Origin: Cystobasidiomycetes sp. EMM_F5 | Lineage: Eukaryota | DNA length: 64,000 nucleotides | Assembly (NCBI GenBank): GCA_051047955.1 | Contig: JBPGPT010000003.1 | Location: forward strand, 310,001-374,000 | Direction of reading: 5' to 3' | Shown here: positions 1 to 64,000 of the stretch, one piece after another | How positions within the stretch are numbered: position 1 is the stretch's first letter | How the letters are laid out: every line of letters begins with the position of its first letter | The notes under the pieces: generated by a model | Seen by the model: only the letters and a program-made list of their open reading frames with translations | What the model was told of the DNA's origin: nothing | The model's database searches: none | Translations under genes and position numbers: made by a program

Positions 1-214
1 ACCGCCGCAATCGTTGCCGTATACAGTGCCAAATGTGACGAATGGACATCCGCCGCCCTCGTATCCACAATATTTCGCCAATCCAGCCGTCGCATCTGCA
101 GGCATTCCTCCGTTCCCATCTGTGCAAAACGGAGCGCAGTACCCAGTGGCCGGTGCATCCCAGCACAATATGCTCGATCCTGCCCTCATGCAGGCTCTTC
201 AGCAATCGCGGTGA
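1..214 (+). CDS. 3' end of an unidentified gene (Pro/Ala/Gln-rich C-terminus), truncated by window edge
   Basis: Open frame from the window start to TGA at 212-214 (...MLDPALMQALQQSR*), followed by AT-richer 3' sequence. Confidence 0.5.
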   Translation, partial: PPQSLPYTVPNVTNGHPPPSYPQYFANPAVASAGIPPFPSVQNGAQYPVAGASQHNMLDPALMQALQQSR

Positions 215-1137
215 TACTAGAAATTACAGTAGAGTGATTGCAAATTCGCCGCCAGAGAAGCTGTTCACTGTGAGAAGCTGTATTTACAATCTTTGCTATT
301 TCAAATGTCGTTCATAATCATGATGTCTCCACTGTATCTTCAACGCGATCCAACGCGTTTTTCGCGTTGTATGGCACTAGCTTTCACGCGCAAACTTGTG
401 AAAACCAAACGCGTCTGCTTTTAGTCATAGCTTCTCCGAGCAACATCGGGGAAGTCAGTTCGGCATTGCAGCGTGCCTGAGAAATAGTCAGCAGCGACAG
501 TCAGCACATGCAGCTGATGCAGAGTGAGCGAGTGCAGCCATGATTTGTACGTTTGTAATGCCAGCTGTCAGTAGTGTAAAGGCTGTTGTACAATGGAAAG
601 CCGTGTATATGACTGGCATACTAGTTGAGATTTGTGATATGAATGCTCTGGACGTTCACGAAGAATCGCACGTTCAGAATGTATTTATCGTATCTTGTGG
701 GCCTTATCGTGCATCCAGTCTCTACAGCATGACACCATCTCTAGCTGCTGACTGTGGTTCGGCAGCGGTCGCGCTCTAGTGGGTCGATGTCGATCGCCCT
801 AAGGCGGTGCCTGTCATTCGCGGACGTACGAGTCGTCTAAGTCCGAGGCAGGGAGCGAGTAAGCAGCTGCTAAGCCCGGAAGGCCGAGCAAATGGCTGCT
901 GACAATAGTCTTAGCGCCTGCGCTTACTGCCGAGAGTGGTCGTATTTGCGCTCCACACTAGCGGGCACTGATGAATCAAAGGGAATGAGTCAGGCGTAAA
1001 CGAAACATTAGAAAGGCAGGAGAGAAGCGAGACCTGGCTCTGCTCTTGACACTTGCGCACACAGCACATCAATCCAGCACATTCTACAACACCGCCTCGT
1101 TCATCAATCTTGCACTCTTCCATCACTGTTTGTCAAC

Positions 1138-2278
1138 ATGGAACGAGTCGGCCAGGACTATTTCAGCTCGTTTTACGATCCCGAGGTCGAGCTCGCTCTC
1201 CAACAGCAGTACGAGGAGCAGCTGAGACAGGATGCAGTGCAAGCAATGCTGCTGTATGGCAACAGCGATGGCCTGTCTCCCATGTCCGCTTTCGAAGACG
1301 ACGACACCATCACTCTTGCAGAAGACGAAGCAGAGTCTCAGGCCGATGCCGAAGCGGCGCGTATAGTGGCAATGCTCCAGCAACAACCACAACAACCTAG
1401 ACTACAGCAAGTGATGGAGCTACGAGATGATGCTTCTACAAGCTTTGGCAGTACTAGCTCTAGTGAGTCGCTCTCTCCCGTTTCCACCACCCATATCGCC
1501 CTCACTGACGCTTGTGGGTCTTGTGCCTGACAGCCCCGAGCGATCTGCCTTCCTTGGCACACGATGACGAGGACGACGAAGACGACAGCAGCACGGATGA
1601 GCTAGAACATGACCTGGAAGACACACTCCACATCTCTGCCCTCGATACCTACCCTGTTATTGCTCGCGTAGACTCTGCGGCCACGACGGCTTCAGCTTCC
1701 TCACTTGGCAGCAGTCATCCCCGTACATTACATCGGATACCGGCAGACAAGCATCACATCATCTCCTCTTCCATTCCGTCCAATGCTCCATCGTCATCAC
1801 CACTCGATCCCTCCTCAATCACCATCAAGTCTACATCCTCATCCAAGAGCAAGCTCAAACGCATCTTTGGCTTCTCACAACAGCAAAAGAAGACGAGCAG
1901 CAGAGCACAGACGGTCGAGGTGGAGGACTCGCGAAGTTGCGTCATGAAGAGCCTGACGAGGGAAAACGGACAAAAGTTGGTCAAAGAGAAGCACACTTCT
2001 CTCCGAACCCTATTGACTCGTCATATCCAGCCGCAGCAATGCACACCACACCACCATCGTGCAACGGGTGCGAGCAAGCAAGGCCTGAGTCCTCCTACGT
2101 CATCGAGAATGTCGCAAACAGACGTCGTCGTGCCATGTTTGGCTTACGGTGAGCAATAAGCGGGACATACCTCTGCGATCTCGTGCTCATTGCTTCAATT
2201 GGCACAGGTGCCAAACATGCATTACGATCAGAAGATGATCCTCCGGCATATGTCGATGCTCTAGGCAGAGCTTCCTAA
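1138..2278 (+). CDS. Hypothetical low-complexity protein with acidic N-terminus and a C-terminal PPAY motif
   Basis: ORFs 1138-1530 and 1512-2159 join across intron 1463-1533 (GTGAGT...CTGAC...CAG). A second intron ~2149-2207 leads to a final exon ...RSEDDPPAYVDALGRAS*. Confidence 0.55.
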
Positions 2279-3027
2279 AGCCTGGACATTGCCTCCAGAC
2301 AGCAGGTCGCGAATGACAAAGACTAAATACGGTTAGAAATGGGAACCTGTGATGGTCCGTGCAGTAGTTAAGGGCAATAGTTCGCTCAATCCTGCAATAT
2401 TATCAGACAGCACTAAAAGCTCAATTCTGTCGCGTGAGTGTTTGTGAGGAGAAATGAATGTGAATTGGCCGTATACCATGCAGCTCCCTGCACCGTGCTT
2501 GATATTTGGACCGTCTTCAAACCAGAAAGAGTTCGATATTCGCATCTTTTGCCGCGGCCACCGGGGAATTGCGCTCACGGCGGTGTCATCAGCCTTGACA
2601 GAGAGATAAAGTACGGACGGAAGCTCCGGGACAATGGGGGAGCTACTTTCGGCAGCGAACGCTTTGCGGTACTTGTACAGTATCAGTCAGCATCCAGCAG
2701 TTCTCCGGCGTCCAGCGGCCGTGTGCGAGAATTTGGAGGAAAAAATAGCCAAAGATGACGTGCATGACGATATTTCTGTTGGACACATATGAAGACCTGC
2801 CAGCAGACGGCCTCGTCTGGTGGTCTTCTTCTTCTGGAGTAATGTCAATCACCTTCTACCACTGAGTCGTTTGCGACCGTGCATCCTGCACTGGCGTTGA
2901 CTTCGCGACCAGACCTTCTAATCTATCCACTTCAGCACTTCATAGACCACAGTACGCTGATACGCCGACCAGTTGCAGAATACACACGAGTCTCACTATC
3001 TCTACCATCTTTCCACGTTGCCTGCAG

Positions 3028-3783
3028 ATGCACTTTAGTCCCGGTCACCTGAATCACTGGCACCGACCAGCTGCCGCAAGCTCGTCTCAAACGGCTCCTC
3101 CGAGTAAGTGATATGCTCCGCGGGCTCGTCTACTTATTTCCTTACTGATGCGTGATACGCCAGCGGCTCTCCCACCCAATGCGGATGTGAACATGCCAAT
3201 CATGCCGTCCCCATCCATTTCCAGCCCTTCATCGACAGCGAGTTCTCCGATGACCTCTCCGCATCCTCAGCCTACTTCGCTACATGCACTGGTATCGGAA
3301 CCAGAGTCCTACGTAGCTCAAGCCACTCCTGCGCAACCAAGCGGCGCTTCCAGTCCAGGCGGTATTACAGACAAGCGGCCAGGCCCCAAATTTCGCCCTC
3401 ACAGCCCCTTCAACGTCCGAAAAAAGGCGCAATCTCTTGATTGTGAGCGGTATCCATGTCGTCGAATTCTGCTCAAGACTGATTATTGTCACTTCTTCCT
3501 TCCAGCCAAAAGAGGTGCCGTGCGGGATCCACGTCGTCAACAGTCTTGCCTTCCAGGCTGTGACTGTCCAGGATCTTCAAGGCCTATGTCCCAAGGCCCT
3601 GCGGCTCTACCTGTAGCTCCAATAGAAGCAGATCTATATCTGCAATATGACAGAACGGGCGAGTTGGTCGATAGCGTACAAGCAGTCGGTCAAACGCGCT
3701 GCTTTGTTTCGTGCTTAGGATACTATACTCCACAACACGGCTCCTACGTCAGCGAAAATTTTGGCAGACCGCCAAATTACTGA
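3028..3783 (+). CDS. Hypothetical Ser/Pro-rich protein
   Basis: ATG at 3028, intron ~3105-3163 (GTAAGT...CAG), 211-aa ORF ending at 3783. No recognised domain. Confidence 0.4.
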
Positions 3784-4031
3784 GTACCAACGAAAGCGGG
3801 GATGCTTTTGTCTCAGAATATTCACTCAGATTTCAAGTCGCGAAATCAACGCGAAAATAGACGCAGTGTTTCTGTTCACAGTAGTCAGCCTTCAGTAACA
3901 CAATGTAGCCATCGCCTTGTATTTCTGAAGCAATTCTGCAAATAGCCTCTCTGCGGAAGTTGGCATTTTGGTTTGACCTACGACTGACTCGACCAAATCA
4001 CAGTGCTACAGCTCAGTGAGAAGCAGTTGCG

Positions 4032-5649
4032 ATGAGTGGCAGTACGAGTGCGGGCGGTGCAGGTGAGGCTAGCTCGTCTATGACAACGACCGGCACTCGA
4101 GGTCCAGCAGGCAACGTGACGACCAGCCAAGCTGTACCAAGTCAGATACCACCCGGCCTATTCAAGCGTCAATCATCTACGTCGCTCAGCAGACGTACGA
4201 GCACAAGCAGCTCCAGCCAACTTCACACGCGCTCGCCCGTACTTCAGCCAGTTCCGGACCGCGATGGACCACACCGGTTTCACTCGTCCAACGATGAGCA
4301 GAACCGTCTGCTCAATGCCATGGAGGCAGAAGAAGAAGCACTGGTCATTGGGCTTAGTCGGAAATTGGAGCAGGTAAGCCATGCCTATTTGTACAACACA
4401 TGTCAGACGCAGACTGACGTGAAACAATAGCTTCGTAAAGAGAAGGTGACTCAATAGTTTACTAGATGATCACAGATTCTTCACTTACAGATCTCTAAAG
4501 GTTGAACTGGAGTCCACGCTTGAGATGGAGCAAGAAGGCCTCGTGAATCGCTTGCAACGGCAGCTGTCAACGCTCCTCTCGCAACAGCAACAGAATAACA
4601 GCAGTGTCACCGCGGTGTCACTTCCGTCCTCTCCTTTTGCAAACGATCTCCCCTTGGACATGGCATCCAGTCTAGGAGCGCGCAGCGCCGGTGCAGTCTC
4701 GTCTCCAATCCCTACGCCCAATTTGCAGCACTTGCTGTCGTCAAATGACCCTGCGCACCCACCGCAGGCCGTCGTGATTGAGGCATTGCAGAGCGAAAAC
4801 GTGTCTTTGCGAAGTCGTTTGGCAGATGCGCAAAACCAGGCCAATCAGGCAGGCAAGACGTCTGAAATGTACCGACAGGAGCTCATCAATCTACGAACAC
4901 GAGCAGGACTGGATATTTCAGATCTTCTGTATGCAACCAGCAGCGGTGATGTAAATTCGAGACAGAGCAGCTCGAATGGGTATGCTGGTGGCTCGCGTTC
5001 CAATATTGGTGCCAGTACTGCTGGAGTGCGGATTCCGGGAATATCCAATTCGCCGCCTGTACACTCTCGTCATCCTTCTCATGGCAACAAGTACTCTTAC
5101 GGCGCCTCGTACTCGCCGTCGACTTCGTCGGCGCTGTCGCCGTCTTACTCGGCAAGCCCTATGACTCACGTTACCACGCCTTCGACTTCGTACACAACTC
5201 CACAAGTTCCAGCAAGTACTCCCGTCACCATTGCAGCTTCACTCGCATCTCAGTACAATGTGGCTTCTGGCAGTTCTACTGGGGCGTCAAACACGCCTTA
5301 CGGTTCTGTGACGTCTAGCTCGTCACTGGCATATCCAAGCAATCCACCGCCATCTCTCTCGTCGTCTTACCTCAGTCAAGATTCACTTGGCCCAAGCCAC
5401 TCTGCGTCTCGCGGCTCAGATGTCACATCGCCATATGGATACACACTGAGCAACAGTCCGATCGTTGAAGTAGCGGAGCAAGACCTTGACAACCTCAGAC
5501 AAAACACTCTGCAGAGACGACTTTCGTCTAGTAAACATGGAGCGAGAGTTGCGGAAACAGGAAACTTGCTACGTCGTAGCTCTAGCAACAACAGGAGTAC
5601 AGTAAGCCATGATACTCGGCCGGCTGAACCGGCCAGCAATACCAGCTAA
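4032..5649 (+). CDS. CCDC6-like (DUF2046) coiled-coil protein with long Ser-rich tail
   Basis: Spliced product reads AMEAEEEALVIGLSRKLEQ|LRKEK|VELESTLEMEQEGLVNRLQRQL, a CCDC6-type repeat. Introns 4374-4430 and 4446-4500. Confidence 0.7.
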
Positions 5650-5785
5650 ATGCATGGGTGATTTTCTGCCCGACACGAAGATCAGCGTGCCCTGTATGAA
5701 GGCCGCGCAATCGTTCAGGCTCTCATGTAGCGGCTGCCAGTAGTACCCGGACTATGACGTTGTATTACCTACCGCCTAGCTAATC

Positions 5786-6713
5786 TCAAAAGCCATAAGT
5801 TGCTACCCAGGCGACATGAATAGACATTGCCCCAAGGAAAGCCAGATTCTATAAAAGCACATTACGAAGCTAACTCAGCACAAGCCGGATGCATTGAGTT
5901 CAGATTCACTGACGAGTATTGACGAAGTCCCATGAGCCACTCCGAACTGTGAATTCAAGGCCTTCATCTCAGTTGAGACCTGCGAGCGTTCACAAAGATC
6001 GACGAGTACTGTCCGCGTCAGCAGTGATAGATTTGTGGACGGACGCATACGCACCGCAGACGTAGCTTCCGATTTGCCTTCACTGCGTTCCAGCTTGTGT
6101 CGCTTGTACATGATGCTCGACGTCCATGGCAATACTACGAGCCAGTTGACCAACGAAGTTCCCAGACACCCTGCTGCCAATAACCACGCGTTGGCAACGT
6201 CGGATCGAAGAAGCATCTTTAGATCTAGCATTTCGCGGAACGCGCCCGGATGACAATGTAGCCTGTATAGACAGCCCCACGTTAGCATGACATATGCCCC
6301 AGAAACATGTGGTCATCAGTACCAATTGACGAGCATGAATCCGCTGACATAGCTTGTAAAGCTAAAGTAGCTGTGAAGTGTGGAGAGATCGCAGGCGCAA
6401 TCAGCTCATCAGCTATACGGTGACGGAGAGATTACCGTACACTGGGAAAGTCTTGGCTTGTAGATTGCCAAATTGCTGAGTGCACATCATGCGGGGCAAC
6501 ATTAGCCATGCAATATCCAAAGATCAGATCTGATCCGTCACCACGTACTTGACGCGGGAGATTCTTGTACGCAATGACGCCTTGTATCAGTGATCCCCAT
6601 ACATTGCTTCCAATTGCCAGTCCCGCAGCAAGAGAATGCGCAGATCTCGCATTTGCAAGGCCTGTCAGTGCCGCGATTGTCAGACGGGTTTGTGGAGTCG
6701 TGTAGCCCGACAT
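5786..6713 (-). CDS. TMEM205-like (DUF4149) membrane protein
   Basis: Motifs IQGVIAYKNLPRQ|QFGNLQAKTFPVY, SLVNWLVVLPWTSSIMYKR, MKALNSQFGVAHGTSSIL|NLAFL. Several GT-AG introns. Confidence 0.8.
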
Positions 6714-7665
6714 GCTTGTGCGCAGCCCAAATGGAGGTCAGAGGGATGCGATGTCAGAATGGCGCAAGATGGCGAAAGATGAGGAAGATGGTCGAGCTCC
6801 TCTGAAAGGCTGTCGGTACAGAGCTAACGCAGCATGAAGCTTGTTTATTCGCGAGCCGCCACGACGGAGATTACAAGCAGAAACCCAGCCAGAAATCGTC
6901 ACTCGGTTATCGTCTGGATTGAGCACACATCAGCGACGTATACTGCTCTTCAGTCCTCAGGATCCTTCTGGTTGCCCACCCGGGACTGCCGATGTCACTA
7001 CGTCCATGTGTCAGCTTCAAGTTGAGTTACTAGGATTCGGCTTCCACCGCTTTCGCAATGTCAATACACTCGCATCGTTGAATACGTACATCCACAGAAC
7101 AGACTGCCATACCTACGTTTGCGTTTGTACGGTCTCGCTATTTTCGGTGTATGATTCACATCAGCCCAAACGCAATCTGGCCGATTTTCTCGGATTCCCA
7201 CATGTCTGTACTGATGGACACACCGTTACTAACACTTCTCTATTGTCGACTGAGCATTGCTGACCTTACATGCCGGCGATGTGGTCAGGACGACAGTGTG
7301 GCGGTCGGCTTGACGACTTGGGGAGGGACCGACGGCATAGCTCAAAGCCACGACGCTTTGAAACATTCGTTCTTTTCCTCTCTCCGTAACAAACACATCA
7401 GCTCACTCTCGTTCGAGTCCTTTCGCTTTTCCCGCAGAGAACAGGTGGGGCTGCTTGGTATTTCAGAACTCTTTCAAGTCTCTGATCACTCCACGTCCTT
7501 CATAGGTCTGGTACCTCTCTCTAATCACATTTTTTTAGCCTGGTGCTCGCTTCCCTCTCTATAGGCTGGCCTGTTCGTGAGAGCTTTGAAACCCAGTCTA
7601 CATCTAAGCTCATCCAGTGCCATTGGCCTCACATCCTGGACAATCAGACTCACGTCACATCCATC

Positions 7666-9274
7666 ATGCGCTTCATTACTCTCGTCATCACTCTTGTTGC
7701 TACCAGCACGTTTGTAGCCGCACAAAACAACAACAACAGCCGATTTCGAAATGGACAATTCCGTATGTAATCTGCTCACCCCTCTACATTGGGTCCCGCT
7801 GAACACTTTTGCACATAGGCAACCGTCAGAACGGTTTCAGAAATCGCCAAGGTCAAGGCCAGAACGGTCAGAAAGGGCAGAATGGCCAGAATGGCAATAA
7901 CAGCCAAGTCTCCAAGAGTATCTCTGCTACGGGTACGTGTGACGCGAGCAAACCGCCCGTCACGCTTACTGTAACAGTGACGGCTTCCACCTCTACAGCA
8001 GCTACATCCGCATCTGCAGTAGCTAGTCCAATCAACGCAAATAACGGACAGGCTGGCAAAGGCAACAACACTGGTAACAACGGAAATCAAGACAACAATG
8101 GGAATAACGGAGGTGTCAAAAGTTCCTCTACGTCGACATCTGCTGCAGCAGCAGCAACAGCAGCTGTGGCAGCTACAGGCCAATCGCAAGGCAACATTAA
8201 GAATGCACAGGCACTGCAAAGCTCACTACAGCTCGATTCATCGCAAATCATGAAGGCCGACTCTAACGTTGCCCTCGATGTGAGCATGACATTACCAATT
8301 TGACCAGGTATTGGACTGAGACCGTACTCAGGCAAGCAATCCTTTACTCGCTGCTTCCTCGACATCAACGAACAACTACATCAATAACTGTGCTCTTTTC
8401 CCTCAATTACCCTTGACGAACGGACAACAAGTGCTAGGCGGATCGTGCAACCCAACTCCGATGGGTGTTTTGCCGTCTGTCGACAAGCAGCCCGCGGTCA
8501 AGGTAAGCATACACTTATGCATCTAATCGGACCAACTGACGCAATGATTCCACGTCAGATTACTTTCCCACAGAACATGGGCAACGTCGCTGCCAATACC
8601 GACTTTACGATTACCATCGCGACAAAGAATATTGCAGTCACGACCTTTAACAATCCTACTGTCCGTTACTTCAGCGAGCCGCAGACGCTTGACTCAAGCG
8701 GTAGTATCATTGGCCACGTTCGTGAGTGCAGTCAAATCGGATAACAGCTAAGCATGCGTGCTGATTTCTACGCGCGTACATCGCTGTGCAGATGTATCAT
8801 GTCAACAGATGCAATCCCTGACGAGCAACGAGATTCTTGACCCAAAGACGTTTGCGTTCTTCAATGGTATCGATGACCAGCCATCCGGTGGTCTTTTGTC
8901 AGTCACTGTCCCAGGAGGTCTGGCCGCTGGCTCTTATCGTTGCGGCACAATCACCAGCAGTGCTTCTCACACTCCTGCAGTAAGCTCTACCCATCCGCAC
9001 GTATACTTGCATGAACACTCATCATCTTTCACGATCCATGCAGGTGGGGCCAGTCGCCAAGCATGGTGTATTTGAGGATATTGTCTACTTCACCGTCGGA
9101 GGTACCGGTGGACAGGCTGCGCAGAATGCAAATACGCAGAATGGCTCACAAGGAGACAATCCTATGAACAGCAATGGCAAGATGGGCAAGGGTCGTAACG
9201 GAGGACGCGGAGGCAAACGCGGCAAGCCAAAGCGCGAGGTATCAGACGAAGATGCCGATGAGGAAGATTACTGA
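7666..9274 (+). CDS. Secreted protein: signal peptide, Asn/Gly/Gln-rich linker, conserved Cys-containing fungal domain (family often mis-annotated as 'ribosomal protein s17')
   Basis: MRFITLVITLVATSTFVAA signal peptide. Domain motifs LTNGQQVLGGSCNPTPMG, RYFSEPQTLDSSGSIIGHV, DPKTFAFFNGIDD, GGLAAGSYRCGT, GPVAKHGVFEDIVYFTV. About 5 introns. Confidence 0.7.
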
Positions 9275-9551
9275 GACCAAGAGGTAAGCCTGTGTACGAC
9301 ACGTGTAGCACGCTCACCCTTACGTTTGAATCCTTTGATAGTGAATCTGGCGGCAGCACTAGCCAGAATACGTTAGTTTGGTTTAGCTGGATACTCGATA
9401 CTCGAATAGCTGCTGCCATAACTATCGCTGAACGTGTCGTGTTATGCCAAATTGTAACGTTGCCATCTCAAAGCCTATTGCCATCTTCATGTTGATGTTG
9501 CTATTGCCATATGCATTGTTCGTCTTGCTACTACAGTCTATATCTCCACTC

Positions 9552-10403
9552 TCAACTCGCAGGCGCCACCGTACTGGCTGCAATGCTAGGCGCTGGAATA
9601 GTAGACCCTGCGATGATTGGCTTATGGTCGAGAGGCACTAGTTGATGGCCCAAGCGCGGTAAGGATGACCTCGTCACGAATTCGGATTTTACTGGAAGCT
9701 TAGCCATCGCAAGGCGTAGAGCTGTCGAGGAATCATACGTTAGTCGTTCAGCAAGTGCCAAAGGGCGTATGTGGTATCGACTTACCATCCTTTGCTATTT
9801 GTTCTGCAATTCCGCCTCCACCAATCTCAAATATTACTTTGCCAACCTGAGCTCGGCAAGCCCAGTATTCGAATGTTCCTTTGCCTTTGCCCATACGTGT
9901 CTCATTGCCCTTTAGGTCGTGTCAAGGGGTCAGCATTATAGCATCGATGGGAAGCTCCGACGCACCTTGATGCAGACTGGAATATCCGGAAAGACGCGCA
10001 GGTAGACCCTAGCACCCTTGACTGGTTTGATACCTCTCTTGAGCGCATCAGAAGCGGATTGCAGCTGCTTTGCGCTCAGTCGCGTCTCCTGCGTCACCCT
10101 GATACCAAAGTCTCCATGCTCCAGTAGCGTTCCGGTGATACTGCCTCCAGTCTTTACGGGTATCCGCCCTTTGAAGGCTTTACGGTATTTCGTCCGACGG
10201 GGAGCAAGAGTCGTGCGAGAGCGTGCTTGCTGATATGTAGCCGTTGTGGAAGGCAGCGCTCTCCAGGCTGATGTAGAGGTCGAAGTCGAGGCTAGATTTG
10301 ACGCAGAACTCCCTGTGAACCCGCAGCAAGCGGACCAGCCTCGCATGGATGCTGCCATCCGAACGGTATGCTGCATGCTGGACATAGACATGCTGAGAAG
10401 CAT
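9552..10403 (-). CDS. MRPL16: Mitochondrial ribosomal protein uL16m
   Basis: [60 protein letters not shown]. Basic N-terminal presequence. Confidence 0.93.
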
Positions 10404-10760
10404 TTTGCGGAATTATTGTAAGTGGGAGGGAACTTGATCACTGACTGCAGCATACGACGATGATAGCGCTGGGAATAATGGCAACGATGAAGGAACTGCA
10501 CGCTTGGCCATAACTCCTCGCGTATGTATTTCCATAAGTAAATGCCCAGACTCGAAATGATCTGCCTAGCTTCAATGCCAGAGACTGTTTCCGCGCATAG
10601 CTTGACGTAAATGCATTTCACTGCTTGGTCGCTTAGCACATATCCGTAACGATGAGCTGGAAGCTCGCGACCATTGGAACTGTTTATCGCTGCTCTTGAG
10701 GGCTAGGGGAGCTGGTTCTGCTGGCCAGCGTGCAAGCAGGCTCCTCCGCCCAAACAAGCG

Positions 10761-13177
10761 ATGTATCCGGTGGAGCATGGCATCGACACTCGGAAAGAGC
10801 GGTACCCAAGTACTAATGGCAGCCATGTAGCTTCACAAAACCTACAGGAAGCGACCGATAATTATGCAACTCCATACTCGGACGGAGGCTCGCCCGCCGC
10901 AATCATCAACGGGAACGGTCACAGCCATGCAGGATCTGACAATCGTAGAGCGCTTATAAGTACCTCATCTGGTCAACCATCTGCATCTGCAGCGCAGCGG
11001 GATATTTCCACGAAGACTACCGACCCTGCTTGGCGCCAACACCCGGACCTCATGCCATCACCTTTGACTAGTAACGCTCTGTTGCCCCCTATCGAGACAC
11101 GTCTAGGGCGTAGCGTAGGGCATGGTAAAGGGTACTCAAGCCGCTCTGCAGACAATTTAAACCACCACACGTCAAATTCCCTCTCCATCTCGGCGCCACC
11201 ATCAGCAGCAGCAGGCCCTCTATCGCCAAATTCACCAAGCTGTCCAAATGCAGACGCGCTACACATTCAGCGCACATACGCTCGTATATCCTACATTGGC
11301 GGTATACCCGGCGATGGCTTCGTGGATGGCGTAGAGCTCACGCGCGATAGGTGCACGGAGGAGAGCATCACAGGTTATTTGGAGCATGTCTCCCCCTCTC
11401 TGGGTCAGGGAGAAGGGTTTGCCTCAGCTGGAAATTCGATGCTCGGCAGAAAACCATCTGGAAAAGCATTCAACAATTTCCTCACGGTGCAGGAGGCCGA
11501 GGCTGTAGCAGATCGCGCTAACGGCACTCGTCCCTCCGCATCGACATCTCACTTACCTGAAGCATTCTATGCTCACAATTCTCGTGCACGCAATGTATCT
11601 GGAATTTCCCTCGCTCTTAATACGACGGAAGAGGAACAAGTCCAAGAACTCCGACTGTTGCGCAAAGTAGATCGTTATGGCTTCTTTGCACCCACTTATG
11701 GCCGGCATGCAAGACTTGCACGCCTTGATAGACAGGAATGCCTTGCCCTGCCTGCTAAACAGCTGCCAGGTTCCTCCAGTAGAGCGTCAAAAAGTCGCAA
11801 AGGGAGGGGAACCTCGCAGTCAAAGCAAAATTTGCCGAGTCCATATATCTCGACAAACGATGTCGAAACGAATAGAGTCCCCAGCACGTCGTCTTCACAC
11901 CTCGACTCGCAGAGGTCTTCCGTCCTCCTGCCCGGCGCGCTTGCGCAAACGCCTCGCAGCAATCGCCAATCCGTCGTATCGCGAGATACAACAGCCTCAC
12001 TTTCGTCCTCGCTCAACGTTCCAAATAGACAAACAAGTGCTGGTCCCATGCAATCTGCCCTGCGATTAGCAGACTCGGCTTCACTGCCTGCCTCCGCAAC
12101 GCCGGCAACGAGTCGCGCCAAAGAGACTGAGCGCATTAGTAAATGGTATAGGGAGATGCTCGTACCTTCAGAGCGCGATCAAGGGGGAAATACAGTGGGA
12201 TGGCAGTTTAGCCAAACATCTACACGGAAATTGAGGCGAAGAATTGCCAAGGGTATTCCGGATATCTGGCGATTAGCAGCTTGGCAAGCCCTAGCTACCC
12301 GTCGACAAGGACTTAAACCTCTATCAGACGCGACTCCTCGTCGTTATTTTGAGCTTATCTTACAAGCGTGCAATCACGATGTGCAGATTGATCTGGACGT
12401 ACCGCGTACTATCAGTGGTCATCTATATTTTCACACCCGATATGGGCTGGGGTGAGTGCAACAGTTTCTAGGCCCACGATTAGTACTCATGCCGACCGTC
12501 TTCCAGACAAAGAGGCCTTTTCAATGTCCTGCACGCTTTCGCCTTGCTATGCCCCGAATGTGGGTATTGTCAAGGCATGGGATCCGTAGCGGCTACCTTT
12601 CTCTGCTACATGCCTCCAGAGCGAGCGTACGGCGCCATGGTCTCACTTCACACGACATATGGGCTCCATCGGATGTATGAACCGGGTTTCCCAGGCATGC
12701 TCGAGTGCTTTGCAGCACAGGAAGCCCTCACAAAAGCCTTGATGCCGGAAGTCGCTCAGAAATTCGACGACTCCAATATCAGTGTATCATCGTTTGCTAC
12801 GAAATGGTACATTACCCTTTTTGCAAATACCATATCCTTTTCCACGCAGCTGCGTATATGGGACTTGTTCTTGTTGGAAGGTTTAGACGTCTTGGTGGTG
12901 ACCGCTACAGCTTTGATATGGGCTTTACGCAGTGAGTAACGCTCTGCCACTTTACAAAATGTCGATACTGATATTCCTCTTTCCTTAAGAGCATATCTTG
13001 GCCGCCAGAGCTGATTTTGAGACAACGCTGTCTTTACTGTCATCTTTCTTTGTCCCCGAAGACGAAGACACCTTTATGCGCTGGATACACAAAGTCTCAA
13101 AAAGAGCCGATTGCAAAGCAATCATGCAGGAGGCTCAAGCAGAATGGAGGGCCAGCAACCCCCGCCAATCTGCTTGA
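10761..13177 (+). CDS. TBC-domain Rab GTPase-activating protein
   Basis: VDRYGFF, RRIAKGIPDIWRLAAW, QIDLDVPRT (Arg finger), GYCQGMG (Gln finger), FATKWYITLF, LRIWDLFLLEG. Introns near 12452-12505 and 12932-12989. Confidence 0.92.
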
Positions 13178-13363
13178 AGGGCTTCAGCAGACGATGCACC
13201 AATGATCAAAGTTCATGATCAAGCTTATTGTAGCAGTCGTTGATATGTGTATATATGCGTGCCATCGCTTGCTTGCATGCTGTACTGCATCTAGCATTTT
13301 GCATATAGTATAGAGCATATGATCGCTTTATTCTACAAGCATGTCCAGGAATACTGGAAACCC

Positions 13364-14787
13364 CTACGAGGGCGCAGGCCAGCGACTGCCAAATTCATCA
13401 TCCTCGATTGCTGGTTTGCGCGCCCGAGTGACAGTGATTCCAGAGCGTCTTTCATGCTCTTTCCGCAAAGATGGATACATTGCGTGGTCTTCGCGATATA
13501 TGTCTTCGCTCTGCGGTTCCCAGTCATCCCGCATTTCATCTTCCTCCTCTTCTCGCTCTTGCGCCTCCAATTCGGCTATCATTTCGGCAGGAGTCTTCGC
13601 TGTCTTGCTTTGAGACCCCTTGCGGGCGGCAGATGTGCCTAGCGGGACATTGACGTTCATATCCTTGAGAGCACGTTCTAACTCCTTCTGCTTCGCTGCG
13701 TCCTTCGATGCCTGGCGTTCCTTTTGCATTTCGAGCAACTCCGGTTTGTACACGCTGGTAAAAGCAAAGTCAGCAGTGAATACAAGAGCGTAGATCATAG
13801 GGTAGGCTTGAGACATACTCTTCGTACTCCTTCCTGGCCTCCTCGACTCTCTCAAAGAATTCTTCCATGCCGTCTCCAGTTACAGCAGAAACGCCGCATG
13901 CGCGCAAATTGTTGTAGAACTCTTCCAATACCAGCGACATACTGCTCATCAAGCTTGTCATGAAGGCTCCATTGCGGTCTGCGTCACTGTCAGGGGTCTG
14001 CTTCTTGAGCAGCGCTGACTGATACGCTTCAAAATCCGTCATCCACTCTTTCGCAAATGCCCAGTCCTTGACATCGGTTTTGTTGAAGACTAGGATGAAA
14101 GGGAGTTTGGTTTTGTACAGAATTGAGCATGCGTACAGCATGTTGCTCATGAAGGTTTCGGGTGCTGCTGTGCGAGGAGTGTCAATGATATACGCCACCA
14201 CAGTTGGCATTGAGCTGGCGAGGGCGTCCGTAATAATGGCTCCACTGGCAGACCAGGTAAAAATCTCAATTTGGCCAGGTGTATCCAGTAGAATATATGG
14301 CGCTTGCCCGGACGCTGCTTTACGGTCTACATAGTCCAAGACTTGGTCGAACTTTGTTGTGAAAAGATTCAATGCAGTCATGATTCCGCCGTTCGGGCCA
14401 AGGTTATACTGCTTCATAACTTCCTTGTAGTCCACAGTATCTCGTATATCGATGTTGGCTTCATAGCCCAAATTCACGACTGCTGGATCCAGGTTCAGGA
14501 CGTAAGGTGGTTTGCTCTTGCCATGTAAATACGATGTGAGACGATGGATGAGCGTAGTCTTCCCTGATTATCAACCATGACGGATGAGCGCAAGTAACAC
14601 TAGCGGGAGTCCACTGCTTACCGGACCCAGCCATTCCAATGGCAATTATGCAGACTGACGGCGGCGACGGTCGTGAAGCCAACGTCGAGGCAGCTTCGGC
14701 TCTTTGGTGTAAATCATCTTGATGAGGTGAAGCTGCGTCCGCAGACGCATTGTCGTTGTCGGTAGCTCGCTGCTTTCCTTTATCCAT
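13364..14787 (-). CDS. NPA3: GPN-loop GTPase 1 (RNA polymerase II biogenesis)
   Basis: [10 protein letters not shown]-loop, [16 protein letters not shown] (GPN loop), [27 protein letters not shown]. Confidence 0.95.
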
Positions 14788-15131
14788 AATTTCCAGCTTT
14801 ATGGTACTTGGAGTCCGAGTGCTTCCAACGCGGGATGTTCGCACATAATGAAGTATAACAGCTGAATCCAGCAAACTATGGCTGGCAGACACGCCTATTT
14901 CGGGACTGACCTCAATCTAGCTGCTTTCAAGACCCCGCTTATTGACAGGCCACATCAAACCGAATGACCGTTCAAGTGGAGGCTTCTTACCGACTAACCG
15001 CTCTCGATCCGTCGGACAGTCAATTAGGCCACGGACCCCATAGCTAATTACTACCGGAATGCCGTTCATTCATCACTCTGCTCGGTCACGGAACAGCTCG
15101 TCAACAGCAAATAATCGCATCTGCATGCAGG

Positions 15132-16051
15132 ATGACCAAATTCTTCAGTGTGACAGCTCGTCCATGGCAGAATACGCATCTCCTCAAGCCTAAAGTGGAG
15201 CCTCCTCCAGACCCTCCCAAGACTGATCCGCCTGCACCCGGTAGGCAGAACTTCTTTTGGCAATGCCCTTTGGTATTGAATCTTTCTCGTTTCATAGTCG
15301 TGGTGACCTACAGCTTCTACATCAGAGGCCCCTACATTCGGTCACCCACTTTTAGCGAGTTTTCGCCATATTCTGCTCATCCCGTAAATCTCGCTGGAGT
15401 ACGCTATGCGACTGCGGCTCACCTGTACTGGTGTATTCGGCTCAGCACACATGCCGCCGTCGTCCAGGATCTACAATCTCATGCTGGCTTTCCACCAGAG
15501 CAGACAATACCACGTTTGCTTGCAATCGCTGCCACATTCAAACTTCCACTCAACAGCGACGTTGTATGGAAATGGAGACGGGACGGCATCATGCATGGCA
15601 TCATGGCCCTCAAATTTGCGCAACACAGCGACTTGCGCAAGCTATTGCTTAGCACGGAAGAGGTGCCTCTTGTCTATGAGCAAATCCCACCTGCCGCACA
15701 AGGCAGCTCAGTACTGGGACTACTTGTCGGTAGCAGTCCGACAGCCTCTCTGCTGCCAGCTGTTTACGAGTATGCTGATCTCGAAGAAGATATATACTGG
15801 GGTGCCAATCCTAATGATCCCTCTGACACTACTGGTAATGCATTGTAGGTCGTTGAGTGGAAGACCTGAATAGTGCTGACATAAGCCTTTTCCCCGACAG
15901 AGGCAGGATTTTAATGGATTTGCGGCGTCGCTTCAGAGCAGAGGAAGCGCAAACATTGAATCTCTGTCAAAGTTTGTCGGACGTCTGCAATTCTATACCC
16001 GGCAGTCCGACGTCTTTGAGGACATCCGAAGCACCCTTACCAGAAATGTAG
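15132..16051 (+). CDS. NADAR (YbiA-like) domain protein, copy 1, divergent
   Basis: FSEFSPYSAHPV, RYATAAHLY, IMALKFAQHSDLRKLLLST, DIYWG, GNAL|GRILMDLR. Introns 15241-15297 and 15845-15900. Confidence 0.8.
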
Positions 16052-16388
16052 CGATCTGTACCAGAAGTTCCTTCAATGCTCCCCTCGCAAATCTGACGCA
16101 TTTACACACCCATCGAGGCCTGGCGTTTGTCAAATGCATGTAAAACACAATATGTGGCGAGTTCAGTACGACATACGCTGGACTTCTGGACTTGTCTGAC
16201 AGACGTTGCATATGAGCGTGTTACACGGCATGTAGGCTGTGTCGCTTACAGATCTACGGACGCAAGTGACATCCAAGAGGACTGGCAGAGTGACTTGTCA
16301 AGGACATACCAGTACATGCCAGGTGTCTGATTCACTCACTATTTCCTCACGCAGCAGCGACATTGTCTCCGTAATATAGAGCGGCTAG

Positions 16389-17334
16389 ATGAATTGGTGC
16401 AGAGATTTTTGGACACCCCGCGCTCGCCCCTGGCACGCTAGTCCGGGCAAGGCTCCACAAGACACGGCATCGGACAAACTAGCTGCATCATCCGCCGTGG
16501 AGGAGCCCAAGACAGCAACATCAGCCCCGCCGAATGTAGATTGCGAGACCTCAGACGTCCCAGCGAGCCATGCAGATGCCGTAGGAATTGAGCCGAAGCC
16601 GGCAGACCCGTTCCTCTTCTTCTATCACTCAAGTGGTGTACATCTGCACGCTGAATTCTCACCATACTCACCGCACCCAATCATGTTTGGGGGTCGGTTA
16701 TATCCAACTGTCGCACATCTCTACTGGCTCGTTGCATTCAGTGGCCACACGAATATCGTTCGAGAACTCAATAGGCTGGCCGATATCGACCATCAAGCCA
16801 GTCTCGTCAGGGTAATTGCCATCGCACGAGCATACTCGGCTCTCGTCGCGTCAGATCCGTCTTTCTCCAAAAACCGTCTTTCCGTAATGTATGCGTTGCA
16901 AGCTATGAAATTTGCTCAGCACAGCAAACTGTGCGAGCGATTGGTAGCTACAGGCGATCGCCCAATAGTCTACAGTCAATGCTCGTCCCAGACGACCATG
17001 GACGTTGTCAGCCAGACTTCTGACCTTCCGAGCGATCAGCACAACTTGCACTTTGCTGTGGACGACCTCCACCTCGAAGACGATTCATTTTGGGGCACAA
17101 CTGCAAGCACAGACAAGGCTGCAGAGGGGAGTAATCACCTGTGAGCATACAGCATACCTTCACGCCTCGATGATTACTGACACATCCATATTTGGGATTG
17201 TTAGAGGTGAGATTTTGATGAAGCTTCGTCGTCAATACCAGGAAGAGGACGACGGAAACGTACTGTTGGAGATTTGCTCTGGCATAGATACCCTCACAGC
17301 ATCCATAGGGTTACCCACCTCGCAATGTTTGTAA
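16389..17334 (+). CDS. NADAR (YbiA-like) domain protein, copy 2, divergent
   Basis: AEFSPYSPHPI, LYPTVAHLY, AMKFAQHSKLCERLVATGDRPIV, DDSFWG, GSNHL|GEILMKLR. Intron starting 17141 is at the same position as in copy 1. Confidence 0.8.
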
Positions 17335-17495
17335 CAGACATTTTTTTGGGTAAGTCGCGAGAGTTGCAGGAATATGCAAGGAAGAAATTCGGGTAAAACA
17401 TGGACAATGTTGATTAGCAACAACAGCAACGATGACTGAAAAGGATATCCGAACGAAGTATGTGTGTGCGTGGGTCCCGAAGCGGACACGTTCAA

Positions 17496-18748
17496 TCAGC
17501 GACGGATCGTACGCTTTGCGGGTCGTGCGCCACCCTCGTCCATATCCATATCGTAAGCTGAACTACTGACAAATGCCGCTTGCTCTTGCTCGTGCCGCTG
17601 ACTTTGAGTGTGAGCCGCTCTGTCGTCAGCATTGCCACCAGGCAGGACATCTTCCGCACTCATGTCAACGGCCGGTGCCAGAATAGCGGTCGTCCACCTT
17701 CTCTTCATGCCTGCAGCTGCTGATGCTGCGTCACGGTCCGGTTCACCTCCATCTCGGGTTCGCTCGCGATGCTGCTGCCTATGTTGCATTCTCCTGTCCT
17801 TGTCCCTTCCGCGTCGTGTTTGAAGCCGCGTCAAGGGACTCTGGCTGCTAGTGGAAGCATGTAGAGTGGATATAGGCGATTCTACCGAGGCAGATGAAGG
17901 AGGATTCGAGAACTCGAGCTGAGGAATAATGACTGAAGTGTTTCTGGACTCTGGAGATGTGGGCGCAGACGACGATGCATGGCTAGGCTCTGCACGCCCG
18001 GTCATGGGGTGCAGAGGGTCGTGCGTCGGCGGGAGAATTGTGGAAGAAGGGCCCGGTTGCGATGCGATTGCGGGGCGATTTGCAGCGGGAGAAGTAGAAC
18101 GGTAGTTTGAACGCTGTCGTCGAGATTGCCGTGAATGCTGATATGCTGCAGCCAGGTTTGTAGACGTATTGGTTGGTGGCAGATTCTGCGTGACGGATGA
18201 GCTGGTGGATGGTCGCCTGCTGCGAGACGTAACAGCGGTTGGAAGACTGTGCGCCGCCTGATCGATATCGTCCTCATCTGCCTCCGAGCCAGCTGATTTG
18301 ATTGCTTCTTGCCGTGCCTGTTAGAGTCATACAATAAGCAATTGCCTCCCATGCCACACAGACGACAATGCCGGTCCTAGCCCAGTCCGGAAACACGCAC
18401 CTCTATGTAGTCGATGATGTGAGCGATACTCTCGCTCGGCCTGCCTTGATTGACGTCCAGACCCTGCTGCAAGTACTCTTGTATGTCCTGGAGTGCAGCC
18501 GAGTAACCGGCCTCAAACGCTGCAGAGGCGAGACGCAGTCGGGAATCAGTCAGTATAGCGAATGCATACCAACACTCAGGACAGGGTGCCCACTCACCCT
18601 TCTTTGTGGAGTTCTGTGCCGCTCGCAAAAGCGTCGTTATCGCCAGAGCTGATCCACGGAACGCTGACTGAAGTCCAGCCTCTGCGGCGTTGAGAGCGTT
18701 GGTCGAGTTGCGAGGGAGGTTGTCTGCGAGACGTCCAAGTGACTCCAT
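17496..18748 (-). CDS. Conserved hypothetical protein, possibly HAPSTR1/C16orf72/YJR056C-like N-terminal helical domain
   Basis: LQSAFRGSALAITTLLRAA...AFEAGYSAALQDI pattern, then a long disordered Ser/Pro/Arg-rich tail. Two or more introns. Confidence 0.5.
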
Positions 18749-18980
18749 CGCAGCGGCTGACTTGGGTGCAGGTTGCCCGATTGACGTCCAGTCGAAGCAG
18801 GAGGCACCAAACAATAATGGCAGCAACCACTTCATCTCATCACAATCGAGCATCAATGAGCGAAGTCCCGATGTCTGCAACAAGCTGACTATACTACTAT
18901 GCAGTCTATGCTCAATGTAGTACACATCACGCAGCTAACGCCTAAGAGATTAGTCTCGACAGCAAGCAGAGCTTCGACTA

Positions 18981-19920
18981 ATGCTGCAAGGCATTACTTC
19001 TGTGCGGCAACGCCCTTGTCTAGGGTTGATCGTATTCAGATGTGCTAAACATATACTGCTGGCCGCTCTTCACTTCCTATGGCCTTATTTTCAGATGACA
19101 TGTCTGTTATTGACCCTTTTCGTCACATCCGCCGCTGATATTGGCTGAATTGAAGTGACGAGCACGGCCAGCTGTTCCTTTCTGGTACCAAGATAGTATG
19201 TCAATGTCTGATGGGCTGGCATTGGGCTGACAGAACGCAAATATCCTTGTCTGTAGCGGAACTTCACCTCGTGCTACAAGGATCCGCAGTAAGTTCAGAC
19301 AGCCGTCACGGCCGTCTTTTACACACTCTCGAACATTGAGATCCAGCTTTCTGGACTTCTTCTACTCCCGCTTGAAACCGCTAAGTGTGTCGTCACTGCC
19401 TCAAGCAATTATCAGACCCCTGCACAACAAAGGCTATACTTTTATAAGTCTATGTGGAATCGAGAGAAACTTTGTGCGGTCACAAGATACGCCCGTGGTC
19501 TTTCGGCTGTTACAGCAGGATGCAGATGGCAAGTGTAAGCCATTTGTCTGTATTCAAAGGACGCTGCTGTAGCATCAACGGGGTCTCTGCATAGGGTATC
19601 TTCATTGGGCTGGAACTATGAAGGAGCCCTTCCGACCGGCTGCCCTCAAGGTTGACACTAGAGGCTATCTGTACCACCCTTCTCCACCCCGACATACGAA
19701 ACTCTTCAGAAAGCCCAGCGGTTCAACCGAGGACGAACGCGATGACACGGTCGTAGACTCCTTCAGCCTGATCAGATCTGAAGTAGTCACATCTTTACTC
19801 GGTGAAAAGCTGTCTATTGACCAGGTGACGTCTGGCTGTAGTTTATTGTGGGAGAATCACCATCATCCAATCGGGACTTTGGCGGATACAGAAGTTACGC
19901 GTGGTAGCGGATGGAATTAG
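18981..19920 (+). CDS. UPF0598 / C8orf82-like (DUF4505) protein; start approximate
   Basis: DEHGQLFLSGTKI|RNFTSCYKDP|SFLDFFYSRL...FISLCGIERNFVRSQDTPVVF...GYLYHPSP. Confidence 0.8.
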
Positions 19921-20065
19921 TAATATGTGTAGCCTTTTAGTGTACGCGTTTGCTCGCTTACCATAATATTGCAAGATGATATAGACTCGATTGGTCTTGA
20001 ATTGAAGCTTGCTCAGGCAGCCCACCGGCTACTCTTCGTCCAACCCTTATTATTGCTGCGAAAGG

Positions 20066-21120
20066 ATGCCTCGCCGCTTAGGTTCTAGCGTCCCGACGAC
20101 GGTCTCGCGCTTGCTGCAAGCTGGATTCATCAAAACTCCTCCGCCATGGTTCGAAGCAGTATCCACTGTCGCACCTCAGCGAGCAAGCATAACGCGGCGA
20201 ATGCCACAAGGCAGCTCAAATACCAGTGCTATTGGCACAAAGGCTTCTACTTCAACAGATGCGTCGTCGGATGACTCGGCGTACGCATGGCAGGGCTCGC
20301 GCAAAATCCGTAGAGCTACATCACTCCGCTACAGACCTCCCAAGCCTGCCCCACTAGACGGATACACTGTTCGAGATCGTGTACGTGACCACTTCTTCAA
20401 GGATCACCCATTCGAAGCGTTCCGCGGAATCAACTTGGTCGAAACAGACAGGTTATTGTCTGATAATGGCTTGGATGTCGCACCTCCGGAATGGACCGAA
20501 CTCAGGCAGCGTACCCGTTGCCCAACAGGAGACGAGTATGTAACCGACGCGAGACACAATCTCTTTGATGGCTGAATCTGAATTGCCATTTTTCTGTATG
20601 AAGCGCTGTTGACTTTATCTGCTGCCTTCACTCGGTACACGGGATCCCGCTTGCTTTAGCCTACTCTGCAGGCGTACAACAGTACAGATCGCTGAGAGCG
20701 TCCTACGAAACGATGCTACACTCTGCACAAGTTGAAGCGCAAGCATACGGATCAACGTGGCCGACTGAATTCAGCGCTCTTGATCGCTTGAAGCGCGCGG
20801 AGGAGCGCAATATGCTCGACGTATTGAAGGATAAAGACATCGCGGATACAGCTTTGAGGCGGACGGGCGGATCGGTGGTCAGTGAAAGCAGATCCGGTAG
20901 CCTTCTCGACCCAATCAGACCTATGCCACAAGGATGGAGTGAAGGCACACAGTACTTGCAGGGAAAACGCGCCGAGGTATCTACACCAAATCAAGAAAGT
21001 AAAGGCATAATTGGGGGAAGGCAGAGCTCCGGAGCCGGTTTAGATGTATTCAGCAAGATGCTTCAACAGAGCATTGCGAAACGAGAAGCGGCCGCGAAGA
21101 CCTCGACGCGGAGCTCATGA
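20066..21120 (+). CDS. RSM25: Mitochondrial ribosomal protein mS23
   Basis: VSRLLQAGFIKTPPPWFEAV, DRVRDHFFKDHPFEAFR, AVDFICCLHS..AYSAGVQQYRSLR. One intron starting ~20535. Confidence 0.8.
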
Positions 21121-21374
21121 CTGCGCACTTGTATACACAATGATCACAGTAGTCACAGTAGTTATCTTCTTCAATCTATTTGATCTTTAGATTCTTTTTT
21201 AGATTCTTTACGCACGAATTAGTCGGCCTCGAGCTCGCTCCGCAGGTTTCGCTTATAACATCTGGTTGGGGACAACAACTCACTTGATCCTGCTCGCCAT
21301 GATTATATAGACACACCACAATTTATGAGCGCGGAAGAAGGCAAATGCAGCTGGCTATGCAAGCCGGCTAAAGC

Positions 21375-24300
21375 ATGACCGCCACTGGTACACAACACGT
21401 AGTGTCTTGTGTGCTGGCACTCGACGGGAGTGAGCGGGTAACCCAGCAATGGACAGACTTCTATCTGCCGAGGATACTGGGAGTCCTGCAGTACGTGTGC
21501 TGACGGTCTAAGTCAGCGTCCATAGTGCTGACATTCGGTGCAGTGAGATTACGCTCACTCACGCCAAGTGTGTGGTAAGCACCCTGATGGGCTGTTCATC
21601 ATGGAAAAGATACCATAACAGCTCAGCCTAACCAGTTTTGTATACTCTCAAGCTCGACATTGCCACAGTTGTCATTAATTCGCTGGCTCCTTCAAGCAGA
21701 CGCCCCATCGTCATCCGGCCATTTATCGCTACACAAGACTTGACGACTTCATTGTCAAATGTCCTCTTAGCGAATGGTGCTTCAGCCAAAGGTCGGCATC
21801 GCGTATCCAATTCTGGTAACAATTATGCAGTGCTTGAGGGTTTGTACGCAGCCGTCGATGTGAGAAATACTGCATACATACGCAAGATGGTTCATTAGGC
21901 CAGCCAACGCTGATTCACTGATCCAGATGCTGGAGGCTCGGCGCGGAAACCCTTCCGTGGTAGCCAACTACATCGTTCTAGCATCGGCATACGATATTCC
22001 CGACGCAACCTTCAGCGATGATCTCTTTGACAGCCTTGTCACTGCTAGACTACCAGACACAACTGGGTCGTCGGCTCTTGAGACTCATTTCGGCCTACGC
22101 AAATGCGCTAGCTGGCAAGATCTGTTGAAGAGCCTCACCAAGGTGAGCTCCCTCTTTGTTGCCATGCGGCAGTGACTGATTTCTCAATCTACCAGGGTGA
22201 CATACATATGTGCCTTGTGTCTGCCTCCAGCTTGCCCAAGCTGGAAGGTTTTCAGCGCTCCGCCACTACCGCCAAAGGGGTACTGACACAGACGCTTCCA
22301 TCGCATCAGACGATCGAGCAGGTAGTCTTGCTCTCCGGTACAAACACAGGTTAGCACGAGGTTGTCTAGGGGCTCCTCGCATTCTGACTTTCCATTCGGT
22401 TGGGTGTTCTTGCGGCTATTCAGATTGCCCTCTACCTGTCTTGCCGTCGTCGACCGCTAGCGCCGGCAGTAAGCGGAGACGTCAGGAGTCCAGTTCCCGT
22501 GTCGGCCAAGTTAGCCACGGGAGTCTAGCAGGATCAGACGGTCCCCATCCGACGAAGAAAATGCGAATGTCTCCCATACCGGAGACAAAGCGCGAAGAAG
22601 TGAGCAGTAAAGAACCGAAGCTCGAACTTTCCGTAGACAGAGACTCTGCGCGTATCAAGCACGCAAGGCCCTCGTCGGAAGCTGTTGAATCACTGACCAT
22701 GCAAGCCAACTCACTATTCCTGGAGAATCTGCACGACGGAGCGTCTTTAGGTGCCGCTCCAACTTCGTATCCACAAACTTTCATCCCTATGTCTCATTCT
22801 CAGCCTGCCATAGGCAACGATGGGATCATGCGAAGTGATGTCGAGTCCAATGCAAACACTGTTCCACCAACAGCAGGCCATGCGCCTATATCCATGCAAG
22901 AGCTAGGACAAAAGCGGGAAGAAGTGAAGTCACAAATGCGCCAGTTTATGTTGCATCTCGCGAATATGGCTAAGACAGGTCAGATTACGCTGGAACGAGC
23001 TAAGCATACCGCCGAAAAGGTCAAGGCTGAAGCTCTCAAAAAGTCAGTAAAGTCTATCCGCTCTAATCTCGTCTCGTTACAATAGGGGCTGCGTTGAATG
23101 TTGTCGCCACCAGAATTCACCTCCTGGACTCGCTGGAAGCTTCAAATTCGTCAAACCCGCCCCCGGCGACTCTTGGGCCTACGAAGGCGATAGATCTGAT
23201 CGATGAGTCCACATCCCCGAGCTTACAAGTTCAAACCCAGCAGAGGCAACTTTATGCACCAGACTCAGCGTCTCAATGGCAACCTGCTCCCAACCTCCCA
23301 CCGATGTGGTCAAACGCGCAGGAAACCGCTTCAGGCGATAGACATCCGCACACACTTTCTGTAGGCACATCTCAGTCATCTGCGGATTCATTGATCCTGG
23401 GCATGCCACCTTTAAATGCCACAGCTCCCGCAAAGAACCCTCTCGAGCCACAACACCAATTTGTTGAACAGGTATCACTGGAAATGCCCACGCCATCATC
23501 GCCTCCGCGACCTGCGGGTCCCATCGTGTGGTCTGGATTTGTGCAATGGCAGCTCATGGATCCAAATACGAAGACGAGAAGAGAGCTGGCCTTCTATGTC
23601 GATGCGATTCCCTTGCGCGCCGGCGCATCGACGGAACTGTACGCCAGTCCTCACTGACTGTATCCGTCGTTCCGACACTGATATATGTCTCCACTCTTAG
23701 GCTTAACATGCCCTGGCCGCGAGTAATGGACATCTCGCATATTGCACAAATGCAAGTTGCCGAACTCCAGAAATATGCTCAAGATAATCGCATCCAGGTA
23801 ATACAGCTGGTGCGGCCGGAAGTCGACCGCCTTTCGAGCGTGGGCACAAGCAAGGTTCAGAACGACCAGCTCTATCAAATCCTGGCAAAAGGCCTAGAGC
23901 AGAAAGGATCGGTGGGCATCGTCAAACTCCCTGTGTCAAACAGAGGTATTGTCATCGTCGCTTTGCCGAGTAAGTGCTTTTGCACAGAGTTCATCTGCAC
24001 TTCTGACTCAGGGTTTTCGTGCCAGACCAAGGCAAGCTCGTTGGCTTGATCTTTCTCAACACGCCGCTTCCTCCGCGGATCCCTTCAGCACCAACGACGT
24101 TCACCCCGCCTGTTTCGACCGTGCCGCTATACCCGCATCAACAATCTGCATCAACGGCAGTCGATGCGACGTCAGGAAACCCAACGCGTATCCACTTTGA
24201 TTTACAGTCGAACGTCAATCCACCTTTGCCTGGCCAAGAGAATGTCGCTGGAAGCCAGCACGTTCAGCAGACAGCTGCTACCGGCCAGTACTCAGGACAG

Positions 24301-24435
24301 TCTTTCGCGCACGATGCTGGACAAATCGCATACATTCCGACTGCTGCTATAACTCAGCCTGTTCAATGGTCGGATGCCCAATTTCAGGCAATGTTTGCGT
24401 CACTACAAAACAAGGAAGGGCAAAGAAACCGCTGA
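21375..24435 (+). CDS. Mediator subunit 25-like protein (N-terminal VWA-like domain, C-terminal ACID/PTOV-like domain)
   Basis: N-term SCVLALDGSERVTQQWTDFYLPRILGVL and AVLEGLYAAVDML. C-term IVWSGFVQWQ, WPRVMDISHI, GSVGIVKLPVSNRGIVIVALP|DQGKLVGLIFL. Many GT-AG introns. Confidence 0.6.
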
Positions 24436-24568
24436 TTGGCTGCAAAAGCAAGCAATGTCGGATCACCTGTATGGTCATGTGCAATGACGGTCTCCACTTT
24501 CATGCAAAGCTCTCGATAGTAAACTTGTCGCGCAGATCGCGAACGAGGCCCTCAAACTATGCTACAGA

Positions 24569-26184
24569 TCATGAAGACATGGTCTCGTCCTTATTAGACT
24601 TTCCTAGCTTTGCCATTTCTTCTTCCTCCCTCTTCCGCTTACTCGACCCGCTTGGCGCCACGCCAGTCAACAGCTTGTTGGCGTCTCGACTGGTGAAGTT
24701 GATGAAGAGTGGCGTGGACGACGCAGCCGACGACCGTCGAGAGACAGCTTTGCCGCTGGTGCGGCGCAACGGAGTTGTCGGTGGAGGCAGGACATTGTTG
24801 ATGGAGCTGGATCGAGGGGGAGAAGTGGAGGCAGGAATTCTGTACGGAGAATACCCTGTCGACGGTGACAGTGAACTAGGGCCAAATGTCGCACGTCTTG
24901 GCCCAGGGTCGGGTCGAGATGGCGTCAGGCTCAGATAGGGAGTGGCTGCTTGTGTCTGGGTGCTATGGGGGCTAAGGAAGGCCATCGGATCGCCTGGCGC
25001 CAACGCCGCCGAATCGATCGAAGACCCTCTCCTTCGATTACCTGTAAGGTTCCCGTTATGGCTGTAGTACAGGTCCTCATGCGCGAGTGGCGCTGATACG
25101 GTTCTCTCGAAGGGGCTGCTGGTATACTCCAGGCTCGGAGTTACAATCGGTTCAAACCCGTGGAAGGAAGAGAACGTCCAGCTTGGATTCGGTGCCGCGG
25201 AGGCAACGAGTGGTAGTGCGCTGGTTGATGCAGGTCCAGAAAAGCTAAAGGCTGATTGCCAGCCCGACGGCTGAGGCGGGATTCCAGCCTGATGTAAACC
25301 CTGCTGGTAGCTATGTTGTTCGACATTGCATGCCAGAGGGTCTGGCCCAAGCATATGAAAGTCATCTGGCTGTAACAAGACCCCTGAAAAATTGTAATTT
25401 GCGGGGTCCTGTTGACCCTGTTGCCTCGCTGACTGATGTTGAAAATCTGGCGTAACGACGAGCGTGGTGTGGGCAGGAACCGGCGGGAAAAGGTCTGGAT
25501 TGGCGGGTGGTAGCGAGTCATGCTGATTCTGCCCAAATACTTGCGCATACAATCGGTCCACACCATGGTCCACACCTGAGACAGGATGAAATTGCTGATG
25601 TGCTTGTGGATGCTGTGGTGCAACCATGTTGGTGGATGCTGTGCTCGTCATGGCAGGCTGGTGGAGCATAAGCGGTTCTGAAACTGAAGTAGGCTGATAT
25701 GCTGGTCTAACAGGGAAGGGTGTTGGTCTCGCCGGCGTAGGCTGAAAAGTTGCAACCGATGCACGTCGATAATCATTGTGCTTAGGAGCGGCCAAATGTT
25801 GCTCCTGGAAAGGTCCATTTGCATGCAGGGGTGTCGACAGAGACATTCGTTGCATACGATTTGCAGAACTGAGATTTTGGGCGTTCCGCTGTGCAAGATA
25901 AGCATCTTGTAACGCTCCGAACGAAGAACCATGAGCATCATTTTCACCACAGCTTGCGGGAGAAGCAAGAGCGAAGGGCGTAATCGGAGTTTGCGCACTG
26001 GATGAGGTGCTGATGGGCGACACAAATATACTGCTAGGTGAATAGCTAGAAGTAGAAGCAGTATCGTAAGTGGGGGAGAAGACTAGCTGTCCGAGCTTGG
26101 CTGCAGAGTACTGATGAGCCTGAGGGGTTTGAGCAGATGTTGAAAGTACACAATCGACAGATAGCGAAGATCCCGTTGATGGCA
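24569..26184 (-). CDS. ESC1/WetA-related domain transcription regulator; start uncertain (possible ATGs 26184 or 26230, or an upstream exon)
   Basis: Long Pro/Ser/Gln-rich ORF ending in LFINFTSRDANKLLTGVAPSGSSKRKREEEE, the ESC1/WetA C-terminal signature. Confidence 0.8.
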
Positions 26185-26948
26185 TCTGGCCAACGGCTCT
26201 CCGCTCAAATAATGTTGTGGAGCGCTGCATGATGCGCCCGTATACGAAGTACACAGAGATGTAGGTTCACTGGCGAAGCAACCACAATCAGCATTTTCTT
26301 TTCGACGTTCTCCTTGCACGCGACAGGCCCAGACAGGTACAAGGTACCGCGTCAGGTGTTTTGATGTATGAGAGGTTACTCACAATGCAAGGCTCCGCTC
26401 GTGTCTCTACGGATGTATTGACGGCAGTGGATGCTATTGCGCAAGCTGTTGCGTCGAAGAGTGCTGTCGTTTGGAGGGAAAAGGAAAGATAGGTACGCTT
26501 GCAGTCGTGAGGCAGCTAGTCGACAACAACCGGGTGAGGCAGGACCACGGCCATACAAGGTCTATGACCTGAACATGACCCAAAAAAGCGGATAATTCGT
26601 TTGTAACAATCTTCTTTATCATCACTTGTTTGTATCGTATGTAGACGCGGTCCGGTCCGAAAGGGCAACAAGCCTGCCATCCTGTAACCGCGAAAGGCAA
26701 CTTTTGCCATTTCCGGCCGCGGTCGTTGGACAGCGTATATAAGAGTAGGTAGCGAGGGCAGACAGTATAACTTTCTTCTCCCAGCTGGTTCTTGTTACCG
26801 GTTTTTTGTATTGTATATGTGGGCGTGTTGCGGCCCGGGCCGGTCGTCGATCGAGAAGGATGGCGGATTAATCGTGGCTACGTCAAAGCGATTGGAGCCG
26901 AAGGAGCGTTATTCAACTTAATACGTACTCCATCAGTGCACGTACGGC

Positions 26949-28034
26949 TTATTTGCGCAGTTCGACGGTCCAGACAATTGGCTGGTCGGTCGTGATTTCA
27001 ATCGTGTCGGTAGTCACGTGATTTGAAGTAGAAATGCTGGTGAAGAATGACGTTTCGGTCAAGTCTGCGGTAGACTACATGCTCAGTAGACTGTGTGCTT
27101 AATCATCTTGACCTTGATCTACCTAGATCCCATTCCAAACCAGTTGTGCTGACGTGTGCAGTCTGAATACCTAAAGGCAGAATGCCGCAGGTTGGCCCAA
27201 GCAGCTGCTGAGGAGTCACAAGGACGTGTCTTCCCTGCCGGCACCAGTTCAGCTTGCACGATTGATAAGATTAATATTCGCTACTAACAATGTCGAGGAG
27301 GCACGTCAGGTTCTCTTCACTCACTATCCAGGCCCACTCCCGACTCCGCAAAAGCTTGAACAGGACGTGCAGCGTGTGCGCAGTCTGGTCTAGACGACCG
27401 CTCAGGCCACCGAATATAACTAGCTGATACTGGGATCAGGATTCAGCATATACATCATGCTTGTAAGACGGGGTATTGTACTGACGTACCTGCTGGTCGT
27501 GCTCCCGCTCCCGAACAGACTTTATGCATTTTCCCAAATCTGTTTCGTACTGGTCCCCATCTTGAATGACGGGAACTCCCTGTCGCACAGTCAGTCAGTC
27601 AGTAGTCTTCGGTGATTGTTCCGATCGGCTCACTTTAGTCGCGTAAAAGGACCGTACGTCTTGCCTGAGTGAATCCAAATCTCCTTTGATTAGGTCCGGG
27701 ATAAGGCTAGGTACAAGACCACAGGGTCAGCTGCATGGTCCACCCGTCCCAACACGACTCTTGCGAACTTGTTGTCCCCTTGGAAGGCGTCGTACAAGCG
27801 GTTCGCACCGCCATCAGCACAGAATCGTAAGGCGGCTAGGTATGGAACTTCGTCAGCACTGTACGCTTGATGTACTGTTGATTCCGCTGCACCATTCGTC
27901 CACACTGTGGTAAAAGTCTGCTTGTTTGTGATAGGCGTGTTGAGAATGATCAGTGCATTCGGGCGTTGGTTCAACCGGCGGCAGTCATCAGCACAGAGGA
28001 AGGAGGTTGGATCCCAGCGTTTGTGAAGAGACAT
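26949..28034 (-). CDS. THI80: Thiamine pyrophosphokinase
   Basis: Mostly missing from the ORF track. Spliced minus-strand exons give ALIILNTPI, FCADGGANRLYD, IPDLIKGDLDSLRQDVRSFY, QDGDQYETDLGKCI, FGGLSGRLDQT, GPTCGILPLG, TTGLEWDL, ISTSNHV, PIVWTVELRK*. Confidence 0.93.
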
Positions 28035-28596
28035 CCACTCCCGTCCTTGATAATCAGCTCGTTGGACGTATGCCGACCAAGAATTTCAAATTCTTCAAGT
28101 TGACTCGGAGCAGCAACATCTGGATTTGCCATTGTCGCACAGCGACGAAGAAAGCTCGTGCGATTTGATGCAGTTCATGAAGTGCTCGGGCGTGTCAATG
28201 CAGTACAAGCAGATCTGGACAAATGGTAATATTCCATGGCTGGCTTTCCAGTACCTTCAACACAGCGTTTGTCTAGCAACTATTGACTTTACTAGCTTTC
28301 GTGTCTGCAAACGCAACCACTCTGATGCGGCGAACCGCAGACTTTACGCGCGTCTTGTCGATTTGTCGCGATCCGTGCATTATCATCGCGAGTGATATTG
28401 CAATTTGGCGATTGCGCAATCGCCGGTCAATCGCCGACTCGACTTCAGTCATCGAGACTGCCCGCAAAAGCTTGCGTGTTTCCCTCGGAGCTGTTTGACA
28501 TGTCATCGCTGAACAAGATCCAGCAGTATTCGTAGCTGCTTCACTACTTGCCGGTCAACCTTACACCTTATTTCCGGGTCACACAAGACACTTCGC

Positions 28597-29748
28597 ATGC
28601 ATCACGTCGTCGAACCCGTTCTGGCAGTGGTGGCAACGGACGCATTCAATCATCACCCTGGCAGCAGCATCAGCATCAGCAGCAACTCGAGCAGCAGCGG
28701 CATCAGCAGTCTCGTTCTGTCTTCCGACGATAGCAGCAGCAGCGCTCCCTCAGAAGTCAGCTCCGCTGCCAGCTCGCCATACCTTTTTCCCGCAGACTAT
28801 GCGTCAACTAAAACAGAGAGACGGGCCGGCTCCTCGTCCTCAGGCTGCCGCGACGAGTGCCGTGAGCGCGTGAGAAGTAGCAGCAGTCCCATTGAGAATG
28901 GCGATGTCTGCGGGAAAGGCAAAGCGAGGGCTATACCCGATCTTATCAGCCCCATAGCACACCTTCACCTCAACTGTGCGACTAGTAGGCGAAGGGCTCT
29001 GCAAAGGCACGCCGCGGACATTGTTCGACGGGAAGCAAAAGCACTGTTGGATCTGGCTGCACGCTTAGAGCCGGAAGATGTTGCCAAGCACAACGATATA
29101 GACGAACTTGACGATTATCACGCGAACTCACCATCGTATGCTTTTTCTCACGCCTTGGACATGCTCAACTCAATGGATAAACATGGCAAGGTCGTTGTGG
29201 CCGGCATTGGTAAATCGGGCCTTCTTGCGCGCAAAGCAGTCGCGACCCTGAATTCGCTCGGTAAGTACTCGTACCACAAAGGTGTCAAATATTGGCTTAC
29301 GCGCAGCATCTCGTTAACAGGAACACAGGCCGTCTTTCTACATCCAGTAGAGGCTTTGCATGGGGATCTCGGTGTGGTGTCGCCCCATGGTGTGGATGTC
29401 GTAATTCTTATATCATATTCCGGTCGGACTCACGAATTGGTGACGCTGGCGAGTCTTCTAAGGCAAAGAAAAGTGCATGGCATGATCGCCATTACTGCAC
29501 CCGGATCCCCCGTTAGTTTGGCATGCGATGTCACGCTCGATGCATCCATCGAGATGCACGAGGAGGCGGACAATGCCGTTCCTGCCCCAACATCAAGCGT
29601 CATGGTTGCTCTCGCCCTACTGGACTCCCTTGCCCTAAGTCTGCTTCGCATCAGAGCTGGTTGGCACGATCAGGAGGCGGAGAGGCGACTGGCCTTTGCT
29701 CTAAATCATCCTGGAGGTAGCTTAGGCCAACAGTTGGCGACGGCATGA
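28597..29748 (+). CDS. SIS-domain sugar-phosphate isomerase, KpsF/GutQ/KdsD-like, lacking CBS domains
   Basis: GKVVVAGIGKSGLLARKAVATLNSLG|TQAVFLHPVEALHGDLG, ISYSGRTHEL, APTSS, FALNHPGGSLG. In-frame 60-nt intron 29261-29320. Confidence 0.88.
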   Translation: MHHVVEPVLAVVATDAFNHHPGSSISISSNSSSSGISSLVLSSDDSSSSAPSEVSSAASSPYLFPADYASTKTERRAGSSSSGCRDECRERVRSSSSPIENGDVCGKGKARAIPDLISPIAHLHLNCATSRRRALQRHAADIVRREAKALLDLAARLEPEDVAKHNDIDELDDYHANSPSYAFSHALDMLNSMDKHGKVVVAGIGKSGLLARKAVATLNSLGKYSYHKGVKYWLTRSISLTGTQAVFLHPVEALHGDLGVVSPHGVDVVILISYSGRTHELVTLASLLRQRKVHGMIAITAPGSPVSLACDVTLDASIEMHEEADNAVPAPTSSVMVALALLDSLALSLLRIRAGWHDQEAERRLAFALNHPGGSLGQQLATA

Positions 29749-30038
29749 GGATTGCTATGAACCCGCCGCGAGCAGGAGGGGCAAACTTCAACGCCCAGTT
29801 AAGCTGATCACGCCAAATGTACGCATGATTGGTCATTTGTCCAGTCAATTCCCAAATCGCAAGAATAAGGGACCAGATCTATCAACGTCAATGCACAGTC
29901 TCGCCGGGTATCAGCTTCACGAAGCATCTATAGTACATAGCACATATTGTATCAGCCTAAGGCATTACTTGAGATCAGAGGTCTCGTTGATATAGAACCG
30001 AACCCCAAAGAGGAATGACACGTATGCAAATGTCTCAC

Positions 30039-31635
30039 TTAAGCGCCATCTGCAACCTGAATCAAAAGGGAATCCTTATTTGAAGCGATGACGGGCTCGA
30101 CGCGGTTGTGCTTGTCCAGTTCTTTAGGTGCACCTAAGATCGTTTTGGACATGCCATTCATGATGTTTTTCCCATCCTCGTGTGCCAATTCGGCATACCA
30201 CTCGTTGGTCTGCTGGAACCCCTCGAGTGCATGCGTGATAGCTGCACGCTTACGTGCGCGTATGACCGTATCGCCGACCCTCTTACCGCGCTGCACCTGA
30301 TAATCTTCTACAACTTTTTTGAGTTGTGACGATGTCGGCTGTGGCATTGATCCTGTTGCAGTCTTGCCAAGACCCGCTTCTTTCATCAATGTTGCAATGA
30401 CGAAGGCGTCCTCCATAGCAAGGCACCTGACACAGCAAAGTTTACCATCAGCCCGGGTTCGGTGATTGAGTTTACGAGGCTCACCCTCCCTGGCCCAGAT
30501 CTGGAGCTGTTGCATGCGCAGCGTCTCCAATCAGAACAGCACGGCCCGAGGGATCAATGAGAGTGGGAAGTGTGTCGGTGTCGTGTATCTCTACTCGAGC
30601 GATCTTTGACGCGTCCATGTTATCGATTAAAAGCTGCACGCTCTCGTGCCATCCCTTGAAGTGATCCCTTAGCTCCGCTTGGACGCCCTCAGGATCCGTT
30701 GCAGTGCCCTTGGGCAGAACGCAGTCGAAAAAGATATAGAAACGCTCCTCGGACATTGGCATGATGGAGACACGCTTGCCTTCGCCACTGTAAGCACAGC
30801 AATGTTAGGTCGATAACAACAGTATGCAAAAACTTGTGCGCACACAAACTGCGTCCAGGTGGTTGCAGGCACAGTTCCCTACCAGATCAATGCTTTCAGC
30901 GACATACCGCAGCGTCATAAGCCAAATGATACTGACCTTCAGCGTCGATTGCGGTAGCGCAGCGTTGAAATTTATGTAGCCGACATACTTTCTTTCGATA
31001 GTTTGAGCGCAGATTTTGTTTCTCAAGCGCGAGTGCGTGCCGTCTGCAATTACCAAAAAATCCCCTGCCACTTCCTCTCCGTCTGTAAATTTGATGGTGA
31101 TACCGCTCTCGGTAGCTGTATAGTCTGCGACTTGCTTGTTCAATGTCACTTTCTCATGACCAGCTCCGTCATAGAGAATCTTCTGTAAATCTGTGCGGGC
31201 AATGGGACAAGCCCGCTCTTTGACCTTTGCACGGCCGGACATACTAAGTTTAAGATGCACAATTGTAAAGTGAGAAGTACATACCTTTGCATACAGCTCG
31301 TCGAGCGGGAAATCGCAAAGAGCTTCGCCAGAGTCGTGCTTCAGGTACGCCATGCGGTCCATTTTGCCAGAATACTGCATCGGGTCGAGTCCAAATGATT
31401 TGAGTGCCTTTACCCCGTTCGACCATACTGTTTGTCGTGTACAAGCACATCTCAGCTCGATTACCGGTTTCGATGCGACAGGGGCGGTTCCGTGATAAGC
31501 TTTACCTGAAATCGCTGCTCCGATGGGCCGCATCTCCCTGACTCGGTCGAAGCAGTACACCTCATGCCCGTCATTCTGAAGGGCTATAGCAGCTGACAAG
31601 CCGCCGATGCCCGCTCCGGCAATGAGAACCTTCAT
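30039..31635 (-). CDS. FAD-dependent monooxygenase, HpxO-like (FAD-dependent urate hydroxylase family)
   Basis: GAGIGGL, RPIGAAIS|VWSNGVK, ADGTHS, RKYVGYINFN, WTQF|VAEGKRVSIMP, RVEIHD, IGDAAHATAPDLGQG|CLAMED, RARKRAAITH, EWYAELAHEDG. About 5 introns. Confidence 0.85.
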
Positions 31636-32193
31636 TTATGAAGAGCGGAGATGCTTCAGTGGCGTCGATATTGATGGCTTCGTGCGATAACAGCCCAGTA
31701 TTGATTCGGCTTGTGAGGATGTCTATGGACGCAGTATGTTCCCTTGCGCACAGAGAACGAAGTCGCGGTTCCGGTTGAAGCGTAGTTGGTTTCGAGACAA
31801 ACCTGATCTGCGATAAGGGTTCTCGGCCGTGAATTTGCCAGATGAGACGAAATGAATCAATTACTACAAGCACCTGTAAAACCATACCCTAGTCACTGGC
31901 AAGAGTCTAGTACAGACTGAAGCTTCAACGAATCGCACATTGCGGTCGAAGGCAATTCTCATTATGATTTTGCTGTCCTATACGACAGCTTCGGTCACAG
32001 TATGACAGCGTACAAATGTCATCCGGCTATGTAGCGCTGCGAAAGATGCCATCAGGATGAAAGCTTGCGTAGGGTGCCCAAGTCGTCCGGCCGGAACCCT
32101 AGGGCACCAAACCTTTGACCTTCAGCCAGCATGAAGTGAACATGCGAATTTAAGCAGCATCAAGCGCGTTCCATCCATGCATGCGAGCGGGTT

Positions 32194-34058
32194 ATGTCGA
32201 CTCCAGGCTCGATAGAGTCCGTGCGTCGAGCAGGACATGAGGAGGGCCACTTGCTTGAATCCGCCAACGGTCACGACAATGCGGCATCATATGCACCACT
32301 CAATGAGTCGACGCCAGTCTGGGGATTCTACTGGTACTCCTGGGCTGTAGAGGTTTACGCTATCGTGACGCTCAGCTTATTCTTGCGTTGGTCCACGAGA
32401 ACCACAAAATCGGGACCGAGACTGACGTTTCTCTGTAGCGATAACGTTAGAGCAGTATGCCCGTGAAGCCGCTTATCTCTCTAGTGACCATACGATGCCG
32501 TGTAATGGCGAAAAGACAGTCTGCGAAGTACACCTTGCAGGAGTGTGGGTAAAGTATGCCGACTACATTGACATCGTGAAAACGTGTGCACATATACTGA
32601 GGCGTTGTTTTAATCAAACAGCACCGCTTCCTTCTCTCTGTATACATACTCCGCATCAGTCGCGCTGCAAGCAATTGTAGTCACTGCGATTTCGCGGCTC
32701 GCAAACAATACCGTCGCGCGTGCCAGGCTATTGAAGCAATTTACACTCCTCGGTTCTCTATCATGTCTGGTATTCTTGGTCATACCGGCGCAGTCTACCG
32801 CATGGCCAGCATGCGCCGTGTTGGCATTATCGGGCAATACGGCATTCGGCGCGGCTATCGTATGCTTAAATGCGTACCTGCCTTTGGTTGCAGAGTATCA
32901 CACGAGAAAGCATGGCAGCAGTCTTCAGCCATTTACAAACTCGCCTGAATCGACAGAAGCAATTTCTACGATATCTGCGAAGGGCATTGCGGCGGGTTAC
33001 GCGGCGGGAATTATCCTTCTTTCACTAATGCTCATACCTGTCACTCTCCTGAACGGTTCTTTGTGGTCGTTTAGACTAGCAATTGCTGTGAGCGGACTCT
33101 GGTGGCTATTGTTCAGCATCCGTTAGTTCACCCAATTAGACGCTGTGTTGGTCATGCTGATTCTGCTTTCAAGCCGCAATCTTGTGGCTGCCTTCCAGCA
33201 GTCCGAAACCTCAGATTATGCCATCGGCATCTCCATCACAACCTTGGGTCGAGTTATGGGAAATTCTACGGGGCTATCACCGAATACCGCAAACCTTCAA
33301 GTTTCTCGCAGCATGGTTTGTCATGTCAGATGCATTTGCCACGATCAGCTCCACAGCTATTCTTTTTGCCAAAAACTCACTGGGTATGCCTGCTTCATCT
33401 CTCATACTCGTGGGCGTCTTGTGAGTCTCCGCTGTACAGAGCAGAGATGCTCTGAAGCTGAATATAGCTCAGGACTCCACTTAGCGGGATTGCCGGCGCT
33501 CTAGGGTGGCCGAAGATGCAAAAGATCTTGCTCACGTCAAACATTACCACATTAAAACTTATTCTCGGCTTGACCACGTTGGTAAGTAGATGTCATACAG
33601 ATGTACAATTCCTGGAGGCTGAATTCCGTTTTTAGATTCCCGCTTATGGTCTCGTTGCGTTGCGTACACCCATTGAACTTTTTGCACTAGCTTGCTTATT
33701 CGGTAAGTCTTTCTTCTGCACATATGCACCACAGCCATCCCAAAGAATGAACGCTCTAGGTTTCCTGTACGGTGCCCTGCAATCATATGCCAGGGCGTGT
33801 TTTGCTCAACTCATACCGCCGGGGGAGGAAGCTCGCTTCTTTGCCTTATATTCGATCACCGACAAGTCTTCGTCGTTTCTTGGACCAGCCGTCGTAGGGC
33901 TCATTGCGGATTTTACTGGCTCCATTCGATATGGCTTTATTTTCATACTGGTCGCACTGTTATTGTCGCTACCCATATTGGCTTCTGTCAATATGCAGAG
34001 AGGCCACTTCGACGCAGTCCAATCCCTTACGACCGACCCTGATGCACCAGATGGATGA
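32194..34058 (+). CDS. ATG22: Atg22-like vacuolar amino-acid efflux MFS permease
   Basis: WGFYWYSWAVEVY, LEQYARE, GAAIVCLNAYLP, ISAKGIAAGY, FLAAWFVMSDA, YARACFAQLIPPGEEARFFALYSITDKSSSFLGP. Confidence 0.9.
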
Positions 34059-35238
34059 TGGGCTTGCAAAAGACAATACGATTGTGAACGCAAGTAGTAT
34101 GGACCAAACTACGAAGAGAGCGCAGCAAGCCTATCGCGAGATGCGTCCTCCGCTTTTCCTCGCTATTCCTCTCAATAACAATGAACCACAATTTTGGTGC
34201 TGACTGGATACCGGGCCCAAGCCCGATCGAGCCGCGACCCACAGGTCTCAGAGAGATGAAAGTGTCTTGCGGTGTATGCAAATTCCGGTGCATGCTCAGC
34301 ATCTGCGATGAAACAAGCCAAGTTGTGTTTGACAGCGATACGATTTCCGTAATTACGAGCGTCAGCATGATGTGTACGCGCGGCCACAGCTTTGTCCAGC
34401 TTCTGCCGATGGGGGAGCAAAGACCGTCATGTGCGCGAAGTTTGGCTGCAATAGACGGCGTACGGGAGTAGTAAATAATACTATCCCTTCGAATCAAGAT
34501 TAATAGCTTGTCTTGTCATATCTCATGGCTAGGTGTGGAGAAGTCTTTGCAATGTCGTGTCTTGACCGAACGGACCGGCCAAAGTCCGCTTCAAAATTAC
34601 ACAATTTCATGCATGCTTATCAATACTCCTGCTTGCCTCGTCTGCGTGTGCACGGTGCTCTCAGCTGACAGTTCCTCGGAAGAGACACGCACGTCGAGCT
34701 GACACTGTGCAGTGACGACGCATTGAAGACGACATATTCGGAAGATCTGAAGAGCTCCAATCAGCGTTGCAGGTCTGCAGCTGCAGACTATTGACACAAG
34801 GCCATCACATGCTGTGAAAGCCAAAAGCGAATCTGCATTGGCACACCCTTCTCTCATCATCGGCGTTACGCCCCTTTCCAAGCAGACCCATAAAAATAAT
34901 AATTTCGAGGAGTGCGCATACAGCACTCTTCACGCAAGTCTGGTCAGATCTGCTCAACCTCATCCGAACCAGCTTCTCTTGCAGCGCAACTCGACTTCTC
35001 GAGGACACGGTTGGGGGACAAGGGCGACGATCGAAAACAGGATTTGGACCATTTTGCACTGTCCCCTTGACCATTCTGCTGGCGTGACTGTGACAAGATT
35101 CATCTTCGGTTCGTGCCAGCGGGAGGTGACATTACCGCTGGTTGCGAACCTGACTGGCAACCGCCTTCATAGGAGCGCAGAGCTTATGGCATAGGGGACT
35201 CAACATCCGCCGAACATCCGGTGCGCGAGAATACCTGT

Positions 35239-38200
35239 ATGAGCGGCACGCCGTACACTGTGGGTTCCCATGCCGGAGGCGAGCAGACAGGCGGATGTTC
35301 GGATTTCAGCAGCCACTCTACTGCATTGGCCTCGGAGGAGCATGCCAGCATTGGTGAACACACCTTGATCTACCCTATTGTCGAATCCAGTGTGGACAAG
35401 CAGCATCCGAAACAGCCAAGGCTATATTACCCATACATTGCTGGGTCATCTGAAATCGAACACCTGGCGCAAGGGCGTCAGCAGGATGTTCGCACCATTC
35501 TCCCAAGTCCAACGCCCATTCTTGACACTACTTTCGCACCATATGAAGGGAGTGCTCTATGGCCGGAGCAACTCCACATCAAACCACTGCCTGATCGCCT
35601 TCGTATCACACCACCAGCATGGCTTCAGGAACCCTACGAACCGTTCAGATCGCATGCCGCCGGAAGTGTGCCAGAACGGCCGTTCTTATACCATTCAACC
35701 TCATATCCGCCTTTTCCTACCCATCAACGCCTCGAGGTCCTGCCGTCATCTTCGCTTACGCATGCACCACCTTCTACATATCCTCTAGGCCATTCGGCTG
35801 AAGTGACACCTGCAACCCGGGATCCAAGCTCCAGCTTCTACTATTCATATGAGCACAAGGACCATTCCATCGAGTTGCATCCACCGCCCATAATGCATAT
35901 GTACTCGAGCCTCGACACGCCTGAAGCTTCGCTACGGCAGACCCAGTCTACCTCGCACCTGCCACACTCACTCGCTAGCGTGTCGTACTTTCCATTGACA
36001 GAGGCCGTGGGAAGCTCTCTGCCCGTCGGTCAGCCGGAGCTGCTGCCGATGTCTCATCCGTATCCATCTGTGGCGCAATCTTCTTCATCAGCATTGCTGT
36101 CGCCTTACCTTCCGAGATTTTCGCTCGTTTCACCCAACCCATCGCTGCATTCTCCTGTTGTCAACGATTCACAGAACGACTCGGTTTTCGATTATTTCCA
36201 AAATTATGTACAGCTAGAAGCGCAAGAGTCGCATGCCCCTTTGATCCCCCAAACATTCCAATCTATCTCTCCGCCTCTTCAGCGTAACGAAATGTTCCAC
36301 GCGAAAGCAGGCGCTTCCGTACGCTTAAAATCTAAGTTAGCTAAAAGTGCAGAAGATGCAGACAGTGCAGCCGACCGAAGTAAGGCTACGAAACGCGAAG
36401 TGCGTAGCTACGACGGCAAGTGCGGAAACTGTGGGAAGGCTTTTGGCAATGTCTATCTACGCGGTACCGTTGGCGATTTTGATACCACATACACAGTCGC
36501 ATTTCTGTGTCTAGAATGTTCACCTCCAGATCTAGATGCGTTGCTGCAAGATACAACGAAAAGCGGACCACAGTCGTCTTCGGCTCGAGCAAAAACGAAG
36601 GCAAACATGAGCAAAAAGCGGACAAGGGAAGCCAACTCGGCCAAAAACGCGAATTGTGAGATCGTCACCGTTGACGGCGCGTTCATACATCTCAACTAAT
36701 GTTTCGAGGATGGTTAGGCGATGTATGCGGCAGAATTGTTGCCTCTGGCGGGCTGAAAGCTACTACTCCAGAGAATGAGATACGCTTCAACATGGAGATC
36801 GTGTGCTTGAGGTGCCAGAGTCGCTACGCTCGATGCTCGGATTGTGGCGGTACGAACATGTATACTGAGGACCGTTGCGGTCAAGCTGACATGCACTCGG
36901 TCATAACAGGGGGCGGCGGAGTAAGGTAAGGCAATATCTGTCTCTGTATGTTGCTGTGGAACCACTGATTCAGGGCCTGGAATGTCACGACAGGCTCGGG
37001 TAAGGCGATCGCATACACTTGGAGCCATATCTGAATACACTTGACTGAATTGCACTTGCAATAGCGTCGGTAAATGGCGATGCAAGGAACTTTTCATGCC
37101 GAAACGTAAAACATGTAGCTTGAGTCATGCTCGGCATGCAAGCGTAACTTCGATGCAGTACACGGTGATGCGCATCAGTGACATACCGTCAAGCGAACGT
37201 TAGTTACGACAAAGGTCCTCAGGATGCACGTCTTACTCGACTCTTTGCCGCAGATGCACGAATCGTAGATCTGTGTCAGGCAGTCTTCGAGTCCTCTTTA
37301 CTTGGCAGTATGGCGGTTCCGGAGGTTCGTAAGCAGGACAAACTTCTGATGGAATTGACGTTAGCAATACTAGGTTATCGAACGCAACGCCTCTGCTGTA
37401 TCCTGTTTTGCCGACGTACAGACCCTGAGTATGGCATCAGCAATATGTTCTCATAAGAAGCGGTCGTACTGACATCGATGTCTTGCATGGCAGTTACTAA
37501 CGGCTGGAAAGCTGCTCGTGAAGTTTTGGAGACTGACGCTGAGCACACCGAGGGCTACAGGCGGTAAGCACAGATCTGTGCACCAGTGGGAGGTGAACGC
37601 TGACTCTCACTGCAAAAATGGACAGCTATCTTGGCCTACGTTGGGCTGCTCCACGACCTCGAAAACTGATCGCAGTCTCGGACAAGAAAGCAGCTGGTGC
37701 CTCTGACACCACGGAAGCAGAGAACACCTCTGACCAAAGTGCCGTACTGCGCCCTGGAAAGATATTATCGGGCTACGTTAGTGGAGAATGGCACTTGACT
37801 GCCGGAACACTCTAGTAGGCTATCATCGGGAAAATTGCACACATCGGAAAAATTGACCGTTCCTGGCACCCCGCAGCATAACATGCGTTGTTCCTTTCAC
37901 GATAGGCGAGCAGTACGAAGGATCAGGCCATTTGATTACTTTGATGCAAAAGCAAGCTATGCAAGATCGCGAGCAATATATACACCAGCTTCGCACCGAG
38001 GGGAGAAGCCATGAGATCGTTAATGTGCCTCCCATCCTTCATTCTTTCACAATGATGTTCTTTACGCCGGGATCGAAGGTTTGTACCGAAGAACGAACCC
38101 ATTGCAGATTGGTGTCCACTAAATTCGCTCGTATCTAGATGCTGGCCTTCCTGGAAGCCAAGCGCCAACTTTTACCACTCGACCGGTATCTGGCTAAATA

Positions 38201-38315
38201 TCCGGACACCGATCCAAACATATTCCCGCCTCATCGCCGGGCATATTCGGATGGCGGAGCTCAGACAGTCTGGACATGCCTGGTGCGACGGCTGCCCCCT
38301 TCACCCATACGTTGA
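35239..38315 (+). CDS. Multi-CxxC (putative zinc-binding) protein of unknown function with long disordered N-terminus
   Basis: CGNC...CLEC, CDVC...CLRC...CSDCGGGGGVRLGVGKWRCKELF...TCSLSH assembled across introns, including 16-nt and 6-nt micro-exons. Confidence 0.7.
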
Positions 38316-38491
38316 TGTCGTAGTACAGCAGGAAGGGTCCTCATGCAGTACCCAGGGTCGAGCTTATAGCAGTATAGTATAGTATGTGGTGTGGAAGTAA
38401 GTGAAGAGGGGTCTCGGTCAAATTGTGCCGAAGTGAACTTGTTGTAGTCGCAAAGAGATTGCGTGCTTGTCATCGTGCTGAGAACGGCAGT

Positions 38492-41400
38492 CTACAACGC
38501 TCGTCTCCGGTAGTACAACTGGATGTCGCCGCTAGATCCGTAGCAATACTTAGCACAAGCGGCAAGAGTGATATTGAGTGGTATAGGCTTGTCGTTGCAC
38601 AGGATCTCAACTTCGTCCTCAGGCAAAAGGCTAGGCTCTTGTATGCTCCCATCGAGAGCCAGATTTGTTGAGGATGAGCCGGACGACAAAGAGGCCCTTG
38701 TGTGAGACCGCGACAAAGTTGCACCGTTAGACCCCGAGTGAGCTTCGACAGCCGCTTGGTACTGTTGACGCTGCTTCCATGATTCCAACTCCAACTTTTC
38801 TGCTACGTAATGACACGCCTTCCGCATGCGAAGCATACGCGTAGCACTTAGGCGAGCATTGCTATAGAGGGAGTCAGCTTTCGCCATGTAGTGGAGCTCG
38901 AAACGCACCCGGACGGCAGCGCATCCAAACCTGCTTTGTCAGAGCCTTGATAGGGCTCTAATACGAAGGCGATCTTTACCGCGTCCTTCACAGCAGTAAT
39001 GTTGAGCAACGCAAACTCCAGCGCCCAAGCCGGAAGCTGTTGATCTAAAACATTTGCATCAGCCGCGAGACCGGACACGAGACCGCGATAAATGTTGGCC
39101 CAGGCGCCGACTTCAACAGATTCCTCGCCAACCATTATCGGCATGTCACTTGCAAACTGGATCTGGGGAGTGTCCGACCATGGTGACGGTTGGAACGACT
39201 GCGCGAAGATATTGTCTAGTACACGGGCGTGCATTCGCTCGGAAGTTGACAAGTGTGAGTACTGGCGAACCTCAAGACACCTCAGCCGACATATCGTCTG
39301 TAAACGAAATCGCTCACTTTGTCCGGAGCTTGCTGAGTCATCGGCCTCTCTTCTCTTTCGTCAGTAGCTGCTAGTGGTTCCACTTGACTTTCGCGCTTAG
39401 CATCGCGCTTGCCGAAGCTCTTGAATCGGTTCAGCTTGCCGGACTTTGCAGGACTGGGCCCGGCAGGAATCGCAGGTAAAGTAGGCTTTGGAGTAGATTT
39501 GCCACTCGATGCATCGCTTACGAGTTTAGGCTGACTGAAGTAGTCATTTTCTTGCGCACGGCTCGCAACGCTACCGGGCGTGGGCGGCGCCGTTCCCGGG
39601 ACGAATGGAGAAGCTGGAATTGTATCCAGGACAGATCCCACTGAAGCTGCCAAAGAGGTCGAAAGCAGTCGCGGCGAAGCCAGCTGGGCTGCTAGGTCAG
39701 CTTGTCCAGGTAGCACAGCTGGCGTGAGAGCCGGTGTGGCCAAGGCGACCGAGAATCCATTATTAGATCCAAATAGGGTACTCCACGTAGCGTTACCATT
39801 GCTGTCCACAATATTGGGCCGAGTCGACTCGCCTATGGAGATATGAGAGGGTCTACGCGCAGTCGGCGCAGACTTCAGGTCCACTGATGCAGACGAATCT
39901 GCACTACCAATGCTTGACACACTGCTGCTCAATTTTCGGGACTGCTTATTGCCCGTTCTCTCTTGTATATATCCGTCTAGCAGATTTCGCAGCACCCATT
40001 TGCCGAGATTTAGCCGCTGGTCGACTTTGTGGTCCGGGGTTGTAGGAACGCCTGCCTCATCTACGTAGACTTCAGCATCAAAGGCACGGTCTTGCGAGAT
40101 GTACACCATTAGCGAGCCAATCTTAGTATCGACTGAACACCATGCCGGAACCGCGGCCTCGCCTTCAATCTGAAGACGAACGAAATCCAATACGTCGATA
40201 GCATCCACATGCTCCGCGCTACGGGGGTCGCCGTTACTTTCAGAAGTGTCTATGAGCTGCTCTTGACTCGGTGCAGCGGCCTTCTGCATCGCAGCCTGCA
40301 TGTGCTTTGAAGCAAAACGCCCTATGCAAGCTCCCAAGACTATGTCCCAGACAGCCACTTCACCGACTGTGTCAAGGGAAATCACCGTTCGTCTGTCATT
40401 GAGCAATTCTGCGCGGATCAAACCTGGCCTGCCTTTGATGATAGCATCTGGCTTTGTCCGCAACGGAGTGCCATCTAGTGCAGATTCGCGGTCTTCGAAA
40501 TCACGATAGGCGGCAACATAGGCGTCACTCTTTGCATATTGTACACGAGACGCGCTGGTAAATGGTAGCTCATCACTCTCTTCTGCGATCGAAGCAGGCT
40601 TGTGCATCGGTCCAAGAATGCTAGAGGGCAGTGGACTATGTGACCGCATATAGTGGCTGGAAGGGCTTGCAAAAGCGGATGACAGATTAGTTGGTGGACG
40701 AGGAGCAGACAGACTCGATGACGGAGGCGTCACTGTAGCGCTACCAAACCCAGGTCCGAACGGAGACGTGCTGGGCAAGACCCTGCTTGATGATCGATGT
40801 AGAGATAAGACAGAAGCTGAATAGCCATGCCCACCAGCCGATTCGCCACGAAAGCCGTAGCCTGCTGGTCTAATATACGTATTGCCAGCGAAGAGCGGTA
40901 CGAGGCTTTCCAAGGGGATCCCGTTCAACGATAACGACGTGTGTTCTTTCTCCAACGTACTGGACAGAACGTCAAGCTCGTTGACCGGGCTCAAAGCCGA
41001 AGTGCCACTCCCAAAGAACAGACTACGGTCATCGTTTTGCCGAGCGACCGCAGGAGCGGTGTTGTTGGCTCGAATGATTGTCATGCCCGTGGGCGAGGAA
41101 GAATACACGTCCTGCGCCATATTGGCTGAACCCTGCCTCATTCCCGAGCGCAAGGACGACGGCCGTTGTGCTGAGATTGGGGAAGTAGGACCGCCTGACG
41201 CCGAACGCTGCTTGCCCAGCGGGGCGGATGCAAACGCGACCGACCGCTCATTGGAGACAGTACGTTGCAGCGAAGATAAATTAATCCCAGGTTCAGCCGC
41301 CGGCGTATCGAAGTCACGATTCGCTTGCTGCTGCTGCGAGTTACCTATTACGCCCATAGTAGTAGATGTGAGTTGACTGGACACGGATGTGCCAACATCA

Positions 41401-43655
41401 AAGAGAGATGATGGTAATCGCTGTCCGTCCGAGATGCTTCGTGGAGGTTGATGGCGAACCTGACGTTGAGCTTTGGGCTGAACGTCCGTCCATCTGGAAA
41501 TAGAAGAGGATCCAGATGCCGTCCACAAGAAAGTATCATCCACCGCGACAATGCGGTTTATGCCATCATTAGGACCGGCGATGCCTGAACGGGTATGATG
41601 TCTGTTGCGGAGCAATATCACGCATTCTCCTTCCGAAGCAATGTCGCCTGTACCAGCAAAGTCGACTTTGCAGACCGTTCCTGCGCGATCTCCAGAATAA
41701 AAGGTTTCAAGATGAGGTTGCGAGGAGAACAGAGACCAGACAGCATCAGCATGATGCGTGAAGGTAAACAGGCAGCGTTGCATTGCTAGCGACCATAGCT
41801 TGACCGTGGCATCTGAGGATGCTGATAGTAGATGCTTTCCGTCTTCCGACACGAGGATTGCTCGAACGTTGTCCGCGTGACCGACCAATCTTGCGGCCAT
41901 ATTATTGGTCTGACTTGCCGAGTTGGCTGAGGTGGTCGTTCGAGGATCGTACACGCGAATGAGGCGCTCTGGCGAACCGCAAGCAATAATGGAGCCCAAT
42001 GTATTGGTTCCGACGGCATAAACAGAATGATCCAGCGTATATTCGAGTAAAGGGACGGGACGCGTCTGATGTATGTCCCAGATCTTCAAGCGCTTGTCGA
42101 AGCCACCCGATGCAAGCCAGCCGGCATGCCGTGAATGAGCTAAGCAACGGACGTAGTCCGTATGAGAGCCAAGCTGAGCCGGTAGCATAGATCTGTGAGG
42201 GTCGTGCGGATTCCAGGCTCGAATGAAACGGTCAGAACTCGCGGAAATCACCGTCTATCGAACGGTATATTTCAGTTATCGGGAGAGGGAATTTTTCGAC
42301 TTCTCACTCACCTGATTGAGATTGCAAAGCAGCAAGTCGTTGACCCAGTCAGTATGCCCTCGGTGAGCTTGTCTGAAAGTCATTTGACCAAAAGCAGCGT
42401 CCGGAGACGCGCTCGATAAGGCTGCTCTATCCACCTGCCATCTGTGCTCATAGGGTAGTAAATTACTTGATGATGTATCTTTCGTTTCGGTGAGATTCAG
42501 GTCGGCGATTGAAGACCCTCTCCGACCGTTTAAGGATGGTCGGCCAAGTCCTACATCCAAGTGAAGTCCGTTGGAAAGGTGCTTTGCGTACGGATTCCGG
42601 CTATAAGATTGAGAAACCCCAGACGAGCCGCTGAAATACTCGCTGCTACGAGCTTCAGCATTTGCAAGAGATTCGACTTCAGGCTCGTCGATTTCGTTGT
42701 CGCTATTTGAAGCCTGGTCGTCATCATCCGAAGTTGATGGAGAGTCATAACTATCTTCGGCCCATTTTGGGCGATATTTGCGCGTGCTTCTCCCACTTGT
42801 GTTGATGAAGGAAGTGGAGCCCCCGTCGTACGAATTACGATTATGTAACCTGGTATCGCGATATCGAAAGTATGCTCGTGAATCTCTGGGTTTCAATGGC
42901 AGGCCCAGCTCCCACGCCGCTACGAGCCCATCCCTGCCGCCAGAATAGAGTATGCCAGCAGGAGTTCTCTTGCGAGATGGAGATGACGAAGAAGGAGAAG
43001 AGTCTATTATCGTCGAAGTATCTATTGCTAAAGCCGATATGCCGAGAGTATGTTCCGGATGACGCTGAGCGTGCGTCTGGTTTGGAGGATTAGCAGAACC
43101 CGTCGATTGTTTTCGTAGCGGTGTAGAGGTAGAGCGTCGCCTATTTGCTGAGTTGGTATTGCCAGAAGGTCCAGTTGATTTGAACGGCACTGGGGGTGGG
43201 GCACGGCGCGCTGTCGTCGAGCCTGAAGCTTCCAATAAATTGGACGAGTACGATGACTGTGTCGTCCGAGAGTCATCCTCAGCTAGTATGATGAGTGGGT
43301 TTGGGTTGCCGCGTTTGCTTCTTGCCGCCTTGTCGGGATCCAGTGACGACGGCAGAACAAGAAACGGGGGCGGCTGAGCTTCCGAGGGTGGGGGAATCAG
43401 ATAGGCTATTCTCCTTTTAGGGAGCTGAGATGCTGCTCTTTCGGCTGCTGCGGCCCTCTCTGCTCGCTCAATCGCAGCGTTTCTCTGTTCGGCGGCGTCT
43501 CGGGCTGCGATCCGGGCGTTCAATGCAGCAGCTGCAGTGTTTCCGCCGGCACGAGGTCCAGACATATTGGCCAACGACGGCGGAGGTACCATCATAAATC
43601 CAGACATTGTGACGGTTGTGGCTGTTGTCAGTGCTTCATTGCCGATTGCATACAA
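38492..43655 (-). CDS. WDR48/UAF1 (Duf1/Bun107)-like WD40 deubiquitinase cofactor; start may be a downstream ATG
   Basis: LYSGGRDG, HTDWVNDL, HTDYVRCLA, GHADNVRAIL, LLNDRRTV, WCSVDTKIG, NLGKWVL, RLSATRMLRMRK, VEILCND, IQLYYRR*. Confidence 0.93.
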
Positions 43656-44219
43656 GCCAAAGCGGCTATCAAGCGTTACACATCCGCATCATAAGAATGA
43701 ACATTATTGTAAGGCTTTTCATTGTCACAGTGATAGATGCAGCTAGTTTGCAGCGAACAGGATCCCGCGTGCTGTACGCAATGCGACTCAACTGCACCTG
43801 CAGGTTAAATTAAGACTGGCTTCTTGTGACGATGTTCGAAGGGCAAGAACCTCGTCAAGTTTTGGCAGAATTAAGTGACAGCACGGTGTGTGGTCTTCTT
43901 TTGTTGCCGTCCGGCGAGGCGCTCAGATGGAAGCGTCGACAGACATCAAACGTCTTCTCCGAGTCTTGCGATTAGGCCGCAGCGGGTGAAGCCTGCCGAA
44001 CGGTAGTACTTCCACGGGACTCCCCTTCCTTGTGACATGGACTTTCGGGATAATCGGCTGTATTGTCGGAAAGAAAAGGAGGGCGATTTCCCACTCCACG
44101 CCGCCCCCACGCGTTGATTGAGCCCCCCTTGTTGAATCTGAAACCGTCTGACCTGAAGTGACTGCTCTGCTCTGCTCAAGTGTCGAGTTTGGCAAAGTAC
44201 TCTGCACTCAGACACAGCC

Positions 44220-46192
44220 ATGCCTCCAGTGCTGTCGTACATTTCCTCGCCGCTCGAAATGCTCGAACGCACGCTCGGGATGAGACGCGAAACATTTGCA
44301 GCTTCAGTCGCAGCAGCGGCCGTTGGAGTCCTGGCATTCTGTAGTATCGCACCAGGCCTGCTGGTTCCTGCGCGCTACCAGCTGTTGGGCATACCGGCAT
44401 GGAGAGATGTCACGTCTCGCCTATCATCAGGTTCAACAAACAACAGTGCAAAGATTGCAGGCAGTAGAAAGAGATTGGATGCGTGGATTGAGAGTGAACG
44501 GGTCTACGCCTGGCACCGACTGCTGAAGAACATACACCCCGAAGGAACAGATCCAGGATGCGTAGTAGCTTCGCCGTCCAAGAAGGACCCCGACTATTTT
44601 TACCAGTGGACAAGGGATTCTGCCATGGTCTTCAAGGTCGTCATTGAGTACTGGAAGCGCGACTTGGATCCGACCGGAACCGCAGAACAGCTCATCAAGG
44701 ACTTTATACATGAAACGAAAAAGCTGCAGCACATGGACACCCCTTCAGGAGGTTATAGAACAGGCGGACTGGGCGAAGTCAAGTTTCACGGTGATGGCAG
44801 GCCATACCGCGGCAAGTAAGTCTTATTTGCGGAGCATTTGGAGTCAGACAGTGTAACTGACATTTTAATCCGTTCATGCAGCTGGGGACGTCCGCAAGGG
44901 TAAGGTCTTCTTTAGGGTAGGTATTTTCAGCTCGCTAACAAGTCTTTCTCTTGTCAGAGACGGCCCTGCGCTTCGCTCAACAGCGCTCATTGGCTTTGCC
45001 GAGACTTTACTCGACAAGGACACGGCCAAATGGGAACCGTTCATTCGACGTGAATTGTATGATTCTTTAGAAGCTGGAAAGACAGAGAGCATCATCAAGG
45101 CGGATCTAGATTATGTCACTGAGTCCGTATAGGGCATGATCCGCGGGCGGGAGAACGTAATCTGATGTCCCGCACTCACAGATACTGGCATAAACAATGT
45201 TTCGATCTTTGGGAAGAGGTTCACGGCATTCATCATTTCAATATGCTCGTTTCCATTCGGTCCCTGCTGGACGGCGCTCGCTTAGCGACACGCCTAGGCG
45301 ACACGGGCTCAGCAGAGTACTACCGCAAAGTAGCCAACGACATCCATGCATTCCTTCCCAAATTCTGGGATGACGAGCAAAAGAGTCTGCTGGCTACGAT
45401 TGAGTGGACCAACAATTGCGGCAAGGTTGAATTTCAAGATACCGGTACCGTTCTTGGATTCAATCATGCAGGAGATTTGGCCAACATCTTTGATCATTCT
45501 GCCACTGCCGAGAAACCAGAGCAGCATCTCGGAAGTGACATTTCCTTGGCCTCGCAGTACACCGTTGCAGAGTCGATGCGCCGTGAATATCCCCTCAATG
45601 CAAAGCACTATCCGGCTCGCAAGGGCTACACTGGCTTTGGTATCGGACGCTACTACGAGGATGTATACGACGGCGACGGCAAACGCAAGACTGGCGAAGG
45701 CAATCCATGGTACTTGACAACGATGGCGCACGCCGAGTTCTTGTACCGCCTGATTCCGATATTCTCCCGGAAAGCCATTACTATCAACAATATCAATCGA
45801 TCGTTCTGGCAGTCCTTGAATGTAAATTTGGACAATGTTGCATCGAGCTACGCCAAGTCGAGCAAGGAAAAGTCTGGACACACTTACCAACCCGGATCAG
45901 CCGAGCACACTGCACTCGTGCGCGGCCTCCAGCTCAAGGGAGATGCATTCTTGAAGGTCGTCATGGACTGGGCTCGTTGGGACGGCGGACTGTGGGAGCA
46001 GTTTGACCGCAAGAATGGTGGAGAAATGGGCGCACCGCATCTGACGTGAGTTGTCGGGCCCTTCTTTCTGTTTGATACGCGCTGACGAATGCATGTTTGG
46101 CTATCAACATCCACAACAGTTGGTCGTACGCCGCGTTCTTGTCTTGCATTGCAGCACGAGAAGGAAAGCCAATGTTTCCCTTTGAGCCTTGA
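44220..46192 (+). CDS. Glucoamylase, glycoside hydrolase family 15, no starch-binding domain
   Basis: VVASPSKKDPDYFYQWTRD, GLGEVKF, WGRPQR|DGPALRS, FDLWEEV, IGRYYEDVY, GNPWYLTT, LWEQFDR, HLT|WSYAAF. Confidence 0.95.
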
Positions 46193-46520
46193 ACGTGGAG
46201 ATCTCGAGAGAGGCGCACTGAAGGAACACAGGGCAATGAATGCTTTCGTACCCGCGAAATAAGCAAAGATCGTTTCTGGCATGTCAGCATGGTCATTTCG
46301 CAGGTCTAGAAGCAGTTGACATGTGCAAGCAAGCTTCGTCGTATCTTTGTTGTAGTGCAACGTGGTCAGAGTCATCGACTTCGATTATCGATTACGCAAA
46401 ACCTAGATTCATTGATACCCAAACCACTGGTATTGAAAGGCGTATTCGAGACACCAAAGGAGCTAGCTAGCATTACAAAAGCTGTCTTGCAAGACTGCCT
46501 TTTGCCATCACCGGCCACAA

Positions 46521-47534
46521 TCAATCCCTGCGAGGGCCACGGGCACCAGCAGCACCGGGGGGACCTCTCCTTCGGCTGTCGTAGGCAGACGGGGCAATTG
46601 GATTGACGACGTTGACTTGCAAGCCGTCCAGACCGATCGAGCGTAACAAATCCTGCAGGAACGTAAGATAGGTCAACAAGTCTTCTCGGCCCAGATGGAG
46701 CTCAAGTAACAAACCTTGGTGTCCGGGTCGACTTCGAGACCGGTCGTAGGTACAGCCAAAGCAGATGTGTCGGGCACGTAGTTCTGAGAAGATGGAAAGG
46801 AAGATAGTCAGAATTGATTGGAACAGAATATCGTATCCGTGAAGCTGCAGAGAGGGGCTTTCCGACCAAGTCGTGCTTGCTGGCGAGGCGCATTGGTATT
46901 GAGTGAAAATGGCGACTGTCGGCGTGTCGCAGGGTCGGTGCACTAGTCGTAGCTTGTGGAGTATCGTGAAGGCCAATCTCGAGTTGCATTTTGTGCAGAC
47001 GCGCGAACCGCCGTATAATACCGACCCTGTTTCGACCTGATGTCGCGGAGAGGTGCCGTATAAACCCGACCCGCTGGATATCCTGCTGCTTGCCCTTATC
47101 TTCCCTTCCTGTTCCCGTATACGGCGACATCCCGAAACACTTGCCAGCCGTGTAGTCGTGCCTTCGTAACCCCTCCTGCAGCATGCACGCAGACATTGCA
47201 CACCACCACTTACATCTTTGCGCTCACGCTCCTCCTCTTGCAGCTTGAATGAGATTCCTCTGACGGGACCCTTTTGAATTCGCTTCATCAAGTGGGTCGT
47301 GAAGCCGGCAATCTTGTTTCGGAGGCGCTTGGACGGGACGATGGCAATCTCGTCTACCAATCGCTTGTTTTGGTGAAAGTCCATTGGCGACAGTCGCGGG
47401 TAGTACTTTTCAATGCTGTAATGGTTAGGTTGCCCAATTCAGATCAGCATGTTTGAACATCGCTCCTTCAGCGCGGAAAAGACGTACATGACCTTGGAGG
47501 CCCGCTTTGTGGTCTTTGTGCGTACTCGACCCAT
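46521..47534 (-). CDS. RPS17: 40S ribosomal protein eS17
   Basis: [66 protein letters not shown]. Introns include 46784-47213 (430 nt) and 46653-46714. Confidence 0.97.
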
Positions 47535-47854
47535 CTTGGCGTGTGCTGGTGTATGCGGTGTATGCTGCTTGCCCTGCCTCAGTTCTCCTCTGGGTCCCTG
47601 GGTCGTTGATCGAAGAAAAATGCGACAGTCTTCCGTCCTGAGAGGAGGGAGGGAGAATCGCAAATCCGCAACGACAGCTGGACAACATCAAGCACACCTG
47701 AAAAAAAGTCGGTACAGAGGCACCTACGAGTCGAATTGACCCGCAATACCGGTCAATCATCCGCTGACTCGCTAGACCTCGTGAAAACTCTCGACAGTCT
47801 GAACAACAACACCGACAACCCTCAGTCCTTACTACATATACAAAAGCACCAGTC

Positions 47855-48498
47855 ATGGTTCGCGTATCTGTGCGTCTCATCTACGACTGTGGATGGATTT
47901 ACAGGCAGAACTGCCGCCCTTTTGAAACGAGTTTGCTGAGACAGATCATTTCCATTAACGCAGGTCCTGGCAGACTGCCTCAACAACATTTACAATGCAG
48001 AGAAGACCGGCAAGCGTCAAGTTCTGATCCGACCCTCATCCAAGGTCATCCTCAGATTCCTGAGCGTGATGCAGAAGCACGGTTAGCCAGACAAAATTCC
48101 CTTTATTGAATTTACACTCGAACATTTGTTTCTGACACTTTCTTCTGTCTGCCAGGATACATTGATGAATTCGAAGTCATTGACGACCACCGGTCAGGAA
48201 AGATTGTCGTCCAGCTCAACGGCCGCATCAACAAGTGCGGTGTCATCTCACCGAGATTCAATGTGCAACTGCCGCAAATTGAAAACTGGGTAAACTTGCT
48301 CTTACCCGCTCGTTCTTTCGGCTACATCATCCTCACGACTTCTGACGGTATCATGGACCACGAGGAGGCGAGGAGAAGGCACGTTGCTGGAAAGGTGCGT
48401 CTGACGGCAGTATGTACAAATATCGCGGCCGGACACTGACTGTATATGCGTCTGTTTTCGCCGTGTTTGCCTCCCAGGTTCTCGGCTTCGTATACTAG
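47855..48498 (+). CDS. RPS22: 40S ribosomal protein uS8 (S22/S15A)
   Basis: [73 protein letters not shown]...GK|VLGFVY*. Confidence 0.97.
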
Positions 48499-48729
48499 AT
48501 TGTCATCCTTGATGAAAATTGTTGTCGGCGTAATGCAATGCAGGCAGTTCCACCCAACCGGATTGATGCCCATCGTGATAGACTGACCGCGATCTGTGGT
48601 CTGTGATACATATCGGTGCTGCGTAACTTAAGTGCTGTATTGCTCAAAAATGTTTTTGGGCTGGCTTGATCAGGGTCGAAAGCTGCAGCCTGTTTACGCG
48701 ACTACTCTTGTCAAAGCACATCTCCCACC

Positions 48730-50433
48730 ATGCCACGCGTAAGAGCAGGTCTAAACTGCGCAATATGCTTCAACGATGCTCCTCCAGACTCAGACTGGGT
48801 GGTGGTTCATCCATGTGCCCACATTTTCCACGACGGCTGCATCCGTCAGTGGGTAAACAGCACGGTCGAGGGGGCGCGTAGCAACAGGAAACAAAACACA
48901 TGCCCGACGTGTCGTGAGAAGCTTGCACATCCCGCAGGACTCACTCGTAGCGGAAAGAAGAGGTCTCGATTCGCCAAACTGCACTTTGAGAGCCTTCACG
49001 TAACGCAAGATGCCAGCAGCAGCTCCAGTCCAACGCGAGCAAGATTGAGCCACAGAGGCAGAGACGCCATTGCAAGTGAAGCGGATCCTGACGAACAGCG
49101 TGACTCGGCTGGACCGTGGCGTGCAAGGACGCGCGCAATACATGTCGTGCGAGATAGCGATGACGAAACGCCAGATGCGGGGCCAGCCCAAAACAATGAT
49201 GGGACAGCCGACCCGGAGGCCGTAGGAGCCATCACAGAGAGTGAAAGTGACGAGGATAATGCAAGACCCGCACGCCTAGTCAGAGGGACCGTGCGGTCCG
49301 CAAACACGCGTACGGAAGTGCAACCAGGAGAGGCAAATGTTGCACGGCAAGCCGCTCAAATACTAGAACTCCAAGCACAACTTGCACGGGCAGTCCAAGA
49401 GTTGGCAGATACAAAGCGGCAACAAGACGAATGGCGTCAGACGGAACAGGCTGAACTCGAAGGGAGGATTGCTGAACTCGGTCGGGCTATGCAACAGAAG
49501 GATGTTGACATCAAGAGATATAAAGACGAGAGCAAAGCGCTCGTCAAGACCTGCAAGAAAGAAGCGGAGCGTTGCGTCAAACTCACAGATCAGATGAAGA
49601 GGATGACTGCCGAGCTCAGCGATGTCAAAGAGTGAGCTCCCACCCTCTAAGCCCTTACCAAGGCATAATCCGTCTGCTCAGCACCATATACTTACCGGCT
49701 CGATTGCAGACAATACTCTGTTGCAAAGGTGTCGCTAGAATCGGTCAACATGGCGCATGCCGAACTTCAAGAAACCTCAGAAACAACGTACGATGAGCTT
49801 CGCATCCGCTACGAACGTAGCAAGGCATTCTGTGACAAGCTGGAGGCTGCCAATATCACATTGACGGAGCAGAAGGCCAAATACAAGGCTCGCATTGCTG
49901 ATCTCAAGTTGGAAAATCAGGTATTGAAGGCCGATCTAGGTAGTAACAAACTTCACAAGGGTAAAGGCCGTGCAGATAACCAAGACGACTCGGATGCACC
50001 TCCACAATCTTCGACGATGACCAGTAACAAAGTCGTCAGCAGATTCTTCGGAAGTCAAGTTGGTGAAGCCCTCCCCACACGCGATCGAGCGCGCAACACC
50101 ACGCCTTTCACGAAACGTAAAGCCTGTGACTTTTCAGATGACGTGCCAGGCTCTGTCTTAGAAGATGAATCTCTACGAATCATCGATGTCGACACTCTAC
50201 CTGATGAGCTTGGCATGGGCCACACGCGCTTGAACGACGACTACAGTTTCGAGGATCTGGATGCTGCTCTGCGACATAGACTGCCGATGTGCAGCGACTG
50301 CGTGCCAACTAGCGAGGCAAGGCAATCGTCGAAAAAGGATTCTATCGCAGGAGCATCGAGATGGATTGATGCAGCTCTGAAGGGCAAACAATCGACAATG
50401 GGAGAGCGCAAAAAGCCAAAATTGCGGTGTTAA
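48730..50433 (+). CDS. RING-H2 plus coiled-coil protein, TRAIP-like architecture (putative E3 ligase)
   Basis: N-terminal CAIC...CAHIFHDGCIRQW...TCPTCR, long heptad-rich central region, basic C-terminus. One intron starting ~49632. Confidence 0.7.
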
Positions 50434-50505
50434 GTTTCGATAATGTCGTGGCCATGTAATTGTGAGAGGCTTCATGATATTAGAACAAACATCATGTAGC
50501 CTGCA

Positions 50506-51490
50506 TCAAGGCTGCTTAGGTGGTTCCCACAACATGCAGTAAATGTCCACGCCGTGACCTCCGGTTTGCTCTCTGCCATTACTGGCTGTATGCCCAATTC
50601 CTAGACGGAATGATCCGACTACCCGGAACCCAAGATGAGCATATATGTCCCGCGAGTGGTGTGTGGTGGATTCGAGCCAGATGGGCAGACCTTGCTGTGT
50701 CGCAAGAGTTTGTTGCTTGCGGATCAGCTGTGCGCACATGTCTGAAGCAAAAAAATCATCAAAATCACTGGTCCACCACTGCGAAAGGGTTCCGACTCAC
50801 GTTGGCCTTGCTTTTCAGGGCGAGTCGCGATAAACCACAAGTAGTAATAGTCCTTACGCTTGCCAAGCGCCTCCGACTTGAATTTGTCAGCCTGCGGTCC
50901 GTACTCGTAGAGCATGCGCTTCATATATGCTCAGCGTCAGACTGTCTCACGCATGGAGGACTGAAGACGCTCTGTACGTACGTAACACGCTTTAAGTCCA
51001 ATATTGTACAAAACACCCAACATTCCCGCCGGTAGTAGGGTCAAGGGATTGTCCACTCGTTTTCCTGGAGGCATCCTGGTTGCGGAAGAAGCCAATCTCA
51101 GAGCCGTCACTTCGGGAAGTCAACGTTCAGCGTTGGAACAAGACACGAGCCACACCATATCGCTGTTGCTCCCCAGTTGCCGATCTCGTCGAAGATCCCT
51201 CCGTTTAGTCCTCCGGCCTTGACCAGAGCGCGCATGTAGTGGGGAAGATACTCAAGTCGCTGGGGCTCTTGAAAGCGCCTTGTTATGTATCGCACGGCAG
51301 GATCGTCTCCAAACGCGGAAACGATGACTGCAAGGGCGTCTTCAGCTCTCTCTGTCGGCTAGCATTCAGCACATACAGTACAGTAGATATATTCGGGCTG
51401 TGGACCACCGTACTTACCTGCAGCTCCGGTCGTGACTGTCAAGCTATGGACACCATTGCCAGCACCATCGTCGCGTTTATGCCGCAGCAT
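50506..51490 (-). CDS. GNAT-family N-acetyltransferase
   Basis: FGDDPAV, YYYLWFIATRPEKQGQ|HVRTA, GLPIWLESTTHHSRDIYAHLGF, MLWEP. Confidence 0.85.
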
Positions 51491-51774
51491 GTTTTCTGTC
51501 ATCAAAAACTTTGCCGAGGTCTGCTGCGGACACTGTCATCCAGCAAGGAGCATTTGGCCGAGTCGAAAAACATGATTGGTATGGAGTCAGAGCAAATTCA
51601 ATGCAAGCGCTTCGGTCGCTCTCGGCGCCAATTCCATTTGATCCAGTCACAACATCACAACAACTTGAAGAATGCGTTTCTCCACTTTCTTCGTACCGAA
51701 TATGTTTTTTCCTAATATGGCCAAATAACACTCCACGAATAGTCTTTAAACCCAGCAGCAAGGTATCAGTCTTG

Positions 51775-53354
51775 CTACATTAGATACTGCTCCGCCGCAG
51801 ATTAGTTCTAGCGGCAATCTGTGCATCGGAGCCCACTCACTGCTGATGCGATCAGGTTCTGCGCGATTTGATCCTGTACCGCGTTCAATATTACGTTGAT
51901 ACCAGCAGTGTCGGTGCAACATGTGTTATGCACATAGATGCGCTTGCTCTGTCGGGCGCCTTATGAGTCGACCTCCTCTGTATGCTTGTGAGAGCAAGAC
52001 TTACCGAATGATTCTGCTCCAACATGGATTGTCCCAAGTAGGCCAGCACATGCTGCAGGGAACGCGGACCACGATAATCTGGCAGATGCTCTCGCAAATC
52101 AATCGTAGGTAGCTTTTGTGCAAGGATGTCAATCTTGTTCAAAAATAAAATAATCTGACTGTTCTTGAACCAAGCGCTGTTGGCAATTTGACCGAACAAT
52201 GACTGAGCCTCCTCGAAGCGTTTCTGTAAGCATGAAGAGGCTTGTTAATTCAATTCTTGATCCTGACATGATCGCACTCACCACCTGCGAATCTTCGTAA
52301 AGCCGCTGTACTCAAGTCAGGGTCAATGAGTAGTTATATTTGAGTACGCTGGCACTTACTTGATCTAGCTCGGACACCGCAATGAGGAAGAGCAATACGT
52401 TGACACCTTCAAAACAGGAGACCCATTTGCGCCGTTCCGAGCGTTGACCTCCAACCTGCTGGATGGTGAGTGTACATCTCCTCTGATGAAGCTGACCACT
52501 CACATCCATTACCCGATATATCCGATCTCCAACATGGAAGGAAGTTTCTGATATCCCTATGGTTCACAGTATAAGGCGTTTGCTCGATACGAACGATATT
52601 GCGTTACTCGCCTGTGGTCTTGACACGACTGCGCAGGATGTCTTCATTGGTGGGGACGAAGTCTCCTACAGAATACCGGTGTATATTGTCGAAGAAGAAT
52701 GCAGCCGAGTCGTTGAGTTGATATTCCGCAGAGCGCATTACGCAAGTCTTCACATTCGCCGAAGCCCAAAGACCCTCAAGAGCCATGAAGTGCGCCGGTG
52801 ACAAGTGGTCCAGCAATTGCGGCAGCTCGGCAATCATTGCTGCCCAGCGCGATTCTTCGGGAGTCGTAAACGGCAAATTCAGTTGCTCCATCGCTTCGCT
52901 GTCTTCTATATCAGCACCTGAATCGCCACCGATGATGCGAAATACCCACATCACGACATTCATACTGAGAACGAGGTTTGACAGAATGACGGGTACATAG
53001 TCCAGCCTATCTCCCATCGAATATGCTCGTTCGTGATACTTGAGACGCATCTGTTTAAGGACTGACAAATCAGAAAACAAAAACATGCATTAATGTCTAA
53101 TGATGAGATCGGGAGCACGAGCCTTTGCTGCGTACCGGTGCTCTTTCCTGACTCTGTAAACGTGAGAAGGGTATCATTTTAGTCGTAAGACAACTCGGCA
53201 GCTTGCACAACTCGCCTCCCGTCCCGAGCAAAAGAATTTTGATAGTCTTGTTTTGAGCCTGTCGATCTGCTTCTAACTGCTTCTCGATAGACTTGCTGAT
53301 TGAATTGGCGTCATCATCGCCCGTGGTCATAGATTTGGATGAGTTGCAGCCCAT
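51775..53354 (-). CDS. Heterotrimeric G-protein alpha subunit (divergent)
   Basis: MGCNSS (myristoylation/palmitoylation), [50 protein letters not shown]-terminus NLIASA|YLM*. Confidence 0.93.
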
Positions 53355-54021
53355 TTTGACGGTTCCAGAAAACGTGTGTTGGTCTATGGAGTCAGAAGCA
53401 CTTGGATAGTGTGACAGTAATAACGTAAACCTGTCAATGTTCCGTGCGAGTGCTGCTAGACGGAATCCTGAGCGGAGAGCGCTAGGGTTAGTCTGAAAAA
53501 TGTGGCCGACGAAATCTGGGATGAAACAATGCAGATGCCGAACTCTGTCTCACGATCCCCTTGGCAGCGAGTTGTACTACGGCTGACGCAATACTCCGAC
53601 ACGTTATAACGGTTCCGACGGTCTTAACGACTGTACTGAACCGAGCGCGAGCTTGAAAAGCGGAGACAGAACGTACTGAGAGTAGACTCGACGAAGGAGT
53701 ATCAGAGATGTTACGTGTATTTGTATCCAGGGTATGGTAGTCGCTGTTCATCGTCACCACTGTCTCCAAAACCGGCTGGCAGCCGTAATCTTCGAAGGTG
53801 GAGACAAGCTAAACGAAAAAGTTTCGATTGTGTGAGAAGCGCCAGCGCGCATAGTTCGCGGCGTAGGATATTGCTTCCGACATGTTTATAAGTGGGCGAT
53901 ATAGTCGGTCTCCGCATACACAATATTTACTACGACTCGACGAAATGGTTGATGGCTCTTGCAGTTTGAAGTTGTGATTATTGATATCATTGTATTTGAG
54001 TACCGAAGCGCTAAACTTTAC

Positions 54022-54164
54022 GGGGTCTTAACTCAGTGGTAGAGGTGTGTTCACAGTCGCCCGTTGACAAGACTTGGTCCTGACGTTCCCCACTAGTTTC
54101 CGCCTGCAGTAGCGTTTCGTCTTAGTTCAGCGGAATGTCAGGTGTTCAAGTCACCTAGATCCCT
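54022..54164 (+). tRNA. tRNA-Cys(GCA) with two introns: 54045-54096 (spliceosomal-like, D-arm position 24/25) and 54110-54128 (canonical 37/38)
   Basis: Acceptor GGGGTCT/AGATCCC plus U73. D-stem ACTC/GAG|T. Anticodon stem TCCGC/GCGGA with loop CT-GCA-G|A. T-stem AGGTG/CACCT with loop TTCAAGT. Spliced length 72 nt. Confidence 0.9.
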
Positions 54165-54165
54165 G

Positions 54166-54172
54166 TTTTTTT
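54166..54172 (+). terminator. RNA polymerase III oligo-T terminator
   Basis: T7 run starting two nt after the tRNA discriminator base. Confidence 0.8.
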
Positions 54173-54402
54173 GTCCGCCTCAATTGCAAGTACGCAAATA
54201 CACCTGCAGTCAATCATACACCGACATACTACAGCTAGCTATATGCACTCTCTTTTATCAGTGCTGGAATCGACGAGCTAGGTTATCCAATGCCAAACGA
54301 AATGCTGTCAAACAATACTAACGCGACTGACAACATTCACAGCATGTATAGTCGCGACAGCGGAGAGCTGAAGCTGAAGACTATGCACTTGATGCCTCAC
54401 CG

Positions 54403-55439
54403 ATGAGTAGTTATAACCCTTTTGGATGGAGCGATACCTACGCTCGCGACAAGGTGATGTGGCATCGACGACAGGCAAACAAGGCCTCACCAACTGTCGA
54501 TCCGAAAAAAGTTACCGAGGCGGAAAACAAAGTTAGGACGGCTGAGACGACACTCAGCAACGCGCCGGATGCAGCGGCCAAACAAGCCGCGCAGGATGCG
54601 CTTGATAAAGCACAGGAAGAAGCTAAGAAACTCAAAGGAGTCGCGACTTCTGACGGGAGTGCGAGCACAACCGCACACACCGTGATGTATCTCTTCACCC
54701 GCATGCTTCTCAGCATTGAAATGGGGCTCGTGAGCACACACTTCAAGCTCATAGAACTGTGCTGAATCTGTGTCAGCTCTTCGAATTGGTAGGCTCTTTC
54801 GTACTGGCGAATATGGACTATGCTGGTTTCGATTTTGGCTCGCACAAGAATTCGAAAGGCATCGTGACGATTGGGGCGTTGGGGGGTGTCTCTATCGGTG
54901 TCGTCTTGATTGCTTTTGATATGTATGCACAGAACAATCCCAATATCAATGGCTTGGGCCACAAGCCAAGCAGCGTGGCCTCCACAGAGTCTAAAGAGTC
55001 AGACATTGGGGCGGCGTTAGTGCGAATGATCTTGTGGCCTGGTCTGGGTGCCCTATCCGGTGTGACCGGCACTTTGTTATGGTGAGCTCAAACACGCAGG
55101 GGAGTTCGGCACGTGCTCATCAGGCCATACGTAGGCACCTAACACAAGTAAGTTGGCGGACTGGCAAGTCATGATGATTTTGACGGATAATGCAGAATTC
55201 CCGTCCAGAACCAGCAGCGAAGGTGTGTACCATTATAGGAGTTGACGTTTAGTAACTGATCATGCCTTTTCAGTCTCGTGCAGCAACCGGTGCATTAGTA
55301 CAAGCTATTGGTAAGCTGAAAATGCTGCCCAATGTGTTTTATGTAACTAACGTTTGCCAATTGAAACAAATTTACTCAACGAAGGCGCAGCTGGTAAGAG
55401 AAAGAAACGTGAGTTGACATGCAGGACTCATGTGATATG
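54403..55439 (+). CDS. Hypothetical membrane protein (helical N-terminus, Gly-rich hydrophobic segments); 3' exons approximate
   Basis: ORFs 54403-54765 and 54759-55085 joined by an intron. Hydrophobic segments GIVTIGALGGVSIGVVLIAF and ILWPGLGALSGVTGTLL. Several short downstream exons. Confidence 0.5.
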
Positions 55440-55785
55440 ATTTCAGTGGCTATATCTGCGCCATCGACTGTACAGCTCGTAGCTGTGGCATTGCGAGAGG
55501 CGGTGCCTAGCAAATGAAGACTCGGATGTAAGGTCGAGCGCAGATGGTAGAATTACACGCACACCAAACGGAGTCCCTTGTGTACTGATCAACCGCACCT
55601 AGCGGTTCATCCACCACTTGAGCCCTGTGCGAATTATGTGCAAATAGTCTTGGAGTCATCTTGGGAGCCACTCTGTCACGGCGGCCAAATCATCTGTAAT
55701 CGCTGTGAGAGTGAGAAATGATGCCGGACGTGCTATGTCAGACTTACGGTTAGACGGATCCAAGTCTTAGGTGTCATTTGACGTA

Positions 55786-56209
55786 TCACAATTCATCTCG
55801 ATGCCGATTTGCTGCATGTAGCATTGCGAGTAGGTCTTCCACACTGCGAAGTGAGCAGGCGTCAGCTCTAGTTGTTGACACCACAACCCCGTGATTGTCT
55901 GCAAGTCTGATTGACGGACGTGAGATCATCAGCATTAGAGACAACGCGCTCTCCCTCAGGCTGGTTATGCTCCGCATTCTCCAGGATTTCAGCGTCTGCC
56001 TTTTCCCGCTGCACATCGAGTTCTTGATCCTCCTTCATGAAGCCTCTCTGCGGGCGAAGCAGCTTTGGTTGACCTTCTCGGATGGCGGCACTCGGTGATT
56101 GTGACGATTCCAATGCAGCAGCCGATACGGCAAGCACCAGAAGCAGTAACGTGACGAGTGAGATGGTCAGACTTGCAGCAGATGCGTGGAACCTGCCTCG
56201 GTACCGCAT
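55786..56209 (-). CDS. Small signal-peptide protein ending in RDEL (putative ER-lumen resident)
   Basis: ISLVTLLLLVLAVSAAA hydrophobic N-terminus. After a GT...CTGAC...CAG intron the frame ends DDLTVEDLLAMLHAANRHRDEL*. Confidence 0.6.
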
Positions 56210-56510
56210 ATTCTGGAATCGGCCTATGCGAGACCGCAAGCGGTAGATGTCTGCCACCGGCAATGTTCCTTCGGAGGCGAAAGCTATAACGTAACGAAAG
56301 AATCCCGCATACAACAGAGCCTACAGTTATGTGGTTTACCTTCCCTTCAACTCCTCAGTCCAATGGACCAAGCCAAGCCACCTCAGCGGAGGACTGGGAT
56401 GGCTATTGCGCAACTTCTGATGACTAAGTAGAACGCAACAGGCTGTCGCGGACATCACACCCACTCGATACCGTGGTAAAGCGACCGTTCACAGCAGCTG
56501 ACAGCTTGAG

Positions 56511-57246
56511 CTAGAATAGCATGCCTCCAATCTGGTTGTAACACCGGGAAGTGGTGAATATCAGGATCGATCTCGAAAGCCAGAGGTCCACTATATTCAG
56601 GACAGACTCACCTGCTCGATAACGACGTCTATCGAATCATTGTCCTCCATGTCGAGTTTCATTGGCGTGTCATCGGCGTTGATGCGAGTACCATCGTACA
56701 AGAATTTGACCTGCGACATATAGAGTCAGCAAGGATGCCACGATTGTAGTAGGCACTCCTTACGGTGTTCCGGTCTTGCCCTGTAAAGTAGGGGAATTAA
56801 GTGCATGAGTTGACTGCTCTTCCCTACGCAAATACAGCCCACCGTTTCTGTCGGCATACGCCCCCATCAACTTTCCGAGCTTCGTGTTCATCTTGATCTG
56901 GGCGGGATTGGAGTGAGTAAAGACCATAAGCTTGCCAGAGACGTCATCCTACCTTGAAGAATGTTTCTGAACCGTGTCCGTCGACGACTTTGACTATCGA
57001 CGCGATGCGGGCATTCTGCAGTCAGCTTCCAGCTTCCAGCTCGCGTTGAATGGTGCTGTATTTGGAGAAGCGTGCACGGGTGTGACAGTACACTCTTTAT
57101 CCATCTGCCTTTGACCGGACTTGGTACTGTACACCAGGGCGCCTATGTTGCAACGCTCGACACCCCCCGCTTTGACGCAACTCACTATTGATATGCTCGT
57201 CGCCTGCCGGCCTCTTCGCCTCTGGCTGCTCCTCGTTGTCCGACAT
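56511..57246 (-). CDS. SMT3: SUMO (small ubiquitin-like modifier)
   Basis: Six exons give [97 protein letters not shown]. Confidence 0.95.
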
Positions 57247-57570
57247 GGTATTTGCGGCTCTTAGCTGGGCAGTCTGCTGTTTGCGTAGTTTTGGCAGAGA
57301 ATTGTCGGGAAGGCGACCTCGTTTCGAATGGGTCGTCGTTTACACGAGCCCCCAGCAGGCTTGATCAATTAACAACTCGACCATTGCCTGAGAGAGCAAA
57401 CTGCATTCCATAGACATCTTGATACGCTCTGATCAACGCCTGCTGATGGCATGACTGGCCGTCTTCGATAATATCGTACAGCGCGTCAGAATCTCAACTT
57501 GTTTTCAACGCAAGAACAGGGCAAGTCTGCGAATATCGGGCAGGCAGGACCGCTGTAAGCGAGCAACAAG

Positions 57571-58202
57571 ATGTCTCCAACACCGGAGACACCTCCTCGA
57601 GACGGAAAGGTGAGATTCGGCAAACAGCCTCGACCTGCATCGGTGGCAGCCGTAACGCGATTATCTATTTTGGCGGCAAGCTCGCTAACATTTTGTCGAC
57701 CATGTGCTGTCTTGCAGATAACAGTATGGCTGCCCCTGGACTGCTTCGCGGCTGTTCTGACAACTTTCCCTCTTGACGTAACATTGACTTTGCATACTTA
57801 TCAGATCAGAGTGACATGGCCGCAAGATCCCGAACCAATCGCATTTCGTGTAAAGGCAACAGCTCCGTTTCAGAAGATATTCAACGAGGTTCGTAACCTG
57901 CCGACCTTTGTTCAATGTGTCAAGAAAATTCGCTGAATCCTTGGGCATTGGCCCTGACAGTTGGCGAGACTGAAAGGTGTTGGTCCAGGCGCCTTCAACA
58001 TGATGCTGGACGGAGAGAGGTGCGCGCTAGGCGCCTCGCTGCAAAGCACAACTGACAACTGGCAAGCAGAATTAATCTAGAACAGACTCCAAAGATGCTG
58101 GAATTGCAAGATGGAGATTTGGTAGATATCGGCCTAGCGCAAGTCGGAGGGTCTCCGTTGCTTCGTGAAACTGCCAGCTTTCAATGCACCACATTCTGTT
58201 AG
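57571..58202 (+). CDS. Divergent second SUMO-like ubiquitin-fold protein with diglycine motif
   Basis: Exons 57571-57609, 57718-57723, 57805-57888, 57961-58019 and 58070-58202 give [106 protein letters not shown]. Confidence 0.82.
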
Positions 58203-58485
58203 GGTGTGACGCCCATCAGGGTCACCAAAAAAAACCGATTCATGTATCCATTTCATGACTTTCTTATAGTCTTGACATGTACATTGAAGGAAAACGTCGC
58301 TTGTTGTTCTACTTCTTATGGAGCCATGTACAGATTGATACGAAGGTACATCGCTTCTACCTCTTCAGCTTTTCGTCCGCATCGCAAAGATTTGGGCATA
58401 GCGTCGAGCCTCGAATTTGAGCATTTACCTGACTATATCTTTTACTGCTGCTTTACATGTGATAAAGACAACAATGCGTCTGCAG

Positions 58486-61180
58486 CTATAGTCTGGATTG
58501 GGCAAGGCCAAGCTTGTGCGCATGCTGGAAATCCAAATGTCATGAGCTTCCGTCTTCCAAGGTCATAATGAGATTGGCACTGACTGTGGGGTATTTCTCG
58601 ATAAAGTCAAGCTGCGCCCGAGTTGCATTTTCATAAGCCAAAGCATTCTGCAACTCCGGCTCCGTGCGAGCAATCTCAGCACTATGCTCGAATGTCTTGA
58701 CGGCGTCCTCAATCTTGTTCTGTTGCAACAAGAGCTGTCCGAGCGTCGCCACTGCTATGTCGCTGGCGGGGTCCAGAGCCAGCGCCTCTCTGCATATGGC
58801 CTCGGCTTCCTCAAGCGCTGTCCGTGACTGATACAAGCATAGTGCTTTGTTGACCATCGGCAGCACGTTGGTTGTTACGCCGGGGCTGTGATTTGTGCGT
58901 GTCAGAGGAGACCGTTTCATCGTATAAATAAACTCACCTTTGTCTTGCCTTCTCCAATTTGATGGCCTTGTCGAGGTTCTCCAATGCGGATGTAAATTCG
59001 CCGCGATCAAGTAAGAGTTCGCCATAATAGTTGTACCTAATCGAGGATCAGCCGGCTGGGAGATTCAGGCTCCACATCGTGCACGCTTACACTTCCGGGC
59101 TGGTCGAGCCAAAGTCTTTAATTATACGTTTGAACATATGCAGGGCCTGCTCGGCTTGATCGTTCTTATATCGCGCAACTGCATGCTGAATTTGGCTGAA
59201 GACGAAGGTCTTATCCAAGTCGCTCGACCTTTTGTAGTCTTCGATAGCGGATCCGAACTGGCCAGTTATGAAGTAGACTTGCCCACGATGATAGTAACTA
59301 CAGGGCATCGTTACTACAAGCGCATAGGACGAAGCACACTCCGCTTACATATCGGGGTCTGCAGGATTAATCTTGATCGCCGTCTCGAAAGATTCGAATG
59401 CTTCTTCATGACTCGCTGTTAAGGGAATTGACGTGTCAACGCTCTGCATGCACGAGCATACAGGACTCAAGAAACGTACCCAGCTCCATATGTACGGAGG
59501 CCTTCTTGACCCATGTCTGTGTGAAATTGGGGTCCTTCTTCGTGGAAAGCTCCAGATCCTCCAAAGCAGCCTTGGCGTCTCCCAGGATAAATCTAGAATC
59601 AACGTAAAAGTCAGATATCGTCTGACTGAAGAGGCAGCAGTCGCACTTGAAGGTTCCCGTCATATTGTACGCTCTGCCAGACAGTGTGTCGTCCTTGATG
59701 CCCTGCTCAATTGCCTCATTGAAGAGTGTAAAAGCGTGCGTATAGTTTCGGGCGTCCAGAGCATCGTAAGCTAAAAACAGAGTGTCTTCTCCCTGGGAAT
59801 GGAGCCCTGATCTCGGTGGGCGTGCAGCTGTTTTTCGCACTGTGAGCGATAATGACAGGTAACGATAGAACAAGACTGACTGGCTCTGAATGCTTCCATG
59901 TATGCTTTAATGAAAGTGGATGATGGTAGACGAGGTTCGCGATCCTTGTTATAGACAGTCTTTCAGAAGGAACGAGCTGCCGCCAAGTTATTCAACTGAC
60001 CTTCATGATTCTGACTGCTTTTTCAGATGCCAGTCGCTTCATCACGCGATCGACTGCTTTAGCCATAGAGTCGCTTTTGAAACCGTCAATAATAGCTCCA
60101 GCCGTAAAATCTATGAGACAGTGTAAGAAGCAAGCACACTGACTGTGCGCATAACGCACCGCATAAGGCCAGAAACAGATTGTCTTCGCCGCCGAGAGCT
60201 TCTCTAGCTTGACCGCGGCGATTTATGGCTTTGACATAGACTGGATCCAGACGTAGGGCACTTGTGCAATCATTGACCACTTCTGTATTGTCATTCAAAT
60301 TGGTGTAGCCTGTTTCAGGAGAATACGGGTCAGCAGGCTCGAACACGTAGAGATTGCGCACAATAACGTACACGCTGCCCTGTTAGAGTAGTAGACAGCT
60401 TGTTCGTCACATTCAATAGCCTTGCTGTATACTTCGACGGCTTCACGGAATTTTTTCGATGAGTATAGCTTGTTACCTTTCACCTTGAGTTCTGCAGCTA
60501 GCTGTCGTCGTTCCTGCAAGCGGGGTACGCAATACGGCAGGCGAATGTTCAGCGAGATGAGCTTCAGCCTGCTGTTGATGACCGTACTTCGAGTGGGAGG
60601 GCTGCGACTTGAGCCGAAGTCATCATGAGCGGATCTGCTTGTTCTGGCGAAGGCAGTGTGTCAGTGCCTGCTTCTAAGACCTCACTGAACTAATGCGCTC
60701 TCCACACACAACCTCTGTGCGGATTACAGCACGCGGTTGAAACCCACCTTGCGCTATGACATCTGGATCTGGGCTTTCGACCGCGGACGAAGTCGCAGAA
60801 GGCTCCGGTTGCGTCGCATTGGATATACTACCACGCCGTTTCTGCTTCTTCTTCTTCGACTTCTTTCGTTGCCCTGTCGGACTGCTCTCGATATCGTCCC
60901 CGCCGGCTACATCGTCGAAATCTCCTTCCCAGTCCTTCGCTGATCGGGAGTGTCTGTGCGGTCTTGTGTAATAGTAGTAGCCCGCTGCGCCCGCGAACAC
61001 CACAGTCGCTCCTGTCGCAAGTAGCACTGCCCGTTTATTTCGCTCGATAAATTCCGACACCCGGCTTCCAAGCGTTGTCGATGACGAGGCCGATGCGACG
61101 CTCTGGCTCACTCCATCGGCCAATTGGCCATTCGTGGTAGAAGCTGCAATTCCAGCAGGATGCGAAAAGCCGCCCGACAT
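58486..61180 (-). CDS. TOM70: Mitochondrial import receptor Tom70
   Basis: N-terminal anchor AVLLATGATVVFAGAAGYYYY, TPRs AAELKVKGNKLY, VYYSNRAAC, YVKAINRRG, YYHRGQVYFI, NVLPMVNKAL, DIAVATLGQLLLQQ. Confidence 0.95.
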
Positions 61181-62077
61181 TGCAGTGTTCGCCAATCGCT
61201 GTAAGAGCAACCCTTGCGGCTGGACGAGAACTCCTCAGGCACAAGCATGTCGAGCAAGCACCTCGTCCGCAGGTGTACCATCTTCGACGACTACAAAGCG
61301 GCGTCGTTTCGTCTCTCTATTTTCATGCTGCATGCAGTCCCGTGACGAACTGCTGTGCAGCCCGCAAGCAGCAGGTCCCTGCGACATACAGATCCGTCAT
61401 TCAACACGCCAGACATTTGTCGCAATAATGTCCACCGAGCGGTGTGTCGACCTCTGATGCATCACATCTGCTAATACGATAATCACATCTAAAAGCACCG
61501 CCTGTGCACAAACGCAAACAATGCTAGACGCCACGTACATCCACGTCGCATAAATGTAACATCTTCACATCGGATCTCTCCAGCTGATTGAGCAGCAACA
61601 GCCTGCAATTTTTCATTCTGGCGTGTGAGGAATTTCCGTTACGGTGAGCAATACGGGAGTAACAACGCGTCGAAGCGCGCTGTGCTGCAGCTTTCGACAG
61701 CATACATGCTAATGCCAACGTCGAAGGCTGTCGAAGTCCTGACAGAGCTCAAGGTGGATCTGATGTGATACGATATGAAACCCAACGAGAAGACGACTAT
61801 AGGTGACGCCCGCTAGCTGGCTGGGCTGCAAAGACTGACTGAGGAAGGGGAAACTGAAATTCTGACAGGGTATCTCGTTACGATTGATCACGCACGCATT
61901 CTCTGGGGACACTGCTGCAGCGGGACTGCGAAAAGCCAGCTGCAAAGACACCTGCTCATAATCAAACGCTATCTCACAAGTGGCTTGCCGCTATGCCAAT
62001 CGACTGTATATAGGGTGGTGCCAGCTATTTTGATTCAGCCTCCCTCCTTTTCTGGAGATCTCCTGTCTATTCGCAGC

Positions 62078-62185
62078 TGCAGCTGCAGGTTGCCCAACCA
62101 GTTGAAGTAGGTTGCCTAATACCAGCTGAAGTAGGAACCCTACTGCTCAACCCTACTTCAGCTAGTCGGGCAACCTGCAGCTGCA
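62078..62185. repeat. 34-bp imperfect inverted repeat (hairpin) with an internal direct repeat
   Basis: Arms 62078-62111 and 62152-62185 are reverse-complementary with 3 mismatches. The spacer contains a second CCAGCTGAAGTAGG copy. Confidence 0.8.
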
Positions 62186-63116
62186 TCTAGCTCTCGTCAC
62201 TCTTAAAACTGGACCGCAATGATTACATTGCAAATTAGTCTTCGAGGCACGTTCATTCAGTCACCGGTCCCGGTCACTTCGAGACCGCCGCGGCCGCCTT
62301 CGTGCGCACCGGTGTCGTGCGGACTCAGCTGTCCTGCAGCTGTCAGCAAGTAAAGTATGTGTGCAGTGTAAATAGGACAGCTGTGTTTACACTTTGCATC
62401 ATTTCCCTAGGTGTAAGTTATATAGCAGCTGCGGCCGGCATCAACGCCAAGATTCTGACCGACTCTGACCGACGAGCCTTTCACGTCTACGCCTCACAAG
62501 CTTCAAGTGGAGTTGAAGTATCTATGTGTTCGTGCTAGAGTGTGCCAGCATATCCATGTCGTCTTCGCGAAGTATGTACGCTGAAGTTGCCAGAACTTGA
62601 AGCCTGCGGAATCAGCAGGCGAGACTTCGCTCGCTGCGAGCAACTTGGACACCGCTACATAGATTCATGCCGCGACACAAAGTCACTTGCGCCGCGGCTG
62701 CATCTTCTGATCGCAGTATGATCAAGGGACCTGTCTCGCGAGCCTGTCCCAGCATGTCAAACTTTATTTGTGACTTTAGCCTGTTGCAATTGACTTGGGT
62801 TCACGCAGACCGTATCATGCCGTGCTCTTTGCTGATCGAAGAAGGAGCACGATACTACCTGCTGGCGGGCTCTGTTGCGGTGCCATCAGTTCATGGACAT
62901 CTGCACAGCTGAGCGTGAGACCCCCTGAGGCCACCCCTAAGATCGATACCTGCAGCGCGCCAGTCGAGACCTGAAGATCCGGACGCGCGTACTTCGGCTT
63001 TGGACGTGCTACACAGTATCTAGCAACCCATCCCCTGCCCCAAGTGTCAGACGTCGGCTCTGCTCGCTCTCGCAGCGCACCTCAAAGCGAGAGCTCGTGG
63101 CCGCCGCCACGACCCT

Positions 63117-64000
63117 ATGCTAGAAGAGACTTCGGTACAACCTGCTCTGTACAATGCATTCCTCCTGACTACGAAGGATGCTCTAGTAGTTTTCGAAGCC
63201 GCGAAGCGCGGTATCACTCCGTTCGTAACGAGAAGACTGCAGGATCGCGAAAAGGCGTCCCTTATTGCGAGCGGGGCAGTCTTCATCTTTGACGAAAAGG
63301 CGACCGGTATCAAACGATGCAAGTAGCGTTACAAGCAAAGGCTCTCCGTCTTCACTGACCTCTGTACGAATCAAGGGACCGATGGAGCCATCTGGAGTCC
63401 GTCGCGAATTGTTGGAAACTATCTGGTGTATCGAGGTTAGCTGGCGGAAACATCACGCTCGACCTTGCCCGTCACTGACATACGCAAGGGTGCTCCTATA
63501 CTTACACTAGAGCTTGACAAGAAGGGTACTCTTGAAGCAGATCGACCGGCCGAAATACAGGGTGCTGGCTTTCCTGGCTCCTCTGGCGGGATGTACCAAG
63601 ATGTGGCCAGACACGATATGGGACAGAACAAGATGCTCGACACGATCTCCCAGTCTTCTCTGGGTTCCACGGGCTTACGTAAAGACGTCGAGCGCGCTTT
63701 GATCGGAAGCCTGCATACAGGGTACCGATTCAAGGCGGGTGGCCTCGTGAAGAAGACAATCAGCAACGGCAGCCTTCATATCATGTGAGCCAACCCCTCT
63801 TGTGGCAGCGTCGACGCGTGCAGCTGATATAGAGCGGATGCGACTACAGATCGTACTATGTGAGCCGTATAATGCCAGCGATCCACCCGCTGTCTTGTTT
63901 GGTCTATGCGTAACTTACTCATACTTACTTAGACCATTGAAGACGTGAAGGCTGGCCGACTTAGAACGCCGTCCAGCCTGAATGAGCTGGTGAGCCTGGA
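63117..64000 (+). CDS. Gti1/Pac2 (WOPR domain) transcription factor, truncated by window end
   Basis: TTKDALVVFEAAKRG, RRLQDRE, IASGAVFIFDEKATGIKR|WTDGAIWSPSRIVGNYLVYRE, YRFKAGGLVKKTIS, YY|TIEDV..GRLRTPS. Confidence 0.93.

What the first reader, a model, noticed from the sequence alone, without database searches (positions are those of the whole stretch)
54022..54172. tRNA-Cys gene interrupted by an apparent spliceosomal (mRNA-type) intron in the D-arm, plus a canonical tRNA intron
Seen in sequence: removing 54045-54096 and 54110-54128 gives a perfect 72-nt cloverleaf, GGGGTCTTAACTCAGTGGTAGAGTTTCCGCCTGCAGAGCGGAATGTCAGGTGTTCAAGTCACCTAGATCCCT. All four stems pair, the anticodon is GCA, the discriminator is the Cys-typical U73, A and B boxes are intact and a T7 terminator follows. 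The 19-nt insert is at the usual 37/38 site. The 52-nt insert sits between positions 24 and 25 and has AG|GTGTGT as donor, CCTGAC as branch point (A at 54083) and CTAG as acceptor. That size and those signals match this genome's mRNA introns; the same GTGTGT donor appears at 55223. I see no obvious bulge-helix-bulge. Established knowledge: nuclear tRNA introns are removed by the SEN/TSEN endonuclease. Spliceosomal introns are known in U6 snRNA of S. pombe and some basidiomycete yeasts, and in fungal rRNA genes. I know of no described case in a tRNA. Inference: this tRNA may need both the spliceosome and TSEN to mature, and genes like it would be missed or called pseudogenes by standard tRNA scanners.
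Basis: partly seen in the sequence, partly recalled or inferred. Interest (0 to 1): 0.95.

Follow-up and report, generated by a model that had tools for sequence, protein, structure and literature searches.

The report
tRNA-Cys gene with mRNA-type intron
A cysteine tRNA gene of a basidiomycete yeast is interrupted in its D-arm by a short insert that looks just like the messenger-RNA introns of the same genome, and similar interrupted genes occur in environmental DNA, so some tRNAs may need the spliceosome to mature, which has not been described before.

Summary
Removing 54045-54096 (52 nt) and 54110-54128 (19 nt) gives a 72-nt tRNA-Cys(GCA). ARAGORN calls it only after the 52-nt insert is removed. 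ARAGORN and Rfam find nothing in the raw locus.

The insert has GTGTGT, CTGAC (branch A 13 nt from the end) and TAG. It matches the 51-74-nt mRNA introns of neighbouring genes. It has no bulge-helix-bulge and is unstructured. Chance is about 5-8 in a million per position and length.

A metagenome scan gave new support. Two further tRNA-Cys(GCA) genes (L005, L089), from a different lineage, carry 53- and 50-nt GTNNGT..CTAAC..CAG inserts at the same 24/25 site. Their intron bodies are unrelated and their exons are 70 of 71 identical. Two sister genes (L055, L009) lack the insert.

The window comes from a Cystobasidiomycete. That is the class of Erythrobasidium (Rhodotorula) hasegawianum, known for mRNA-type introns in U1, U2, U5 and U6 genes.

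Eight literature searches found no spliceosomal intron in a tRNA. No RNA data or whole genome could be reached, so splicing itself is inferred.

Best reading: a working tRNA gene that needs both the spliceosome and TSEN (confidence 0.65). Main rival: an inactivated gene (0.2).

The parts
54022..54044 (+). tRNA-Cys exon 1 (nt 1-24: acceptor 5' strand, U8, D-stem 5' strand, D-loop AGTGGTA, G22-G24); holds the A-box region
54045..54096 (+). 52-nt D-arm insert read as a U2-type spliceosomal intron: 5' splice site GAG|GTGTGT (54045-54050), branch CTGAC 54080-54084 (A 54083), 3' splice site TAG 54094-54096. No T run longer than 2, and it folds worse than shuffles.
54097..54109 (+). exon 2 (nt 25-37: T25, T26, anticodon stem 5' strand, loop CTGCAG with anticodon GCA)
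54110..54128 (+). 19-nt canonical tRNA intron at 37/38 (ARAGORN places it one base further 3')
54129..54164 (+). exon 3 (nt 38-73: anticodon stem 3' strand, variable loop, T-arm AGGTG-TTCAAGT-CACCT with the B-box region, acceptor 3' strand, discriminator T73)
54166..54172 (+). run of seven T, a Pol III terminator-like signal
51800..53354 (-). context: multi-intron G-alpha gene transcribed divergently (ATG at 53354). Its introns serve as this genome's mRNA-intron reference: 53135-53062 (74 nt, GTACGC..CTGAT..CAG), 52359-52306 (54 nt, GTAAGT..CTGAC with A 11 nt from the end..CAG), and 53215-53154 (62 nt, GC-AG).
55223..55273 (+). context: 51-nt candidate mRNA intron of the downstream plus-strand gene with the same GTGTGT donor (GTGTGT..CTGAT..CAG)

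Best explanation
This is a working nuclear tRNA-Cys(GCA) gene with two introns of different kinds. Inferred: RNA polymerase III transcribes it from the internal A and B boxes, which lie in exons 1 and 3, and stops at the T7 run. The 52-nt D-arm insert is a normal U2-type GT-AG intron. U1 and U6 would recognise GAG|GUGUGU, the branch-point factors would recognise CUGAC 13 nt from UAG, and the spliceosome would remove the insert as a lariat. Spliceosomal introns in ncRNA genes such as U6 are the precedent. The insert splits the 3' strand of the D-stem, so the pre-tRNA cannot form its L-shaped body until the insert is gone. The tRNA splicing endonuclease measures from that body, so the 19-nt 37/38 intron would be cut only afterwards. 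Shown: the sequence anatomy, the match to local mRNA introns, the lack of a BHB, and the existence of the same design in two other tRNA-Cys genes with conserved exons and splice signals. Inferred: transcription by Pol III, removal by the spliceosome, and the order of the two splicing steps.
For: (1) In-silico excision restores a tRNA-Cys that ARAGORN calls, and the raw locus is invisible to ARAGORN and Rfam. (2) The insert carries all three spliceosomal signals in the right places. Chance is about 5-8e-6 per position and length. (3) Its size and signals match mRNA introns in the two flanking genes and elsewhere in the window. Examples: 54 nt GTAAGT..CTGAC(11)..CAG; 74 nt, joining ESGKST|V|LKQMRL; 52 nt GTTGGT..CTGAC(13)..TAG at 32387-32438; 51 nt GTGTGT..CTGAT..CAG at 55223. 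(4) None of the three registers gives a BHB: the 4-bp central helix has 2, 1 or 3 of 4 pairs and the flanking helices are poor. The insert folds worse than shuffles, z +1.42. (5) Independent genes: of 122 matches to the 5'-exon pattern in metagenome contigs, 4 are eukaryote-type tRNA-Cys(GCA) genes, and 2 of those (L005, L089) have 53- and 50-nt inserts at the same 24/25 site. Their signals are GTTGGT..CTAAC(11)..CAG and GTTTGT..CTAAC(10)..CAG. Both pass the same motif test, lack a BHB and are unstructured. (6) Exons of the four genes are 70-71 of 71 identical, while the canonical introns and flanks have diverged. The two D-arm inserts are no more alike than shuffles: 115 of 500 shuffles score at least as well. 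Conserved exons and splice signals around a free intron body is the pattern expected of a spliced, functional gene. (7) No T run of 4 or more in any of the three inserts, so Pol III could read through. (8) The window's SIS-domain protein is 95% identical to one from Cystobasidiomycetes sp. EMM_F5. Erythrobasidium (Rhodotorula) hasegawianum belongs to that class. A review (PMC5855946, passages read) cites spliceosomal introns in U2, U5 and U1 snRNA genes from papers on that yeast and says U6 has introns in some organisms; that its U6 gene is among them is recalled.
Against: There is no RNA evidence at all: no sequencing run was listed for the locus, so neither expression nor the spliced junction has been seen. 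No whole genome is held, so I cannot say whether uninterrupted tRNA-Cys genes exist that would make this copy dispensable. The window gene is a single sequence with no orthologue recovered. The comparative support comes from a different tRNA-Cys family of unknown taxon. Pol III transcripts lack the cap and the CTD coupling that help mRNA splicing (established knowledge). The GT..AG register is one of three equivalent placements.
Confidence: 0.65

Rival explanations
1. Inactivated gene. An mRNA-type intron was inserted into a tRNA gene, for example by reverse splicing into the abundant tRNA followed by reverse transcription and recombination, or by an introner-like element. The Pol III transcript cannot splice it out, so the copy is dead or dying, and other tRNA-Cys genes do the work.
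For: No expression data and no genome to count tRNA-Cys genes. In the metagenome family, insert-free sister genes exist (L055, L009), so insert-bearing copies need not be essential. A recent insertion would leave the exons intact.
Against: In the window gene both introns lack Pol III stop signals and the terminator directly follows the gene. In the L005 family, exons of insert-bearing and insert-free genes are 70-71 of 71 identical, although flanks and both kinds of intron have diverged beyond alignment. Both inserts still keep GTNNGT, CTAAC and CAG. That is hard to square with dead copies. No second copy of the 52-nt insert occurs in the 64-kb window, so nothing points to a repeat family.
Confidence: 0.2
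2. The D-arm insert is removed, but not by the spliceosome. The tRNA splicing endonuclease or another nuclease would cut it, as happens for ectopic introns of archaea, Cyanidioschyzon merolae and nucleomorphs.
For: Ectopic and multiple tRNA introns removed by the endonuclease are known in a eukaryote (PMC3728597, abstract seen in the listing). The gene already uses that pathway for its 37/38 intron.
Against: There is no bulge-helix-bulge in any of the three registers of any of the three inserts. The inserts are less structured than shuffles. An endonuclease route would not explain why GTNNGT, CTRAC at 10-13 nt and YAG are the only things the three inserts share.
Confidence: 0.07
3. The insert is kept in the mature RNA as an extra arm at the D-stem/anticodon-stem junction, giving a tRNA-like RNA with some other role.
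For: In a fold with the acceptor, anticodon and T stems forced, the insert loops out between D-arm elements.
Against: The inserts have no conserved or stable structure. Insert-free sister genes encode the same exons. The conserved features are splice signals, not helices.
Confidence: 0.03
4. Chance resemblance: a tRNA fragment pair with a random spacer.
Against: The signal set has a chance of about 5e-6 per position and length. The same design recurs in two unrelated loci.
Confidence: 0.01

Closest known systems
mRNA-type (spliceosomal) introns in small nuclear RNA genes: U6 of Schizosaccharomyces pombe, and U1, U2, U5, U6 of Rhodotorula hasegawae (= Erythrobasidium hasegawianum). Source: Tani & Ohshima 1989 and 1991, Takahashi et al. 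1993 and 1996, as cited in PMC5855946 (passages read).
   Same: A GT-AG intron with a branch site sits inside a short, highly structured non-coding RNA gene. U6 is a Pol III gene (established knowledge). The fungal class is the same as the window's nearest named relative. Reverse splicing is the proposed origin.
   Different: The host here is a tRNA, which is not part of the spliceosome, so the argument that proximity to the catalytic centre favours insertion does not apply directly. The gene also carries a second intron of the endonuclease type.
Spliceosomal introns in fungal U3 snoRNA genes (PMC5832005, passages read) and in rRNA genes of fungi (Bhattacharya et al. 2000, cited in PMC5855946)
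   Same: Normal spliceosomal introns in abundant structural RNA genes of fungi, mostly recognised by sequence signals alone.
   Different: Different host RNA. Those hosts have no other intron system of their own.
Ectopic and multiple introns in nuclear tRNA genes of the red alga Cyanidioschyzon merolae (PMC3728597, abstract only) and non-canonical BHB introns of archaeal tRNAs (PMC4090602 and PMC4033280, abstracts only)
   Same: A tRNA gene is interrupted outside position 37/38, including in the D-arm. More than one intron occurs per gene, and standard scanners miss these genes.
   Different: Those introns are defined by a bulge-helix-bulge or a relaxed form of it and are cut by the tRNA splicing endonuclease. 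Here no BHB is present, and the conserved features are GTNNGT, CTRAC and YAG.
Canonical eukaryotic tRNA intron at 37/38
   Same: The 19-nt insert 54110-54128 fits it in position and length.
   Different: It does not account for the 52-nt D-arm insert.

Membership tests
U2-type spliceosomal (GT-AG) intron | GT at the 5' end within an extended donor consensus (here GTNNGT, preceded by AG) | tested here: met
   GAG|GTGTGT at 54042-54050. L005 has GAG|GTTGGT and L089 has GAG|GTTTGT.
U2-type spliceosomal (GT-AG) intron | Branch-point consensus CTRAY a short distance upstream of the 3' splice site | tested here: met
   CTGAC with A 13 nt from the end. L005 has CTAAC at 11 nt and L089 at 10 nt.
U2-type spliceosomal (GT-AG) intron | YAG at the 3' end | tested here: met
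   TAG in the window, CAG in L005 and L089.
U2-type spliceosomal (GT-AG) intron | Length and signals within the range of the same genome's mRNA introns | tested here: met
   mRNA introns supported by homology or ORF-joining are 51-74 nt. The set is small, and part of it was selected by motif.
U2-type spliceosomal (GT-AG) intron | Removed by the spliceosome through a 2'-5' lariat | not testable with these tools
   No RNA run listed.
tRNA (cloverleaf, Rfam RF00005) | Four-stem cloverleaf with conserved D-loop and T-loop residues, an anticodon loop and a discriminator | tested here: met
   Met only after in-silico removal of both inserts. The genomic locus gives no RF00005 match even at E up to 10.
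BHB-type non-canonical tRNA intron (archaea, C. merolae) | Two 3-nt bulges holding the cut sites, separated by a 4-bp helix (or a relaxed hBH/HBh' form) | tested here: not met
   Central helix has 2, 1 or 3 of 4 pairs with poor flanking helices in the three registers. The same holds for L005 and L089.
Canonical eukaryotic tRNA intron | Located one base 3' of the anticodon (37/38), short, cut by TSEN | tested here: met
   Position and length are met for 54110-54128. Cleavage by TSEN is not testable here.
Pol III type 2 (tRNA) gene | Internal A and B boxes, a T-run terminator, and no internal T run of 4 or more | tested here: met
   The A-box and B-box regions lie in exons 1 and 3 and were read by eye against a recalled consensus. 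T7 is at 54166-54172. The longest T run is 2 in the insert and 3 in the 19-nt intron. Transcription itself was not tested.
tRNA pseudogene | Decayed stems or conserved residues, lost terminator, no selection on exons | tested here: not met
   The cloverleaf and terminator are intact. Exons in the L005 family are 70-71 of 71 identical against diverged flanks. A very recent inactivation cannot be excluded for the window gene.

The most novel reading that the evidence does not exclude
Spliceosomal introns at D-arm position 24/25 of tRNA-Cys(GCA) are a conserved, functional gene design present in at least two eukaryotic lineages. In the Cystobasidiomycete, every tRNA-Cys gene carries one, so decoding of cysteine codons depends on the spliceosome. 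The three intron systems of eukaryotes would then not be separate: one RNA would pass through two of them in a fixed order. Standard tRNA scanners would also leave some fungal tRNA sets incomplete.
Probability: 0.3. Interest if true: 0.95.

Novelty: new variant of a known kind. Interest (0 to 1): 0.86.

Why it matters
Reviews up to 2026 treat tRNA splicing and spliceosomal splicing as separate systems (PMC12530127; PMC13149111). A tRNA that needs the spliceosome would be the first link between them.

It would widen the list of non-coding RNAs that acquire mRNA-type introns (U1, U2, U5, U6, U3, rRNA) to one that is not part of the splicing or ribosome-assembly machinery. That bears on the open question, stated in PMC5855946, of what decides where such introns are inserted.

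It would show that Pol III transcripts other than U6 can be spliced.

There is also a practical consequence. ARAGORN and Rfam miss all three genes, so tRNA sets of such genomes may look incomplete.

The claim can be tested directly with tRNA sequencing of a cultured Cystobasidiomycete.

Tried and rejected
- Whole genome of the window: not held. I could not count tRNA-Cys genes or look for other interrupted tRNAs.
- Sequencing runs for 51500-56500: none was listed and no RNA holder was listed, so read laying could not be used.
- Earlier notes of this scan, by words, place and sequence: nothing relevant.
- Records behind the metagenome loci: not held. Only 300-600 nt of flank was available.
- Taxon of the L005 family: flank ORFs gave no Pfam hit (0 of 10 ORFs), and the protein atlas gave no usable hit for one L055 ORF. 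The taxon stays unknown.
- Genome-contig scans: 0 hits for the exon-1-plus-donor pattern and 0 for the window's 3' exon. That collection holds only prokaryotes.
- Viral-contig scan: 1 hit (L122). It lies in what reads as coding sequence with no tRNA continuation, so I took it as chance.
- A motif-free ORF-joining screen for mRNA introns was too lax. 8.7% of all GT..AG pairs passed, against 17% of motif-bearing pairs. I relied instead on introns fixed by G-alpha homology.
- A repeat or introner origin: no second copy of the insert in the window. This cannot be judged genome-wide.
- The MAFFT alignment of the five loci was not informative for the window against the L005 family, and my L009 coordinates there missed its upstream flank.
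- A pattern scan for GTGTGT-type introns had a gap setting that excluded the insert itself and was at chance level (2 matches against 2.2 expected).

Full report
**The observation**

- Joining 54022-54044, 54097-54109 and 54129-54164 gives exactly the 72-nt string in the finding. It folds into a four-stem cloverleaf.
- ARAGORN with introns allowed finds no gene in the genomic locus.
- After removal of 54045-54096 alone, ARAGORN calls tRNA-Cys(gca) with a 19-nt anticodon-loop intron. After removal of both inserts it calls tRNA-Cys(gca). After removal of the 19-nt intron alone it calls nothing.
- On the raw 64-kb window, ARAGORN finds 0 tRNAs and Rfam finds 0 families at gathering score.
- A permissive Rfam search of 53800-54400 (E up to 10) gives no tRNA match either. 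The gene is invisible to standard tools.

One refinement applies. Exon 1 and the insert both end in AG, so three placements of the insert give the same product (22/23, 23/24, 24/25). Only one of them is GT..AG.

**What the 52-nt insert looks like**

It begins GTGTGT after an exonic AG. It has CTGAC at 54080-54084 with the A 13 nt from the end, and it ends TAG.

Introns of the same style occur in the flanking genes.
- In the divergent G-alpha gene (Pfam G-alpha; homologues), a 74-nt GTACGC..CTGAT..CAG intron joins ESGKST|V|LKQMRL.
- In the same gene, a 54-nt GTAAGT..CTGAC..CAG intron has its branch A 11 nt from the end.
- Elsewhere in the window, an ORF-joining candidate at 32387-32438 has the same length, the same branch distance and the same acceptor (52 nt, CTGAC, 13, TAG).

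I defined the full signal set as GTNNGT at the start, CTRAY with its A 8-20 nt from the end, and YAG at the end.
- It occurs at 8.3e-6 per position-and-length pair in the window.
- It occurs at 5.5e-6 in 30 dinucleotide shuffles.
- Even with three registers, chance is below about 2.5e-5.

My motif-free ORF-joining screen was too lax to serve as an independent intron set. The local reference set is therefore small.

**What it is not**
- I tested the strict bulge-helix-bulge geometry at all three registers. The 4-bp central helix has 2, 1 or 3 of 4 pairs and the outer helices are poor.
- The insert folds worse than its shuffles (z +1.42).
- It has no second copy in the window.
- At 52 nt it is too short for a self-splicing intron.
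- It has no T run longer than 2, and the 19-nt intron has none longer than 3. A Pol III transcript could therefore run through to the T7 block at 54166-54172.

**Independent examples**

I scanned metagenome contigs for the 5' exon with a free acceptor stem.

ARAGORN calls an ordinary tRNA at 111 of the 122 matches, mostly bacterial Val, Lys, Ile and Ala. The 11 not called are:
- L005 and L089;
- six others of different kinds (L024, L064, L067, L076, L104, L114);
- three cut by a locus end.

Four loci are eukaryote-type tRNA-Cys(GCA) genes of one family. They share the acceptor GGGCCGG, a 15-17-nt intron at 37/38 and T-run terminators.

Two of the four, L005 and L089, carry an insert directly after GGTAGAG and before T25, the same site as in the window.
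- L005:624-676 is 53 nt, GTTGGT..CTAAC..CAG, with the branch A 11 nt from the end.
- L089:324-373 is 50 nt, GTTTGT..CTAAC..CAG, with the branch A 10 nt from the end.

The other two, L055 and L009, have the same exons without the insert. They fix the exon junction as GAG|TGT.

After removal of its insert, L005 is called tRNA-Cys(gca) with a 15-nt intron, exactly as L055 is. ARAGORN's calls for L089 and L009 are confused (Asn and Ala). Their exons are identical to each other and 70 of 71 identical to L005 and L055.

Both inserts pass the motif test, lack a BHB and are unstructured (z +1.01 and +0.89).

Apart from the splice signals, the two inserts are no more alike than shuffles: 115 of 500 shuffles score at least as well. 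The canonical introns and flanks have also diverged.

Conserved exons and conserved splice signals around an unconstrained intron body is the signature of an intron that is spliced from a gene that is used.

I could not place this family taxonomically. Its tRNA differs from the window's in the acceptor, anticodon and T stems, so it is a different lineage or a very different isodecoder.

**Whose genome this is**

A SIS-domain protein of the window is 95% identical to a protein of Cystobasidiomycetes sp. EMM_F5. The next named hits are Rhodotorula species at about 41-44%. The G-alpha's best hits are also Pucciniomycotina.

Rhodotorula hasegawae is a synonym of Erythrobasidium hasegawianum, class Cystobasidiomycetes. 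In the passages I read of the review PMC5855946, the papers cited for spliceosomal introns in U2, U5 and U1 snRNA are all on R. hasegawae, and U6 is said to carry introns in some organisms. That R. hasegawae's U6 gene is one of them is my recollection of Tani and Ohshima 1991. The review proposes reverse splicing as the origin and calls the determinants of insertion unclear.

Fungal U3 snoRNA genes also carry normal spliceosomal introns (PMC5832005, passages).

The window's class therefore already has a record of mRNA-type introns in small structured RNA genes.

**Mechanism proposed**

Shown: the anatomy, the match to mRNA introns, the absence of a BHB, the recurrence of the design and the exon conservation.

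Inferred:
- Pol III transcribes the gene from the A and B boxes, which remain in exons 1 and 3. Their spacing grows by 71 nt, which I recall is within known tolerance.
- The spliceosome removes the D-arm intron.
- Only then can the D-stem and the L-shaped body form. The tRNA splicing endonuclease needs that body to measure its cuts at 37/38.

**Rivals**
- An inactivated copy is the main rival (0.2). I have no RNA data and cannot count tRNA-Cys genes. The L005-family exon conservation argues against it for that family, but not directly for the window gene.
- Endonuclease-type removal (0.07) fails the BHB test.
- Retention as an extra arm (0.03) lacks any conserved structure.
- Chance is excluded for practical purposes.

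**Literature**

I made eight searches.
- 'spliceosomal intron' / 'tRNA gene' / 'D-arm'.
- 'mRNA-type intron' + tRNA: 8 papers, of which 7 were listed, none judged from the listing to describe an intron in a tRNA.
- 'spliceosomal intron' / 'tRNA intron' / 'non-canonical' / 'fungi'.
- tRNA / spliceosome-dependent / pre-tRNA / GT-AG / Pol III.
- The phrase 'spliceosomal introns in tRNA': 0 papers.
- 'spliceosomal-type' or 'spliceosomal-like intron' / 'tRNA gene' / 'noncoding RNA genes'.
- 'Rhodotorula hasegawae' + intron.
- 'U6 snRNA intron insertion'.

None turned up a spliceosomal intron in a tRNA gene.

Passages of a 2025 paper (PMC12530127) call the three nuclear intron types completely unrelated to each other. 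[quoted passage not shown]

Subscription-only papers are outside the library, so absence from print is not proven.

**Verdict**

Splicing itself remains to be shown.

I rate this a new variant of a known kind: an mRNA-type intron in a structural RNA gene, here for the first time in a tRNA and alongside a canonical tRNA intron. Interest is high.

Noticed in passing
window 53215-53154 (-) and about 52609 (-): The G-alpha gene next to the tRNA appears to use GC-AG introns with a GCGAGT donor. One is 62 nt and joins LLLGTG|ESGKST. A second GCGAGT follows directly after ...VKTTG.
   Followed up: partly
L104:301-623 and L114 (minus strand): A tRNA-like gene has an insert of roughly 200 nt where the anticodon loop should be, and an encoded CCA end. 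It is probably a group I intron tRNA of a bacterium or organelle.
   Followed up: no
L005, L055, L089 (plus strand) and L009 (minus strand), about 70 nt upstream of each tRNA-Cys gene: All four genes share a TATA-like box about 35-45 nt upstream and a TCATCA-type motif about 10-20 nt upstream. The rest of the flanks has diverged.
   Followed up: no
L005, L055, L089, L009 tRNA-Cys exons: All four genes have an A28-C42 mismatch in the anticodon stem, read by eye from the sequences. It is a family feature, not decay of the interrupted copies.
   Followed up: partly
L024:601-700 and L064:601-700: Two eukaryote-looking tRNA genes with T-run terminators match the 5'-exon pattern, but ARAGORN does not call them. 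L024 looks like tRNA-Ala(TGC) with a 37/38 intron and an imperfect anticodon stem. L064 has a shortened anticodon arm.
   Followed up: no
window 53355-54430: The tRNA gene sits in a roughly 1.1-kb gap between two divergently transcribed protein genes: G-alpha on the minus strand and an unnamed plus-strand gene whose likely start is near 54430.
   Followed up: partly

Follow-up and report, generated by a model that had tools for sequence, protein, structure and literature searches.

A second, highly diverged SUMO-type gene with a retained Gly-Gly motif beside SMT3 in Cystobasidiomycetes sp. EMM_F5

The question raised by this locus is whether the five-exon gene that lies beside the canonical SMT3 gene of Cystobasidiomycetes sp. 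EMM_F5 encodes a second SUMO, and whether such a protein could still serve as a modifier. Studies of sumoylation in fungi take a single SUMO for granted, and the extra copies present in a few fungi are uncharacterised. A full-text literature search yielded neither a report of a second SUMO in Cystobasidiomycetes nor one of SUMO genes paired head to head. Both genes are contained in the window, which is the whole 64-kb stretch of DNA that was analysed.

Gene models and the divergent arrangement

The features of the locus, as modelled, are as follows.

56511..57246, minus strand: canonical SMT3 (SUMO) gene, six-exon model from sequence
57246-57186, 56993-56953, 56897-56843, 56780-56764 (17 nt), 56710-56612 and 56531-56511, minus strand: SMT3 exons
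57247..57570, no strand: spacer of 324 bp between the two divergent ATGs, presumed shared 5' region
57571-58202, plus strand: second gene, five exons, predicted 106-aa protein, own ATG and stop
57571..57609, plus strand: exon 1, start codon ATG preceded by A at -3, 13 codons that encode the flexible N-terminal arm, donor GTGAGA
57718..57723, plus strand: exon 2, putative 6-nt micro-exon (Ile-Thr) completing strand β1 (ITIRV), flanked by CAG and GTATGG
57805..57888, plus strand: exon 3, 28 codons covering the end of β1, β2 and the helix start
57961..58019, plus strand: exon 4, remainder of the helix, loop and beginning of the conserved DG.RI motif
58070..58202, plus strand: exon 5, C-terminal half of the SUMO fold, AQVGG, 16-aa tail and stop codon
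58146..58151, plus strand: Gly89-Gly90 codons, presumed processing and conjugation site, aligned with yeast Smt3 G97/G98
58152..58199, plus strand: 16-codon extension after Gly-Gly, Ser first, two Cys near the end, no family match

The head-to-head arrangement described in the sequence-only reading is real, with SMT3 on the minus strand, the five-exon gene on the plus strand and 324 bp from ATG to ATG. The SMT3 product is a 97-aa protein whose C-terminus is EQIGG followed by three residues; exon 5 alone matches PF11976 in Pfam (5.5e-10), the protein reaches 116.8 bits with the SUMO profile built here, and among named relatives the closest are SMT3 from a Cyphobasidiales MAG and from Cystobasidium minutum. 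A repeat search at the spacer returned short, chance-level repeats only. The earlier proposal that the two genes are co-regulated from a shared promoter derives from the 324-bp spacing; the two genes are sharply different in codon composition, with a GC3 of 0.45 in the second gene versus 0.71 in SMT3. The proposal of a separate conjugation system likewise found no support, as no ThiF, UQ_con or Peptidase_C48 domain (E1, E2 and Ulp, respectively) occurs in the 65 scanned of the 77 window ORFs of at least 130 aa.

The frame of the second gene is stop-free, and the other two frames contain 8 and 2 stops. Like the five introns of SMT3, its four introns all have GT-AG borders and a G at +5; each of the four contains a CTRAY motif, although that of intron 3 is only 3 nt from the acceptor and is therefore too near to it to serve as the branch point. 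Splicing restores two conserved motifs: the Arg codon split AG|A by intron 4 is rejoined to give DGERIN, and ITIRV is similarly rebuilt across splice junctions. The 6-nt exon is a putative element of the model; three candidate in-frame inserts of the AG...GT type were found, two of which are stop-free, and it is the better of these two; with it included, the score on the profile rises from 69.2 to 75.1 bits (+5.9). The three motif alignments earlier described, the QVGG and the 16-aa tail with CTTFC at its end are each present exactly as stated.

The intron positions differ between the two genes, as the sequence-only reading had stated, with none exactly in common. The closest pair is 1 nt apart: intron 2 of the second gene is in phase 0 directly before Ile16, and intron 1 of SMT3 is in phase 1 in the aligned Ile21.

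Membership of the SUMO family and relatives

An alignment of the second protein with the adjoining SMT3 by BLASTP gives 26/88 identities (30%) with one gap and 48.9 bits, and the overall identity is 29-30%. On a SUMO-domain profile built here from 67 PF11976 domains, the protein scores 75.1 bits, whereas none of 1000 shuffles exceeds 5.5 bits. The N-terminal 62 aa, which had no role in selecting the members of the profile, reach 32.1 bits versus at most 3.8 for shuffles, and either half of the protein scores approximately 30 bits on its own; a profile from three fungal SMT3 proteins alone gives 33.8 bits. In a tblastn search of the 64-kb window with SMT3, the second gene is the sole further locus (E 5e-5), and no additional SUMO-like piece is detected.

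The consensus residue is present at 14 of the 20 columns conserved to 70% or more among SUMO domains. Of the 16 residues listed as core in yeast Smt3 (Table 1 of PMC5319795), 5 are identical in the second protein and 11 are changed yet hydrophobic or small. Exon 5 matches PDB sequences with a best E-value of 1.2e-4; nearly all of the best 60 rows are SUMO/SMT3 or SMT3-tagged fusions, and no ubiquitin or NEDD8 names appear among these 60. Together with the 21 of 24 protein-library matches that have PF11976 as their best family, these rows speak against a closer kinship to ubiquitin/NEDD8 than to SUMO. Single exons of the second gene used as Pfam queries return no family, exon 3 alone has no match in the PDB, and the best ESM Atlas cluster for exon 5 consists of Rad60-SLD/ubiquitin fragments at 0.86, which is under the level that counts.

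In light of the profile score, the intact introns, the rebuilt motifs, the retained core and the AQVGG with its tail, the second gene is, as judged from its sequence, a standalone SUMO-family paralogue of the β-grasp SUMO fold rather than an exon set of a Rad60/Esc2 gene or a chance resemblance. Profile, BLASTP and alignment thus agree with the earlier description of a second, highly diverged, standalone SUMO-type gene that keeps Gly-Gly. In common with SUMO/Smt3 proper (the adjoining SMT3, yeast Smt3 and human SUMO1-3), the product is predicted to contain a single β-grasp domain (approximately 75 aa) preceded by a short, flexible arm, and shared features include the small standalone gene, the DG.RI and TP..L...D.D motifs and, near the C-terminus, a Q-x-G-G with a presumably removable tail beyond it.

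A HMMER search of a library of 1.84 billion representative proteins with exon 5 yields 24 matches at E<=1e-3, 21 of which carry PF11976 and consist of tandem SUMO repeats (poly-SUMO proteins); the other three are unrelated repeat proteins (P0014, P0019 and P0021). The tandem poly-SUMO and di-SUMO-like proteins (P0005-P0028), among them a four-domain protein of Cadophora sp. (KAH7381855.1), are the most similar found and are 39-45% identical across 77 core columns, the TPKMLEL.DGD stretch among them. This closeness is no proof of ancestry, since these proteins were chosen by their likeness to exon 5. They contain 2 to 6 domains per chain, whereas the second gene encodes one, and membership in this group was rejected in view of the single domain and the lack of any other copy in the window.

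No close single-domain relative is present among the 1.84 billion representatives, and exon 5 finds no orthologue among longer proteins; these blanks are weak because the query is 43 aa long and related genomes are represented only as intron-blind ORF calls. As a query, the 5' read-through ORF retrieves nothing beyond the ORF call from the window itself (P0029), which is the sole public record of the second gene, reads through introns and has no family assignment. A metagenome scan with the 48-aa exon-5 ORF gives one locus (L001), an unrelated intron-bearing tandem SUMO gene.

In the tree, the second gene is positioned outside the well-supported fungal SMT3 group with a terminal branch of 0.83 (median 0.32). 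Similarity between the two coding sequences at the DNA level is at chance level in blastn and in a repeat search, as are traces of an inverted duplication. The absence of DNA similarity and the tree position fit the duplication suggested earlier, which, if local, is old.

Additional SUMO genes have been described in other fungi. In the available portion of a 41-species survey, five fungi contain 2 to 5 Smt3 orthologues: Rhizophagus irregularis with 5, and Botrytis cinerea, Thielavia terrestris, Trametes versicolor and Schizophyllum commune with 2 each; Puccinia graminis, the Pucciniomycotina species tabulated there, has one copy (PMC7691676). The statement that model fungi have a single SUMO gene holds, but it does not extend to fungi at large. 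According to the same portion of the survey, extra SUMO copies that have lost function are typically without Gly-Gly, and several extra fungal copies are of this type (PMC7691676); the second gene is likewise a SUMO gene additional to a canonical one, yet it retains Gly-Gly. The accessible text on Arabidopsis describes SUM4/6/7/8 as non-expressed or non-conjugatable SUMO paralogues in which the di-glycine is absent (PMC11986368), and these are also diverged duplicates of SUMO, unlike the second gene in this motif. The locus is thus a new, unusually diverged addition to the extra fungal SUMO genes in print and, given the five species so far reported, not the first of its sort.

Gly-Gly motif, tail and contact surfaces

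The AQVGG motif occupies codons 86-90 (58137-58151), with Gln at -3, and is followed by 16 residues of which Ser is the first. The corresponding tail is 3 aa in the window SMT3 and 1 aa in the Cystobasidium protein. A CaaX-type lipid anchor on the tail was considered and rejected, as the Cys residues at -5 and at the last position do not fit.

In yeast Smt3, changes of F65 and Y67 to Ala and Glu are lethal; the equivalents of these residues are Met and Leu in the second protein. The equivalents of Smt3 R71, D68 and G69 are retained, with R71 corresponding to R63 and D68 to D60. When the contact residues listed in Table 1 of PMC5319795 are compared with yeast Smt3, the second protein is identical at 2/15 E2-contact, 7/18 Ulp-contact and 3/11 SIM-contact positions, and the adjoining SMT3 at 9/15, 11/18 and 9/11, respectively.

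The residue that determines E1 specificity is, in the available text of PMC12687455, Glu93 in SUMO1 and Gln in SUMO2/3, whereas ubiquitin has a clashing Arg. The equivalent residue is Glu in both Smt3 proteins and Ala86 in the second protein, which is neither the SUMO residue nor the ubiquitin Arg. The same text names Glu67/Asp and Tyr91/Phe as SUMO "signature hotspots" (PMC12687455). At the first, Asp is kept as D60; at the second, Gly84 is present in the second protein, Val in the window SMT3 and His in yeast, which indicates that the Tyr91/Phe hotspot, as described there, is not strict in fungi. The second gene differs from SUMO/Smt3 proper in its 29-30% identity to its neighbour, the Ala at the E1 position, the Gly at this hotspot, its mostly changed Ubc9 and SIM surfaces, its longer tail and its low GC3. 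The different surface residues pointed out in the sequence-only reading are confirmed by the E2 and SIM counts and by the Ala at the E1 specificity position.

Selection, decay and use as a modifier

The reading preferred here, which is held tentatively and at somewhat less than even chances, is that the second gene encodes a processed, conjugatable SUMO variant. That the gene is real and was under selection until at least recently is probable; conjugation, given a real gene, is slightly favoured. Selection would have kept the gene for most of its history, and a Ulp-type protease would cut behind Gly90 and so release the 16-aa tail. The processed protein would then be adenylated by the SUMO E1 (Aos1-Uba2) and passed to Ubc9 and on to lysines. 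Since the Ubc9-contact, SIM-groove and E1 specificity positions are changed, loading may be less efficient than that of Smt3 or occur under other conditions, chains may be built poorly, and the binding partners may be a different set from those of Smt3. The kept Gly-Gly, the Gln at -3, the equivalents of R71, D68 and G69, and the Ser after Gly-Gly appear to favour conjugation, whereas the Ala at the E1 position, the F65/Y67 changes, the rewired contacts, the long tail, the low GC3 and the lack of an observed orthologue stand against the preferred reading.

The coding character of the gene bears on a rather unlikely alternative, according to which it is a silent relic: an old copy of SUMO that long remained functional, is now unexpressed or decaying, and is intact by chance. 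The GC3 of 0.45 is the lowest of nine coding pieces (SMT3 0.71, seven others 0.51-0.67) and is near the intron and genome composition, which is compatible with low expression or relaxed selection. The long terminal branch, the absence of an orthologue in protein searches (with weak queries) and the public record, which consists solely of the intron-blind ORF call, also point toward a relic. However, stops and frameshifts are absent, all 8 splice dinucleotides are intact, as is every donor's G at +5, the core remains hydrophobic or small, and Gly-Gly is present. The codon score is also positive in frame, at 0.099 per codon, compared with 0.148 +/- 0.066 in long ORFs and -0.088 when read off-frame. 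Any inactivation would therefore need to be very recent. The 106 codons are open despite no remaining DNA similarity to SMT3; by our own estimate, (61/64)^106, long neutral drift would leave a frame of this length open in approximately 0.6% of cases.

Non-conjugated SUMO-like domains are a known kind, PF11976 itself being named after those of Rad60, and it is conceivable, though a little less probable than a relic, that the second protein is expressed and acts non-covalently, for instance as a decoy or adaptor towards some of the SUMO-binding or SUMO-pathway proteins. The unusually long 16-aa tail with its two Cys residues might then stay in place and serve lipid or redox attachment; their positions (-5 and last) do not form a CaaX box. 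The fold is kept while the enzyme contacts are rewired (E2 2/15 and Ulp 7/18 identical) and Ala occupies the E1 position defined in the available text of PMC12687455, as would be expected of such a protein. Nevertheless, the Gly-Gly, the Gln at -3 and the counterparts of R71 and D68-G69 have been kept at only 29-30% identity to the neighbour, whereas known copies of that sort usually lose Gly-Gly in the accessible part of the fungal survey (PMC7691676).

An improbable extension of the preferred reading, termed "SUMO-B", is that the protein is the modifier of a distinct, lineage-restricted SUMO branch; its altered Ubc9-back and SIM-groove surfaces would leave it unable to build chains and give it its own partners, with the shared E1 selecting or rejecting it via the Ala at the Glu93-equivalent position. 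Such selection would be similar to the shift in choice between SUMO1 and SUMO2/3 that is caused by SAE2 acetylation. If "SUMO-B" were true, a basidiomycete yeast lineage would provide a case of SUMO paralogue specialisation, which has so far been studied in animals and plants.

Rad60, Esc2 and NIP45 are large proteins that end in paired SUMO-like domains, lack Gly-Gly and are not known to be conjugated. The SUMO domains and the Rad60 SUMO-like domains share one Pfam family, PF11976, and a fold, and tandem poly-SUMO proteins are the best library matches of exon 5; that these exons belong to a larger gene of either type is, however, very improbable. The second gene has its own ATG and stop and encodes one domain in 106 aa with Gly-Gly, tblastn with SMT3 detects no other SUMO-like piece in the 64 kb, and extra exons have no room because genes flank both sides, with the SMT3 start 324 bp upstream and a minus-strand TPR gene starting approximately 340 bp downstream. 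Chance resemblance in non-coding DNA, suggested by the lack of a Pfam family for single exons and the PDB blank for exon 3, is refuted by 75.1 bits versus at most 5.5 in 1000 shuffles and by the independent scores of both halves.

If the second protein is used as a modifier, as in the preferred reading, the locus would represent a natural experiment on which SUMO surfaces may change while the protein is still usable, and the same case could show how the choice among paralogues by E1, E2, protease and SIM readers evolves. Additionally, the second gene, with five exons of which one is only 6 nt long, is an example of the small intron-rich genes that are missed by ORF-based gene calls.

SMT3 and a five-exon neighbour

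Two small genes in divergent orientation occupy positions 56511-58202:

57246-57186, 56993-56953, 56897-56843, 56780-56764, 56710-56612 and 56531-56511, minus strand: SMT3, the canonical SUMO gene, six exons
57571-57609, 57718-57723, 57805-57888, 57961-58019 and 58070-58202, plus strand: the second gene, of SUMO type, five-exon model

SMT3 encodes 97 aa with a C-terminal EQIGG plus three residues, and a match to Pfam PF11976 (5.5e-10) is obtained with the fifth exon by itself. Among 10 candidates for this one short query, the closest named proteins are the SMT3 proteins from Cystobasidium minutum and a Cyphobasidiales metagenome-assembled genome (81-84% identity), which points to a probable origin of the window in a basidiomycete close to the Cystobasidiomycetes. 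The gene has only 97 codons yet contains five introns and a 17-nt micro-exon (56764-56780, minus strand); exons of such small size thus appear usual here, so that the 6-nt exon in the neighbouring gene is less surprising. Just downstream of SMT3, a 150-aa open frame (55868-56320, minus strand) contains a hydrophobic stretch and has no Pfam match.

The product of the second gene is 106 aa long, with AQVGG followed by 16 residues. The details listed in the sequence-only reading (three aligned motifs, QVGG, a tail ending CTTFC and fragmentary ORFs) are all present. The introns of 108, 81, 72 and 50 nt all have GT-AG borders and a G at donor position +5, as do the five introns of SMT3, and each contains a CTRAY motif, which in intron 3 lies just 3 nt from the acceptor. 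Splicing restores the conserved SUMO motifs, including DGERIN, in which intron 4 splits the Arg codon (AG/A); the Gly and Arg of this motif are conserved in 96% and 75% of the SUMO domain set, respectively. The reading frame has no stops in 106 codons, against 8 and 2 in the remaining frames. Read in frame, the codons score 0.099 each, compared with 0.148 +/- 0.066 for long ORFs of the window and -0.088 +/- 0.093 for off-frame chunks.

The weakest element of the model is the putative 6-nt exon (Ile-Thr). Three in-frame AG...GT inserts are possible at its place, two of which are stop-free, and its omission leaves the frame unchanged. The SUMO profile score is best with this exon (75.1 bits, compared with 69.2 if it is left out and 67.5 for the alternative insert). 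Introns 1 and 2 (within 57610-57804) are both multiples of three without stops, which explains why the sole public record of the gene, P0029, is a 121-aa read-through ORF call without a Pfam domain. Retention of both introns would yield an in-frame 169-aa product. At the 3' end, a possible 52-nt intron (58151-58202) would start with the GT that follows base two of the Gly90 codon and end with the AG contained in the stop codon; its use would leave Gly-Gly, one residue and a stop. This hypothetical alternative is unlikely because its donor lacks the G at +5 found in all nine other introns.

Membership in the SUMO family and origin

The resemblance of the second gene to SUMO exceeds chance. In BLASTP, the spliced product shares 26/88 residues with the neighbouring SMT3, with one gap (48.9 bits), and when SMT3 is compared with the full 64 kb by tblastn the second gene is the only further locus (E 5e-5), with no third SUMO copy in the window. 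With the 43-aa piece encoded by exon 5 as the query against all PDB sequences, SUMO/SMT3 or SMT3-tagged fusions fill nearly all of the best 60 rows (top E-value 1.2e-4). Among 1.84 billion representative proteins, exon 5 has 24 matches at E<=1e-3; 21 of these carry PF11976 in 1 to 6 copies, nearly all in tandem, and the remaining three are unrelated repeat proteins.

A SUMO profile was built from 67 domains, taken from the exon-5 library matches and two fungal SMT3 proteins. In this profile search, which the sequence-only reading had proposed, the second protein scores as SUMO at 75.1 bits, compared with 116.8 for SMT3 and at most 5.5 for 1000 shuffles. Since the profile members were picked by likeness to exon 5, the halves of the protein were scored separately; the N-terminal 62 aa, which played no role in the choice, score 32.1 bits (shuffles <=3.8). 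Additionally, a profile from three fungal SMT3 proteins only gives 33.8 bits. A diverged SUMO-type gene head-to-head with SMT3 is thus confirmed.

A part of a larger Rad60/Esc2-type or tandem poly-SUMO gene is excluded: there is one domain with Gly-Gly kept, and the gene has its own start, with A at -3, and its own stop. The flanking genes leave no space for the larger Rad60/Esc2-type gene that the sequence-only reading had considered, as SMT3 starts 324 bp upstream on the opposite strand and a TPR-repeat gene (minus strand) starts approximately 340 bp past the stop.

No DNA similarity is detectable between the two coding sequences, and no inverted-repeat trace of a duplication is left between the genes. 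The intron positions differ, as had been claimed, with no exact match. The closest pair is 1 nt apart, directly before Ile16 in the second gene (phase 0) and within the aligned Ile21 in SMT3 (phase 1), and may be coincidental or derive from one intron of the common ancestor. In the 77 core columns compared, the second protein is 29% identical to its neighbour, 29-31% to two other fungal SMT3 proteins and 39-45% to domains of tandem SUMO proteins. A quick maximum-likelihood tree of 69 rows and 79 columns unites the three fungal SMT3 proteins (SH-aLRT 98) and leaves the second protein outside, among tandem-SUMO domains, on a long branch of 0.83 (median 0.32). Because the sample was selected by exon-5 likeness, the tree shows only that the second gene is not a recent SMT3 copy and is silent on its source. 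No orthologues were found with the 43-aa query among relatives represented by intron-blind ORF calls, or in one metagenome scan; these searches have little power for such a gene. The metagenome scan gave a contig (L001, 1-950) from an unrelated eukaryote with a tandem SUMO gene that contains introns and whose C-terminal half shares 61% identity with exon 5.

Surfaces, expression and possible function

The yeast Smt3 residue lists in Table 1 of PMC5319795 were mapped via the SMT3 of the window, whose residues, at the offsets applied, agree with those named for yeast.

Table. Residues identical to yeast Smt3 (set of positions: new protein; neighbouring SMT3)
Core: 5/16, the other 11 changes hydrophobic or small; 10/16
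E1 contacts: 4/9 (R71, Q95, G97, G98); 5/9
E2 contacts: 2/15; 9/15
Ulp contacts: 7/18; 11/18
SIM groove: 3/11, plus four conservative changes; 9/11

At positions of lethal yeast mutations, F37, I39, R47, R71 and I89 are identical or conservatively replaced in the new protein, and T43, R55, F65 and Y67 are changed to Ala, Leu, Met and Leu, respectively; D30 corresponds to Trp in a loop of uncertain alignment. A 2025 review (PMC12687455) describes SUMO1 Glu93 (Gln in SUMO2/3), the equivalent of ubiquitin Arg72, as an E1 specificity point, and Glu67/Asp and Tyr91/Phe as SUMO signature hotspots. The residues at these three positions are Ala86, Asp60 and Gly84 in the new protein and Glu, Asp and Val in its SMT3 neighbour. 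The second protein thus retains the fold and the C-terminal handle with rebuilt enzyme and reader surfaces, and the low E2 and SIM identities bear out the earlier guess of altered surface residues.

The interpretation in the sequence-only reading is partly supported. Most likely, though tentatively, the gene is a real SUMO paralogue whose precursor would be cleaved after Gly90 and whose processed form would be attached through the SUMO enzymes with changed efficiency and readers. Less likely alternatives are a recently silenced relic and, with slightly lower probability, a SUMO-like protein that is not conjugated. GC3 is 0.45 in the second gene, 0.71 in SMT3, 0.67 in a ribosomal protein gene and 0.51-0.65 in six other coding pieces; the low value is the chief sign that selection may be relaxed. 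The contrast with SMT3 also speaks against similar expression of the two genes, whose putative co-regulation is suggested by their spacing alone. A scan of 65 of the window's 77 long ORFs revealed no E1, E2 or Ulp domain.

SUMO copies in other fungi and further genes of the window

Reviews assign a single SUMO to fungi (PMC11986368), a premise that holds for model fungi. However, a survey covering 41 fungi records more than one Smt3 orthologue in five of them, namely Rhizophagus irregularis with 5 and Botrytis cinerea, Thielavia terrestris, Trametes versicolor and Schizophyllum commune with 2 each (PMC7691676). Several of these extra copies are described as lacking Gly-Gly, whereas the second gene retains it. 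Across the protein library, poly-SUMO proteins with 2 to 6 PF11976 domains in tandem are widespread (P0005-P0028, P0006/P0034), which is at odds with the textbook view of one SUMO per fungus, and one cluster includes a 399-aa protein of the ascomycete Cadophora sp. (KAH7381855.1) with four SUMO-repeat domains. In light of the survey and the Cadophora protein, a further SUMO-family gene beside the first belongs to a kind already known from fungi. No literature was found on a head-to-head SUMO pair or on an extra SUMO in this lineage; what is distinctive here is the combination of extreme divergence with a kept Gly-Gly, a long tail that contains Cys and an arrangement head-to-head with SMT3.

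Elsewhere in the window, a large gene at 38495-42251 (minus strand) encodes WD40 repeats followed by DUF3337 and resembles deubiquitinase activators of the WDR48/UAF1 type, which have SUMO-like domains at their end; it is probably unconnected to the second SUMO gene. Two neighbouring ORFs at 15048-17141 (plus strand) each contain a NADAR domain (E ~1e-8), which suggests a tandem duplicate.
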